From contig NW_026250421.1 in the NCBI RefSeq assembly GCF_024521635.1, positions 558,001 through 622,000 on the forward strand: 64,000 nt of DNA, read 5' to 3'. The position numbers and the translations under genes are program-made. The notes beneath the pieces are model-generated. The model made no database searches. It was given only the letters and a program-made list of their open reading frames with translations, and had not been told where the DNA came from. The stretch comes from Tricharina praecox. Lineage: Eukaryota. Every line of letters starts with the position of its first letter. Position 1 is the first letter of the stretch. Shown here one piece after another: positions 1 through 64,000 of this stretch.

Positions 1-547
1 GTGCAGAATAAGGTGCAGAATACTCATGGCCCATGGACTATGAAGGATTACTGTCGTCGCTACGATAGAGGATGGAGGAATAACACGGGCTTATGAGCTA
101 CGCAGCTGACAGTATCACGCCGTCCCCCGCCCCTCGCCTTACAAATGATAATCTTGGAGACGGATATGGGTGAATCGACCGCAATGGATACGCTGCCCCC
201 CGCTAGCCGTCGAGTGGCCAGTAACCACCCCCGGAAACACCGCATACCAGTATCACGGTTGTGGGTAACTACTGGCCGAGCTGGATGAGCTCTAATCCAC
301 CACCTGGCATATACCTCCCCATCCAAGCTTCAGGCATCAAGCTTCATGTAGACAAACAATCAATCGGCTGCAGCATGTACACTCACTCAATTGATCAATA
401 AAGCGAAACAAAAACACAAAAACACAAAAAAAAGAAAAGGCGACGCGAAAGAATATCTACACTAAAAAGACCTAAAACCCAAAGAAATTACCCCGACCGC
501 CCCCGTTCCCCATCATCTTCCAAATCAAAACTCCCATCGCGTGCAAT

Positions 548-3500
548 CTACTCCTCAGAATCCTCTTCCGCGACCTGTGACACATCGTTAGCCAATAAGT
601 TCTGCGAGAGTGAGTGTAGATTACAGGAGGGGGAGACATACGTCGTCATGGAAAGTCTTGCCCTCGGTAGTGGGCTTGATGACGCCGACGCGAATGCAGA
701 AGTCACCAAAGCGCTCGCCGTCCTCACGCTCAAGTGCGTAGCGCTTGAACAGGGGGCGGACGATATCGAGGATCTCCTCCTCCTTGATGGACGAGCGGTA
801 CAGCTTGTTGAGACGCTGGCCGTGGTAGCCTCCGCCCAGGTACATGTTGTAAGCACCGAAGGCCTTTCCAACGAACGCGATCTCGGCGAGCCACGGGCGC
901 GCACAGCCGTTAGGACATCCGGTCATCCGCATCACGACGGAGTCGTGGCGCAGTCCGTGTTCCTCGAGAACGCCCTCGACCTTCGAGATCAGCACGGGGA
1001 GGTAGCGCTCCGACTCGGCCATGGCGAGGCCACAGGTGGGGAAGGCGACACAGGCGGAGGACGACAGGCGGAGCCCGGTGAATTGGTAGTTGTCCAGCTT
1101 GTACTTCGCCATGAGGTCCTTGAGTGCGGGCAAGTCTGCGTCGGCGACGTTGGAGAGGATCAGGTGCTGGTTGCCGGTAAGGCGGAACTCGCCCTTGTGC
1201 ACCTTTGCGATCTCGCGGAGGCCGGTCTTCATCTGGAACTCGGCGGTATCCTCGATACGTCCGTTCTCGATGAAGAAGGTGAAGTGGTTGAGACCTGTCT
1301 CGTCCTTGACCCAGCCGAAAGTGTCGACGTTGCTCTCGAAGTGGAAGGAACGCTCCTCCTCGAGCTGCCAGCCGAGCAGTTCCTCGACCTTCTGCTTGTA
1401 CACGGGGACGGTGAGGTCGTCGACGGTGTACTTCAGACGGGCGTGCTTGCGGTTCTTGCGGTCACCATGGTCGCGCTGGATCAGCATGACCTTCTCGCAG
1501 ACAAGGTGGACCTTGTCAACGGTCGAGAAACCGATCGAGCTACCAGTGCGAGGGTAGGTCTTGGTGTTGTTGTGAGTGACTCCCATTCCTCCACCGATGA
1601 GGACGTTGAAACCAGCCAGCTTGCCATCCTCGCCCTTGATGGCGATGAGACCTACGTCGTGAGCGTACACGTCGGTGTCGTTGTGCGGGGGCACGGCAAT
1701 GGTGATCTTGAACTTCCTGGGGAGGTAGGTGGGGCCGTAGAGGGGCTCGTGGTCGACAACGGCGTCACCGGCAACCTGCACCTTCTTATCGTTCTCGTCC
1801 ATGAGCCAGATCTCATGGTAGGCGGTGGTGTTGGGCAGGAGGTGGTCGCTGATGACCTGTGCAACGGCCTGGACCTCGGCGTGGAAGGCAGCCTGGGTGG
1901 GAAGGGAGCTGCACATGACGTTACGGTTGACATCACCGCAGGCGGCGATGGTGGTCATCAGAGCCTGGTTGATGGCACGCATGGAGTTCTTGAGGTCAGT
2001 CTTGATGATACCGTGGAACTGGAAGGTCTGACGGGTGGTCAACTTCATGGTGTGGTTTCCGTAGGTATTGGCGATGTCGTCCATCTGGATCCACTGCTTT
2101 GGAGTCGACACTCCTCCGGGCAACCGGCAGCGAATCATGAACGAGTATGCAGGCTCCAGACCCTGAGCCTTGCGCTCGTCACGTAGATCACGGTCGTCCT
2201 GCATATAGGTACCGTGGAACTTGGTGAGCTGCTGGTCGCTGGCGGAGATAGCCATGGTGGACATATCCGCAAGGCCCTCCTCAATGGTACCACGGAGGAA
2301 GTTGGAATTGATCTTCATGTCCTCATTGGTGATTGGGGGAGGCTCATCGGCGAGACCCTCGACGTTGTCAACACCAAGCGCATGCCAAAGCTTCGACTCC
2401 CACTCAGAGTATCCAGTCTGGTATCCATCGGGGTCCTGGTCGTCTCCAAGGCCACACTCAATCAAAACCTTTCCACCGATCTCCTGCAGACGCCTGTCGA
2501 GATCCTTCGCAGGCTTGTTGTAGTAGATCCTGTCCTGCTTGCGAGGCCAGTAGTGCGAGTCTCCCAGACCGAAGACAGAGTAGTTGACAGTGGCGAGATC
2601 CAAGTCGGTAGATCCCTTCACGGCCTCCCACAAGCTGCGTCCGTTCATGGGGAACTCACCCTGTCCAGCCGTAGCCGTAATAAAAACGATGTTCTCCTCG
2701 TTGTTCAGGTCCTCGATTGGGTAGTCCTCCATGGCCATGACCAGGGTCTTGAGACCACGAGCTTTACCACGGCGTCCTAGCCTCTTTGAAACGTTCTCGG
2801 CATTGCCTCCATCAGAAGCGTAGAGAATAGTGAGGGGAGGACCGGAGAGACCCTCGAGAAGCTTGGCAAACGCATCCTTCGCGTTGCGCTTCTGCTGGTG
2901 GCGAACCTCCTTTCCGTAGGACTGGGAGATGCTCTTAGCAAGAGTCGGGTTGCGCTTGACCAGCTGGGTGAGGTGGTTCTCGCGGTCAAGGAAGTCCTTG
3001 AGCTCCTTCTTGATCCTCTCGGACTCCAGAGTAAAGTTCTGTCCACCCTTCTCGTCGCCGAAGGGATCGTAGCGGTACAAAGGCCAGTATCCGATATCAA
3101 CGGCCTTCTTAGTCTCGCGCATGACAGTCAGAGCGGAGTCGTCTTCCTTGTCGTAGGGCAGGTACGCCAGCACCACCGAGGGACCATTGAACTTGTCGGC
3201 CTCCATCATGGCATGCAGCACACCGGTGTACGAGCTGTAAACAGCAACCGAAGCAACGTAAGCGTTACCGAAGTTCATAGCGTACAGACCGATATCCTTC
3301 TTCCGTCGGGAAGCATCGGCGGCGCCGCGCTGGGAGTAGGGGGTGCTGTCAATGACGAGCATGTTGATGTTCTTGCCGGAGGCGATAACGTGGTGGACAC
3401 CGGAGTTACCAAGATCGTAGGCCCAGGCATCGGATCCAATCAACCAGGGGGACTCCTTGCGGAAGAGACTCTTGCTCTCGAGCAGAGTCTTCGCCGCGGC

Positions 3501-5302
3501 GGAACCATCCTTCTCAAGCTGCTGGATGAGCTCATCAGAGATCTCGGCGCTCTTGGTCTCGTCGTCGGCAACCAACAACCACTTCGACAAGATCTCGGTG
3601 GAGGCAGGAGTGGCAAAGCTGCTAGACTTGGCCAATTTCTCCGCCTTGTCTACTAACGCCTTGCGCTGCTCAATCCTGGCCAGAAGCGAACCATATCCGT
3701 ACTCGGGGGAGGCGGCGACGGTGGTAGAGATACCGGCGTTGGGTCGGTCAAGGGAGTTGGCAATGTGAAGTCTCTGACCGAAAAGCTGGGCGAGAATCTT
3801 CATGTAAGCGGACTCTACACCCGGTTGCTCAGACGTCTCGGTAGTCTCAGCAGGCCCATTCTCCAAGCCCACCGACAGGTTCTGGACGGGGGATTCCGAT
3901 CGAAGGTTCTGCATGACACCACGCAGCGCCTGGGCCGCGGTCTCGGCGCTGATGTAGCCGAGTTTGTGGGCAACAACCGAGGGGGCACCTTGGACGCTGG
4001 GGCCAGTTCGCAGGCAGGTGAGGAGGTCCAAGAACAATGGACCCCACTTGGTTGTCTGTCTGTGAATCTGCTCCAAAACGGCAATCTTGGTGACGGCCTT
4101 GGGAAGGACGTTGGGCAGCTGGGCGCCAAACCATGGTCGGTAAAGACGGGCCGAGATGATGCCGACTTTGTCGTACTCTCCGGAACCGGCCTTCTTCAAG
4201 ACGTTGCGGAACAGAGAGGTGGTGGAACCGAAAACGAAGAGAGCGAGGTCGGCGTGCTGAGGACCAGTGTATTCGAATACGCTGTATGATCGGCCGGTGA
4301 CCTGCTTGATTACGGTGAAGATGTTGTTTATGTGGTTGAAGATGTCGTCGGAGGTGACGTCACGCGAGGTGACTGGGACATCGATCGAACTAGCGGAGGT
4401 AACCGAAGCATGTGTGCTGTCCCCGGCGGTGCTGGGTACACTGCTTCCACCGAGGGAAACAGGCTCACCGATAGGAGGGATCAGCCCGCTCGACGGGATA
4501 GCCGGCGCCGAATCACCAACTTGGAGAGTCTGGGCCCGCACACCGTCGTCGGCATACAGGTTCACCGAGTCTACTGTCTTGGCCCGGACACCTTCTGCGG
4601 CGGCACGATCCAGCGCGCGCTCCAACAACACCGGATCCTCAACAGCCACCTCAGTCTTCTCACTCGCGGCAAAGAAGTGGATCACGGCCTTTCCAGACTT
4701 GAGCGCCAGGGCGTGGGCGGCCACGGCCATGTCCTGTGCCTCCTGCGTCGTCTCGGACTGCAGAAGAATCAATCCGGTCTGTCGGATCGAGGTGATCTCC
4801 GAGTAGTCGGGGTATTCGGCCGGTTGCATCGACACATGGATGACAATGGGGTAGTTGAGGAGCTTGTAGAGGTGGGGTATCGATGAGATCAGAGTATTGG
4901 ATGTGGTGGTAACGGAGACGAGCTTCCCCGACCGTGCGGGCTGGTGTACAGAGAGTAACGGGTCGGCATTCTGGCGGACGGTTTGCACCTGTTGATTCTC
5001 GCATTAGACACAGCCAATCCCCAAGACAACACGACACGCCATACCTCTGGTGTCTGCTGTGAGAGCGCGCCCTTGGTGTTACTCGACACCAATTCCGCAA
5101 GTTTTGACGAGTATGCCGAGGCCGCACTCAGCGACGGTTGTACTGAAATGACCACATCACTGGACAGGTACGCAATCCGTGCAACTAATAATAGGTCAGT
5201 TCAGGGCCCACCCGCAATCAAATTCGAATACAGTTTCTGTTGGAAGGTTCAACACATACCGGCCTCCTCGGGGGTCTTCAGAGAGACGGTAGCTGCAGCC
5301 AT
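548..5302 (-). CDS. MET5: Sulfite reductase [NADPH] beta subunit (pyruvate:flavodoxin oxidoreductase-like N-terminus, flavodoxin domain, siroheme/4Fe-4S domain); 4 exons
   Basis: 1455-aa ORF with flavodoxin motif (ILYASDGGNAE, TATAGQGEFP) and nitrite/sulfite reductase motifs (SSACVAFPTCGLA, MTGCPNGC). ATG at 5302 (MAAATVSLKTPEEA). Introns at about 5187-5259, 4989-5044 and 575-641; last exon 548-574 encodes VAEEDSEE*. Confidence 0.95.
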
Positions 5303-7896
5303 TGCGTGGTATCCTGGCAGCAATGTGAAGGTTCAAGCAAAAGGCGGGGGGATATGTAGGATTGAGAGAGAGAGGATATGAGAAAGAGAGCGGAGGGGGC
5401 CGCGCAAATGAGAGACAGAGTTTTGTAATGTAGACGATCAATAAGCGGTGGGGAAATAGCGGCAGCTGAGGTGGGGGATGCTCCGGGGGTTCTTGAGTGT
5501 TTTCCGGTGATCACGACATCAAGCGGGAATTCTGTTTCCTAATTTTTTTTCTCCACCAAAGCCGTTAGAGCCAACGAGCTGTAGAGTAAGGCTCCTGACG
5601 CCACTGCAAGTAGCTGGCAGGTAGCTGCAGCTTTTCCATGATGTTGACTACAGTTTTTCTGAACAAACTACCAGGCGACATATTTTTTTTTGTAGCCGTT
5701 CTCCCCCACGGGTGTTTGCACTGTTAATTATCAACTGGAAGCGCTGATTGGCTCTACATGACGTGCTCGCCCTGCGCTAAGGCGTACGTGGGGACGGCTG
5801 CGGCCTTGGCGGCGGGGATTTTCTTTGCTGTTGCTAAGCAACGGTCTGGAAACGGCGATGGCCGGAAGCTTGCACGAACGTCCCTTTACCCGCCGAAGCA
5901 TCGGCCAGCCACCCCGATCACTCGGCGTGCAATTCGGGGCCACCTGATAGCGGCGATTTACCCATCTCAAAGTACCGTGACCTTCATCAATTTCGGTGTG
6001 AAATAAGCGAATGTGCATCTAAGCCGCATGAGGCAAGGCACTCGGATCACCGCTTGATAGCCGATGCTGCCGGGCATCGTTTTGTGGCTTATCTCAACCT
6101 CATGTACAGCAGGTGCCCGCGGACGGAGAGTCTCCCTCCGACACTGCCGGTGCTGGTAGGACTCGAGATTCTATTTAAGAATTTGGGGGTACTTGTCAAA
6201 GAGCTGTTCAATTCCAGTCAGCGTTACCTAGTGACGTTGTCACAGTTCAGGCCGGCGGCAGTTAGTGGACCGGGCGTACTACCGATTTTTTCCGAGTCGA
6301 TGGTAAACTTCCGTCTATCGTCTACCGTTCAGAGCCTAAAATTGCACGGCCACAAAAGACGGCTACATAACCCTCGATTTGACATCCGGTACCTTGACGG
6401 TATTGCACCAGCAGAGTGAGATGGACGCTCGTGATTGGGTGTGTGCAAAGGAGGGACTTGGTGAACTAAACAAACTTGTCGAATTGTTGCCACCGGATTG
6501 AGCTTTCATCCAAATTCAGACATTGATATATTTGACTGTACTCTGGGTTCCGTATGTACTTGAACGGTCTGGTATTGAACGTAAATCATTGAACGAATTC
6601 CATGGGCCAAAATTATCACGCTGATACGGCAAACACCGAGATTGCAGAGCTTATGCTGTATTCTACGGCACTTTCCCAAAGTCAGACTGAGCCGCTTATG
6701 AGAAGTTTCAAGAGATGGAGTTATTGCATTTACTTGGGAGGGTTGGACCGCGTGCCTATGTGCCGCAGCAGCTGATACAGGTTGTCCTCGTCAGTCTGTG
6801 TCGCTGGCTTCCAGAAGGGCAGCATTACGAGCATCCAAAACATATTCAGAAGCGCTACTCAAAGTCACAGAGTTTTGGATACTATTTATAGCTCGATTTC
6901 CTGACCGGGGAGCTCACATACAACCCAATGTACATGAGGTTCTGTAATTGACAGCACGATAGGATCACTTTCATAAGGAAACCGTGTTATTAGATTTCCC
7001 ACGAGACACCGCGTGATGCCGGTAGCAAACTGTACCAGCTCTGAAGAGGTTTCGCGTGAAGATTCCCGATGGTTCCAGCGGCTCTTCGCATTGTGCATCG
7101 CCAGATATTATCGTAGCTAGAAAGATTCCCTGGTGGATTGCGAATGAAGTTTAGGTTCGTTTCTGGCTTTAGGTTAAACGGCCGCCAGCCCGTGTCCGCA
7201 TCTCGGTGTGCGCGTCAAGGGAGGTAGTATTAAGCTTTGGCTCGAGCTTTGAATTATCGAATCTACTGAGCTGACTGCGATAGCTGGATATCGAAGATTG
7301 GGAGTGAACGGTATTATCTACTCCGAATCTCCGTAGATTGGCAAGAAGCTCCTATGGACCATATTTAGATAGCAAGTGTCGAAGGTTCCAATAAGGAAGC
7401 GGAATATGGGTTTGTGGCAAAGAAAGGCTAAGGGGGTTACTATTCACGAGATCGCCGCGCATGTAAACAGCGGGTGAATCCAGCGACCAGAGCTTAGGCT
7501 TCGGAGTTAATTCATTCGCACCTGACTCCTGGGAGCCACGTTCCTGCGAGTTGGCACAGTTCAAGCTGGCTCATACTCAGACGTAGCTATCAGGCCTAAT
7601 AAATCGATCGTGAAGCCGCGCACTCAGGAGTTTGGTCGTCGAGAAAGCGTAAACACTTCGCGGGTCATTCTTCGCGAGATCTATGTCCGTACTGCAGAAT
7701 CGCAGCCATCACGATGGCTTCTCCATAGGGAACCTGGAATACAAAAGCCCCCGAATATCCCATATTTCTGCTCCTCATCCTAATCATCACCATCTCTCAT
7801 CCTCTCATACATCCTCTCTTAATCTGCCTAATATCCCTCTATCTCTTATAGACTTAGTATCACGGTGGTCACGTTCAGCTTCAAAATATTTCCATC

Positions 7897-10800
7897 ATGA
7901 AGTTGACATTCGGAGCACTGTTGGGTCTGGCGATGGCAGTTGCAGCCATGCCTAGGACTGAAGCGCAGCCTAACGCCCCTTACGATCCTGACTACTATGA
8001 CCCGGCGCCCTTCGGTGGCCCACCGTCATTCCTTGCTGTTGACATGTACGGCATGCCGCTCGTTCCTGCTGGCTTTGAGCCGGGCCCTCCTCCTCCTCCA
8101 CCACCTTCGCCTACGCTGGGGAATGGCAAGGAAGCGGAGGCTTCAGTTGAGGTTGCGGCCAATAAAGGCATCAATCGTCCAAAGGTAATCCCCCTTCGCA
8201 TCCATACTCACAATCATGGCATATCACTAACAACGGATCAGGAGGGTGTATCGAAGGTTGTATTGCCGGAGCACGATCAGAAGATCGACCAGGCCATCAA
8301 CAACAACGAAGATGTAAATGTGAAAGTCCAGAAGAGTGAGCGTGCACCCAACGGGAAGCCCATCCTTCTTCCCCCGCCGCCTCCTCCCATGATGGAGTTC
8401 ATGCCTCCTCCGCCACCCGACTTCTACGGGCACCCACAGCCCGACTTTTACAGCCCTCCTCCTCCCGATTTTTACGGCCCTCCTCCTCCCGATTTTTACG
8501 GCCCTCCTCCCCCCGACTTTTACGGCCCCCCGCCGTCGGAATACCACCAGCCTCCTCCTGGGCTCTCTGAGTTCTTCGAGGACTTCCCCATGCCACCCCC
8601 TGGATTCGGTGGGCCCAAGCCTTTCGATCCTCTTCCTCCTCCACCCCGCCCCCAGCCCAAGAAGGAGGCCCAGAAGAAGAAGGAGGGGAACAAGGGTGGA
8701 AACGTGTTCGAGACGGCAACCTCCAAGGCCACGACCCAGGTGGAGCCAACCAAGACCGTTAACCTCAAGGAGCAGATCCGGCAGAAGGCCACTCCCTCGG
8801 TCAATGCCGAGTTTGCCAACGACAAGAACGTCAACAAGGTCATCAACGTCGAGCAGGGCGAGTCTGCCGTCGGGCCTGCTGGCAAGGGTGGTGTTGAGAC
8901 TATCATCGCTCACACCGTCATCGAGTCTGGTACCACCCGTGTGCAGATGAGTCAGGCCACTGGCGCGGCCGCTGCCAACGCTCTCTTCTTCCCCGGCGGC
9001 GTCATGCCTATGGGCAACGTCGACATGGTGTTCCCCGACATTGTGATCAACAACGCCAACGACATCAATAACGCCAACGAGAATCAGAATCAAGTCGCCG
9101 CTGCCAACGAGAACGCGAACATCAATCCCAACAACGCCGCGAACCAGAACGCCAACCAGAACTTCAACGAGTTCACTGAGGTTAAGGAGTTCAAGGAATT
9201 CAACGAACAGCAGTTCGCTGAGAACCACTTCAACTTCGAGGAGAAGAAGTTCTTCCTCATCAACGCTGGTGCTGAGACGGTCGCTGTTCCTGTCACTATT
9301 ACCAATACGGTGTTGCATACCGAGGTCGTGGCCGGAGAGACTCACGTTGTTGAGGTTCCGGTCACTCGGACCATCATTCAGCAGGAGCAGGTCATCTACC
9401 CTGCTGAGACGGTCTATGAGCGCATCCAGCTTCCTGGCGAGACCATCATTGAAGAAGTTCACCTGCCCGGTGAGACTGTCGTCGTCGAGCGCGAGAAGGT
9501 TGTTCAGCTTCCTGGAGAGACTGTCGTCGAGCAGATTCTCAAGTACCACACCGTCCAGCTCCCTGGCGAGACTGTCGTCCACGAAATCGTGCACCCTACC
9601 CAGACAGTGATCGAGGAGTACCACCACACCGTCCAGCTCCCCGGCGAGACTATCATTCACGAAGTCGTGCACCCCACCCAGACAGTGATCGAGGAGTACC
9701 ACCACACCGTCCAGCTCCCGGGTCAGACCATCGTCGAGCAGATTCAGCTCCCCGGTACGACCGTGTATGAGCAGGTTCAGCTCCCCGGTGCGACCATTGT
9801 GGAGAAGGAGTACATCTCTGAGAGGGTTGAGGTTCCCGTGACTAAGGTCGTTGAGGTCCTCCAAACTATCACTGAGAAGGTCCCCGTTACCCACACTGTC
9901 ATCAATGAGATTCTTGTCTCCGGTGAGATCGTTGAAGTCCCTGTCACACGCGTGGAGGAGATATACATCTCTAAGGAGGTTGAGGTCCCCGTGACTCGTA
10001 TCGAGGAAGTTTACGTTTCCGAGAGGGTTGAGGTCCCAATCACAAAAACCGAAGTCCACGAAATCTTCATCTCCGAGAAGGTCCCCGTCACATACACGGT
10101 CACCGAGGAGAGAATCATTGCCGGACAGGTGGTCGAGGTCCCCGTCACCAGGGTGGAGGAGATCTATGTCTCCCAGAACGTGGAGGTCCCGGTCACTCGT
10201 ACCGAATACCAGGCCGCCACTGTTACCCAGGTCAACGAGGTCTACGTCTCTGAGAAGGTCGAGGTGCCAGTTACCCAATACGTTGAGGTTCCGGTCACTC
10301 AGACCGAGCTTCAGGAGATCTACGTCTCTGAGAAGGTTCCTGTCACCTACACCGTCACCCAGGAGAAGATCATCTCTGGCGAGGTTGTCGAGGTACCGGT
10401 CACCCGCGTCGAGGAGATTTATGTCCCCCAGTACGTCGAGGTTCCTGTCACCCGTACCGAGGTCCAGGAGATCTACGTCTCTGAGAAGGTCCCTGTCACA
10501 TTCACTGTCACCCAAGAGAGGATCATCTCTGGCGAGGTTGTCGAAGTCCCCGTCACTCGCGTCGAGGAGATCTACGTTTCTCAGCAGATCGAGGTCCCCG
10601 TCACTCGTGTTGAGTACGAGCGCTCTACCGTCACCGAGATCAACGAGGTCTTTGTTTCAGAGCGAGTCGAGGTCCCCGTCACCCAGATCCAGGAGGTCTA
10701 CATGAGCGAGCAGGTTGAAGTTCCGGTTACCCAGTACGTTGAGGTTCTGGTAACTCTTACCGAGGTCCAAGAGGTCTACGTCTCTGAGAAGATTCCCGTT

Positions 10801-13572
10801 ACGTACACCGTTATCCAAGAGAAGATCATCTCTGGCGAAGTGGTCGAAGTCCCCGTCACTCGCGTCGAGGAGATCTACGTTTCTCAGCAGATCGAGGTCC
10901 CCGTCACTCGTGTTGAGTATGAGCAATCTACTGTTACCGCGGTCAATGAGGTCTTTGTTGGAGAGCGAATCGAGGTTCCTGTCACCCGGACCGAGATCCA
11001 GGAAGTTTTCATCAACGAGGTGGTCCCCGTCACCTACACCCTCGTCCAGGAGAACATCATTGCTGGCGAGGTCGTCGAGGTACCGGTCACTCGCGTCGAG
11101 GAGATCTACGTTTCTCAGCAGGTCGAGGTTCCCGTCACTCGTGTTGAGTACGAGCAGTCTGTTATCACCGAGGTCAATGAGGTTATTGTCCCCCAGTACA
11201 TCGAGGTTCCTGTCACCCGGACCGAGATCCAGGAGGTTTTCATTAATGAGGTGATCCCCGTCACATTCACTGTCACCCAAGAGAAGATCATTGCTGGCGA
11301 GGTTGTCGAAATCCCCGTCACTCGCATCGAGGAAGTATTTGTTTCTCAACAGATCGAGATTCCAGTCACTCGTGTTGAGTATGAGCAATCTACCGTCACC
11401 GCGGTCAACGAGGTCTATGTTTCAGAGAGAATCGAGATTCCTGTCACCCGCACCGAGATCCAGGAGGTTTTCATCAATGAGGTGGTCCCCGTCACCTACA
11501 CCCTCGTCCAGGAGAAGATCGTTGCTGGCGAGGTTGTCGAAGTCCCCGTCACTCGCGTTGAAGAAGTCTATGTTTCGCAGCAGATCGAGGTCCCCGTCAC
11601 TCGTGTTGAATACGAGTACGCGACGGTCACCGAGGTTGTCCAAGCTCCTGGTGTCGTTGAGATTGTCGAAGTGGCTGAGCGGGTAGAGGTTCCGGTCACC
11701 AAGGTCCAGCAGGTCTTCGTCACCATCACTACCGAAGTCCCTATCACTCGCGAAGTCCTGCTCCCTGGCGTTGAAGTCCCAGTCTACCGCACTGCTATTG
11801 AGCGCGTTGAGATCCCGGTTCCTGTCCCACAACCCACTGAGGTCTTCGTCACCAAGGAGGTTGAGGTCGTCCGTGAGGTTGCCGGCGCTGCCGTTACCGT
11901 GACTGAGGCTGTTGAGTTTGCCGTCCCCGTCACTGTTGAGCGCAACAACGAAGTCTTCATCACCAAGGAGGTTATCCGCGAGAATATCATTACCGTCGCC
12001 GGTGTTGCCCCCACTACCGAATACCTGACTGAGATGATCGAGGTCGCTGCCCAAATCTGCACTGCCACTGTGGAGGGTGCTGTCTACCCTATTATCCAGA
12101 CTATCGAAGTCCCTACCGCCGTTACCCATGTTATCACTCAGGAGGTCACGCAGGCTGCCCAAGTCATCACCGAGCTGGGAGCCGTCGTCACTCTTCCCGC
12201 TTGTGTGGAGATCGAGATCCTGACCGTTGAGGTGCCCATTCTGGGCCCGGTAAACACTCAATATGTTGAGGTTACCGTCCCCTATGGTGCCGGAACTTTT
12301 GAGACTATCCAGGTCCCCGTTCCCGTCTCCGGCCCCGTTGAGACCATTCAAGTCCCCGTTCCCGTCGCTGGTGCTACCGAGTTCGAGTATGTCGAGTTGG
12401 AGGTTTCTGTCGCCGGCCCAGTCGTCAACCGCGAAATACCTATTCCCTTCGAGGTACCTGGTCCTCAGGGTCCCGTCCAGTACATCGAGGTCCCTTGCCC
12501 TGTGAGCGGCCCCACCGAGATTATCAGCATCCCGATTCCCGGCCCGGCCGAGACCCAGTACATTGAGATCCCCGTTGCCGTTGCCGGTCCTCAAGTGGAT
12601 ATCGTCGGTTCCATTGCCGCCCCCGGTGAGGTCATCGCTGCCGAGGTTGGGGCTGGTGTCAACGTTGTTGCCGCTGCTGCTCCCGCTGCGGTCGAGATTG
12701 AGATTGAGAACGAGATCAACATCACTGCACCCGGTGCTATCCCTGTCGAGGTTGGCGAAGCCGTCGCTGTTGCCGGTGTTGCTCCGGTTATTGCTGAGAC
12801 CGAAGTCGATTTTGCCGCTCCCGCTGCTGTTCCTGCCCAGATCGTGTCTGAGGCTGGCGTTACCGTCCCCGCTACCGGCTCTGCCCAGACTATCCCGGGA
12901 AACATCGCTCAGATCGGAGGCGGCCAGCTTCAGGCTCCTAATGCAGTCTCCGGTTCCTCTTACCCTGGTCGGGCCCCTGCCGGCGTCGTCGTCGCTCCTA
13001 GCCCCGCCGAGGGAATCACCGTTGCTGGAGAGACCACTGAAGTCGTCGGTGACCTAACCCAGGGCTTTGCCGGAGTTGTCCCTCCCTGCCCTGCCGCTAT
13101 CGTCGAGACTTCCACTAAGGAGTTTGATGTACAGATCCAGGCTCCTGTCGCTCCTATCGCCCCTGTCGCTCCTGCTCCCGCTGCTCCTGCTCCTATTGCT
13201 CCTAATGCCGGCTTCGAGTTCCCCTACGCTCCCGGCCCCGCTATCGTCGACTTCAACGACATCCAGCCTCCTAAGCTCGGTCCTGGACCTGTCGTCGAGC
13301 CTTCTGAGGGCCCTATTGACGTTTTGACCCCTGGCCCCGTGGCTGGTGTTGCACCTGTTCAAGGTGTTGCTGGTGCTGGTGATTATTGCCCTTCTGTCGA
13401 GGTCGATATTGAAGCTCCTGGCCCTGTTATTGAGCTTGGCACCGGTGCTCCTGGAACTGTCGCTGGAGGGGCCTATGAGGGAGTTACCTTCGAGGGTGAG
13501 GCTGGGCGTATTTCGTCCCGAAATACCTTGGTTACTCTTACTGCTGTTGTGGTGGCCGCGATGTTGGTCTAA
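7897..13572 (+). CDS. Large secreted, probably GPI-anchored cell-surface protein with a Pro-rich N-terminus and Val/Glu/Thr-rich EVPVT repeats
   Basis: Intronless 1891-aa ORF with strong codon bias. N-terminal signal peptide (MKLTFGALLGLAMAVAA); C-terminal FEGEAG followed by a hydrophobic tail (LVTLTAVVVAAMLV) typical of fungal GPI signals. Confidence 0.9.
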   Translation: MKLTFGALLGLAMAVAAMPRTEAQPNAPYDPDYYDPAPFGGPPSFLAVDMYGMPLVPAGFEPGPPPPPPPSPTLGNGKEAEASVEVAANKGINRPKVIPLRIHTHNHGISLTTDQEGVSKVVLPEHDQKIDQAINNNEDVNVKVQKSERAPNGKPILLPPPPPPMMEFMPPPPPDFYGHPQPDFYSPPPPDFYGPPPPDFYGPPPPDFYGPPPSEYHQPPPGLSEFFEDFPMPPPGFGGPKPFDPLPPPPRPQPKKEAQKKKEGNKGGNVFETATSKATTQVEPTKTVNLKEQIRQKATPSVNAEFANDKNVNKVINVEQGESAVGPAGKGGVETIIAHTVIESGTTRVQMSQATGAAAANALFFPGGVMPMGNVDMVFPDIVINNANDINNANENQNQVAAANENANINPNNAANQNANQNFNEFTEVKEFKEFNEQQFAENHFNFEEKKFFLINAGAETVAVPVTITNTVLHTEVVAGETHVVEVPVTRTIIQQEQVIYPAETVYERIQLPGETIIEEVHLPGETVVVEREKVVQLPGETVVEQILKYHTVQLPGETVVHEIVHPTQTVIEEYHHTVQLPGETIIHEVVHPTQTVIEEYHHTVQLPGQTIVEQIQLPGTTVYEQVQLPGATIVEKEYISERVEVPVTKVVEVLQTITEKVPVTHTVINEILVSGEIVEVPVTRVEEIYISKEVEVPVTRIEEVYVSERVEVPITKTEVHEIFISEKVPVTYTVTEERIIAGQVVEVPVTRVEEIYVSQNVEVPVTRTEYQAATVTQVNEVYVSEKVEVPVTQYVEVPVTQTELQEIYVSEKVPVTYTVTQEKIISGEVVEVPVTRVEEIYVPQYVEVPVTRTEVQEIYVSEKVPVTFTVTQERIISGEVVEVPVTRVEEIYVSQQIEVPVTRVEYERSTVTEINEVFVSERVEVPVTQIQEVYMSEQVEVPVTQYVEVLVTLTEVQEVYVSEKIPVTYTVIQEKIISGEVVEVPVTRVEEIYVSQQIEVPVTRVEYEQSTVTAVNEVFVGERIEVPVTRTEIQEVFINEVVPVTYTLVQENIIAGEVVEVPVTRVEEIYVSQQVEVPVTRVEYEQSVITEVNEVIVPQYIEVPVTRTEIQEVFINEVIPVTFTVTQEKIIAGEVVEIPVTRIEEVFVSQQIEIPVTRVEYEQSTVTAVNEVYVSERIEIPVTRTEIQEVFINEVVPVTYTLVQEKIVAGEVVEVPVTRVEEVYVSQQIEVPVTRVEYEYATVTEVVQAPGVVEIVEVAERVEVPVTKVQQVFVTITTEVPITREVLLPGVEVPVYRTAIERVEIPVPVPQPTEVFVTKEVEVVREVAGAAVTVTEAVEFAVPVTVERNNEVFITKEVIRENIITVAGVAPTTEYLTEMIEVAAQICTATVEGAVYPIIQTIEVPTAVTHVITQEVTQAAQVITELGAVVTLPACVEIEILTVEVPILGPVNTQYVEVTVPYGAGTFETIQVPVPVSGPVETIQVPVPVAGATEFEYVELEVSVAGPVVNREIPIPFEVPGPQGPVQYIEVPCPVSGPTEIISIPIPGPAETQYIEIPVAVAGPQVDIVGSIAAPGEVIAAEVGAGVNVVAAAAPAAVEIEIENEINITAPGAIPVEVGEAVAVAGVAPVIAETEVDFAAPAAVPAQIVSEAGVTVPATGSAQTIPGNIAQIGGGQLQAPNAVSGSSYPGRAPAGVVVAPSPAEGITVAGETTEVVGDLTQGFAGVVPPCPAAIVETSTKEFDVQIQAPVAPIAPVAPAPAAPAPIAPNAGFEFPYAPGPAIVDFNDIQPPKLGPGPVVEPSEGPIDVLTPGPVAGVAPVQGVAGAGDYCPSVEVDIEAPGPVIELGTGAPGTVAGGAYEGVTFEGEAGRISSRNTLVTLTAVVVAAMLV
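8410..8535 (+). repeat. Coding tandem repeat encoding PPPPDFYG units
   Basis: Repeated cctcctcccgatttttacggc-like units in the Pro-rich region. Confidence 0.85.
9780..11700 (+). repeat. Coding tandem repeats; core unit 231 nt (77 aa)
   Basis: Homologous cgc(g/a)t(c/t)ga.ga..t.t starts at 10861, 11092, 11323 and 11554 (231-nt spacing), plus a longer variant starting at 10558. Confidence 0.9.
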
Positions 13573-14251
13573 TATGGTGTGTATTCTCCTCCTCCTCCTC
13601 CTCCCCTGGACTTCCTCCCCTGGACTTCCCCCGAGCTCCTGCTAATACTTCAGGTCTAGTCGAGCGCTTGAGGTATATGAATAGTAATATTAGGATGTGG
13701 GATGAAAGGATTAGATATTTGAGATCGTGTTTTTTAATGTCATGTGTGTACTGTCTTTTCTTTCGATATTGTGGGAGCTATGAGAAAGCGCTGATTTTTG
13801 TTTTGTTGCTATTTGATGCGTTTTAATTGTGTACTGTATTTAATTCCTTAAATTAATTGTTTGCACACATCCTGAGGTCTGCTATGTGTGGGCCGTTGTT
13901 AAGGTTGAGATTGGTGATACTTGTGAAGATTTTGGGAGGTTTCCTGCCGCCTTGCCGTGCGCTTGTTTTGACGCTGAACAATAACAACGGAATCTTGGCG
14001 CTAGCTCTGGCCTTGGTTGCTATCAACAACACGCGCCAACACATCGCACAAACACGCCGATCTAACCCCAGCCTCTTCACCCCCTCTGACCCACCTCACC
14101 TCTCCGGTCCTAGTTACCAGTCACCATCACCTCAACCCACTACTGCACCATTAATCCAAACAACGAAGCAGCTTCGAAACAATCCCACCTTCAACGAACC
14201 TCATCACCACTCCTGCCGCGATCGGTTGCAACCCACAGGAACAACACCACG

Positions 14252-15454
14252 ATGCCGGCCATTCCCCTCCCGGATACGTCTTCGACCTCACTCACGTCGC
14301 GCAGCGCCGCTCTCCTACGGCGCGCGATCCTCGAGCGCGCTGTCGACCACGGCAACATCGCGAAACCCGGCAAACTCGGTCCCGGAATCCTCTTCGTCTT
14401 CTGTCTCCTGGGCGCGTCCCTCGGCCTCCTCGCTTGGTGGCTGTTTATCCGCCGCTCGGGCTTCATCTGGCGCGAGTACGACTGGGATGAATACAAGTCT
14501 TCGGTCCTCCGGCGGCCGGAAGAGAGGCCGGATGATGCTGTCACTGTGTTCTCGGATGGTACGGCGAGGAAAGGCGGGCCGATGGGAAGCAGTGTTGGTG
14601 CCCGGACGGTGGTGCTGGGAGAGCTCGATACGACTTACACCAAGAGTTATGTGGCGAAGGAGAAGCCATGGGGTCCAAGGGACTTGCCCAATAAGGGGGC
14701 TGCGGGGAGCGGGAGCAAGGGAGGCGGAGGTTTCATGGGCGGTATGTGGGGCAAGGGGGAAGGGAGTATGTGGGGGAAGCTGCGAGGAGGCGAGCCCAGC
14801 GATAACGACACGGTTGTTCAGCGCGAGAAGTCATTGAGGGAGTCGAAGCGCCATAGTCGACGGCACAAGAGCAGGAGGGAACACAGAGGGGAACACAGAG
14901 AACATAGAACGCAGGATACCGAGCGTGCTGCACCACCTCTTACGGACATCACCCGATCATCGGAAGCCTCCAGCTCGACTCAACCGCCTCCGCCTCCTCG
15001 TGCCCCACAACCCAGTGTTCGTCGGCCGGCTCGCGTGTCCACGAGAGCTGGAAAGGCCCCAGTTAAGCGAGAGCCTAGCTACGCCGTCGGCGACGACAGG
15101 GCTGCCCACTACCATCAACACCGCAGAACACAGAGCCGTCGAGCCATGGAGGAAAGTAGCTCTAGCGAGGAGAGCTCGTCGTCCGACAGCGACAGCGAAG
15201 ACGACAGCAGCGACGACGAGAGCGCCCTTCAGAGCCAAATCGGAATGGCTAAAGGAAATAAGGTGTACCACCACCCCATCAGCCAGGACCGCGTGTTCTG
15301 GGGAAATGCGAGGCCTGTTGAGAAGAATGGCGGCGGCGCGGGTGGAACGTTTGGTGGTGGTGCTCCTGCACTCATGCCGAGGGGCTACAGGGCGGGTAGT
15401 GTGGGGAGTTTGAGCAGTGAGGGAAGTGTGAGGAGCTCCCATGTGGGAAGGTAG
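14252..15454 (+). CDS. Hypothetical single-pass membrane protein with a low-complexity C-terminus
   Basis: 400-aa intronless ORF. Hydrophobic segment (ILFVFCLLGASLGLLAWWLFI) followed by RRSGFIWREYDWDEYKSSVLRR, then basic and Ser/Asp-rich tracts. Confidence 0.75.
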   Translation: MPAIPLPDTSSTSLTSRSAALLRRAILERAVDHGNIAKPGKLGPGILFVFCLLGASLGLLAWWLFIRRSGFIWREYDWDEYKSSVLRRPEERPDDAVTVFSDGTARKGGPMGSSVGARTVVLGELDTTYTKSYVAKEKPWGPRDLPNKGAAGSGSKGGGGFMGGMWGKGEGSMWGKLRGGEPSDNDTVVQREKSLRESKRHSRRHKSRREHRGEHREHRTQDTERAAPPLTDITRSSEASSSTQPPPPPRAPQPSVRRPARVSTRAGKAPVKREPSYAVGDDRAAHYHQHRRTQSRRAMEESSSSEESSSSDSDSEDDSSDDESALQSQIGMAKGNKVYHHPISQDRVFWGNARPVEKNGGGAGGTFGGGAPALMPRGYRAGSVGSLSSEGSVRSSHVGR

Positions 15455-16170
15455 ATGGGCGCGGGGATTTCTTTCATGGCATCATTGACGGGCAATGAAA
15501 ATTGGTGGCTTTTTCTTTTCTTTTTCCTTGTTTTTTGATACCATAGTACGCTTACGATGATGACGACGAATTGAGGAGGGGCATACATAACACAGTATGT
15601 ACTGAATGGAAGCAAATGAACACTTGTCGAGTTGGTGACTCAGTAGTACCCGATACATTTCCGATAGGGGTATTTAAAAGAAGTGCCTAAGTACTTGGCA
15701 TTGGCCGCGTTGGTGGTGTAAAATCAGGGCATCGCCAAAGTATTTCTCCAGCATTTTTCCAAGTATGCGTCCGTTTCCTTGTGACTAGACGGGCCACTTA
15801 TGGGAAATCTAGGAGAGTTGCACGGATTGACTGTTGGCTTGGAATTTATCGCAATTTCTCTTGAATTGCAAGTCAAATTCTATTCCTGAACACCTAATAA
15901 GAAGCATCACTATTGCAGGTGATACCTTGGTGGGTAGTTTCTGGGAGTTGTGAGAACCTATGCCATAATGCACCCTCGCAGGCAAGCCTTCCCTCTTGGA
16001 ATCCCAGCTACTGTTATCTATCCATGAACTAAAGCTGTCTTTCGGAAGTTGTGATACATGGCTCGAAGCCGATGAGCAGATCATGACTGATTGACTCTAG
16101 CGACGCTGCATCAAAAATTCGAAATCAGCCTGTAAAGCATCCTGTCTCACTCGTTCAAATTTGTGGAACG

Positions 16171-16466
16171 TGTCGGTGAATACCTGTTTATTTGCCTATT
16201 CTGGTCACTGGTTCATAGCACTATTTGTTGTTTTCGCATTGTCATCGTAAGCAGCCTCTATGGCTTCTCAGCATTGTCCCTGGCATCTCACCAGAATCAG
16301 CCTCTTTAGCCCAGCCCAGTCCGGGATTGTCTATCGTAGAATTCTCTGCCAGAAGCTTCATCCTCTGTTTACACGAGCTTGTTGTTTCTCTTCAAAAATA
16401 GTCTATTTTTCTCGTCTTTCTTATCTATCTCATCAATCAAGTCAAGTCTTCTATCAAGCTTCAACA
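16171..16466 (+). mobile_element. Possible second, solo LTR
   Basis: tgtcgg...tcaaca boundaries, 296 nt (the 3' LTR nearby is 297 nt), T/C-rich, adjacent to the copia remnant. No TSD seen. Confidence 0.35.
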
Positions 16467-16520
16467 GGTCGCATGCAATCAATGATTAGATTGAACAAAA
16501 TCAAACAAAACAAACCGTAC

Positions 16521-17676
16521 GATTGCTTGTTCGTACTCCTTGCTTGGAAGGAGTTTTCATAGCTATCGTGAGCTTTCAGCATATTTTACCGTATCATTCA
16601 GACAATCCACAATATCCTCTTTCATCAAATTATCGACAGGTTATGAGCCCGGATCAACGCAATAACCTCAAACCTCTATCTACTGCACGCTATATAAATC
16701 CAACCAAACCATCGATAATCTAACTTTATATTTCCATCGCTTTCTTCAACAAAACCTTTTCCGACATGAGCGGAAGTACCACCTACGAGACCGAATATGG
16801 AGGCTTCGATAAGCTCACCGACTTCAACTATCTCGATTGGAAGATCAATATCACCTGCACCCTAGTCATCCTCGGAGCCTTTCCCATCGTGCTCGGAGAC
16901 GAGACCGAACAAGCTCCTCGTCGCCCACATCTACTCGTCCATCCCAGAGAGCTACTACGAAGCCGTCATCGGCACTCTCCAGCGTCTACCCCGTGATGAA
17001 GCAACCCCCGATCGCGTTATTCGACTACTGGTCGCCCATGAAAAACCAAACCTCTCGGTCCCAATCAGCGGTCCGTACGTAGGAACATCCTGAATGTTCC
17101 CTCTAAGCCAGGGAGGCCGAGGAGGCCGGAAAGGCTGGCGAGAACGAAGAAGACGTGGAAACGGACGAGGAAATCGGTCGGATGATGCGACGAAAGTCTA
17201 CCAGTGCACTAATTGTAAAATGGACAACCATACTACCGAAGAATGCACCCGACGCCTCCCAAAATCCTCGCTCCGCTCAGAATTCTCAAAAACGTGTCCG
17301 AGTGATGAATCCATCTAGTAGAGTACCCTAAGGCTCGGTCGTACCGGAAAACCGCCTACGAAAACACCAAGAGAGGAAGTGTTGGTTTATCACTCGTAAA
17401 ATTGCTTGTTTCGTGCTACTATAAAGCGTGCCCTTGCTTGGCGTTGCAGAGTTTCAGAGCTATCGTGATTCGTGAGCTTTCGGCATGTTTTACCGTTGTG
17501 ACGTTTGTGTATTTGTCTTTGTCACGAGAACTTGGCGGGATTGGCGGTGAGGAGAAGGTTTCAGTGGCGGAAGCTTGTCAGGCAGAGTTCGAATAGCTAG
17601 ACACACATCGTTGCGTGCAGTATCACTGTATCATTCAGATAATACACGATATCCTCTCTTCACCAAATTGTCGACA
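16521..17676 (+). mobile_element. Internally deleted, degenerate Ty1/copia LTR retrotransposon
   Basis: 5' LTR remnant ending ...tatcgaca (16638), immediately followed by a copia-type PBS ggttatgagccc (16639-16650). Gag fragments in between. PPT aagagaggaag (17369-17379), then a 3' LTR tgttgg...tcgaca (17380-17676) that aligns by eye with the 5' remnant. Confidence 0.85.
16766..17318 (+). pseudogene. Broken copia gag (N-terminal motif and CCHC zinc knuckle)
   Basis: FDKLTDFNYLDWK motif near the start; RGG-rich tract and CTNCKMDNHTTEEC (CX2CX4HX4C). Frameshifted, with no pol. Confidence 0.8.
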
Positions 17677-20600
17677 ATACTAGGGCTTCTACAATCAAAG
17701 TGCTTGGAAGTAAATCAGGAGGTTCCTCAATTATGGTATGAGTCCTCCGGCTTTCACGTCTCTAGTGTCCGACCTGAAGTTCTGCTATCCAGCCGGCTCA
17801 CAAACATCAACCAGGCCTTCATTCCCAAACATAGCAGAGCCCAAAGACCAGAAACGTAAACCTGTAGTAGCAGGCCCCCAACACTGGGCCCGTCGTTTTT
17901 GTTCCATTAGATCGGTAATTTTATTTCATGATATATCACCCACTCCAGAATCTAGAGGATTCGACAGGCTGAAAACGATGATCACTCCCGAAGATCTGCC
18001 GCCTGGCTGAGTTGTCTTGCGTCGGCAATCATCAAGCTCATCAGCCTAGCCTAGCCGCCGTTTTAGCCGGGAACACGATTTTAACTAGTCCATCTCGTCA
18101 AGTTCCTCCTTCGACTGCGACTCCGCTGACAGGCATCACGGTGAAAGATAAGAGAGAGCAGCAGCACCTAACTACGCACGGGGCACTCATGTAGCCTGTA
18201 TGTATGTATGTACGAGATCGAATCTTCTGGCTGAAATCTAGGCTCACATCCGTTCCAGTTCCTATATCCATCCAGTAGGCAGGCTTCTGCCAGGCCGGCA
18301 GCGGCGGTGAACGCGGGGAATCGCCGCCTTTGCCGCAGTGGTCTGTGCGTCTGCAGTCGACGGGCCCATCCTTGCTTGCCAGGAGCACACCGGGATATAA
18401 CTATGGAAAATAAACAACCCTCCCATCATCATCATCCCATCACCGGTCCCCGATTCGCAGTCTACTCTACCTACCTAAGTACTTCTTACTTATGTATGTA
18501 TAGACAGGGGGAAAGGAAACTCTAACCAAGTTTACAAGAGAGGCATATGTACCCAGTCAGCGGCGGGCGACTTGGCTAGGTAGATACCTGGATCAGCTCA
18601 TCTCCTCGGTCAATTAGTATCGATATGTAGCCGGCCCTGCACGCAATTGAGATGATGGATGCAAGTGGCCCGCCCACTCCCTCCCACATCCGGGTATGCA
18701 TGCTGTGATGAATACTTTATACATACTGCCTACCTAATAGTTACTCTAGACTAAATGTAGAGCAGCAGGAAACAAAGGAACCGTCGTGACGCGGAACGCC
18801 CCCACTCCGAAAGACCCTATTCGACCGGCATTCGCCGTGGGGCCAGCCGACAGACTTGCGCAGTGCAGTGCAGCATAGTTAGTAGCGAGTCTCGAACTGG
18901 TCTCCCGCCGCCTGTATGTATGTAAAACCTTCACGAGCCGAAAGCCCGCACAATACTATTCGCTATTGCCTACTTGACTGCCTGACTGCCTGACTGCGTG
19001 TTCCTAGCGTGTACATATACACATACAGCCAACTAAAGGAAGGTGTACTACTATAGGTAACCCAAGTCCAGACCAATAACAATGGTTTGAACTTTGAACG
19101 CCGCCGCTCTTGCACCCGCCCTTCGAGTTGGTATGTAGTATGTAGTAAGTATGGTACGTATGTCCTCGTTTTAGTGCTCCGAATTTATATGTAGGTACCT
19201 AAGTACTGGCATACTACATGTCATGCCCGTTCACTTTCCCCGGCGGGCGGTGGTCGGGCTGGCTGAGACGAAAGTAACTGACTAGTAATTAAGCCTGCGT
19301 ACGATATCTCCTAGAAGCGGCGGCGAACTACCGACATCTCACATCCATAATGGCCCGAAAAAACAGCGTGCCCATTCTACCTATACGCACGGCAGTTACA
19401 CGGGGGGTGGGGGGAAGGAGACTAGATGGATATGTACTTATGTACAGCTACATACCTAGGGTAGTTAACCCTAGGGACTCCCAGTATCCAGGACACTAAT
19501 GCCTACCCTCTACCCTCTACCCAGCTAGTAGCCGCCTGGGCAAAACTCACTATATCATACTATACCGATCACCACCAATGCCCCCTCCCTTCCCCCCATC
19601 GATTGCGTCCATTCCTGGGAACATGGGTACATCATAACTAATGGACTGGACTGTGTTGTGTGCAGTGTGCGGGGATGCTGCGATAGATGGAGGATGACAG
19701 CTAAGCGGCGGCGGCCTACCTGCGTTCATGTACGCATACTCTACTTTACTCTACTCTACACGTATGTACTCTATTGTACATGGTTGTTATTAGTAGTTAG
19801 TAGTGGTTATGTAGGGCAGGCAGATCCGTTCGTACGGACCTTCCCATGTCGGTATGTAGGTAGGTGCGTGTAGAGTACTCTACATATCAATATCATGTGT
19901 GCTTCCTTCAGCGGGTAGTCAGTTGAGTTGTGTTGTGTGGAGTTTTGTGGAGTCGTGGCTGGGAAGTGGAACTTTGGCCCCGATTCTCCAGTCCCTTGGC
20001 ACTCCGCGTGCTGGCTGGGACCCTCCCCGGGACCGGGACCGGACCAGCCCTCAACTGCGCGCAATCTCCACATCCAGAACACACGTGTAGTAGTAGAGTG
20101 GTAGTAGGGCTGTGGATCGCGGCTGCTTCCGAGAATAAAGGCTGCTGGAAGTGGAGTCTGCGATCTCCAAACGGGTAGATAACTATATAGTTGCTTGAAT
20201 CGGTTCTACATACACTGCCGACAAGCTCGCTAACGGATTGGCGTCGACGTTACCAACGTCGGTTGTGGTGGTGGTGGTGGTGGTGGTGGTGGTGGGGGAC
20301 GCAGACATCCGACGTCCTCGGCCGCTTTCGGTGGATGTGCCGAATTCTGTTGCTGCACTGAGAGTGGTACAGGATAGGCTGCACCGGAGTAGAACGGGTG
20401 TAGTGGGATGCCTCACATTCGTCGAGTGCTCTGGGGGGATGGGAGTTGGTGGTGTGTCTACAGAGAATCACATAATATGACTCGGCAGGAACTTCCTGCG
20501 GCGGGGCTCTCAGCGGAGCGGGCCCCGTTCCTGGATAGCAGTAGGAATATCCACATAGGCAAATGGCATTTCCAGATGTACATACAGAGTTCTACACGGC

Positions 20601-21070
20601 TGCGAGTTTCCATTGAGCAAATCGACCAGATGTTCACACGGCGGCCGATCCGCACAGTTACCCCGTGCATCTGCCAGCAACAAAAGCAATAGACAGAAAA
20701 AAGTATCTCGTAACCATAACGATCACCCGAGTCGAAACGCTAGTCATGATACCACCAAAGCACGAAAGGTGGAAATCTCCACATTTTTCCGGGCTCGATG
20801 ATCGGTGCTAACCAGTAGTTCCCTCCCTCCCTCCTGGTTACATCCATCCGAGCTAAACACCGTGTTGCTCTCCCGTCCGCTAGAGCGTAGTAGTCATTTA
20901 GTCGAGGGAATTCAATCTAAAGTTCGGTCCCCACTCCCAAGGTATCTCTACAGTACTAGTATGATAGGCGGCAGCATTCACAAAATGCGAAAACCCGGAG
21001 ACGCATCCCCGCCTCTGGTGACTGCGGCGATCACGACGGTGCAGTTGTGTGGATCGATGAGCGAAGCGTG

Positions 21071-21347
21071 GCTGCCGTTGCCATTGCCGTTGCCATTGCC
21101 GTTTTCGTTGCCGCTGTCACTGCCGTTGGTACTGCAATTGTCGTCATCGCCCGTTCGGAGTATAACGCGGGTGGACAAGCTTATGATAGAACACGCGGTC
21201 TACAATGCGTAGCTGCCGCTGCCGCTGCCATTGCCATTGCCGTTGCCGCTATCATTACCGTTGGTGCTGCCAGTGTCGCTGCCGCTCGTTCGGAGGGCAA
21301 CGCGGGTGGACAAGCCCATGGCAAAAACACCCGGTCTACAATGCGTA
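21071..21347. repeat. Diverged tandem duplication, 2 x about 140 nt
   Basis: Both copies contain gccattgccgttgcc, cgttcggag..aacgcgggtggacaagc and cggtctacaatgcgta. Confidence 0.85.
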
Positions 21348-22842
21348 TATACAACCCACGGATTCCATGGGTTCCACAGATGACCAAGGACCCGCCGCCG
21401 GCCACCGCGGCTCGCACCCTGGAGTGGAGTACATACTTCTTGTGTAGGGCAGTGCGGCCAGGGCTTCCTTGGAGGACAAACCGAGCAACCTGGGTAGATA
21501 CTCCACAGTACAAAGTCGATGCTGACCCCCCGGCTACGTATCTCGCATTGCATACCGGCCGTAGAGACAGACTGCAAGAAGGTGAATCGATCGATAGGTA
21601 GCCCTACCAGACTGCCTTCCTGGATACCGGTACTTGCTCGGCGGCGGCGGCGGAACTGCAGAGAACGAATGACCGAACAAACGAACGAGCCGGACATCTG
21701 CAGTGCGGCGGCGGCGAGTCGGCGACAGCGGCGACAGCAGCACTCTTAATACCGGTACTGTACTAAATCCGCATCTTGCAATCGACACTGCAAGCAATTT
21801 GAAGGTGAACCCTGAACGGCCACGAGGGGAGAAGGCCATTCGCCCACATCATCACCATCATGCACTCGAGCGAAAACGAAACGCGGGGCTGGCACCGCAA
21901 TCATACCGAGGGAAATGCGGACAAATACTGCAGCGAAACAGCCTACATTGCACTCTGGGCTACATGTTTTTTTGCTTGTTTCTGTAGGTATTGCATCTCC
22001 TCCCCCTCCTCACCCCACTCCACCCCGCCCCACCATGGGAATATAGTAGAGTGCGCATCTTGGCTGCCGATGTCGAGACTTCACCTTCCGATTTACGAGA
22101 TCATGTGCTTGCCTGCCTGCCTGCTTGCTGGCGAACGAGAGAGCGTTCTCGTGCAACACGGAGGGACGGCCGTACGGCGGACGCGCTCCAATGACTCAAA
22201 TTGCGGGAATCGGTAAAATAATAAAAGCGAGATCGTAGCTGTTGCAGTAGGTATCCTATACGAGTATCTACCTGAGAACCTAAGTACCTACTCGTTCGAT
22301 CAGATCAGCTCACTGCTCATCGGACTCGGCCCAGTGCCCCCGACGATCAGATCAGATCAGATCAAGGGCAATATTCCACGCCAGCTTTCCCCACCAGCTT
22401 CCCCCGCCAGCTTCCCCACCTCACCGGACCACCCCACTCCACTCCACTCCACTCTACTTCTTCCCCTGGGCTGGACTATTGATGGCGCAATACCCGTCCG
22501 CAATACTATAGACACACCTTATACACTGTACCATGCATATATACTCGCTCGTGTACCGCACCATATCTCTTGGCCGAAAATCCCAAGCAAGCAGTTAGTA
22601 GCTGGTAGCTAGAAGTAGCTACATACAGTGCGTACTGCGCCTCAGGTTCGTTACGGATTACCCTAGTTGGAACTTGGAAACGTCGATTGCGAGTGCGAGA
22701 GTGATTTTGTGGATTTCCCGGTTTTGGCGATGTCGTGCAGTGGTGTGGGCGGGTGATAGACGGAGGAGGAAGGGGATGAGGGGGAGGGGAAGGAGGATGA
22801 GGGTATAGTTATGCCCTCATGTTCCACCACCACCACCACCTG

Positions 22843-23105
22843 GTAAATCGATCGATAGGATGTACTACTAGTAGTAGATTTGTACATACTGAAAATCTGA
22901 AAACCGGGAATTTTTCAGCACGAGTACGACTACGACATCGTCGCTGGAAGGAAAGGGAGTGCCTACTAGTAGATCGATCGATAGATGTACTACTAGTAGT
23001 AGTAGATATGTACACACTGTAAACCTGTAAACCTGAAAACCCGGATCTTGTCAGCACGAGTACGACTACGACGTCGTAGCTGGAGGGAAAAGGGAGTACC
23101 TACTA
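22843..23105. repeat. Diverged tandem duplication, 2 x about 130 nt
   Basis: Both copies contain atcgatcgatag, tgtactactagtagtag, cagcacgagtacgactacgac and gggagt.cctacta. Confidence 0.85.
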
Positions 23106-25250
23106 CCTGGTAGGTAAGTATGTACGCATGTACGCATGTATCTACATACTTCATAACCATCCGCCGTCCATATGTAGTAGTTTACATGTGCGCAACCGCG
23201 GCGTAACTACCAGCGCCGTCACCACAGTGACACAGCCTTCCGATGGCCGAGTACATATCTTCAGGTGGGTAGATGGTCCGCCCATCCCATCCAATCCGAT
23301 CCATCCAATCCAATCGGATCCGGTAACTATGAGGCCTGAGGCCTGAGGCATGAGGCATGAGGGAATTGGCATAGGAGTCAAGACTCAACAGGTCTTCGTC
23401 TAGTCTAGCCGTCGGCTCCGCGCAAGCGAGCGGGTTACCGTTTCGACATGACAAGGGGGCGGCTTTCCCCCCCCTTTCGCTCCATACGGTAGCATACCGT
23501 AGCATAGCATAGTACCGTAGTAACTACATACTCGGTGTCTCGGAATTTTGTTTGTTGCAGTGATCGATGTATGTAGGTAACTACGTGGATGGTGAACCAT
23601 TAGCTCAGCATACCTATGTACAGACACACAGATATACAGGCAGACAGACATACAGGCAGACGTACCTGGTACATAGTAGTTACATCCAAACAGAAAAGCA
23701 GCCCCCACTTGCCGGCCGCCCCCATGTATGATGGCAAGTACCGTACCGTAAGCACGCATGTATGTACCTCCGTACTCTACATACACAACTAGGAACATAG
23801 ACATACATAGAGTAATTCGGCAGCAACCGAAGGAACAGAACAGAATATTACTCTACTCTACATAGATCATACTCTAACCCCCACCGCTTCTCCGTTCCGT
23901 TAATCCGCTAAATTTTCCGGCGGCCGGGGTGGAGGCAGACGCGGACGCGGACCGGGGACGGGATGGGGGCAGGAACTACTTTGGAACTTACTTGGAAGGC
24001 GGCAGTGGTCTCGACTGTCCCGATCTGGTATTATCCAACGGCTTTCGCCTTGCAAATTTTGTTGAGTGCAGTAGGCCTCCGAGGCGCGCAATCACCAGCG
24101 GCAATGAAAGAAAGAAAGCGAGAAAGAAAGAAAAGGAAGATTGAAATGAATGAAATAAAATGAAATGAAAATAATAATAATAATACTTCTGGATGACGGC
24201 CCGCACCGGGAGAGGAGGAGGAGGAAGAGGAGGGAATATTGTCTTTGCTCCGATTACTCTGCTCTGCTCTGCTGGGTTGATATTGATGATTACGGCTGTG
24301 GGCATGTAAAGAAAAGGAGAGACGCTCGACGACGACCAGCAGGGTGACGTGAGATGATTCCGAAGATGCACAGGCGGCAATCCCCCGTCCCCGGCCGCGT
24401 CTCTACATACCGTTACTCTGCGGATAAAAGCTTTTTTACTACCACGTACGCGAAGATGCGATTGTCCTGGTCTCATGCAGGAAGGAAGTGGTTCCCGGTT
24501 GACGACTCGGAACGTTCGAGACTCAAGTCAACACATCGTGCACGGTGCTGGTCGCAGTAGTCGGGAGCATAGTACTCGGTTAGTTTCACCACAGCCGCAG
24601 GCCGCAGGCCGTAGCCAGACGTTGGCCGGTTGGAACTTTCGTTGCTGCACACACATGCCCGGGTTAACTATATCATCCGTAATTGTAGCTAATTCCTACT
24701 TACGTATGTAGGCTGTTCCGAGCCGTTGACGTCCCAACTATTCCACCTGACTATTGGTTTCCGTGAATGAACCTGAACCCAGCGGTCAGCGTCCGCGTCC
24801 AGTACCGCCGAGCCCGGAGTGGGCTAGGGTTGCCGTGGGCCGGAACAACAAACCTCCATGAGGAGTGAGAGTGATGCTTGGGCCTATTTGATCGGTCCTC
24901 TCGCCGTCGGACTGGCAGCTTCATTGCTTCCGCCGTTGCGGGTTGCCAGCGCTGTGAGGACGCAGCTTACGTACACACTCAACAATCGGGGACATGGCAT
25001 ACATAGGTACTTGGTTAGTGAGAACACATGTTATCGATCGGCGGATAAGCACATCGATATCATCACGTTGTCTCTGTCTCAGATCACGCCCATGCCCGTA
25101 CCCATTTATATAGTAGGTATTTAGGCCATTCAGCTGATCGATCCGGGGGGAGAAATGAAGAGAATACTCCAGCCCCGGCCCCTGGCACGCCGCACGATGT
25201 AATCCGGGCTGGCGAACAACTCTCTGCGTATATAGTAGAGTAGGTGGTGG

Positions 25251-25300
25251 AGGTATTAGTAGGTATTAGTAGGTGTTAGTAGGTATTAGTAGGTATTAGT
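25251..25300. repeat. Minisatellite (aggtattagt) x5
   Basis: Directly visible 10-mer array with one variant copy. Confidence 0.85.
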
Positions 25301-28300
25301 AGTGGCCCGGGTACTAACTCGTTAGAGTACATAGTAGGTAGCGTAGAGGAGAGTACTGTTACCTATACTAGTAGTAGAGTATAGTAGTATAATAGTATAG
25401 TAGTAGTAGTACCAGTTGGCTACATACGGTACATATGGTTCTGATAACTCAGGCTAAAGAGTGATCGTGGTGACTGTGCGCAAGTACCCATGGTAGATGT
25501 GTATTCCATGAACCCATCAAGCGCAGGGAGCAGCCTTTAGGCCCCGCCCACACGGCCAACTACCGTAGGTACCGGTACTACCGTCTATACGGCGTCAAAG
25601 ACAGCCCCTTCTATCATAGCTAGCAGATTTTAACCATTAGCCAGCACAAACCCCGACCCGTAAACCGTAATTCGTAAACCGTAGCCCGTAACCCGTAGGC
25701 TGTAACCCGTAGGCTTTACTCCCAAGCCTTAAGCCTTAAAGCTATCCCGTGGCCCGTGCCCCGGATGTATACAGAAAACATCCAGCCGCCGCCAGAAGCC
25801 AGAAACCCGAAGCTATAAACCGGCGGCGGCAAGATTACTCTAGATCGCTTAATCCGCTGACATGACAAGACATGACATGTCGGACATGACAGATATGACA
25901 GGGCTATGTGTGCGCACTGCGCGAACACAACCACCCAGGAATCTCTGACTGATTGATTGACTGCTTGATTGAAACGAAACGAAACGCCCTACCCTGCTCT
26001 GCCTCCAGGCGGAAACACTGCCCGCTTTCCCGGCGAGCCAGCCAGCCAGCCAGCTAGTCTCGAGGCGAGTAGGTGAGACCAGGCCAGAGCTTAAACTGTA
26101 GCCTGTAGGAATATTGAAATTGCCTCGAAACGGTAAAGTGCACATTGACTAAAAAGCCGCCCAGACCAATGCTATACTATAGACTCTCTTCTTCTGTAAT
26201 TATGTAACTCTGTAATTTTGTAATTCATCTGTAATTCATCTGCAATGCAAGTAATGTACTTCGGCGCTGGGTTGACCTGACTTGGGGAAAATGCGGAAAC
26301 GTTAACCCTCCCTCGAACCCTTCCCCCAGTCGAATGACAGACAGAGAAACACGGGAAGCGGGGAGCGGGGGAGGGGGAAACAAAACACACTCTCTATATT
26401 AATATCAGAGTCATCTATGTACTATAAATCTATATACCTGTCTCTCGAGCTCTCGGAGCCTGGACAGTCGAGACAAGTTACTATACCACCTATACTATAC
26501 CACCTATACTATACTATACCAAGCGCCAAGCCCCAATATAGTAGCCATGTAGTAGCCATGTTGCCCGTCCGCCGCTGCTCTCCGCTCTCCATCTCCATGC
26601 GAATGCAAGCAATAGATCGTACGTTACGTTGCGTTACATTTTCGATCAGGATTCAGTTTGGATTTCTCTAGCTGTGGTGGGTTTTATTTCATGAGAATGA
26701 AAATACGGTCTCGCCGACTCAAAGGGAGCCATTGTGTGTAGTGTGTAGTGAGTAGTGGGTGGGTAAGTAAGTTGAGTTTAGTCAGGGAATGATGATTACC
26801 GATGATGACGGGTGACGGGTGACAGCACACTGCTTGCCGCTGCTAAGTGCTTCAATCATAGACGAAAACCGGGAAACCGTTCAAAACTTTGAAACTTTGA
26901 ACTTTGAACTTTGACCAGCATGTTTCTGTTTGGCCCCATACATCCATCCATACATCCATCCATACATCCATCCCCGTCAAATATAAACAAAAAGGCCAGC
27001 TTCCGGGGCAGTCAAGAGCGAATACACACCATACCGCACATACATCACATACATGGGGGCTCATCACAGCTTAGCATGTAGATCTGGCATGAAGGAAAAG
27101 CAAAGGCCGGGAAAAAAAACCTGGGGAAGAACAGCACTCACCCGCTCGTCACGCCAATCTACTATACACACATACATCCTACATACTTGGCCATGTATGA
27201 TGTATGTAGAGTAACCAAAGCCCAGCCCAGTCCCGCCCCGCCAACGGCCAATCTCCAACCTCCAACCTCCACGGCCAGCATCCTACTATGTAGGCAGCCC
27301 TGGTCTGCAAATCTGCAAGTCTGCAGCACTGCAACTGCAAACCCGGAACGAAACACGGCCAGCTTCCGCCTTCCGCCTTCCAAGTTCTAAACTCCGGAGA
27401 TTAGCTCTGGAAATCCCGATGTACATCATGTACATAAGATGTATGTGTATGTGCGTGATCGTCTGACATCTCTTAAATTATATTTCCAAACAGAACGAAA
27501 ACAAAAAAAAAGCCGGGGAAAAAAACACCGTTGATTAAAGACCCTCCCTCCCTCCCTCCCTCCTGAATCCCAGCGCAGATTCCGGTGTGCGGCGGGCCAT
27601 GGATGATGGATTTCGGCCGACGCGAGAAAGCTGCTGCTGCAACATATACTTTTTGCCTGTGCCTGTGCGGAGTTGGTTACAGCGGATGAAGAGACGGATC
27701 GGTATATCACCGCCCCGGGTGGGACCGTGGGCGATGTTTTTTTTATTTTTTTATTTTTTTTCTTTTTCTCTGCGTCGCTATCGGGGAGGGCAGCAGCCAC
27801 GCTTCATGCGGGGAGGGAATTAGGGAGGGGAGGGAGGGGTGGGTTGCGATAATTCCGAGCATCGGTCTGGTCCGACTTTCTGGATGGACTGATCACGGAC
27901 AATATAAGTGTCATGTACGGTATGGTATGTATGGCAGACAGGCAGCGTCCAGGCATTTGGCAAGATCTCGCTCGCTGCCGCCCCCTCCCCCCGTCCCCCC
28001 TCCTCCAAAAGGGAACAGATTAGATCCAGAAAGAACCCCGCAGATGGACGGACGGGGCGGTTGACGTAAAGGGTCTGACGGATTTTTTTTATGGGGGGGG
28101 GGGGGGGGGGGGGGGGCACAACAGCGAGCCTATTTTGATTAGCTGGTCTCAGCCAGCCCATCGCTCTGTTTTTTTTTTTTTGCCTTCCTTCTTTCCCGGG
28201 GAAACACAACTCGGACTGTGACGTTGCCGGGCGTGAGTAGAGGCTAAGAGGCAGAAGGCGCAGACAGGCGCAGACAGGCAGACAGGCAGCTGGCAGGCAG

Positions 28301-30287
28301 CTGGCAGGCTGGCAGGTAGGCAGGCAACAGGCGTACATTACTTACTTACGTTGGATGATGCCAGCCATGGCAGCCATGCTGCGAAGAGGCGCCAGTTAAG
28401 GTATGTAGGGCGAGGTGCCGTCCCCGGTTTTGCCAGACGCTTACTTCCCCGCAATTGCTCGCTATCCAGATATGAAACCAGTAGTCGGCGGCCCAGCTAT
28501 CTCGACGACATTGCATCATGCAACAGAGATGCACACCTGATCGGATAGTGTGGGGGCACGAGAGGAGGTTCCGTTTCGTCACCGCCTGCGAGACCCTGGG
28601 AAGAGCCTGGAGGTTCCGTAATCTCCCCTGATAGCGAGTCACTGCACCACCACTGCACGTACATAGGGATTCCGATCCGGAACCTTCACCGACGGCCGAC
28701 GACCGGCGTCACCTGCTGCTCTGCACACCGACATCGACGAAGACGATAAACATATCTGGCCGGGGTGGGGGAGAGACAAACAACGAGGAGCGGGAGAGGG
28801 GGAGGGGGATGAAGAGGGGGAGGGGGGGGATGAAAAGGGGGGGAAGGGGAGGGGGGTTGGACTCACCAAGACACTAAGACACCGCGGTTGGTGATACCGT
28901 AAGTACTCTAATGCGGTGGTGCTAGTCTTTTCTTTTCTTCGGTGGGCACCGTATGTTGTGCATGTACATACATCATACACGAATGGAGTACTCACTTAGG
29001 TACAGCCACGCATGGGTCTCGCCAGCAGATAGATAGCGGCGAGTTCCCTGGGATTGCAGCCCCCCACCCATGCCGAGGGGGGACTTTTGAAGGGCACGCC
29101 TGGCTCGTTGTCGGACCCCACATGTTCCTGATGATCCGGCGACGGGGGGCAGAGGCGTGTTGTGTGGGACATCGACAGCAACCTAGGCGACAGTCGGTGA
29201 TCGGGAAGTTGGCGGGATCAGGATGCTGCGGATGAGCCAAGCACTCCGCTGGACTGCGGGTCGGTCTCGAAACGAAGACACGACCGTTACGAGCTGCCAG
29301 ATTCCACCGTGCAGCCCTCATAGAGGGGCCAGGGCAATCCTGCGGTGTCCATCCGCACCTGGTGGTCAACCAGCCAGCCATCGTCGAGGCGGACGGTGCG
29401 GAGATGAAGCTTCCAGATAAGCAATCGTTTTCTCGGAGAGCCGTCCGTGTTCAGCAGCTGTGCATGTAGCTGAGTACCTAATGTACTTGGGCATGCTAAG
29501 TACACAGGTCGATTCGCAACCGGCGTGGTATTTTCCCGCAGCATATAGACCGCGGCCGATGGCCACTAGGCTCGAGCGAGTGAGGTGGCATGTGCAAGCA
29601 CTCGCATCGCATGCGAGACGATCGGCGAAGACGAGGGGACCTGACCGGGAATTCGAAGGTAGGCAAGTCGGTAAGTACCTGGGCAAGTAAGCATGTACCA
29701 AGCAAGTACCTGCTCCTTACACACTTGCTCACCCACATCCATACAAGCCCTCCCGGCCCACCGCGCTGCAGATCGGAGCCCATGAGAAGGGTTACATACG
29801 CCCGCCAGCATCCCACGAGAGTGTCGTTGGAGCCGGACACTCTAGAGCATTGTACACTGGCGCCCGCACGCACGTCTGTAAGTAAGAAGCATGTAAGTGA
29901 GTGAGAAGTGCGTACCTGCTCACTCACTCACCTGCTCGACAGACCCCTACTTTTCAAACGGCTCGGGGCTGGAGGGGAGAGCCTGCTGCAGTGCAGCTGC
30001 TCGATCGATGCCATCGTCCCAACCTTCCCGAACGGTCTGGCCTTCTTTTTTTCCCGTTTTTTTTTCTTTTTTTCTTTTTTTTTTCTTTCTTCCCGTGTGT
30101 TTCGCGTGGATCCTTTCCTTGCTTTTCCGCCTGCTGCTTGCTGCTTGTTTTTTGTTATTCCTCGCCTTTCTGTGTTATTTTTGACGCTTTTCTTCAGCAT
30201 TTCCCCGGCCACCTGCATCCATCTATCTGGTCTGCATCTGGAACGGGGCCAAAAATAATAAGCTGCAGGAGGGGCACAAACGACAAC

Positions 30288-30322
<35 letters not shown>

Positions 30323-30479
30323 TGTTCGTGGCCACTCACCTTACTTAAAGTTCGTGAGAGGGAAGCTCAAGAACAGACGAACACTTCCCCTCCTCCCACA
30401 GCCCTTTGCCTCCAAGAGCTCGAGTTGCTTCCCTGGACCCACATTCGACTCCCCTCCCCTCCCCAACTCGTCTTCGTCC

Positions 30480-30600
30480 GCCGCCTCCTCCACCGCCTCC
30501 TCCACCACCTCCTCCACCACCTCCTCCACCTCCCCTACCTCCACCACCTCCTCCACCTCCCCTACCTCCACCTCCTCCACCTCCTCCACCACCTCTACCC
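30480..30600. repeat. (cct/cca)n C-rich trinucleotide tract
   Basis: About 120 nt of cctccacc repeats upstream of the velvet gene. Confidence 0.9.
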
Positions 30601-31859
30601 ACACGCCGATTCCCTTCCTCGGCCCGCCCTAACCGTGGCCGCTGTCCCCCGATCTACCGGCCAACAAGACTTTTCTCCCGCTGTCCCTTCACCCCCATCG
30701 ATCGTTAGCACTCTAACGAGCCACTCTAACGAACACTCCTCGGCGCCGCTGGTGGTTGGCCTGGCCTGTCTCGCCTTGTCGCTATTAATTCACTTGCACG
30801 TCCACCTCAACCCCGTCCGCCTTCCATCCATCTGCCACCCACTGTTCCGAATAAAAAAATAATCCCACTACGCCCCACCTTGTTCTCCCGTCGCCGCCAC
30901 CGTACGCCACACCACCGCTGTTTCATCCCGTCGTCGTGTTGACCCCCAGTCCTACATACCACAGACCGCTCCCTTGTTTGCCAGCCCAGCGTCGTCCGCC
31001 GTCCGCCGTCGTCGTCTCCGCTCGTTTGACCGGCCCCCCGTAATCTGCTGTTGCTGTTGCTGTTGCTGGCCGTGTGTGTGTGAGCGTCCATCATAACACT
31101 TGTTCCCTAAGATCGATCGGCCGCCCCAGCACATCATCAACTTCGGCTTCATCGTCAGAGTCGTCACGCCGCCGCTGCCTCCGCCGCCTCTGCCTCCGCC
31201 GCCGCCGCCGCACGCTTCCCCATCTGGTGGCTGCTCTTTCGTCTCGTCTCCTGTGTAAATATCCTTCCGGCCTCCCGCATTACCGTAATCCCGCGCCCTC
31301 GGTTACCTGCGCTCTGTCCTGTTGGTTGTTCTGGTGCCTTTTCTTTTTTTTCTTCTAGTCTTTGCGAGCCGTGGCCGCCAGGAAAGCGTGGGGACGGACG
31401 GGCGAATCGACTGCGCTGGCCCACATCGTCAGGGGCGACAACGACAAGACAACGCTAAGTCGTGATAAACAAGCGCGTTATACCGCCGACAGCGTTATCG
31501 CCGGGGTCGTCTCTTCTTATCCGTGCAGAGTAGAGGCAGCTCACCGCGCAAAAGACAACGACACTCTGATTCCGACCGACTCAGCGTGGCCGACACGCAG
31601 AGAAGTTACACACTAACTACGCCCAGTCGAGAAACCGGACAGTGGCCGCGGGCATAACATCTACAGCCTCACCATTTCTGCACTCGGCAACCGTTCTTCT
31701 TCTTCTTCTTCCTCTTCCTCTTCTTCTTCTTTTTGCCAGGAACCCTCACGCCTTGCCTCCCTCCCACCCCCCCCCCCCCCCCCTCCACCCCTCCACCCCC
31801 GTTCTTCTTCCCCACACCCCACACGCAGTATCTGGAGTAGATGCTGCGGACGAGCGTGG

Positions 31860-33482
31860 ATGATGTCGCCTGGACCCCCTCCTCAGCCACCGCCGAGGTC
31901 CCTCCCGCCGTCCTCTGCCGCCATGGCCGATTCCCCGCGTCCGTTCCATTCCCTCGCCTTTCCGCACCATCACCAACTACCCCCGCCTTCTCTACACTTC
32001 GGCAATTCTCCGGTTACCGCGCCCCCCAGTTTTCCCGGTCACATCCTCGCGCCCATCGCAATCCCTGGTCCCGGCCTCAATCTCATTCATAGCACAAGCG
32101 GCAGCGGGGGATCGACACCGCCGCGGCACCACTCTGTTCTGCAGCAACCAGGTCTTCTCGCGCACGTTGCACCACCACCACCATCCCACCACGACCAGCA
32201 GCACCCGCAGCACCACCAGCACCACCAGCACCACCAGCACCACCAGCAGCAGCACCACCACCAGCAGCACCAGCCGCACCACCACCAACACCACCACCAG
32301 CAGCAGCACCAATCACCCGCTCCCGTTTCCCATCCCCAGCCCCATCCGCATGTCAATGGTCGAACCAATTCGCCGTTCGGCCGTCCGCCGCATTCCCACC
32401 CTACAACCTTCGCACCCTCGACCACTGCACCCACATTTCCCTCAGCGCCTCCATACGATCCAGCCTACGACTCTCGCTACAGTCGTGAACCCGACGATTG
32501 CAGAAGGTACAACCTTGTTCGCTCTCGTGTTCCGGGCGGTGCGGGGCGGGTGGGGAAATTGCGCTCAAAATCTAACTTTCGCGTGCGGGGCAGGTCCAGT
32601 TTAAGCACCATGGCTCCGTCACCAACTTTCGCGGGACAGATGACGTCGTCGGAAGGTAGTGGTAGCTACTCTTCGGGATTCTCGCTACCTCCCGTCGCTG
32701 CCGAGGAAAGTGGTGGCAGTGCGCGTCTCGACGCGCCACCGCTGGGCCGCAGGTGAGCCCTCTCCTCTTCCTTCACGTCGGCATCACCGTCGCAGATGGT
32801 GCATCGTAGCTTACACTCTTCGCGTAGCCAGGGCGGAAATTATCAGATCCATGTGAGACAACAACCGGCGGCGGCCCGGGCGTGCGGGTTCGGCGAGCGG
32901 GACCGGAGAGTGATCGACCCACCGCCAATAGTCCAACTCACGATCAACGATCCGGTGACCGGGCTCGCGGATGCGAACGAAATACGATACCCGTTTAACG
33001 TGATGCATTGTACGTTGTGGAGCGAGGACGGCACCACGGATGAGACCGCGTTGACGGGCGCCGACAAACGCATAACCCGCAGACTAATGGGCACATTGGT
33101 TTCGTCGCCGTTCGTGGGGTTGGACGAGGCCGGGAATGAGGGCTGCTTCTTTTGCTTTCCCGACCTGTCGTGTCGTACACATGGCAAATACCGGTTGCGC
33201 TTCGTCCTGATGAGACTGGAACCTTCCGACCTGCAACCCGAGGGTTATACGCCGGTCATCACTCAATGCATGAGCGACGTGTTTTCGGTCTACACGGCAA
33301 AGGAGTTCCCCGGAATGCGTGCCAGTACCTACCTCACGAAAGCGCTGAAGCGACAGGGTTGCGCCATCTCCGTCAAGAAGGGGAACGAGAAACCAGTTGA
33401 ACAGGCGGGCGGCAGTGGAAGGGACGATGAGAGCGGCGATGAGGACTCTACGACAGACACAAAACGTCGGCGGAAGACTTGA
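31860..33482 (+). CDS. velC: Velvet-domain developmental regulator, VelC-like; His/Gln/Pro-rich N-terminus
   Basis: Velvet signature YQIHVRQQPAAARACGFGERDRRVIDPPPIVQL...FCFPDLSCRTHGKYRLRF...VYTAKEFPGM. Introns 32507-32593 and 32753-32827 are phase-consistent. A C-terminal velvet domain after a long disordered N-terminus is the VelC layout. Start codon and subfamily are less certain. Confidence 0.85.
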
Positions 33483-36400
33483 CACTTGTACAAAAAATAA
33501 TGAAGGATGGTTTCTGGCTGTATCGTACATATATCTTGTCGGGTTGATTGACCTCCTTCCCGTCTTTTTCCCTTTCTTTCTCTGTGTCTTTGATCTTTGT
33601 CTCGCTTCCTTAACTTGGGCATCTTCTGGATTTTCATTTGGCATGTTTCTTCCGTTATTCATCATCTTCCCCATCTTCTTCTTCTTCTTCTTCTTCTTCT
33701 TCTTCTTCTGGATCACTGATAGCCGTGTGGACCCTGTGGATACTTTCCCCTATCTATTCTTTTTCCTCCTTGTTTCTTTGTATTCCGCGTTTTTGTTTAT
33801 TTGGGGTTTTGGGGCATTGGATTTGGGGAGGGGGTGGGCTTGGGGGAAGGTGTGGATGTGGATGCTATGTAGATGGATGGAGTAGTTGGAGACCTCGTTG
33901 TGTTGTGTTGTTTCGAAGCAGGGCGTTTGTTCTCTTCTGGGGGATGTACAGATGTTCTTGGCCTGGGCAAAATATTGACCTTCTTGGGTCCTGCGTGCCT
34001 CGTTTTGACGCTGCGGATGCCGGATATGCATGGCTCGTGAATACATGTTCTTACATACTCGACCTGGACCTATGTACGGCCAAGTGGAAGACCTCCCTGA
34101 CTCTGTAGAGGCCTCCTCACCGCGGCTTGCAGAATGTTTGAAACCCTGACGACGACGAAAGATACTACTATTCCTCTTGCAGAGAATGCCGTGTGGAGTA
34201 ACTATCCCTACCTCATACTTGGATACGGCTTCCTCCGACGACCACCGATCGATCTCTCGGATCTCCCGTCGTATCTAATTGTATCTAATTCAAATCCCTC
34301 TCGTATGTATGTACGGTAGGTATTACCGTCAACGGTTTAAGCACAAGCGTGCGTATCATGAATATACCGCGGACAGCTCCCCGAACTAGGTAGGTTATGT
34401 GGGCCAGCCGCCACACCATAGCCGTTACCATAGCCGTTGCGCACCATAGCATGCATCATAGCATGCATCATAGCATGCAGCAGAGCACGCATCATCGTCT
34501 TTCTTTTCCTTTTCTTTCCCTTAACTTTCGCCATAGTCTAGACGGGCTGCATGCGAAACAAACTGAAGATCTCCCTCTCTCTCTCTTTCCTTTAACTAAC
34601 TAGCCTGGAGGACATTCCGCTCCTCCCTCCCTTCCTTCCCCCTCGCCCCGGGTCGGCCCGCCACCATCCACTACCGGTATCCATCCATCCATCCGCCATC
34701 CACCATTGATCACCTATCCACCATCCATCGTCCATCTAACCCTATCTATGTAACAGGTGCATACCCTCACAAACGAGTAGTTATGTAGGGTAGTGTGGGA
34801 TTCGGAGGTAGGGGCGGCTCTGTGCTGCGGAGAATGGGGAGCGGCGGTATCGGGCAGGCCCGATGCGGTCGTTCAATGTTGAAAGTTGAAACGTTCTCTG
34901 TGGCCGCTTTTATGTTCGTCTCTCTTGTTAACACATCGGACTTCAGACATTACCAACCACCACAGATAATCCCCCATGTAAAAGTTCATAGGCCTGGTTT
35001 TCTTTCTTGTTACTTGGTACTTATTGCTTTTCTAGTCCAGTTCATCAGTTCATCAGTTGCCCGTAGATATGCCGTATGCACCCGTCGAGAACCCCTCGTA
35101 AGGATAGCCGTTAGCCGCCCTATAACTACCTAACCGGTAGCGTGATTATGTTTTTTGTGCTGCCCACGAAATCCGGGGTTTGCTAGATGATCCGCAACAA
35201 GGGTGCGGCCCGGCTCGCTCCCTCCTTCCCTCCCTCCTTCCCTCCCTCCCTTCTGCCTGCGAATCCTGTCTGTCTCCTTCTCGGCTGGATAAAAAATGAA
35301 AAGAAAGAAATAACGGGCGGATATAGTGCACTAAATATATAGAGTAGAGTGGGTAGAGTAGACGCGCATGTGCTCGCAGACAAAGAAACCGCTCTCCTGG
35401 TTCAAGCGCTAAGATACTGTGCGTGGCTTGAGCCTGGAGCTGACCCGGCTGAGGGCTGACTGGGGGCTGACTGGGGGATGACCGGTCGCTGGGGCCATTG
35501 GAGAGACGGTCCGCTTTTACCGGTCGTGGCTCGTGCGCGCGCACACTCAACCACAACCCAACATCAACCCAAACCCAAACCCCAACCCCGGTTGAGTGAT
35601 ACAATATGATACATGTCCAAGCAGTAGCACACAAGTTACAGCCGTCATCTGCAGCAAGCGAAGTGTTCGAGCGGGAGCTGAGGCGAGAGGAGGAGGAGGA
35701 GGATGAACCGGGAACACTCCCGCTGTTCCTGTCCACGCCCACGCCCTCTTTCATCATTTCATCATTTCGTGGCATCTCGCATCTCCTGTTGAAGAGGCAG
35801 GAGGAGCGGACTGTTCTTTCCTATGTACCGTAGGTAGGTTTATTTCCCCGGCCTTTGGTGCGCTCATATACTTACCTCTTACCTATCCTCGAAGGGACAG
35901 ACCAGACCAGCGCTGAGCGGAGGGCAGGGCAGTGAAAGCCACATCACATCGGGCCGCCGCTCGATGAAAGTTGGATTGGGTTGGACAGTGGCGTGGAACG
36001 GGAGTATGACCGAGGCGGATACCTATTGTCATGATCTAGATTCTACACGGGTCGCATGCAACCCACCAATGAATAAACAAAAAAAACAGCACCACCACAC
36101 AACCACCGCCACCACCACCACTACCACCACCACCACCATGCAAGCCATCGTTTCCAGATACACAGACGTCGGATGGAATCCCCATTCCCATCCCCATCCC
36201 CAACCAAAGGGCTTAAGCGAACCCTTGTGCCCTTACTTAGTGGGTCGCATTGCCCAAAGCCAAAAGCCAAAAGCCTTTTCATCCCCGACCTGCCGTATGT
36301 ACAGGCTACATGCCCGACGGTACGGGAAGCGAGCTGCTGTGACAGTGTCTATGAGGCCTCCGTGAGTCCATCTTATGTGTACTTCTAGGCTTGTAAACTC

Positions 36401-38011
36401 CTAGACTCCTGGACTCCTATCTACTTGGGAGGTATGATTTCAATGTTCGAAGTTCGAAGTTCAAACCCTGAGGTACACAGCATACATAGACTTTTCAAGA
36501 AGTGCAAGAGTGCTAGAAGTGCAAGAACGAGTACCTACACCGGCCCTGGCCCCCGATGTTCACTTTGAGCTCGCACTGCGCAATCCTCCGCCACGCCCCC
36601 CTCCACGAAAAATACCCGCCGTTAACTTAATGGTCGAGCTCGGAGCTGTGTCGTCGCGCGCCGAGTGATCGCCCCGTGAAGCTACAGACGCATATACATG
36701 AACCCCAAGAGTTCCAACTTCCCGGTTCCCCGGTGGTGGTGATGAGAATGCAGGAGTTGCAGCCGGCCATTACATATGCACTGGTACTTGATTAGGTACA
36801 CTCACTCCATACGCTTCCGACCTTAGATCGGGGGGGTGGGAGGGTGGTCCCCCATAGGCACGGTACGGGTACGGTATCATGCGGCCACTTGGGCCGCCTC
36901 CAGTTACCCACTCCAAAAACAGCCGATATGTACATACATACAAAAGATGTCTCTCGATATGTGTCAGTTATCTTTTTTTTCCGCGCGTGCTTCATGTAGG
37001 GGAGGTGGTAAAAAGGAAAAATGTACCTAAGGAAAAGGGAAAAAGCAAGGAAACTCCCTATTGATGATACTCATTCTACCGTACCGGACCGGCGACGGGC
37101 GAGGACGTGCCCCTTAACAGATGGCCGGTCTAACATAGTTACTAGTACCGTATGTACGGTATTGTACGGCATGTACGGCATGCAATTACATATCATACAC
37201 GCGGTCGGGCTATTGTTGGAATGCCTCCGACTCTCCGACAGTCCGACTATCCAGGCTCCGACTCTCCGAGCGAGCGAGCGAGGTCGGAGGAGGATCGTGG
37301 AAAAGAGAAGAAAAGAAAACCTATGGACATATGTAAATCAAACCGTGAGAACGGCCCAGGCCGCCAACTCGACGTTTTGCTTTTGCTTGATTGATATGTA
37401 GGCGTGGCGTGGCGAGGCGGGGCGGGCAAGGGAGAAGGGGAGAAGTGGTCCGTGGAGAAGTCCAAAAATCAGCAGCAGCTCATGGCTGCATATGCAACTG
37501 CAACTGCAAGTTTTTTTGTTCTCCTTATATGCACCGTTCATGTCTCGGGAAAAACAAACGATGGATGCCCACAACGGACCGGACGCACCACGGTCCACCA
37601 CTCCATCGCAACCAACCAGCCAACCAAACCAACCAACCAACCAACCAACCAACCAGCAAGCCAGCAAGCCAGCAAGCCACAACTCGCGTGATGCAGTGGG
37701 CTTTCCAGGGACCGTGGACCAAGGTTCATCGAGCTCGTGCATCCCTCCCATCCTAATGGTGCACGTAAACGAACAAGCAAGCCGGTTGGACGCTCGCACT
37801 CGTATTGCCCCGAACTCCAAATGCCCGAACTCGAAATGCCCGAGCCCGGGCTCCTCCATGAGATCTCAATACCGACATCTAATTTATTTTCAACGAGCAA
37901 AAAAAGAAACCTTTTGGTGAATACCATAAACAAACGCCAAGTGCCCACAAAATAACCCAAAACAACGCATGATCAGAAGTCAGAAGCCCCCAAGGTTTTT
38001 GCTGTGTTGTC

Positions 38012-39017
38012 TTACGCCGACTGCGGGATAAGCGCGTACTCGAGCTGCCCGCTCCTCTCGAACTCAGCCATGTCCAGGGCCACCTCGGCGCTCTCCCTGA
38101 CCACCCTCTCCTCGTCTTTGGCATACTCCTTGAGGAACTCCTCCACCCGCTCATCTGCGATACTGCCAAGCGCCTCGACCGCCTCGTGCCGCACCATCGA
38201 CGCCTCGCTCTTGTTGCCGGCCGCCTTGATTAGGGCTGGGATCGAGTGTGGGTCCGACAACTGGCCGAACACGAATGCAATCTATCACCATGTGAGCCGT
38301 CGTCGTCCGGACATCAACCAGAAAAGAGGGCGGGGAAAAAAAAAAGAAAACCGCAATTACCTCGTGCCTAAACAGAGCACTAGGATCGTCCAGGCCACTG
38401 GCGAGCGCATCGATAGCCTCCGGCGATGCAATGTCCCTAAGCCTGAACATGGCGCGGTAGCGCTCAAATAGCGGCACGGACTGATCATTCAGCTTCATCT
38501 GCAGCTTCGCACAGTCGACCTCCTTGACAGTTCCGGGGAGCGGAGGAGCGGGATCGATGCTTGCGAACGCGCTTGTCTGCAGCAGCTCCGTTTTCGCCGC
38601 CTCGCTGGCCTCCCACTCGATGCGGGCGACCGCCAGCTCGCACGTCTGCGAGATCACCTCCTCCTTGTGGCCGATGTAGCTGCGCAGCAGCTCCAGCGAC
38701 GGCGTGTGGCCGAGCGCGCCGAGAGCTTCGCCGGCTTCGTGGCGGACCATAGAGTCTTCGGCCTCGTCTTGCAGCACGGCTTGCAGTGGCGCCGCCGCCG
38801 AGAATTGCTTGCTCTGCCCGAGGCAGTAGGCGAGCTCGTGCTTGAGCAGTGCGGAGTTCGAGACGAACGCCGCCGCAATCGCTTCCACTGCGGAGGTGTT
38901 GCCTTGCGTGGCTAGGTGCTTCAGCGAGAAGAGGGCGCGGAAACGGAGGGCGAGGTTCGGTGAGGCGTCATCGCACAGGATGCGGCAGAGCTCGGGCACA
39001 GGGTCGGTAATGGTCAT
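38012..39017 (-). CDS. LIA1: Deoxyhypusine hydroxylase
   Basis: HEAT repeats with four HE motifs ([32 protein letters not shown]). Intron 38282-38360. Confidence 0.95.
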
Positions 39018-39318
39018 TGTGGCTGCTTGGTCGTATGGGGAATTGGTCTGGTTTCTGAAAGTTGATGTTTTTTTCGAGCTCGTTTGTTTGGTTTGGTTTG
39101 GTTTGGTTTGGTGGGGCGAGATGAGGGACCCCGCGATCAAGATAGAAATTCTAGCAAAGTCTAGGCATCTGATAACTATAAACTGTGTGTGACATGCTGG
39201 CACGTGCTCATCTGTGTTTGTACCTCCTCCTACGCCCACTCTCCATCATTTGACAAACTCTCCAAAAACTCTCCAAAAACTCTGTATTCTATTCTGCGCA
39301 CAAAATTCATTCTTCCCC

Positions 39319-39815
39319 ATGGGTTCCGTTGTTCTTCCCCACCTAAACACCGGCTGGCTTGTTGACCAGACCATATTGACCGAGGAAGACCGCCTAGTGG
39401 TCATCCGTTTTGGACGTGACTGGGACCCGGACTGCATGCGACAGGATGAGGTTCTCTACCGTGAGATCACTTCTCTCCTCCATCCTTTTTTTTTGTGATG
39501 TATGATCCATCTAACCTCTTCCTAGGCATCGCCGATAGAGTCAAAAACTTCGCTGTTGTCTACGTTTGCGACATCGACAAAGTCCCCGAATTCAACAAGA
39601 TTTACGAGCTCTACGACCCCATGACCGTCATGTTCTTCTTCCGTAACAGACACATGAAGTGTGATTTCGGCACGGGAAATAACAACAAGATGAACTGAGT
39701 TCTGGAGGATAAACAGGAGTTAATTGGCATCATCGAGGCCATCTACCGGGACGCTAGGAGGGGTCGTGGTCAAGCGGTTTCGCCCAAGGACTACAGTACT
39801 AGTTACAGGTATTAG
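39319..39815 (+). CDS. DIB1: U5 snRNP thioredoxin-like protein Dib1/Dim1, interrupted by an in-frame TGA at 39696-39698 (possible pseudogene or recoded gene)
   Basis: MGSVVLPHL...RLVVIRFGRDWDPDCMRQDEVLY, intron 39461-39525, then ...DFGTGNNNKMN*VLEDKQELI...VSPKDYSTSYRY*. Confidence 0.9.
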
Positions 39816-39949
39816 GTTTGTGGGATTTGGTTGGACGGTGTTTTGATGGATCACAGGAGTTGGCGTTTCATTGTCTGATTGGGTTTAATTGGTTGGATAC
39901 CCATTAATTACCTCCTGCTGCTAGAGGGGTTGAATTGAACTCATCTATT

Positions 39950-40804
39950 CTATCGCTTGAGCTCCCTGAGCACCTTAACCGCGTCGGCCTCTGCGTTCAA
40001 GTCTCCAAACAGTCCCATAACATTTAAGCACCTTACTTGATCCCCCTTAGCTTTCGACTCCCTTAGTGCGCTCCGTAGGTCAATCAAGAGCGTCTCTTTG
40101 CACTTCTTCATCTTCGGCTCCTGCGCCTTCAAAAACGGGTGATCTGTCGGTATTCTGGGCAGCAGAAACCCCACGATGTAGACCCAGCTGTCCACCAGCT
40201 TCTGCAGCCGCTTTGTGCTGGTCAATCCCTCACCATCCTCCAGGAAACCCGGCGGACCCGTTCCAGAGTCGGTTCCGTCTAACAGCAGCAGCGACGAGAG
40301 TTCATCCAGCCGCTGCATCAGAGCCAACAGATTCCTGGCCAGAGCCTATCCCGTCAGCCCCTTCCACTCAGCCAGACCGGCGAAATCAAGTACCTTCTCT
40401 TGCCTGATCCGCTCCTTGACTCTGAGCTCCTTCTCGACCTCCGACTTCGTAGCCTCAATAGCCTTGACAATGACCTCGAGCTCCCTGCGGAAACCGAGCA
40501 ATCCGACCTTCAGGTCCTCGACCCTGCTCTCACCGCCTTTCACCGAGCTGCCCAACCCCACAAAGTCCGCATAGTCCCTGTTGACGAGCTCGACAAGCTC
40601 GCTCTCGAGGTTCTTGGAGCGCGTGCGCAGCTCCGCTCGCAGATCTTCGAGCGTCTGGTGCCGGTTCCGCAGCGAGGCGAGGAAGGCATGCGGCGAAAAG
40701 TCGGTTGAGCTCGGCGAGAACGCGTCTTGTGCCAGTGGCTCGGGAAAGGGCAGGTCGCTGTCACTGTCTCCGTCGCTGTCGGCCGGACCGAGTTGGAAGG
40801 CCAT
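39950..40804 (-). CDS. COG2: Conserved oligomeric Golgi complex subunit 2-like protein
   Basis: LPFPEPL...FLASLRNRHQTLEDLR.EL...LVELVNRDYADFVGLG matches the COG2 N-terminal domain. Intron 40346-40393. Confidence 0.85.
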
Positions 40805-41026
40805 GGTGAACTTGAGGGGTGGAGAGGGACGCTACTCTAGGTTGGGATCACTTAAGGGTAGTGTAAGTAGCGTAGTCCTGGGAGCCGCAGACACGGGTTA
40901 GGGTTTTCTGCGCGTCTTCTCGGTCGCGCATCGAATAGGCCTGGACCTTCCTTCTTACCACTGTGCATTCGTTTCCCTGGACACTCCTAACAGCAATTCA
41001 CCACAACAGACAACAAGCAAGCAGAC

Positions 41027-42759
41027 ATGGACAAGTACACGGATCACCTCGCCCAAGAGGTGATAGGAGATAGGAAGATTGTCAGTAACATTGTTTCCGC
41101 AGTAACCACAAGAGAGAGACAAACTGACTAGACTAGATCACCTACAGACAGCTCAGTCGCACCCTCAAAGTCCACGTCAATGTGGCCAAAGAGTATACCT
41201 CCTTCATCTGGTTCACTCAAGAACGAATGGGCTCAAGCTGACTTCCTTCTCAGGATGCTCTACGACTTCTACACCGTCCAGAACTCGAACGAGCCCGATG
41301 CCGTCCACGCCAACTACATGCTCACCGGCTACCGCCAGGAAGAGGACAAGAAGAAGGTTGAAGGGGCGGAGGGAGAAGATACGCACATGGAGGCATCGCC
41401 TTTCGAGGCTACACAGCAGCCGGACAAGGCTCTCGTGAGGTCTATTGTCGTCGTTCCTCAGGAGAAGCTCACAGGTACTACTCCCATCACCCCTAGCTCC
41501 TCCGGTACACTCACTAACTTACTCACCATCTCTAGAGGCAAAGGCGAAATTCTCAAGGCTCTCGAGCATCCACATCTACAGTCTGCAGTCGACCAAGCTC
41601 ACGGTACCACCTACGCTACACCCCCACCCCAACCTCCACCACACAATTCGTTTGCTGACGAAAGTAGGATCTACACATGGTCTCTGCTGCCGCCCAGGAG
41701 GTACTGGAGAGTGTCCAAGGCGAGGAAGCCAAAGAGATGGGACGGGTGTACGGAACGATCTCGAACCCTGAAGCGAAGGTAGACTTGAACAACTACTACT
41801 TATGATTTTCGACTATGGGAATATATGGACATTTGCTGAATCGTGCCCGGTGAACTTACAGCTCCGCTCCCAGCGCACGGTGATGTTGCAGACTGCCTCA
41901 CAGGCTCCGAAGAAGCCGGCCGCCTCCTCTATTACTACTCCCGGTCCGAAGAAGAAGACCGCCGCCAAAACTTCTCCCACAGAAAAGAAGAAGCCGGCGG
42001 CCAAGAAGTCGAATCCCCTCGCCTCCGCGTTTGCGAAGAAGCCGGAGGCGAAAGAGCAGCCTGCTACGAAGGAGAAAGCAACCCCTGAAAAGGCCGAGTC
42101 TGTGCCGGGAAAGGCCACCGAATCTGCGGCCAGCAAGAAAACGGCGAACGCCTTCTTCTCGAACTGGAATGCCGCTAGTCAGAAGGCGAAGGAAAAGAAG
42201 GGGAACTCCCAGGTCAGTCAGGTAAGCCACCCTCGGGGGTGATGGCTATATTGGAGTATTTATTAACGGCGGTAAATAGGCTACATCCCAGAGTCCCCCT
42301 GCCGAACCCAAGGACGAGAAGATGGAGTCTGACTCGGAGGCCGAGGAGCCTGCGCCCCCCGCTCGTGACATGGACGAAGACATCCGCAAGCGCAAAGCCA
42401 AGCGGGACGCGATCGAGGCCATGATGGACATGTCGGATGAGGAGAAGTCGCCTCCGACGAAGAAGAAGGCGCGTTCGCCATCGCCACCAGCCAAAACCGA
42501 GAGTCCTGAGCCGCCGCCAGCTAGCGGCCAGTCGGGCAGGAGACGCGGAAAGAGAAAGATCACCAAGAAAGTCACCAGTAAAGATGACGAGGGATATCTT
42601 GTCGTCAAGATGGAGAGCGTGTGGGAGAGCTATTCGGAAGATGAGGCGCCAGCCTCACCCAAGCCCAAACCGAAGGCCACTCCTGCTGCTGCCGCGAAGA
42701 AGGGGAAGAAACTGCCGCCACAGCAGGGCACATTAAATAACTTTTTCCAGAAGAAGTAG
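41027..42759 (+). CDS. POL32: DNA polymerase delta subunit 3 (Pol32/Cdc27), multi-exon
   Basis: ITYRQLSRTLKVHVNVAKEMLYDF N-terminus; KKVTSKDDEGYLV motif; C-terminal PIP box QGTLNNFF. Confidence 0.9.
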
Positions 42760-42904
42760 ATTTGTTAGGGAACATGGTGAATGCATGGTGTATCATAGTT
42801 TGTTTTCTTTCCGCGAGTAATAATAATGATGGGATTTGATCTATGATTATGACTGTACAATCGGATATCGCCAAACGCCTTTTCTTTCGCCACTCCGTTC
42901 TTCC

Positions 42905-43393
42905 TCAATTGTTGGTGTTGAACCGATGGCCACACTCACACCTGTAGAAAACCGTAGCCTATCCTCCTCCATCAGCCTCCCCGCCCCGTCACTCCCAGGA
43001 CAGCAGTTACTTACACCTTCATCGGCACTCCGCAGCTGCAGTGTGTAAAACCACATCTCTGGACTGCTGCACTCGGGACACACCTGCGAGATCTTCGCCT
43101 CGGTGTGCAAATCCTCCGGCGCAATAGTCTGCACGGCCGACCGCTTCAGCCTTAGCGAGGAGGGGAACGCTGCCGCGGTCGACTGAGTAGTGGTAGATTG
43201 CGTTGCGTCGTCTGTTCGCACACGTTCATCATTAGCACGAGAGGATGCGAGGGAGGGGGTGGGTGGGGGTGCGCGGGGAAGGACCGGTCGTGACGGAGTG
43301 GCACATCTCGCAGGTGAGTTTGTCGCTGCCCGGCGAGCGATCGAGGAGGTTGCCGCAGTCGGCGCAGAAGACGAGGGTGCCGACTTTTGACAT
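42905..43393 (-). CDS. RPA12: RNA polymerase I subunit A12.2
   Basis: FCADCGNLL zinc ribbon and TFIIS-like CPEC...YTLQLRSADEGATVFYRCECGHRF. Introns 43212-43284 and 42959-43014. Confidence 0.93.
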
Positions 43394-44161
43394 TGCGATT
43401 TGCCGGCTGTGCGTGGAGATGTGGAGGTGGAGGTGGCGAGCTGCGGTGGGTTGGTGGACGGCAACGGCGACGGCGGCGGTGGGGTGGTGGATGTGGAGGT
43501 TGGTGGATGCGGGAAGGTTATTTTTTGACAGGGATTGCCTTCGCGTGTGCTCTGGAGTCTGCGCGTGCAAAGGAACTTTCTTCGTGCTACTTGGGCCCAT
43601 GATGGATCACTCGGCTGGCTGCGTTTCGGGACTTTCCGAACAGGCTGTCCGTACGGGTGCTTGGGTCGCATGCAATCAATGGTTAAACAACACAAAATAC
43701 ATATCGGTACGGGTGACAGTTGTAGGTTTACTTGCCCAATATCACTTCCAACACAGCGGACTTCATGCCGGCGTTCAGCTAGTATTAATGACGGTTGACA
43801 GCTTCAGTGATCTTCTTCGCTCTGGCCATATAGAGGCACAAGCTTCGCCATCAATAGAGGACTACGATATTACTCTATAGCCACAGCTTCGCAATATGCG
43901 GCGAAGAAGATCGATAGCTGTCGCCCTCAAAACATCCTCCGCCTTCCCCCTCTATATACCCCGCACTCCGGATTAGGTTCATGGGTAGATTACTCCAGAT
44001 CCAGGCTATGCAGCGCAATTTATCAAAACGTCGTCCGTTTGTCGTGACGCACGACATAGGTACATGAACCTGCAGGGTGTGCACAGACCACCGGCTATCC
44101 CCGCCTTCGCAGCTCCCCGCAATACACCTCGCACCGCCCCACCCCGCGCTCACCACAAGCC

Positions 44162-45011
44162 ATGGCCGCCACCGCCGCAGTCTACGGAAACTACAAGGGT
44201 ATATACCTCCCCCCGAGGCGGCGACTATCACTAACGCCCATAGGCTACCAGGGCTCCGCCCGCACGACGACGGGCTCCAACACGAGCAGCAACATTCTCG
44301 ACGAGCGGCTTGGGCTCGTGTCCACCGCGGTGCCGTCGATCTTCTCTCACAGTCGGGTTCTTGACATCGGGTGCAACGACGGGCGCGTAGCGGTCGACAT
44401 CGCGCTGCACTTCGGTCCCGCGGCCGTCACCGGCCTCGACCCGGACGGCGCCCTGATCGTGAAGGCGAAGTCGCACCTGTCTTTCCGGTGGTCGCGGTTG
44501 GGTCCGAACGGCGAGGTTGATTACTACCCTGCCTCCGCGGTCCAGAAGACCGGTCATGTGCCGTATCCGCTGGATGAAGGTGGCGAGGGCTTGCCGCATT
44601 GTGTTAGGTTCGCAAAGGCGGATTTTGTGGATTGGGAGGGCGCCGGGGAGGGGAGCTGCAGCACTGTGCTTATGCTCAGTGTCGTTAAGTGGATCCATTT
44701 GGAGCATGGGGATGAGGGTATTGTGCTTCCACATCCCTCTCGGGCAACTGATGCTAATGATGCTAGGACTTACACGCGCGTTTGCCAAAGTCGCCGCGCT
44801 GCTAGAGGTCGGCGGGCACTTCGTCTTTGAGCCGCAAGACGCGAAGAGTTACGAGACAGCGGTGAAGAAGAATCCGAGATTGAAAGAGAAGAAGGCAGCA
44901 TTGAAAATCGAGCCCGAGGATTTTACGAGGATGCTGGAGGAGGTGGGATTGGAGCTTGTGCATGAAATTGGGGGGAGGAAGAGGAGTATTGGTATTTGGA
45001 GGAAGAAGTGA
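44162..45011 (+). CDS. BIN3: Bin3/MePCE-family SAM-dependent RNA methyltransferase (Bmc1-like)
   Basis: YGNY.GY N-terminal motif, VLDIGCNDG, LSVVKWIHL.HGDEGL, FEPQ..SY. Introns 44199-44243 and 44718-44766. Confidence 0.88.
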
Positions 45012-46291
45012 ATGGGATCTTTGAGGCAATGATGCCAATCGCTACAGATTCGTTGGCAAAGGGTGAGTGAGTGGCAGTGAACCAAGTGAGAAACAGTGAT
45101 CAGTCTCATCGGCGTTATCACCACCATCGACTCAAAACTCTACGGCAATAGGTAGTTCAAGCAAACAGTATAGAGTAGTATTTATCACCGAGCCACATAC
45201 TTATGATCCTTATGGATTCAGCGCTCGCCACCTGGCTCCATACCATCCCACCGCCATCAAATCCTCGCCCTCTCATTCCCCCGCCATCAAATCCTCGCCC
45301 TTTCATTCCCTCCTCGTATCGTGCACCCAACCAACCAACAGCAATAGACACAGTAAACGACAGAGACAGAAGAATCACAGCAACCGCACAATTACGCCCA
45401 ACCCGCCCAACGCAAGCCCAAAGAATAACGACAGAAACAGAGACAGAAACGAGCGCGCTATCGAACATCTTTCCCTCGCCACAGAACAGAGCAGAGCAAA
45501 ACAAAGGGTTCCGTAAGATAGAATAGAGTACACCATAAAAAAACGAACACGCACGCAACGCAAGTTCAAGCAAGCAAGCAAGCTCCAGACGCACGCAACC
45601 CCCCATAAAGACCGATAAAAGCAACCCTCGCAGTAGCAGCGCAATCGCAATAGGAAAATGCGTAGAACAATAGAAGAGGAGGAAAGGGGATAAGAAAGAA
45701 AGCCATTCATCATTTATAGTATTCCAAGCATGTGCGGAGTCGAATGAAAAAGAGCAAAAAAAAGAGACATTAAGAACCACACAAGAGAACAATCTCGTAA
45801 CCATTCGTCCCTCTCCCACCTCCGTGTCCAGTCCATAGCCCATAACCCATCCCCACCGTGCCAATGTATGCTGGATCTCTGGACAAGCATCGAAAAGAAG
45901 TGAGTAGCAAAAGCGCGGCATGTAAACGCATGCACTGCATTCCAAAGGGACATGGCGGAGGTGGAGGTAGAGAAATGCCTATCAACACAGCCAACCAAAC
46001 CAGAACACCCAACAAAGGCGGTAAGCACACGCAAGATATCACACCGAAATCAAAAGCAAGGGAAAAGAAATGAAGCAAAAAGACAAGTCCCAAACAAAGC
46101 TCTCGAAAAGTAAACGTAAGCGTAAAGAAAAAGAGGGTAAGACTAGTTAAACACAGCCTCTAAAATGATGCATATGCATGCCTGCAACATGGGTAGACGA
46201 GGAAAAACAATCACATGGTGACAATGCCAATCGAAAGACATCAACACTGACCGGAGTTTATCACCCGCGCAAATGAGTGTCACGTACTCAT

Positions 46292-48905
46292 TTAACGCAT
46301 GATTCCCTTGTTGGGACCGTGACCGAACGGCTGACTCTTGAGACTGTCGTGGTGCGGGAATCCGAACGGCGGTCCACCGTGGATGCCACCAAGCATGGCG
46401 TCAGGGTGATGGTGTGGTGGGAACGGCATCCCAGGAAAGCCGCCCTGTGGAGGACCGTTCATGTTGGAAGGGAGGGGAGGGGGGCCGCCGTTCATCCCAT
46501 TGATGCCGTTGATTCCGCCCATTCCGTTCATTCCGCCCATGAGAAAATGAGGAGGTGGGGGCATGTTGGGGGGGAGCGGACCGTTGAGGCCATTGAGGAG
46601 CTGGAAGGGAACTGGCGGTCCGTTGACACCTGGGGGCGCCATGAATGGAGGAGGCGGTCCTTGCTGATGACGAGCTCCAGCAAATCCAGGGGGTGGAGCA
46701 ACTTGTCTATGCGACTGCGGGGGAGGAGCCTGCGAGGCCTGTTGGGGGTTCCATCCAGGGGGAGGACCGTGATGGTCCATCATGTGGGGAGGACCTCTGT
46801 TGACGATTGGACTATCCTGGTTGGGGCGATGCCTGAACATCACAGCAGGATCGTCGATGTTTGGGGAGATGGGGTTGTGGTTTCCGCGGTTAAACTGGAG
46901 TATACTGGTATCGATTGGTGGAGGCGGAGGCATCTGAGATGGCCCACCATACTTGTTGTGCATCGGCCCGGATTGATGCTGCTGCTGCTGCTGCTGCTGT
47001 TGTTGCAGCTGCTGCGGCTGCTCGCCCCGCATCAAACGCATCAAGAAATCCGTGTTGGAGTCCCTACCTGGGCTAGGCATGGGATACTGTTGGTGACCGT
47101 GCTGCGCCTGGGGGGGCGGTGGATGGGGAGAGGACATGGAAGGAATTCCTGGAGAGATGCTTGATTGAGGTGGGCGCGAAAGGAGGCCAGCAGAAAGCGA
47201 GTCCGACGGCCCCGGGCCGTTGATGTTGGTGGTGCCCAACATCTTCAAGATACGCTGGAAACCCTCGCGGTCTTCTATATCTCCAGAATCACGGACGGGA
47301 GACTGAGTGTAGGGTGGGGTACGATTGACAGGCGTCGGGTGGTGTTCCTTGGGTTGGATGTGGGGAGGCGGAGAGTGAGATTCCTGAGGCCCAAAGAAAG
47401 ACGTAAACCGTGATTTTCCCACCGCTCTCGGTTCAGCACGTGGAGCAGATATGATATCGCCCTGTTCGGGGCTCTTGAGGATGCTATTGCCGCTCCAGAA
47501 TCCAAAGAATCGATCGACCCCATTCTCGGCGGCATGGGGTGGCTCAGGCTCGTGGCGTTCGTTGGCTACTGATTGGGTCAGCGAGATCCTTCGGCAAGTG
47601 GATGGTGAATGTGGTTACCCCTGTCCAGAAAGACACCTCCTTCGGCGTCATCTCGTGGGTTGCTCTCTTGTCTCTTGGGATTCTCAGCCTTCACCTGCTT
47701 CTCTTCGATTCGGGGTGTAGGAGTGGGTTCGGGAACATGCTCCGGCTCCTTAACAGGCTTTTCGATCAAATCCTCAGGCTTCTTGTGGGGCTCGGTAGAA
47801 CCTCCTGATGAGGCCTTCATTCTCTCCTTCCATTTCTGGAAGTCTTCCATAGAATGAGCAGCTTTACCATCCCCAGATTTGCCGTCGCTGTCCATCCACT
47901 CAGGGTCCTTCTCGACTCTGCTGCCAAAGCGGTGATGATCACGTGGATTATCTCTGTTGTTCCTCTCTCCGCGGTTGTCCTCAAGGAGCCAGCTTGATTC
48001 ATCCCGCTTGCCTCGGCCGCGGTGTTCACGGTCGCGTTCCTTGCCAAAGTTCTCGTACTTGGCAGGGCGTTCCCTATCCCACGGCGATCCCCCCTTCTTG
48101 TCTGCATCCCCACGCATGTCCTTGCGGAAACGCTCACGATCACCTCCTTCCTCAGCACCAAAGCTCTTACGTGGTTGACGAGAGACGTTCGTCCATCCGC
48201 CGCCCCCCTCGGAGTCCTCCCGGCGCTTCGAGAATCCTCCCCGGAGGTCACTAAAGTCACGACCTCCAGCCTCCTTATCCCGTTCCTCGCCACGGCCGAA
48301 CCCTCCGAAGCTCTTGAATCTCTCAAATCGGGGACTCTCTCCTCGCTCGTCGTCGAAAGTCGGGGTATTAATGCTGGCAGACCGTACGGACTCGTGATCG
48401 AATTTATTACCAGCTGAAGTACGGGCCGAGGAGGATGCGAAAGACATTTTGGGCGGGCCGAGAACCATGTCTTCCGGAACTAGAACGTGTTAGTATATTG
48501 GGATGGAAGGGCGAGATAGAGCTATGCAACGGGATGCATACTGGACGATCTCGACAACCGGGAATCACTGAAGATGGAGGGGCGACGGTTCGTCATAGCG
48601 CTTCATCGCAGTTAGCAATAGGACAAGGTTTAGAGTTAAAACAACGTACCCACGAGGGGAGTCATCATTGCCGTTGCTGTTACCAGCAATGTCGCCGTCC
48701 GTTCTGGCTCTCGATGCGGTTGGACGAGCAGTAACTGGTCTATCATTCCATATTAGCACGATAGCATCGTCATAGCTGAGGCGCGGGGTATTTACCCCAT
48801 CCATTCTTCCATTGGCGGCAGTGTGCTCGGCTTCTTCACGAGAGGAGACTTTGCCAGCGCGAGCAATTCCTCTGGCTCATACCGCCGCGGTTCTGGGGTA
48901 GCCAT
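46292..48905 (-). CDS. Low-complexity protein with an N-terminal YxxxxLL motif, probable eIF4E-binding (4E-T/Eap1-like) protein; 5 exons
   Basis: Spliced reading: MATPEPRRYEPEELLALAKSPLVKKP...EEWMG, EDMVLGPPKMSFAS, EKDPEWMD, HSMEDFQKWKERMK, KSRFTSFF, then a Pro/Gln/Gly-rich tail. All splice sites are canonical. Confidence 0.75.
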
Positions 48906-49634
48906 GGTACCTTAGAAGGTGAAGGCAACTAAGGATTGATAGGGGGGCGTGCTGAAGGGATGTGACGACGGACGAGCAACGGCGGAAACCGGAGGTGTCT
49001 GAGCGAGCAGGAGCAAATAGAGTTTCTTTTTCGATAGCAATAAGGCTGATTATCGATGAGCTAGAGCGGGATGATTAAGGTACAGGCAGTAGGAAGGGAT
49101 TTGGTTGTTGTTGTTGCTGGTGGTTGGTAGTTGTGATCGGTGGATCCTATGGGGGATTTTTGTGGGAGTTAAGGTGAGGTGGGCAGGTTGGTTGTGATTG
49201 TTGGGCTTTCTCAGTGTCGGTTCGTATGTTCTGTCTGCTCTCCGCCTTTACTGGCCATGCAGCCAACATAAGCTACTTGGAGGGCCGGGTAAAAAGGTCG
49301 TAAATTTTGGGGGGTACGTAAAAGCTGGGAACTGGGGAGCCGGAAGAGGTAGGGTGTAGGGTTGCATGATTACATGAGATGGATGAGATGCGATTAAGCT
49401 CCTTATCTAATCTAATAAAAGACAATCAAAGGGTTATCGCTCCTATCTTATCTCATCTCATTAGCCATCAGCAGGTGACTCAACTGAACGTGTTACACAG
49501 TCCCTATCGCACACCCAACCCCTCTCACCCCGCCATTCACACCCATCTCCACGCGCCTAAACACCGACGATCACACGAAGAACCCCCCGCTAAAGTACTC
49601 CCCTCCAGACAGATCGCAACAAACAAGTCCACGT

Positions 49635-52249
49635 ATGGCCTCCGCAGCTGCAGACAAACTGGCCACGATGTCCCTCAAGTCAGCGCAGACCGTGTCTCAC
49701 GGACCATGCAACAACACTGCTGAGTGGAAGACTCAGCTCGAGAGTGTGTCCGGGCTTCCGGAGTCTTATACTCTGACAAAGACTCTCGTCTTCAAGCCCA
49801 GTATGTAGTTATTAGAGGCTTCAGAGATTGTCGAATTGACAACTGACTGAAACCCTAGAGACCCCGAAGTCCCAGACCGCCGTTCTTGTCGTCGTGATCG
49901 CTCTCGAGGATTCGGATACCAACTCTGCATTGGTTGCAAAGGCCCTTGAAGTCAAGGAGCCTCGCTTTGCGCAGGCCGCTGCCGTACAGGAAGCATTGGG
50001 CTCCCTGCCCGCAGACGGTAGGTCTATTTGTTCATTCTGGTTCACTGCGGCGGAGCCATCTGCACTGACCTACGGTCGGCTGTGCGGCATTGCGCTCCAT
50101 GTTTTTGTTCTGTTGAATGAAAACTAACCGAATGGTAGTATCCCCTTACACAATCACCCAGGAGAATGCCGCGTCTGTTCAGGTCGCGTTTGACCAGCGC
50201 ATCCTTGATTCTTCCGCGAAGATTGGTGTCCACACCACCAAATCTGACGAGACTGCGTTTGTCTCGGGTACAGAGATCCGATCATACCTTGAGAGCACTG
50301 GTGTCAAGCTCACCGTTGTGGATTTCTCACTGGCGAGTGTGTACGTTACTCGCCCTTGAGGACATGGAAAATTGCATGCACGCTGTGAGCAATTTCTAAT
50401 GAATATCTATTTAGGCAAGCTGTCGCAAAGACTATTCCTAACAAGCCCGCCGTAAAGCAGGCTAAGGAGAAGACGATCGACGGTGCCGAACTTGTCGGTA
50501 TCACAATCCGAAAGGAAGACGATTTCTCTGCTTGGTATCAGCAAGTCCTCACCAAGGGAGACATGTTGGATTACTACGATATCTCTGGATGCTACATTCT
50601 CAAGGTACTGATTTATATTCCGAGTCGTGGAACTCTACGGCTAATAAGTGCGTGTTAGCCGTGGTCATACTCCATTTGGGAGAAGGTGCAGAAGTACTTC
50701 GACGAGCGAATCAAGGGAATGGGAGTGCAAAATTGCTACTTCCCCATGTTCGTATCGGCAAAGGTTCTCGAGCGAGAGAAGGACCACATCGAGGGCTTCG
50801 CCCCCGAAGTCGCCTGGGTGACCAAAGCGTAATATTCCGCTCTCACCATCTAGGAACAACAGGATATTGACATTTTCCAGAGGTTCAAAGGAGCTCGATG
50901 AGCATATTGCCATTCGTCCCACCTCCGAAACCGTCATGTATCCCTACTACTCCAAGTGGATCCGTTCGCACCGTGATCTCCCCCTCCGTCTCAACCAATG
51001 GAATTCGGTCGTCCGATGGGAATTCAAGCACCCCCAGCCTTTCCTCCGCACTCGCGAGTTCCTCTGGCAGGAGGGCCACACGGCGCACTTGCGTTTCGAG
51101 GAGGCCGACAAGGAAGTAATGCAAATCCTGGAGTGGTACGTGGGTATCTACAAGGACATCCTCGCTGTTCCTGTCATCAAGGGAAAGAAGACCGAGAACG
51201 AGAAGTTCGCGGGAGGTTACTACACTACCACTTGCGAAGGATACATTCCCTCTACCGGTCGTGGTATCCAGGGCGCCACCTCTCACTGTCTGGGTCAGAA
51301 CTTCTCCAAGATGTTCAACATCACCGTCGAGGATCCCGAGTGGAAAGAAGGCCAGCCAGATGAGGCGAAGAAGGTTTATGTGTGGCAGAACTCTTGGGGC
51401 CTGTCCACCCGTGTGATCGGTGTAATGGTCATGGTTCACGGAGACAACAAGGGCTTGGTCCTTCCTCCCAACGCCGCTCAGATTCAGGTTGCGATTGTTC
51501 CCTGCGGCATCACCGCCAAGACCACCAAGGAGCAGAGAAGCAGCCTGGAGAACTCAGTCTTGGATCTTGAGAAAACTCTTAAGGATGCTGGAATTCGTGT
51601 CCATGCCGACCTTAGGGATACCTACTCTCCTGGTTACAAGTTCAACGACTGGGAGCTGAAGGGAGTTCCATTGCGACTTGAGTTCGGCCCCAAGGACATC
51701 GAGAAGAAGCAGGTCGTCACTGTTCGCCGTGACACCGGTATCAAGCAGAGCATCTCGCTCGATAACGTTGCGGAGCAGATCTCGGCCATCCTTGACACCA
51801 TGCACAACGACATGTACAACAAAGCCAAGAAGTCCTACGACGACCACGTTAAGCTCGTCACCAAGTGGGAGGAGGTTGTTCCGGCTCTGGACGCAAAGAA
51901 TGTCATTCTCATGGCTCACTGTAAGTTCAAATTTTGTATGTGCGCATCAAGCTTCGCCGTGGCTAATAGACATAGGTGATGACAACGAGTGTGAGGACAA
52001 CGTCAAGGATGACAGTAAGGGACGTGTCGATGCCGATGCTCCTGAGGACTCGCGGGCCCCGTCCATGGGTGCCAAGAGTTTGTGCATTCCGTTCGAGCAG
52101 CCCGATGGCGAGCATAAGCTCGTGCCTGGTGTCACGAAGTGTGTGAAGTGCGGCGAGGATGCTAAGGTACATTCCGTTCCAGATTAACGTCGATCACTCA
52201 TTTCTGACATAAATGGCAGCACTACACCCTCTTCGGTCGGTCCTACTAG
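49635..52249 (+). CDS. proS: Cytosolic prolyl-tRNA synthetase with an N-terminal YbaK/ProX-like domain, multi-exon
   Basis: [54 protein letters not shown]-terminal [10 protein letters not shown]...FGRSY*. Confidence 0.96.
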
Positions 52250-53623
52250 ACGATGCTGAGTTGATGGGAGGTTTGGTCTGGTGTTTCTTGCAGCGTTCCG
52301 GGATTTGAATGGGATACGGTCTTTTCGTTTGGGCGTCTAGTCGTTTCTATTGATCAGCTCTTCGGTGTTATCTATTGGCGGGGCAGCATGCGAGCACATC
52401 TGGACTCATTGATATCGACTGTTGTTCGTTGGGAAATGTGGGGTAATGATTCAACATAATCAGACTCGGGGAATCGTGGGATGTGAGCGGGGTGTCTGCA
52501 TGACCAGTACCGATCCACTCCGACTCGAATGGCGCCTTACAGAATACCTGCAGTGGAGTCGGTGAGTATCGGTACCGGATAACGGGGTATCGCTGCATAC
52601 ACGAGTGATTTTATGTGATCGTCAACATCCCTCGGCTTTCCGATGATCCGGAATGACCCCTTGAAGCGATAAGCCGGAAAGAAGAATACCGAGGATGCTG
52701 GTTGAGTCTCCTTATGTGCTCCTCACGGGGGCTGGCCATCAGGCTGGTGCAGGGATATACCATTGACATCCATCATATTGAAGGTCTCATCGGTCTCATT
52801 GGTGGATGTTTCGATCCTGGTGAGGAAGAAATGGGCGGGGCGGTGAAGAACTTTAAGAAATTCCTTCTCGAAGAATTTCGAGGGAATAACGAGAACAGCC
52901 CACTTTTGCCAAATAACTGACCACTTTTACCCTCATAGACAACCGGGATTAGCTCAGCCAGCAGCCAGCAGCCCAGCCCTAGCTTGCATGCAGCACTCTA
53001 TGCTCTATGGAGGTACTCCACACATGTTCGATGTGATCAAAACCCAGGGCTCAAGTGCAAGCAGGCTGACATAGGACAACCCACTCTATTGGAACCGCCG
53101 CTACCGACGTTCATCTAGGCCGCTGCAATCCAACGGCCTTGCATTTGCATGTGAACTGGTATTTTCGTTTGGATTTTCGGCGAGGTCATCCGGGGCTGTG
53201 GTGTTTCAAGGGGGAGGGGTTTTTTCTGTCCGTTCCCTCTATGTAGAAGGGGCTCTCACTCAGGCGCTCCACATGTATGTAAGCTGCGCGGTTTTTTTCC
53301 CTTCCGCTCCTCCCTCGCGCCTCGCTCGGGCCGCTCGGATGATTGGGGAATACCGGGTGGGATATTCCCCACGCATGAATGTTCAAGGACCGCTAGTGAG
53401 GTATAGGTACCCCTCCTATTGAGCCCCGGCCGAGACCCGCAAACGCGTTAAGGCCTCAGCGAATGGTAGCGGGTACTGGTACCTATATATATATCCAGCT
53501 CTGCTCCACTCAGGAGCTCGGTGTAAAGCGTGGTGTGATCAGCTATTCGATGAGTCCTCCAGAAGAAGTTTATACCCCAAAAACCACTCTTAGCTATCAG
53601 GTCACTCGGCGAAGACGACGACG

Positions 53624-54929
53624 ATGCGCTCAAAACATCACTACCATCAGCGGCTCAGCGCCCACGAAATAAGGAAATGGCACTCTGAGGCGCGTCAGAA
53701 GCGGCTGCATGAGCGGTGGGTGCCGTATTCCCTCCGGTGGAAGGGAGGGATCTTTTTACGCGTGATGCCCCAGGTGTGTATACGAGCATTCCGTCGCCTT
53801 CTGGGAGTGCTTAACACTGACGGTTACGTGCGTCGCGTCGGGAAGATGATATTTGCTGGACTATTCTCCGCGGCGATTTGTTCTGTCCTCAGCTTTACGG
53901 GCCTCCACATCGCGTTGAGATCGCCGATTCTGTTCACGGCATTTGGGTTCGTCGTCGGCATTGCGATCTCGTTCCGCATGACGGCGAGCTACAATCGTTG
54001 GTGGGAGGGCAGGATGCAGTGGGATCATCTCTCGGCTGTGTCCAGGAGTATGGCGAGGACCGTCTGGTTGCATGTTCCACCGCCGAAGGCGAAGGAGTTG
54101 TCCGTGGCGGGTATGATGAACGAAGGACAAGGTGTTAGGGATAAGAGGGCGGTTATGAAGGTCATTCATGCGCTGGCGGTCGCGTTGAAACACCATCTGC
54201 GTGGTGAGAGGGAGTGGGATGATCCTGAGGTTTTGGGGTTCAAGGAGTTGCTGGATGGAATTGGAGAGGTGAGTGCATTCCGTAAGGCAGGCAAGCAGGC
54301 CGAGAGTCAGAGCTGATGGAAACATACAGTACCCGTACAACTCCATCAACCACCCGCTCACCCTGTCCCTCTACCTAAGCTCCTACGTCGAGCACGCCCG
54401 CACCACCACTGCGATCGATACCCAAGTCCTCACCCACCTCCTCACGCACGTCGACACCTTCACCTCGATCATTTCCGCGTGCGAGCGCCTCCTCCGCACT
54501 CCCATCCCGCTCGGCTATCAGATCGCCATCTGTCGGCTGGTCTGGTTCTTCATCCTCTGCGTCCCCAGCCAGCTGTGGCGCGAGCTCCGGTGGTGGACTG
54601 TTCTCGTCACCGTGGTGCTGGCTTACATGGTCTTCGCCCTGGCCGAAGTTGGATTGGAGATTGAGAATCCCTGGGGGGAGGGCCCGAATGACCTCGATCT
54701 CGATAGGTATTGCAATCTACTAGCCCTCGATCTAGATGAGATCACGAATACCATTCCGCCAAAGAGAGGGTGGGCCACGTTTGATATCGGCACCGGGAGC
54801 TCGAGTGCCTCGGTTACAGGCACTACTACGCCCACGCCTGCGCCGACACCAACGCCGACGCCGAGGAGCTGGGGGGTGTTGGTGGACGTGAGCGCCAGGC
54901 TTGAGGAAGATATGGGAGATGTTGTGTAG
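53624..54929 (+). CDS. Bestrophin-like (UPF0187) membrane channel protein
   Basis: ISFRMTASYNRWWEGRMQW, CERLLRTPIPLGY, EIENPWGEGPNDLDLD. Introns 53774-53845 and 54269-54329. Confidence 0.88.
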
Positions 54930-55599
54930 ACGGTGCGATACAGTGGATGGAGTGAGACATGGAGTAGAACACAGTGGGATGGGAGGATATACAGATGAGC
55001 ATGGACGGCTAAACTAGAGCTCGAGCTATGAAAACGCATCTAGAGATTAGAGTAGACATTTAGATACATATTCACAATACAAATAGACCGAGTACACTTG
55101 ATATAGGCTGTATCCTTCATGGTTGTGCCAGTCCGCACGAATAATGGACGTCTAGATAGCTTGCGCGGCTAACCGTCGTCTACGGTGGAATTCCCTGAAG
55201 ATTCGAGGACTGCCGAAGCTTCCCTTAGCCCACATAAATGATAGCCCGCATCTGCAGTTACAAGCATAAATCATCCAGCCAATCAATCATTCAAAGCTCA
55301 AGCGATCCAGCTAACGCGGTGAGGGGATGGGGACGACGCGCTCCAGCAGTTCAGAGATGGCAAGCGGTCAACTGCCTTGAACCCTGGATTGGATTACTTG
55401 CCATACCTCATAATTCATTGCTACCATCTTCCCCTCCCTCCTCATCACTTACCTTCCCTTGGTGGTAACATATACTTCACCTTATTCCTCTTAACTCAGC
55501 CCCAATCTCTTGCCCCTCCTCTTCACAGAACAGCCGCATCTCACAAGACCTCGTTTACCACAGACAACCTACGGTATCCATCACCCAGAAGTAGCAGAC

Positions 55600-57697
55600 A
55601 TGGAACGAGCCTCCCTTGCCGGCATGCCGCAAGAGCTCTTGTAAGCTTCCTTCCGATTCGTTATTCCGTCTGGCCCTAGTAGGGATATTCACTACTCCCC
55701 CGGGTGGGGTCAGTCGTGGTGGGGTAGCTTTGAGCTCATCAATGTCCAGCTTGATGAATCGTTCGGCGGTTCCACAAGGGGCGGGGCAGGCAGAATACCT
55801 CACCGGGCTGGAAATCCCATGCTTCGAAACTATCAAGCTCCTGACGGGCCAATTGACCCATACGCTCTTCATCGGAGATGTTGCTTCGGTTACCTATGCT
55901 GACGGAATGTCTACAGCGACGATGTGTGTTCGCACCTCTCGCAGCACACCCTGACTAAGCTCGCCCGGGCCAGCAAGACCATCAACCGCAAGGTTCAGAA
56001 CCCACTATACTACCATTGTGTTGTTCGAGACTTCAGACGGCTGGCACTGTTTGTGCGGACCATGAGCGACGCGGCGCAGTGTGACAGGCGCGGAGATGTG
56101 TTCAGCAAGAACCTCTACGACCTGCGTCTGATCTTAGATCCGAGCGTGGAGGAGGGAAACCGTGCGACTGCAGTGGTCTTGGGTAGGATGATATCCAGTG
56201 TTGCTAGGTGAGTTGGACCAGGTGACCGTACGGGCTCTCTGAATGGATTTCCTTGGGCTGAAGAGAGTTCTACTTACCTAGGTACTGTCCGAAAATCCGA
56301 ACTCACCTGGTCCTCAAAAATGCTACGTGCAATAGCCAGCCAATCTCTTCGTTCTCGATAGAAACTTTCCCCCGCGTCATCTCTTTGATCCTCCACACCA
56401 GTGAGGGTGTACGGGCTTCGGGGTCACAGCGACAGAGGACCCAGGCAGTTGTTTACAACAGCAGGGTGGCCCGGATGGGCCATCACAGGGACGGATCGAA
56501 TACTAGCTGCAGGCCGCGTGCAGAATTTTGGACGGGAATATTCAACGGCACGAGCTTTCCGCACCTGGAGGAGGTTGAAATAATCCATGAACGCAGTGGA
56601 TTTTTCTACAGTGATGTGGTTATTGAGGCCGGCGAATTGAAGGGTCTGCAGAACATCAGAAGGCTGGCCGTCAAGTGGGCGCCGGAACTCAATTCCTCGG
56701 TCCTCACGTCAGCGCTCCGGTGCGCTCCGAACCTGACACATTTGGAGCTGAAATTCATCAGTGGGCTGGAGTACTCCGGTGAATCCCATCACCTCTCTCC
56801 ACTGCAACTTCCCAGGCTGATGATGTGATTTCCATGCCAGATCTGACCAAGCTGATCCAGTTCGCGCTGCCCAATCTGAAGAATTTCACGCTGTGGGTAT
56901 GGCCGGATCACGATTCTGCGCGAAAGCATCGCGAGGACCTGCGTTACGTGGACCCTCTGCAACCTTCCAACCCCGCCGGGAAGCCCGTCCATCTCTGCCC
57001 GCTCTTCCGCGACTTCGGAAAGAACACGCCGCACTTCGACATCTTCCTGCCCTTCGTTTGCCGCGAGCTGTTCCTCACCGTCGCCGAACGCATCAAGATT
57101 GCAGACGCCGACATCAGCTTCACTGTGGGCACCCGCGACGGCGGCAAGTCCCCCGTCGACAAGCTGGACGCCGCCGCCATCGCCGCCGTCGTCAAGGAGC
57201 ACCGCAAACTCGTCGAACAGGCGCGGTTCCAGGCGGCTGTCAAGGAGAACATGGCGGCCGCTAGGAAGGAGGGGAAGGACAAGCTTGTCACGCTGGCAGA
57301 ATACGACGTCAACCAGACCAATCTCAAGCGCGAGCGCACGATCAAGAGCGAGAAGTGGAAGCGAACTGTCCGCTGCGGAAAGCGCCTCTGCAGGAGCTAC
57401 GAGAGCTGGGAGGAAATGGGGGTGCTCGCGGGGCTCGAGGAGAAGAATACCACCTGGGTTTTGGGACGTATGTTGTCCCTTCCTCCCACATTTTGGTCAT
57501 GCCGTTGCTGATGAACAAAAGATGAGAGACTAGACACGGCGGCAGTCTTCACTGGCGGCTCACCTTTCCCCACCGGCGAGAAGAGCTACGATCAGCAGTT
57601 CCCCATGCAGAACGACTCCGACTGCGCCGCTAGAATTACTGCGCTGCGCGTTGGCGGCCGTGATCATGGCATCGATTTCAACGAGCACGCGCACTGA
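55600..57697 (+). CDS. F-box-like/LRR hypothetical protein, 5 exons
   Basis: SLAGMPQELF-DDVCSHLSQHTLTKLARASK (F-box pattern) spans intron 55641-55916. LRR-like LRCAPNLTHLEL and ALPNLKNFTL. Exons join in frame. Confidence 0.7.
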
Positions 57698-58995
57698 TAC
57701 GGGATCTCGCGCCTTGTCGCGCCCGGGAGTACTGACGACTTTTATGACGTTATGACGCTTTTTGTGTACTGGCACGGAAGGTTTGGCTGGTTGGTTAGCT
57801 GGTTCTTTGGGCGGGTGGGGTTGGGCGGTGTTGATAGTGCGATTGTCTTTTTTTTTTCCTTCTCTTTGCTTTGCTCTACTCTACTTGGGCGGTTATGTTG
57901 GTACCGCGTGTGTGTACTTCTTTTTGATACTCTCAGTGTGGGGCTTCTACGGGCACGCACTTTGTTTGTTTGTCTTGTTTGTTTATTCATCGATCGATTG
58001 CATGGCTACGGCTGCGGCTAAGGGTACGGCTACGGACAATAAATACTGTCTGTTTCCAGATGAGTGCTATGATAGGTACTATGGTCCGAGTGATATCTGT
58101 GAGTGGAAATCATAGGTAGGAGTCAGGACCCGTTTGGCTGCGTAAAATACCGGTACTGGGGAGGACTTTACATGGCAGAAGCTATAGTAAGTAAGACTTT
58201 ATCGGGAGAGCAGTAGACAGTACCATATAGTTCCTGGTGAGCCGCAGTGCTTGTTTGTGGAATAGTGGTGATATGAGTTAGGAGGTATGTATCGTGGTCT
58301 GAATGAAGTCCATCTCGGCGCACGCCGCACGTCGACCACAGCAGTAGCAGCCACTCATCTTTCCCACTCTACACACACTGTCTCTCTACTATCTATAGTA
58401 CACTCGGCTTCACTAGGTATTTCAGCCTTAGCCACAGCCTCGGCAACTTGTTTCATCCACCCACTCGTCACCCACTCACACACACACACTCACTCACTCT
58501 CCCGCAAATACTGTTCATAGGTGGCTGGAATCGTAGTGTCTTTATCTGTCACTTCAGCGTCGTCTTCGTTTTACATATACACGTGTCTTGCATTGTTTCG
58601 CTTGCTACCTACAGCATATATACCAACCTATATCATCGCGGACTATGCGCAGAATACGTACGTACTGATCGGCATTGACTTTTAGGTGATGACGGTGACG
58701 CGGCTTTACTATAGCTACTAGGTAGACAATATGCCTACTCCGAAGTTGGAAGTCGTCCCGCTCCCTGTCGGCCCACTCCTCGTCGGCCCCGCCAAGCGCA
58801 ATCACGTCCTCAAACACGGTACGCGGTCCCAAGCTCCCAGACTCGCAGCTTTCCGAAAACGTTGACCACTTCGGTGCATAGGTCCTCTTTCAAGCACCCG
58901 ATTGAGAATTGATCCACGTGTTGCTCATCTCGCAACAATGTATTACGATCCCGCAACAATGTATTACGATCCCGCATCCCGCATCTACCATCTAC

Positions 58996-60035
58996 CTACC
59001 CGACCAAGACCTCAAACCATGCCCCCCTCCCCTCCCTCTTCCTCGCGGCTCTAACGGCGGCTTCAAACCTCTTCGCCGTCGCCTCCTCCGCACCGACAAT
59101 CACGACGGTTTCCACGCCCCTCCACGCCCCCGTCCACGCAGCCTCCTCATCCTCCTCCTCGAGGACACCCGCCACCGCCGCATCCATTTCCAGCCACTTC
59201 AGACACAGCAGCCTCTTGACAATTCCCCTCAGCAGCTTCTCGAGCACAGCCCTGTCCGCCCACCCGCTCAGCGACAGATGCGTCAGCCGCGGCGTAAGCT
59301 CCAGCAGCCGTAGCAGGCCCTTGCCATCGTCCGCCGCGGGACTAGCGAGGGAGAGGTGCGTGAGGGCAGGAAACCTGGTATTCGCCACAACAGGCGCCTC
59401 ATCCCAACTATCGCCCAGCACCCCGCCCTCCCCCACCTGTAGCGGCGGCGGCCGGAAAACCTGCAGCAGCCCCGTAGGCGCACAACACTGCAGCGACAAG
59501 TGGGTAACTCCCTCCTCGCCCTCGTCGACAGGGAACAGCGCGAGCAGTCCCGCGGGGGTGACGGGCGCGCGCACACCGTGCAGCGAGTGCAGGTACAGCA
59601 GCAGCAGGCTCTTCAGCCGCGCCGGCAGCAAAGGCAGGTACCACTTGTCCCACGTCGTGTGGAAGTCGTAGTCGCGCGCGATCGCGGTGAGGGCGAAGTG
59701 TGTCAGGCTGCCCGGGGCGGGGAGAGGCGGGTGCGGGAAGAGGGAGTGCGCGCTGCGGGTGGGGGAAGGGGTGGCGGTGGCGGATGGGGGGGTGAGCCAT
59801 GATGCTGGCGGAGGAGGGCCGGGGGTGCGTGGTAGACGCGGGGCGGTCGTGATGCGTGGGCGGGGAGGGGGTGGTGGGGGTGGAGGCGTGTCCAGGAGGT
59901 GTTGTAGCAGCGGCGGGATGCTGCGGGTTATCGCCGGGAGGGTGGCGGTCGGGTTGTCGTAGTGGTCATGGTTGTGGTGGTGGGACTGCGAGCTCCGGAG
60001 GTGGCTGAGGAGCGTGTTGACATTTGTTGTGGGGG

Positions 60036-60066
<31 letters not shown>

Positions 60067-60180
60067 ATGGCTGCTGCTGCTGCTTCCGCAGCCCACAGTG
60101 CTGGATGAGGCGAGGTGGAGCGAGGTGGGGGCGGGGGCGGGCTTGATGTGAGTCCACTTTTGGTGATATTTGCGGGGCAT
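58996..60180 (-). CDS. Hypothetical protein with a Pro-rich N-half and LRR-like C-half
   Basis: 394-aa intronless ORF. Poly-Asn, RTPGPPPPASWL, repeated LTHLSL motifs. Confidence 0.75.
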
Positions 60181-60436
60181 TCAGTGTGCCCGCGAGAGAG
60201 GTTGTTGGGAGGGAGGGGAGCGAGGGGGGGCTAGGATTGCCAGTGGGAATGATGGGCTGGGCTACAGATGGTAACGTTGAGGTGCTTTCTTACCTACTTA
60301 AGTTACTCGACACGCAAGGGAGGGAAGCTGTCATGATTCATCGTGACTCTTGAGCTCAAGGTCCTGATCGGGCTTAGCGGAATGTGCCTTCTTCGGCGTC
60401 CGGTTTTAATTGACTTTATTTTTATTTGCTATTCTA

Positions 60437-60500
60437 TGTTTTCCGTTTTCATTTTCCGTTTTCATTTTCCGTTTTCATTTTCCGTTTTCATTTTCCGTTT
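60437..60500. repeat. 13-bp minisatellite (ttttccgttttca) about x5
   Basis: Directly visible in the divergent intergenic region. Confidence 0.85.
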
Positions 60501-62142
60501 CCTCCTTGCTGCATCCGGCCGGCATCTATCGGCCATCGCGATTACCCTGCTCGTGCTCTCCGCTTCTATTCCGTCTCAGCCGCAGAAAAGGAAGCTCCTT
60601 GGAAGAAATCTCCGGCGAGCGGCATGCGTCTCCGCCGCGGCGAGAGCAAAGCATCAAGCGATTCGCTGCAACCGACGTCCGGCCAGGCCGAGACGACCAT
60701 CTGATATCAGGCGAGGATTCACCGTGCGTCGTTCGTTGTTCAGCTTGTCACCGCAGCATCATCTCCGTCGCCCTGGGCAGTGGGTTCAGGTTCAATTCAA
60801 CACGACATCCATCCAGCATCCACCGCTCCCTCATCCTCACCCCTTCCCCCCTCCCCTCGCCTCCTCATGCTCTCGCGCCTCGCCAGCGCCGCGTCTCTCT
60901 GTCACCTCTCACCTCCTCGGGCCAGATCGTCCGTAAAGCTCGCTCGCTCACTTCCTTTCCCCCAGACCCAGACCTCCTTCCCCTTTCGGCTCCAGAATTA
61001 TTTCCCAACCACAAAAAAAAGCCGCACCATCACATCAGATACAGTGGGCCGCGCATGTCACCATGTCACCCACCCACGCACCCGGCCCATCGGATATTCT
61101 CGGATCGGGTGCCCTCGGTATCTGATTGAAATTAGAGTTATCAGATTGAGTAAGTGCAGAGCACGCGGCACGCGGGGGTGGAAGGGGGGCGGTGGAAGGA
61201 GGGTTTATTTTTTTGCTTTTTGCTTTTGTTGCTTCCTTGAACTTTACCGGCGGGGAAGGGAGGGGAGGGGAGTGGGGAGCAGCAAACAGCAGCAGGCGAT
61301 TACCGATGCTGATGGATGGGAGAATTTCGGGCGCTGAGCTGACCCAGCTGAGCTGACTCCGGCTGCGGAGTTGGCGACAAACGTATGGATGCCACTCGGT
61401 TATCTGGAGGTAAGGTAAAGGATATGTAGGTGCTCTGTATACTTCCGGAGCACTCTACCGTGGCGTGGGCACTCGTGTAAAGGAGGATCGCCGTGTACGG
61501 CTACTACTCGCTCGCACGGAGAATCAGGGAATACGGTAAGGAGATGTGGCGATCTATGGAGAAGCCAGCCAGCCCCAGCAAGCGGTCAAGCAGGCAGGCA
61601 GGGGAAGTGAAAGCAGGAACACAGCAGCAGGCGAAATGGGTCGGCATATGCGTGTTCGCTGCTCTACTCGGTAGTCTTACAGCTTCTAGATCGTTTGGCT
61701 GTCCTTATCAAGTTGTCCGTATTCGGATGGGCGGTGGAGTGAGTGCGTCCCGAAGTGAAAAAGGACCCATCCCCACCGACACCTTCCGTTCGTCGAATTC
61801 TGTCCGAGTTCTTCCAAGTACACTCCTTCTCACTCACACCCACACCCACGCTCACACCCCTACTCACACTTCTCTCCTCCTCAACAACTGCCCCTCTGCC
61901 ATCAACGTGTGGTTTAAAAACGACAACTCTGCGCGCTCCCTACCCTCTCCCCCGTCACTGTTGCATCGGCTACGCCCTTCCGTAAAAGTCTACTTGCTTC
62001 TCGCCACCCATCTCGCCTCGTGGCCCCTTCTATTAGACTCTCGAGACCCTCCCTTGCCCATTCTCTCTTCAAATCAACATCATCGCGACATCACACCCTT
62101 CACAGGTCGCCAGTAGCAACACCCACCCCGAATAGTAGCAGA

Positions 62143-64000
62143 ATGGGTAAGTGCTCGGCTCCGCATTGCTACTACTGGTTTTGGCCGGGTCGCGGAATTG
62201 AAGCACTAACACCAAGTTTATAGCCCACGTTTTGCTTCCACCGCGCGACCCGCACCAACATTCAATCCCCCACCACCACCATCAACACAACCAGAACCCC
62301 AATTCCCCCATGATCCGAAGGATGAGTAGCAGCTCCACCACCACCACAACGTCGGTGCATAATGAGTCGCCCGCCGACATCGAGCAGACCATCCCGGAGG
62401 AGCCGGCCGCCCTTCCGACTGCCGAGGTCTCGGCTCCCACCAACGCCGCCGGCGGTATGGAGACAACCGAAAACCAGGTCGACATTCTGATCCAGAAGAT
62501 GAACAAGTGGAAGAGCCCCGTGCTCGGCATCGACTTTACGAGCACCGGCAAGACTCGTCGCGCCCCATCGCAGTTGCTCAAAGTGGGCTTGAACGACCCG
62601 TTGCACGGTCTCGATGACTCGTCGGCGACGAATCTTATCCAAGGCCAATGCTGCGGTGGCGGCTGCTGTCGTCTTCCATCTGGTGCGCCGTCGCCCGCCA
62701 GGTCGCCTGCGCCGCTGAACCTCGATATCCCCGACAACGACGCGTTCCAGAGTCTCAAGCTCAAGTTGTCGCCGCTTTCGTCTCGCAGCAGGCTGTCTAG
62801 CATCACGCCGCTGCCGGTGAAGAACATCTCGATTGAGTCGGTGCAGGAGCCCGAGGAGCACAAGTCGACGGCGTTCACTCACCCGCCGAAGTTCGTCACT
62901 CCGCACCCTCCGTACGAGGTGTTTGCGGCCAAGGTTAGCTGTACCCGCGAGTTGACCAGACCTGGCGCTCCCAAGCGGACCTACCACTTCGACCTCGATG
63001 TCACCGATTACCCCGAGGAGGCCGAGGGTGTCGACTTCCGTGTCGGTGGTGCGATCGGTGTCCAGGCGCCCAACGATTTCGAGAGCGTGGATGCCATCTT
63101 CGATCTGTTGGAGATTTCGCAGGAAGACCGGGATGCTCCCGTCATGTTGAAGACCGAGGGTGGCCGCTGGCCTACCATCTGGGGGGAGGAGGAGCCTCGC
63201 ACCCTGCTTACTACCCGCCGTGAGCTACTGACGTGGACCGTCGACATTCAGTCTTACCCGCCGACCAAGAACCTCTTGCGTCTGCTGGCCGAGTATGCGT
63301 CCGACGAGGACCAGAAGACGATCCTCTTGTACCTCTGCTCCAAGCAGGGACAGGCCGCCTTTTGCGAGTATGTGTTCTCCTCTTCCGTCTCACACCATCC
63401 CGTGCTCGGGGTTGCCCTCCCTTTTTTTTTTGACTTCCATGATGCACTTATCAGATCTACTGATTAACTGACATCGATTTCAGACTGCGCACAGGCCCCT
63501 ACGTTACACTGGAGCAGCTTCTCAATGCGTTCCCCTCGTCGAAGCCCCCCTTCGACCACCTGTTGTGCAACCTCTCGACGTTGATGCCCCGCTTCTACTC
63601 GCTCTCCAACGACCCCCACTTCTCGCGCGATGCCTCCCACCGCCGCATCATCGAGATCGCCGTCACCGTGCACGAGTCCTCGATGCGCTGGCGCCCCGGC
63701 AACCGCACCGGCGTAGGCTCGGGCTTCTTCGAGCGGACCGCGCGCAAGATCCTCGCATCCCCCTCCTCGACCGAGACTTATCACATCCCGATGTTCCGCG
63801 GTCTGATGGCGAACCCACTGGCAAAGGAGTTCGTCGCCGACGGCCCCATGCTGCTGATCGGCGCGGGCGTCGGCATCGCGCCGTTCCGCGGCTTCGTCCA
63901 GCGGCGCCTGCAGAACGCCAACTGCGTCAACAAGGTGTGGGTTCTGCAGGGCGTGCGCGACTCGCTCGTTGACGAGCTGTATTCCGGCGAGTGGGGCGTC
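62143..64000 (+). CDS. FAD/NAD(P)H-binding oxidoreductase of the diflavin reductase (CPR/MTRR/sulfite reductase flavoprotein) superfamily; 3'-partial
   Basis: ATG at 62143, introns 62147-62223 and 63368-63483. Motifs RTYHFDLD, GGAIGV.APN, LMPRFYSLS, MLLIGAGVGIAPFRGF. Confidence 0.88.

Follow-up and report, generated by a model that had tools for sequence, protein, structure and literature searches.

Dib1 (also Dim1 or TXNL4A) is the U5 15 kDa protein of the U4/U6.U5 tri-snRNP. Yeast Dib1 lacking its 13-16 C-terminal residues causes severe growth and splicing defects, and its residues L130 and V131 contribute to the function of the tail near Prp8 and U6 (PMC13560316). The gene is essential and normally single-copy, yet Cyanidioschyzon merolae has it twice in one organism, as two intact paralogs that are ~97% identical (PMC13584999). 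The intact pair of C. merolae is the closest precedent found in the literature for the locus described here, and a search on Dib1/Dim1/TXNL4A paralogs, pseudogenes and truncations yielded no description of a duplicated or interrupted DIB1 in Pezizomycetes. Two broader classes of genes are also comparable. Transcribed duplicated pseudogenes combine a disabling mutation with a functional paralog, raised protein divergence and transcription from an intact promoter. Premature-stop-correction genes of the Fusarium type are intact, transcribed genes of filamentous ascomycetes that carry an in-frame stop at the Trp codon of their orthologues, where a single A-to-G change restores the codon; their stop is UAG, in which U precedes the A that is edited; it is mostly found in hairpin loops, and its editing has been shown in perithecia (PMC11156358, PMC10776026, PMC4817773).

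The DIB1 copy examined here lies in a window of 64,000 nucleotides, by which I mean the whole stretch of DNA that was analysed. It is 74-82% identical to canonical Dib1 in exon 2 and has the same frame length, but it has a stop at codon 105 and is altered at D115, K126, L130 and V131. Whereas both paralogs of C. merolae are intact and nearly identical, the pair described here consists of a canonical copy and a diverged one whose frame is interrupted. Unlike the usual transcribed duplicated pseudogene, the damaged copy occupies the ancestral syntenic locus, has one lesion only and bears a footprint of purifying selection upstream of it. In contrast to the premature-stop-correction genes, the stop is UGA, its A follows a G, the site lies in a predicted stem, no edited contig was seen and a paralog is present.

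The gene is a two-exon DIM1/DIB1 gene, colinear with a 143-codon gene without indels (39319-39815; Table 1). Exon 2 spans 39526-39815, and the split codon (C in exon 1, GC in exon 2) bridges the intron. The stop sits in the context AAC AAC AAG ATG AAC TGA GTT CTG GAG, and the translation after it ends in ...SPKDYSTSYRY before the TAG. When compared with the Pfam DIM1 profile (PF02966, profile length 133, curated cut-off 27 bits), all three coding pieces exceed the cut-off: exon 1 matches profile positions 1-43 (E=1.4e-16), the pre-stop part of exon 2 matches positions 45-100 (E=1.5e-26), and the post-stop part matches positions 103-133 (E=2e-07, 31.3 bits). Because the match continues across the stop, the TGA falls at about profile position 101-102. 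Human hDim1 (PDB 1qgv) aligns at E=6.2e-46 and has W in the TGA column, as do 33 of 39 distinct full-length homologues of 143 aa (the remainder have F in four cases and L in two) and 20 of 22 metagenome loci translated with a simple two-exon model. In the other two of these loci, L066 and L067, the frame is lost before the TGA column because of an extra intron. The central observation of the preliminary description, a TGA placed exactly at a conserved Trp with the frame open to the normal C-terminus, thus agrees with the sequence, the profile, hDim1 and the homologues, and the intron that it had called intact has its GT..AG ends and CTAAC, with a joint seen in two public contigs.

Table 1. Features of the DIB1 copy and its immediate neighbours, with positions in the window
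Feature	Positions	Strand	Evidence
5' untranslated region, DIB1-copy transcript	39268..39318	+	RNA-type contigs X1/X2 start at 39268/39273; weak hint of transcript start
Exon 1	39319..39460	+	ATG at 39319; 47 codons plus first base of split codon 48; translation
Intron, 65 nt	39461..39525	+	GTGAGA start, CTAAC branch site, AG end; joint 39460>39526 in X1 and X2
Exon 2, pre-stop part	39526..39695	+	codons 48-104; Pfam DIM1 match
In-frame TGA, codon 105, conserved Trp column	39696..39698	+	X1, X2 and X3 contigs identical
Post-stop in-frame codons (n=38)	39699..39812	+	family residues 106-143; Pfam DIM1 match
Terminal stop TAG, family-standard	39813..39815	+	relatives' genes end at same position
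3' untranslated region	39816..39894	+	end of X2 contig at 39894
LIA1 (deoxyhypusine hydroxylase), upstream neighbour, divergent	38012..39017	-	named matches; stop TAA 38012-38014
COG2 3' part and N-terminal domain exon, downstream neighbour, convergent	39950..40831	-	Pfam COG2_N E=9.4e-20; stop TAG

As a member of the DIM1 family, then, the copy matches the full length of PF02966. The TGA at codon 105 interrupts the 142-143-codon frame that would carry a functional C-terminal tail, and three of 37 columns that are invariant in the 39 homologues have been replaced (D115G, K126R, L130Q). Frameshift, second stop and damaged splice signal are all absent, and no second DIM1 was found elsewhere within the 64,000-nt window. 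Intron content varies among the other DIM1 loci: there is no intron at all in the DIB1 of L001-L005, L007, L012, L013, L016, L018 and L019; other fungal lineages have extra introns in the equivalent of exon 2, which break the frame after ...ELIDIV (L058/L059) or after ...RNKHM (L066/L067); and in L014 the translation breaks near the C-terminus at an additional intron.

Seven public runs from four studies match the stretch, and contigs from one run of each study (X1, X2, X3 and X5) were examined. X1 (39268-39460 joined to 39526-40100) and X2 (39273-39460 joined to 39526-39894) skip exactly 39461-39525, bounded by GT..AG, and are therefore RNA-derived; their RNA nature is taken from these spliced joints, and they come from samples of unstated stage. 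X3, a soil metagenome DNA contig, retains the intron (39342-40100). None of the three has a single other letter. The DIB1 copy is transcribed and correctly spliced, and its majority transcript retains A at 39698, minor variants being invisible in contigs. That three studies, two with RNA-type data and one with DNA, give the identical TGA excludes a sequencing or assembly error, which the preliminary description had kept in view; had the error been real, TGG would have appeared in the public contigs, and they carry TGA, DNA contig X3 included. Alternative splicing around the stop was considered and rejected, as the RNA contigs are continuous from 39526 past the TGA, with no joint recorded in that stretch.

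The contigs also show a few features of the surrounding sequence. The sole variant at the window's own locus is a T>C at 40052, present in X2 and X5 and absent from X1 and X3, which suggests at least two haplotypes or strains in the public data. The X1 contig with the DIB1 copy is 1396 nt long and extends beyond 40100 into the convergent COG2 (stop 39950-39952), so that the 3' ends of the two convergent transcripts either overlap or have been merged; in X2, by contrast, the contig stops at 39894. Between LIA1 and DIB1 a short GTTTG-type tandem repeat (ggtttggtttggtttgg...) occupies 39077-39125 and was flagged as a skipped repeat at which reads seem to be cut, and a direct repeat, 'ctctccaaaaa ctctccaaaaa ctct' (39250-39285), lies directly before the transcript's apparent 5' end and extends into it. 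No run has contig coverage over 38900-39267, gaps are wider in some runs, and no conclusion is drawn from them.

The best named matches of the LIA1 neighbour are Sphaerosporella brunnea (82%), Trichophaea hybrida (80%), Ascodesmis, Rhizina, Geopyxis, Morchella and Pyronema omphalodes (70%). These matches make the window species a Pezizomycete near Pyronemataceae, in agreement with the class to which the preliminary description had looked for precedents. Among metagenome contigs, 73 DIM1 loci were detected. In four of these, L011, L006, L008 and L009, an intact DIB1 with TGG lies between LIA1 upstream and COG2 downstream, both on the opposite strand, so that the LIA1-DIB1-COG2 order supposed for relatives is borne out; in L020, LIA1 lies upstream of DIB1 and the contig then ends. 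Further downstream in the window lie a gene for a Cdc27-like DNA polymerase delta subunit (41132-41779, + strand) and one for a TFIIS zinc-ribbon protein (42850-43803, - strand), in the same order as in L011. The intron of the window copy is at the position that it has in the close relatives. Synonymous distances of DIB1 from the window copy are 0.90 to L020, 0.73 to L011 and 1.26 to L006; those of the neighbours are 0.65 and 0.69 for LIA1 and 0.63-1.0 for COG2, with both at 1.3-1.6 to L006/8/9. Since DIB1 is about as distant as its flanking genes and synteny is kept, the window copy is, by position, orthologous to the normal DIB1 of the relatives.

All four runs examined also contain an mRNA or gene contig of a second DIB1, which is 85% identical to the window copy over 196 nt. 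Its contig matches 39317-39338 exactly and then has 122 other letters, the length of the remainder of exon 1. Against 39526-39721 there are 29 differences in 196 nt (X1, X2 and X5), and in X3 the same region is covered by two overlapping contigs (39516-39657 with 24 differences, 39628-39721 with 10). The DNA form in X3 has 168 letters between its two matches, which places an intron at the same position as in the window copy. The continuation is canonical in all four runs (...LIDIVETIYKG...). Of 22 listed differences (39557-39680), 15 are synonymous and seven are replacements, and at all seven replacement sites the second copy agrees with the relatives; the listed differences omit ~31 nt at the ends of the pieces, and base 39698 of the second copy lies outside the listed part. 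Contig depth, a poor measure of expression, is 545 for the second copy and 276 for the window copy in X1, 285 and 7.85 in X2, and 6.9 and 6.95 in the DNA of X3. The almost equal depths in DNA hint weakly that both copies are in one genome, and the differing RNA ratios of X1 and X2 hint weakly at regulated expression. The two DIB1 copies probably share one genome.

Where the second copy came from is suggested by L010, the locus of a relative, whose DIB1 has the same ...DIVET... variant and lies more than 4 kb from any LIA1 or COG2. A maximum-likelihood tree was built from 14 DNA rows, with the second copy represented by a 133-nt fragment that fills 31% of the columns; in it the fragment groups with L010 (support 96/91), and both fall inside a clade (96/98) with the window copy, L020, L011 and L006/8/9. 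The same fragment is 92-94% identical to L020, L011, L006/8/9 and L010 alike, so the placement with L010 is favoured only by the tree and by a likeness of the 5' leader judged by eye. The grouping implies that the duplication predates the split of the window's species from the species of L010. The flanking genes of L010 (AAA ATPase with DUF7608, HAUS4-like, and alpha-L-arabinofuranosidase C-terminal domain genes, in L010 1-8285) are a possible landmark for the locus of the paralog in the window's genome.

The protein of the window copy has diverged rapidly. At 23 of its 143 positions it departs from every one of the four close relatives; dN is 0.07-0.08 for the window copy, as compared with 0-0.02 among the relatives (whose dS is 0.7-2); and its end branch in the tree is 0.16 long, as compared with 0.048 for L020 and 0.058 for L011. 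A closer relative of the diverged form was not found, the best identities being 82% and 86%, and at most 83% among the 73 metagenome loci. Pairwise omega is nevertheless 0.05-0.11, or about 0.15-0.2 when half of the dS is put on the branch of the window copy, which is far below 1 and similar to the values for LIA1 and COG2. Neutral evolution, which the preliminary description had associated with a dead copy and had proposed to measure downstream of the TGA, seems to be approached only in the 38 downstream codons and does not describe the copy as a whole.

The two sides of the stop differ in how they have changed. Upstream, codons 1-104 have 13 replacements (dN 0.054), none of which hits any of the 26 invariant columns, whereas downstream, codons 106-143 have 8-9 replacements (dN 0.116-0.145), with three of 11 invariant columns hit, those of D115G, K126R and L130Q (Fisher p=0.021); relative to the close relatives the downstream changes include D115G, G123D, K126R, L130Q and V131A. 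When compared with 20,000 simulated neutral sets on four measures, the upstream replacements are more conservative than neutral ones (BLOSUM p=0.014) and avoid invariant columns (p=0.021), and at 10 upstream sites the replacing residue is seen in other homologues, against 2.7 expected. The downstream replacements resemble neutral ones on three measures (p=0.25, 0.83 and 0.60) and depart weakly from randomness in the number of sites whose new residue occurs in other homologues (4 against 1.3 expected, p=0.03). The contrast between the two parts is one of small numbers (13 and 8 changes) and several tests; it suggests that the post-stop part has been freer to change than the pre-stop part. The conservative upstream replacements indicate that selection has acted on the protein during most of the time it has evolved separately, and perhaps still does. 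A predicted fold of a canonical relative was poor (mean pLDDT 47.1) and plays no part in these conclusions.

At sites where the relatives agree, 35 changes are specific to the branch of the window copy, 21 of them transitions (C>T 7, A>G 7, G>A 4, T>C 3) and 14 transversions. This spectrum is not like that of repeat-induced point mutation (RIP), which was rejected as the cause. The TGG>TGA change is outside the CpA context typical of RIP. The four G>A changes (A18T, V80M, W105*, G123D) are all non-synonymous. The same branch has 16 GC>AT and 11 AT>GC changes, G+C across the DIB1 copy (39000-40000) is 0.47 as compared with 0.55-0.66 in LIA1 and COG2, and GC3 is 0.67 as compared with 0.72-0.79 in the DIB1 of the relatives, a composition that fits relaxed codon-usage selection.

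On this evidence the window copy is probably a transcribed, degenerating ancestral DIB1 that an older duplication has made redundant. According to this explanation, the duplication would have put a second, canonical DIB1 at another locus in the lineage, and the original copy between LIA1 and COG2, now redundant, would have come under relaxed constraint and then have acquired the nonsense mutation W105* (TGG>TGA). With promoter, start codon, intron signals and frame still intact, the gene is transcribed and correctly spliced, but ordinary translation would end at codon 105. The product would be a fragment that stops at residue 104 and lacks the last 39 residues, which are indispensable to canonical Dib1 function. 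The copy thus presumably makes no working Dib1 contribution, being either a transcribed pseudogene or a duplicate in a late stage of degeneration. In support of this are the canonical DIB1 in four of four runs, the accelerated divergence of the protein, the syntenic locus, the genuine TGA, the grouping of the paralog fragment with L010, the apparent release of the post-stop part from constraint, the severe effect of much shorter C-terminal deletions in yeast and the failure to find a closer relative of the diverged form, and the first two of these also favour the decaying or diverged paralog that the preliminary description had listed among its own objections. Of the marks of a duplicated pseudogene, the lesion in one copy is shown and a canonical paralog co-occurs in the runs; codon 105 of the paralog is outside the listed part. 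Against the explanation stand the low pairwise omega, the conservative upstream changes, the single lesion, the intact splice signals and the abundance of the X1 transcript (depth 276).

Some of these same observations would be expected if the 104-residue N-terminal fragment, or the upstream frame, had been selected for a new or regulatory role, for example competition with canonical Dib1 for a partner, with the C-terminal third dispensable. The upstream changes are conservative and spare the invariant columns, while the downstream ones are not and do not; the gene is expressed and spliced with its signals intact; and the depth ratio to the paralog differs ~18-fold between X1 and X2, a weak point. 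However, the whole region beyond residue 104 is gone, and much shorter deletions at the C-terminus already cost yeast Dib1 its stability and function (PMC13560316). Moreover, no homologue of the diverged form was found in other species to show that it has been retained (at most 86% identity, including the 73 metagenome loci), and only 13 and 8 changes enter the statistics. I regard a selected truncated product as doubtful.

Restoration of the stop by RNA editing was part of the main suggestion of the preliminary description. A-to-I editing of 39698 in sexual tissue would convert UGA to UGG, so that full-length variant Dib1 would arise only while fruiting bodies develop. Several features make this attractive: the stop is exactly at the Trp codon of the orthologues, one A>G change restores Trp, and the frame is open to its normal end. 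All four G>A changes listed above are revertible in the same way, which includes the two other deviations that the preliminary description had singled out, DQT for DQA (T18 for A) and YRD for YRG (D123 for G), both of which prove to be G>A changes. The window species is also near Pyronemataceae, and sexual-stage A-to-I editing has been reported for Pyronema confluens, with 2,772 sites (PMC5381528; PMC11156358).

The details of the site are less favourable. Both RNA-type contigs keep A, although contigs drop minor variants and the stage of the samples is not given. The described fungal system strongly prefers U at -1 and hairpin loops, and all its described corrections are of UAG to UGG (PMC11156358; PMC10776026). 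Here the context is C-U-G-A-G, with G at -1, and the other three G>A sites (A18T, V80M and G123D) have G, C and G in this position. For 39661-39735, the minimum-free-energy fold places the UGA in a predicted stem and is no better than shuffles (z=-1.18). Furthermore, a restored protein would retain D115G, K126R and L130Q at invariant columns. Pezizomycete editing is said to have arisen independently of the Sordariomycete system (PMC10776026, PMC11087585). No statement on the site preference of Pyronema editing was found in the main text of PMC5381528, and word counts in its supplementary table (TGA 44, TAG 207) pool the two species, every type of change and the words of the header. That table may be relevant to this reading, and so may FairBase, a resource that PMC7306014 names. 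On balance, restorative editing in sexual tissue seems unlikely. A more elaborate form, in which the UGA at Trp105 is a developmental switch, edited to UGG in apothecia by the Pezizomycete system so that a divergent Dib1 joins the tri-snRNP only in sexual development, with the A18T, V80M and G123D codons possibly converted too and the canonical paralog serving vegetative splicing, is distinctly improbable. If true, it would provide the first core spliceosome subunit gated by editing, and with it the first restorative site of the UGA type.

Translational readthrough, in which a near-cognate tRNA decodes the UGA in some ribosomes and yields full-length protein at a low level, draws on the facts that UGA is the leakiest stop, that Trp-tRNA is among its near-cognate decoders (PMC4748822) and that the downstream frame is open. 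The context is not a leaky one, since UGA-G ranks below UGA-C and UGA-A in yeast and favours Cys-tRNA over Trp-tRNA (PMC4748822), no significant downstream stimulatory structure is predicted, and the downstream residues look unconstrained. Readthrough is therefore very improbable, and the editing- or readthrough-gated copy of the preliminary description has gained no support from the A kept in the RNA contigs, the G at -1, the predicted stem or the UGA-G context.

That the TGA is an artefact, or is read as Trp across the nuclear genome, is barely conceivable even though TGA and TGG are one base apart, since the same letters recur in three independent studies, 40 of the 87 long open frames in the window end in TGA (which rejects selenocysteine as well), exon 1 uses TGG for both of its Trp residues, and no in-frame TGA turns up when the neighbouring genes are aligned with those of relatives. 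Dikarya are not known to have selenoprotein machinery.

Returning to the degenerating ancestral copy, its practical consequence is one of annotation: the copy at the LIA1-DIB1-COG2 locus should not be called a functional DIB1. More generally, an in-frame stop at a Trp codon in a fungal class capable of editing is by itself no evidence of restorative editing. There is a small chance that the upstream selection signal reflects a truncated regulator or a stage-specific recoded variant. The window copy is an expressed, nonsense-bearing duplicate, a kind of gene already known, and as such is of modest interest. What it probably illustrates is the turnover by duplication, neat but ordinary, of an essential, nearly invariant and usually single-copy gene, in which the copy at the ancestral locus degenerates and a relocated duplicate takes over.
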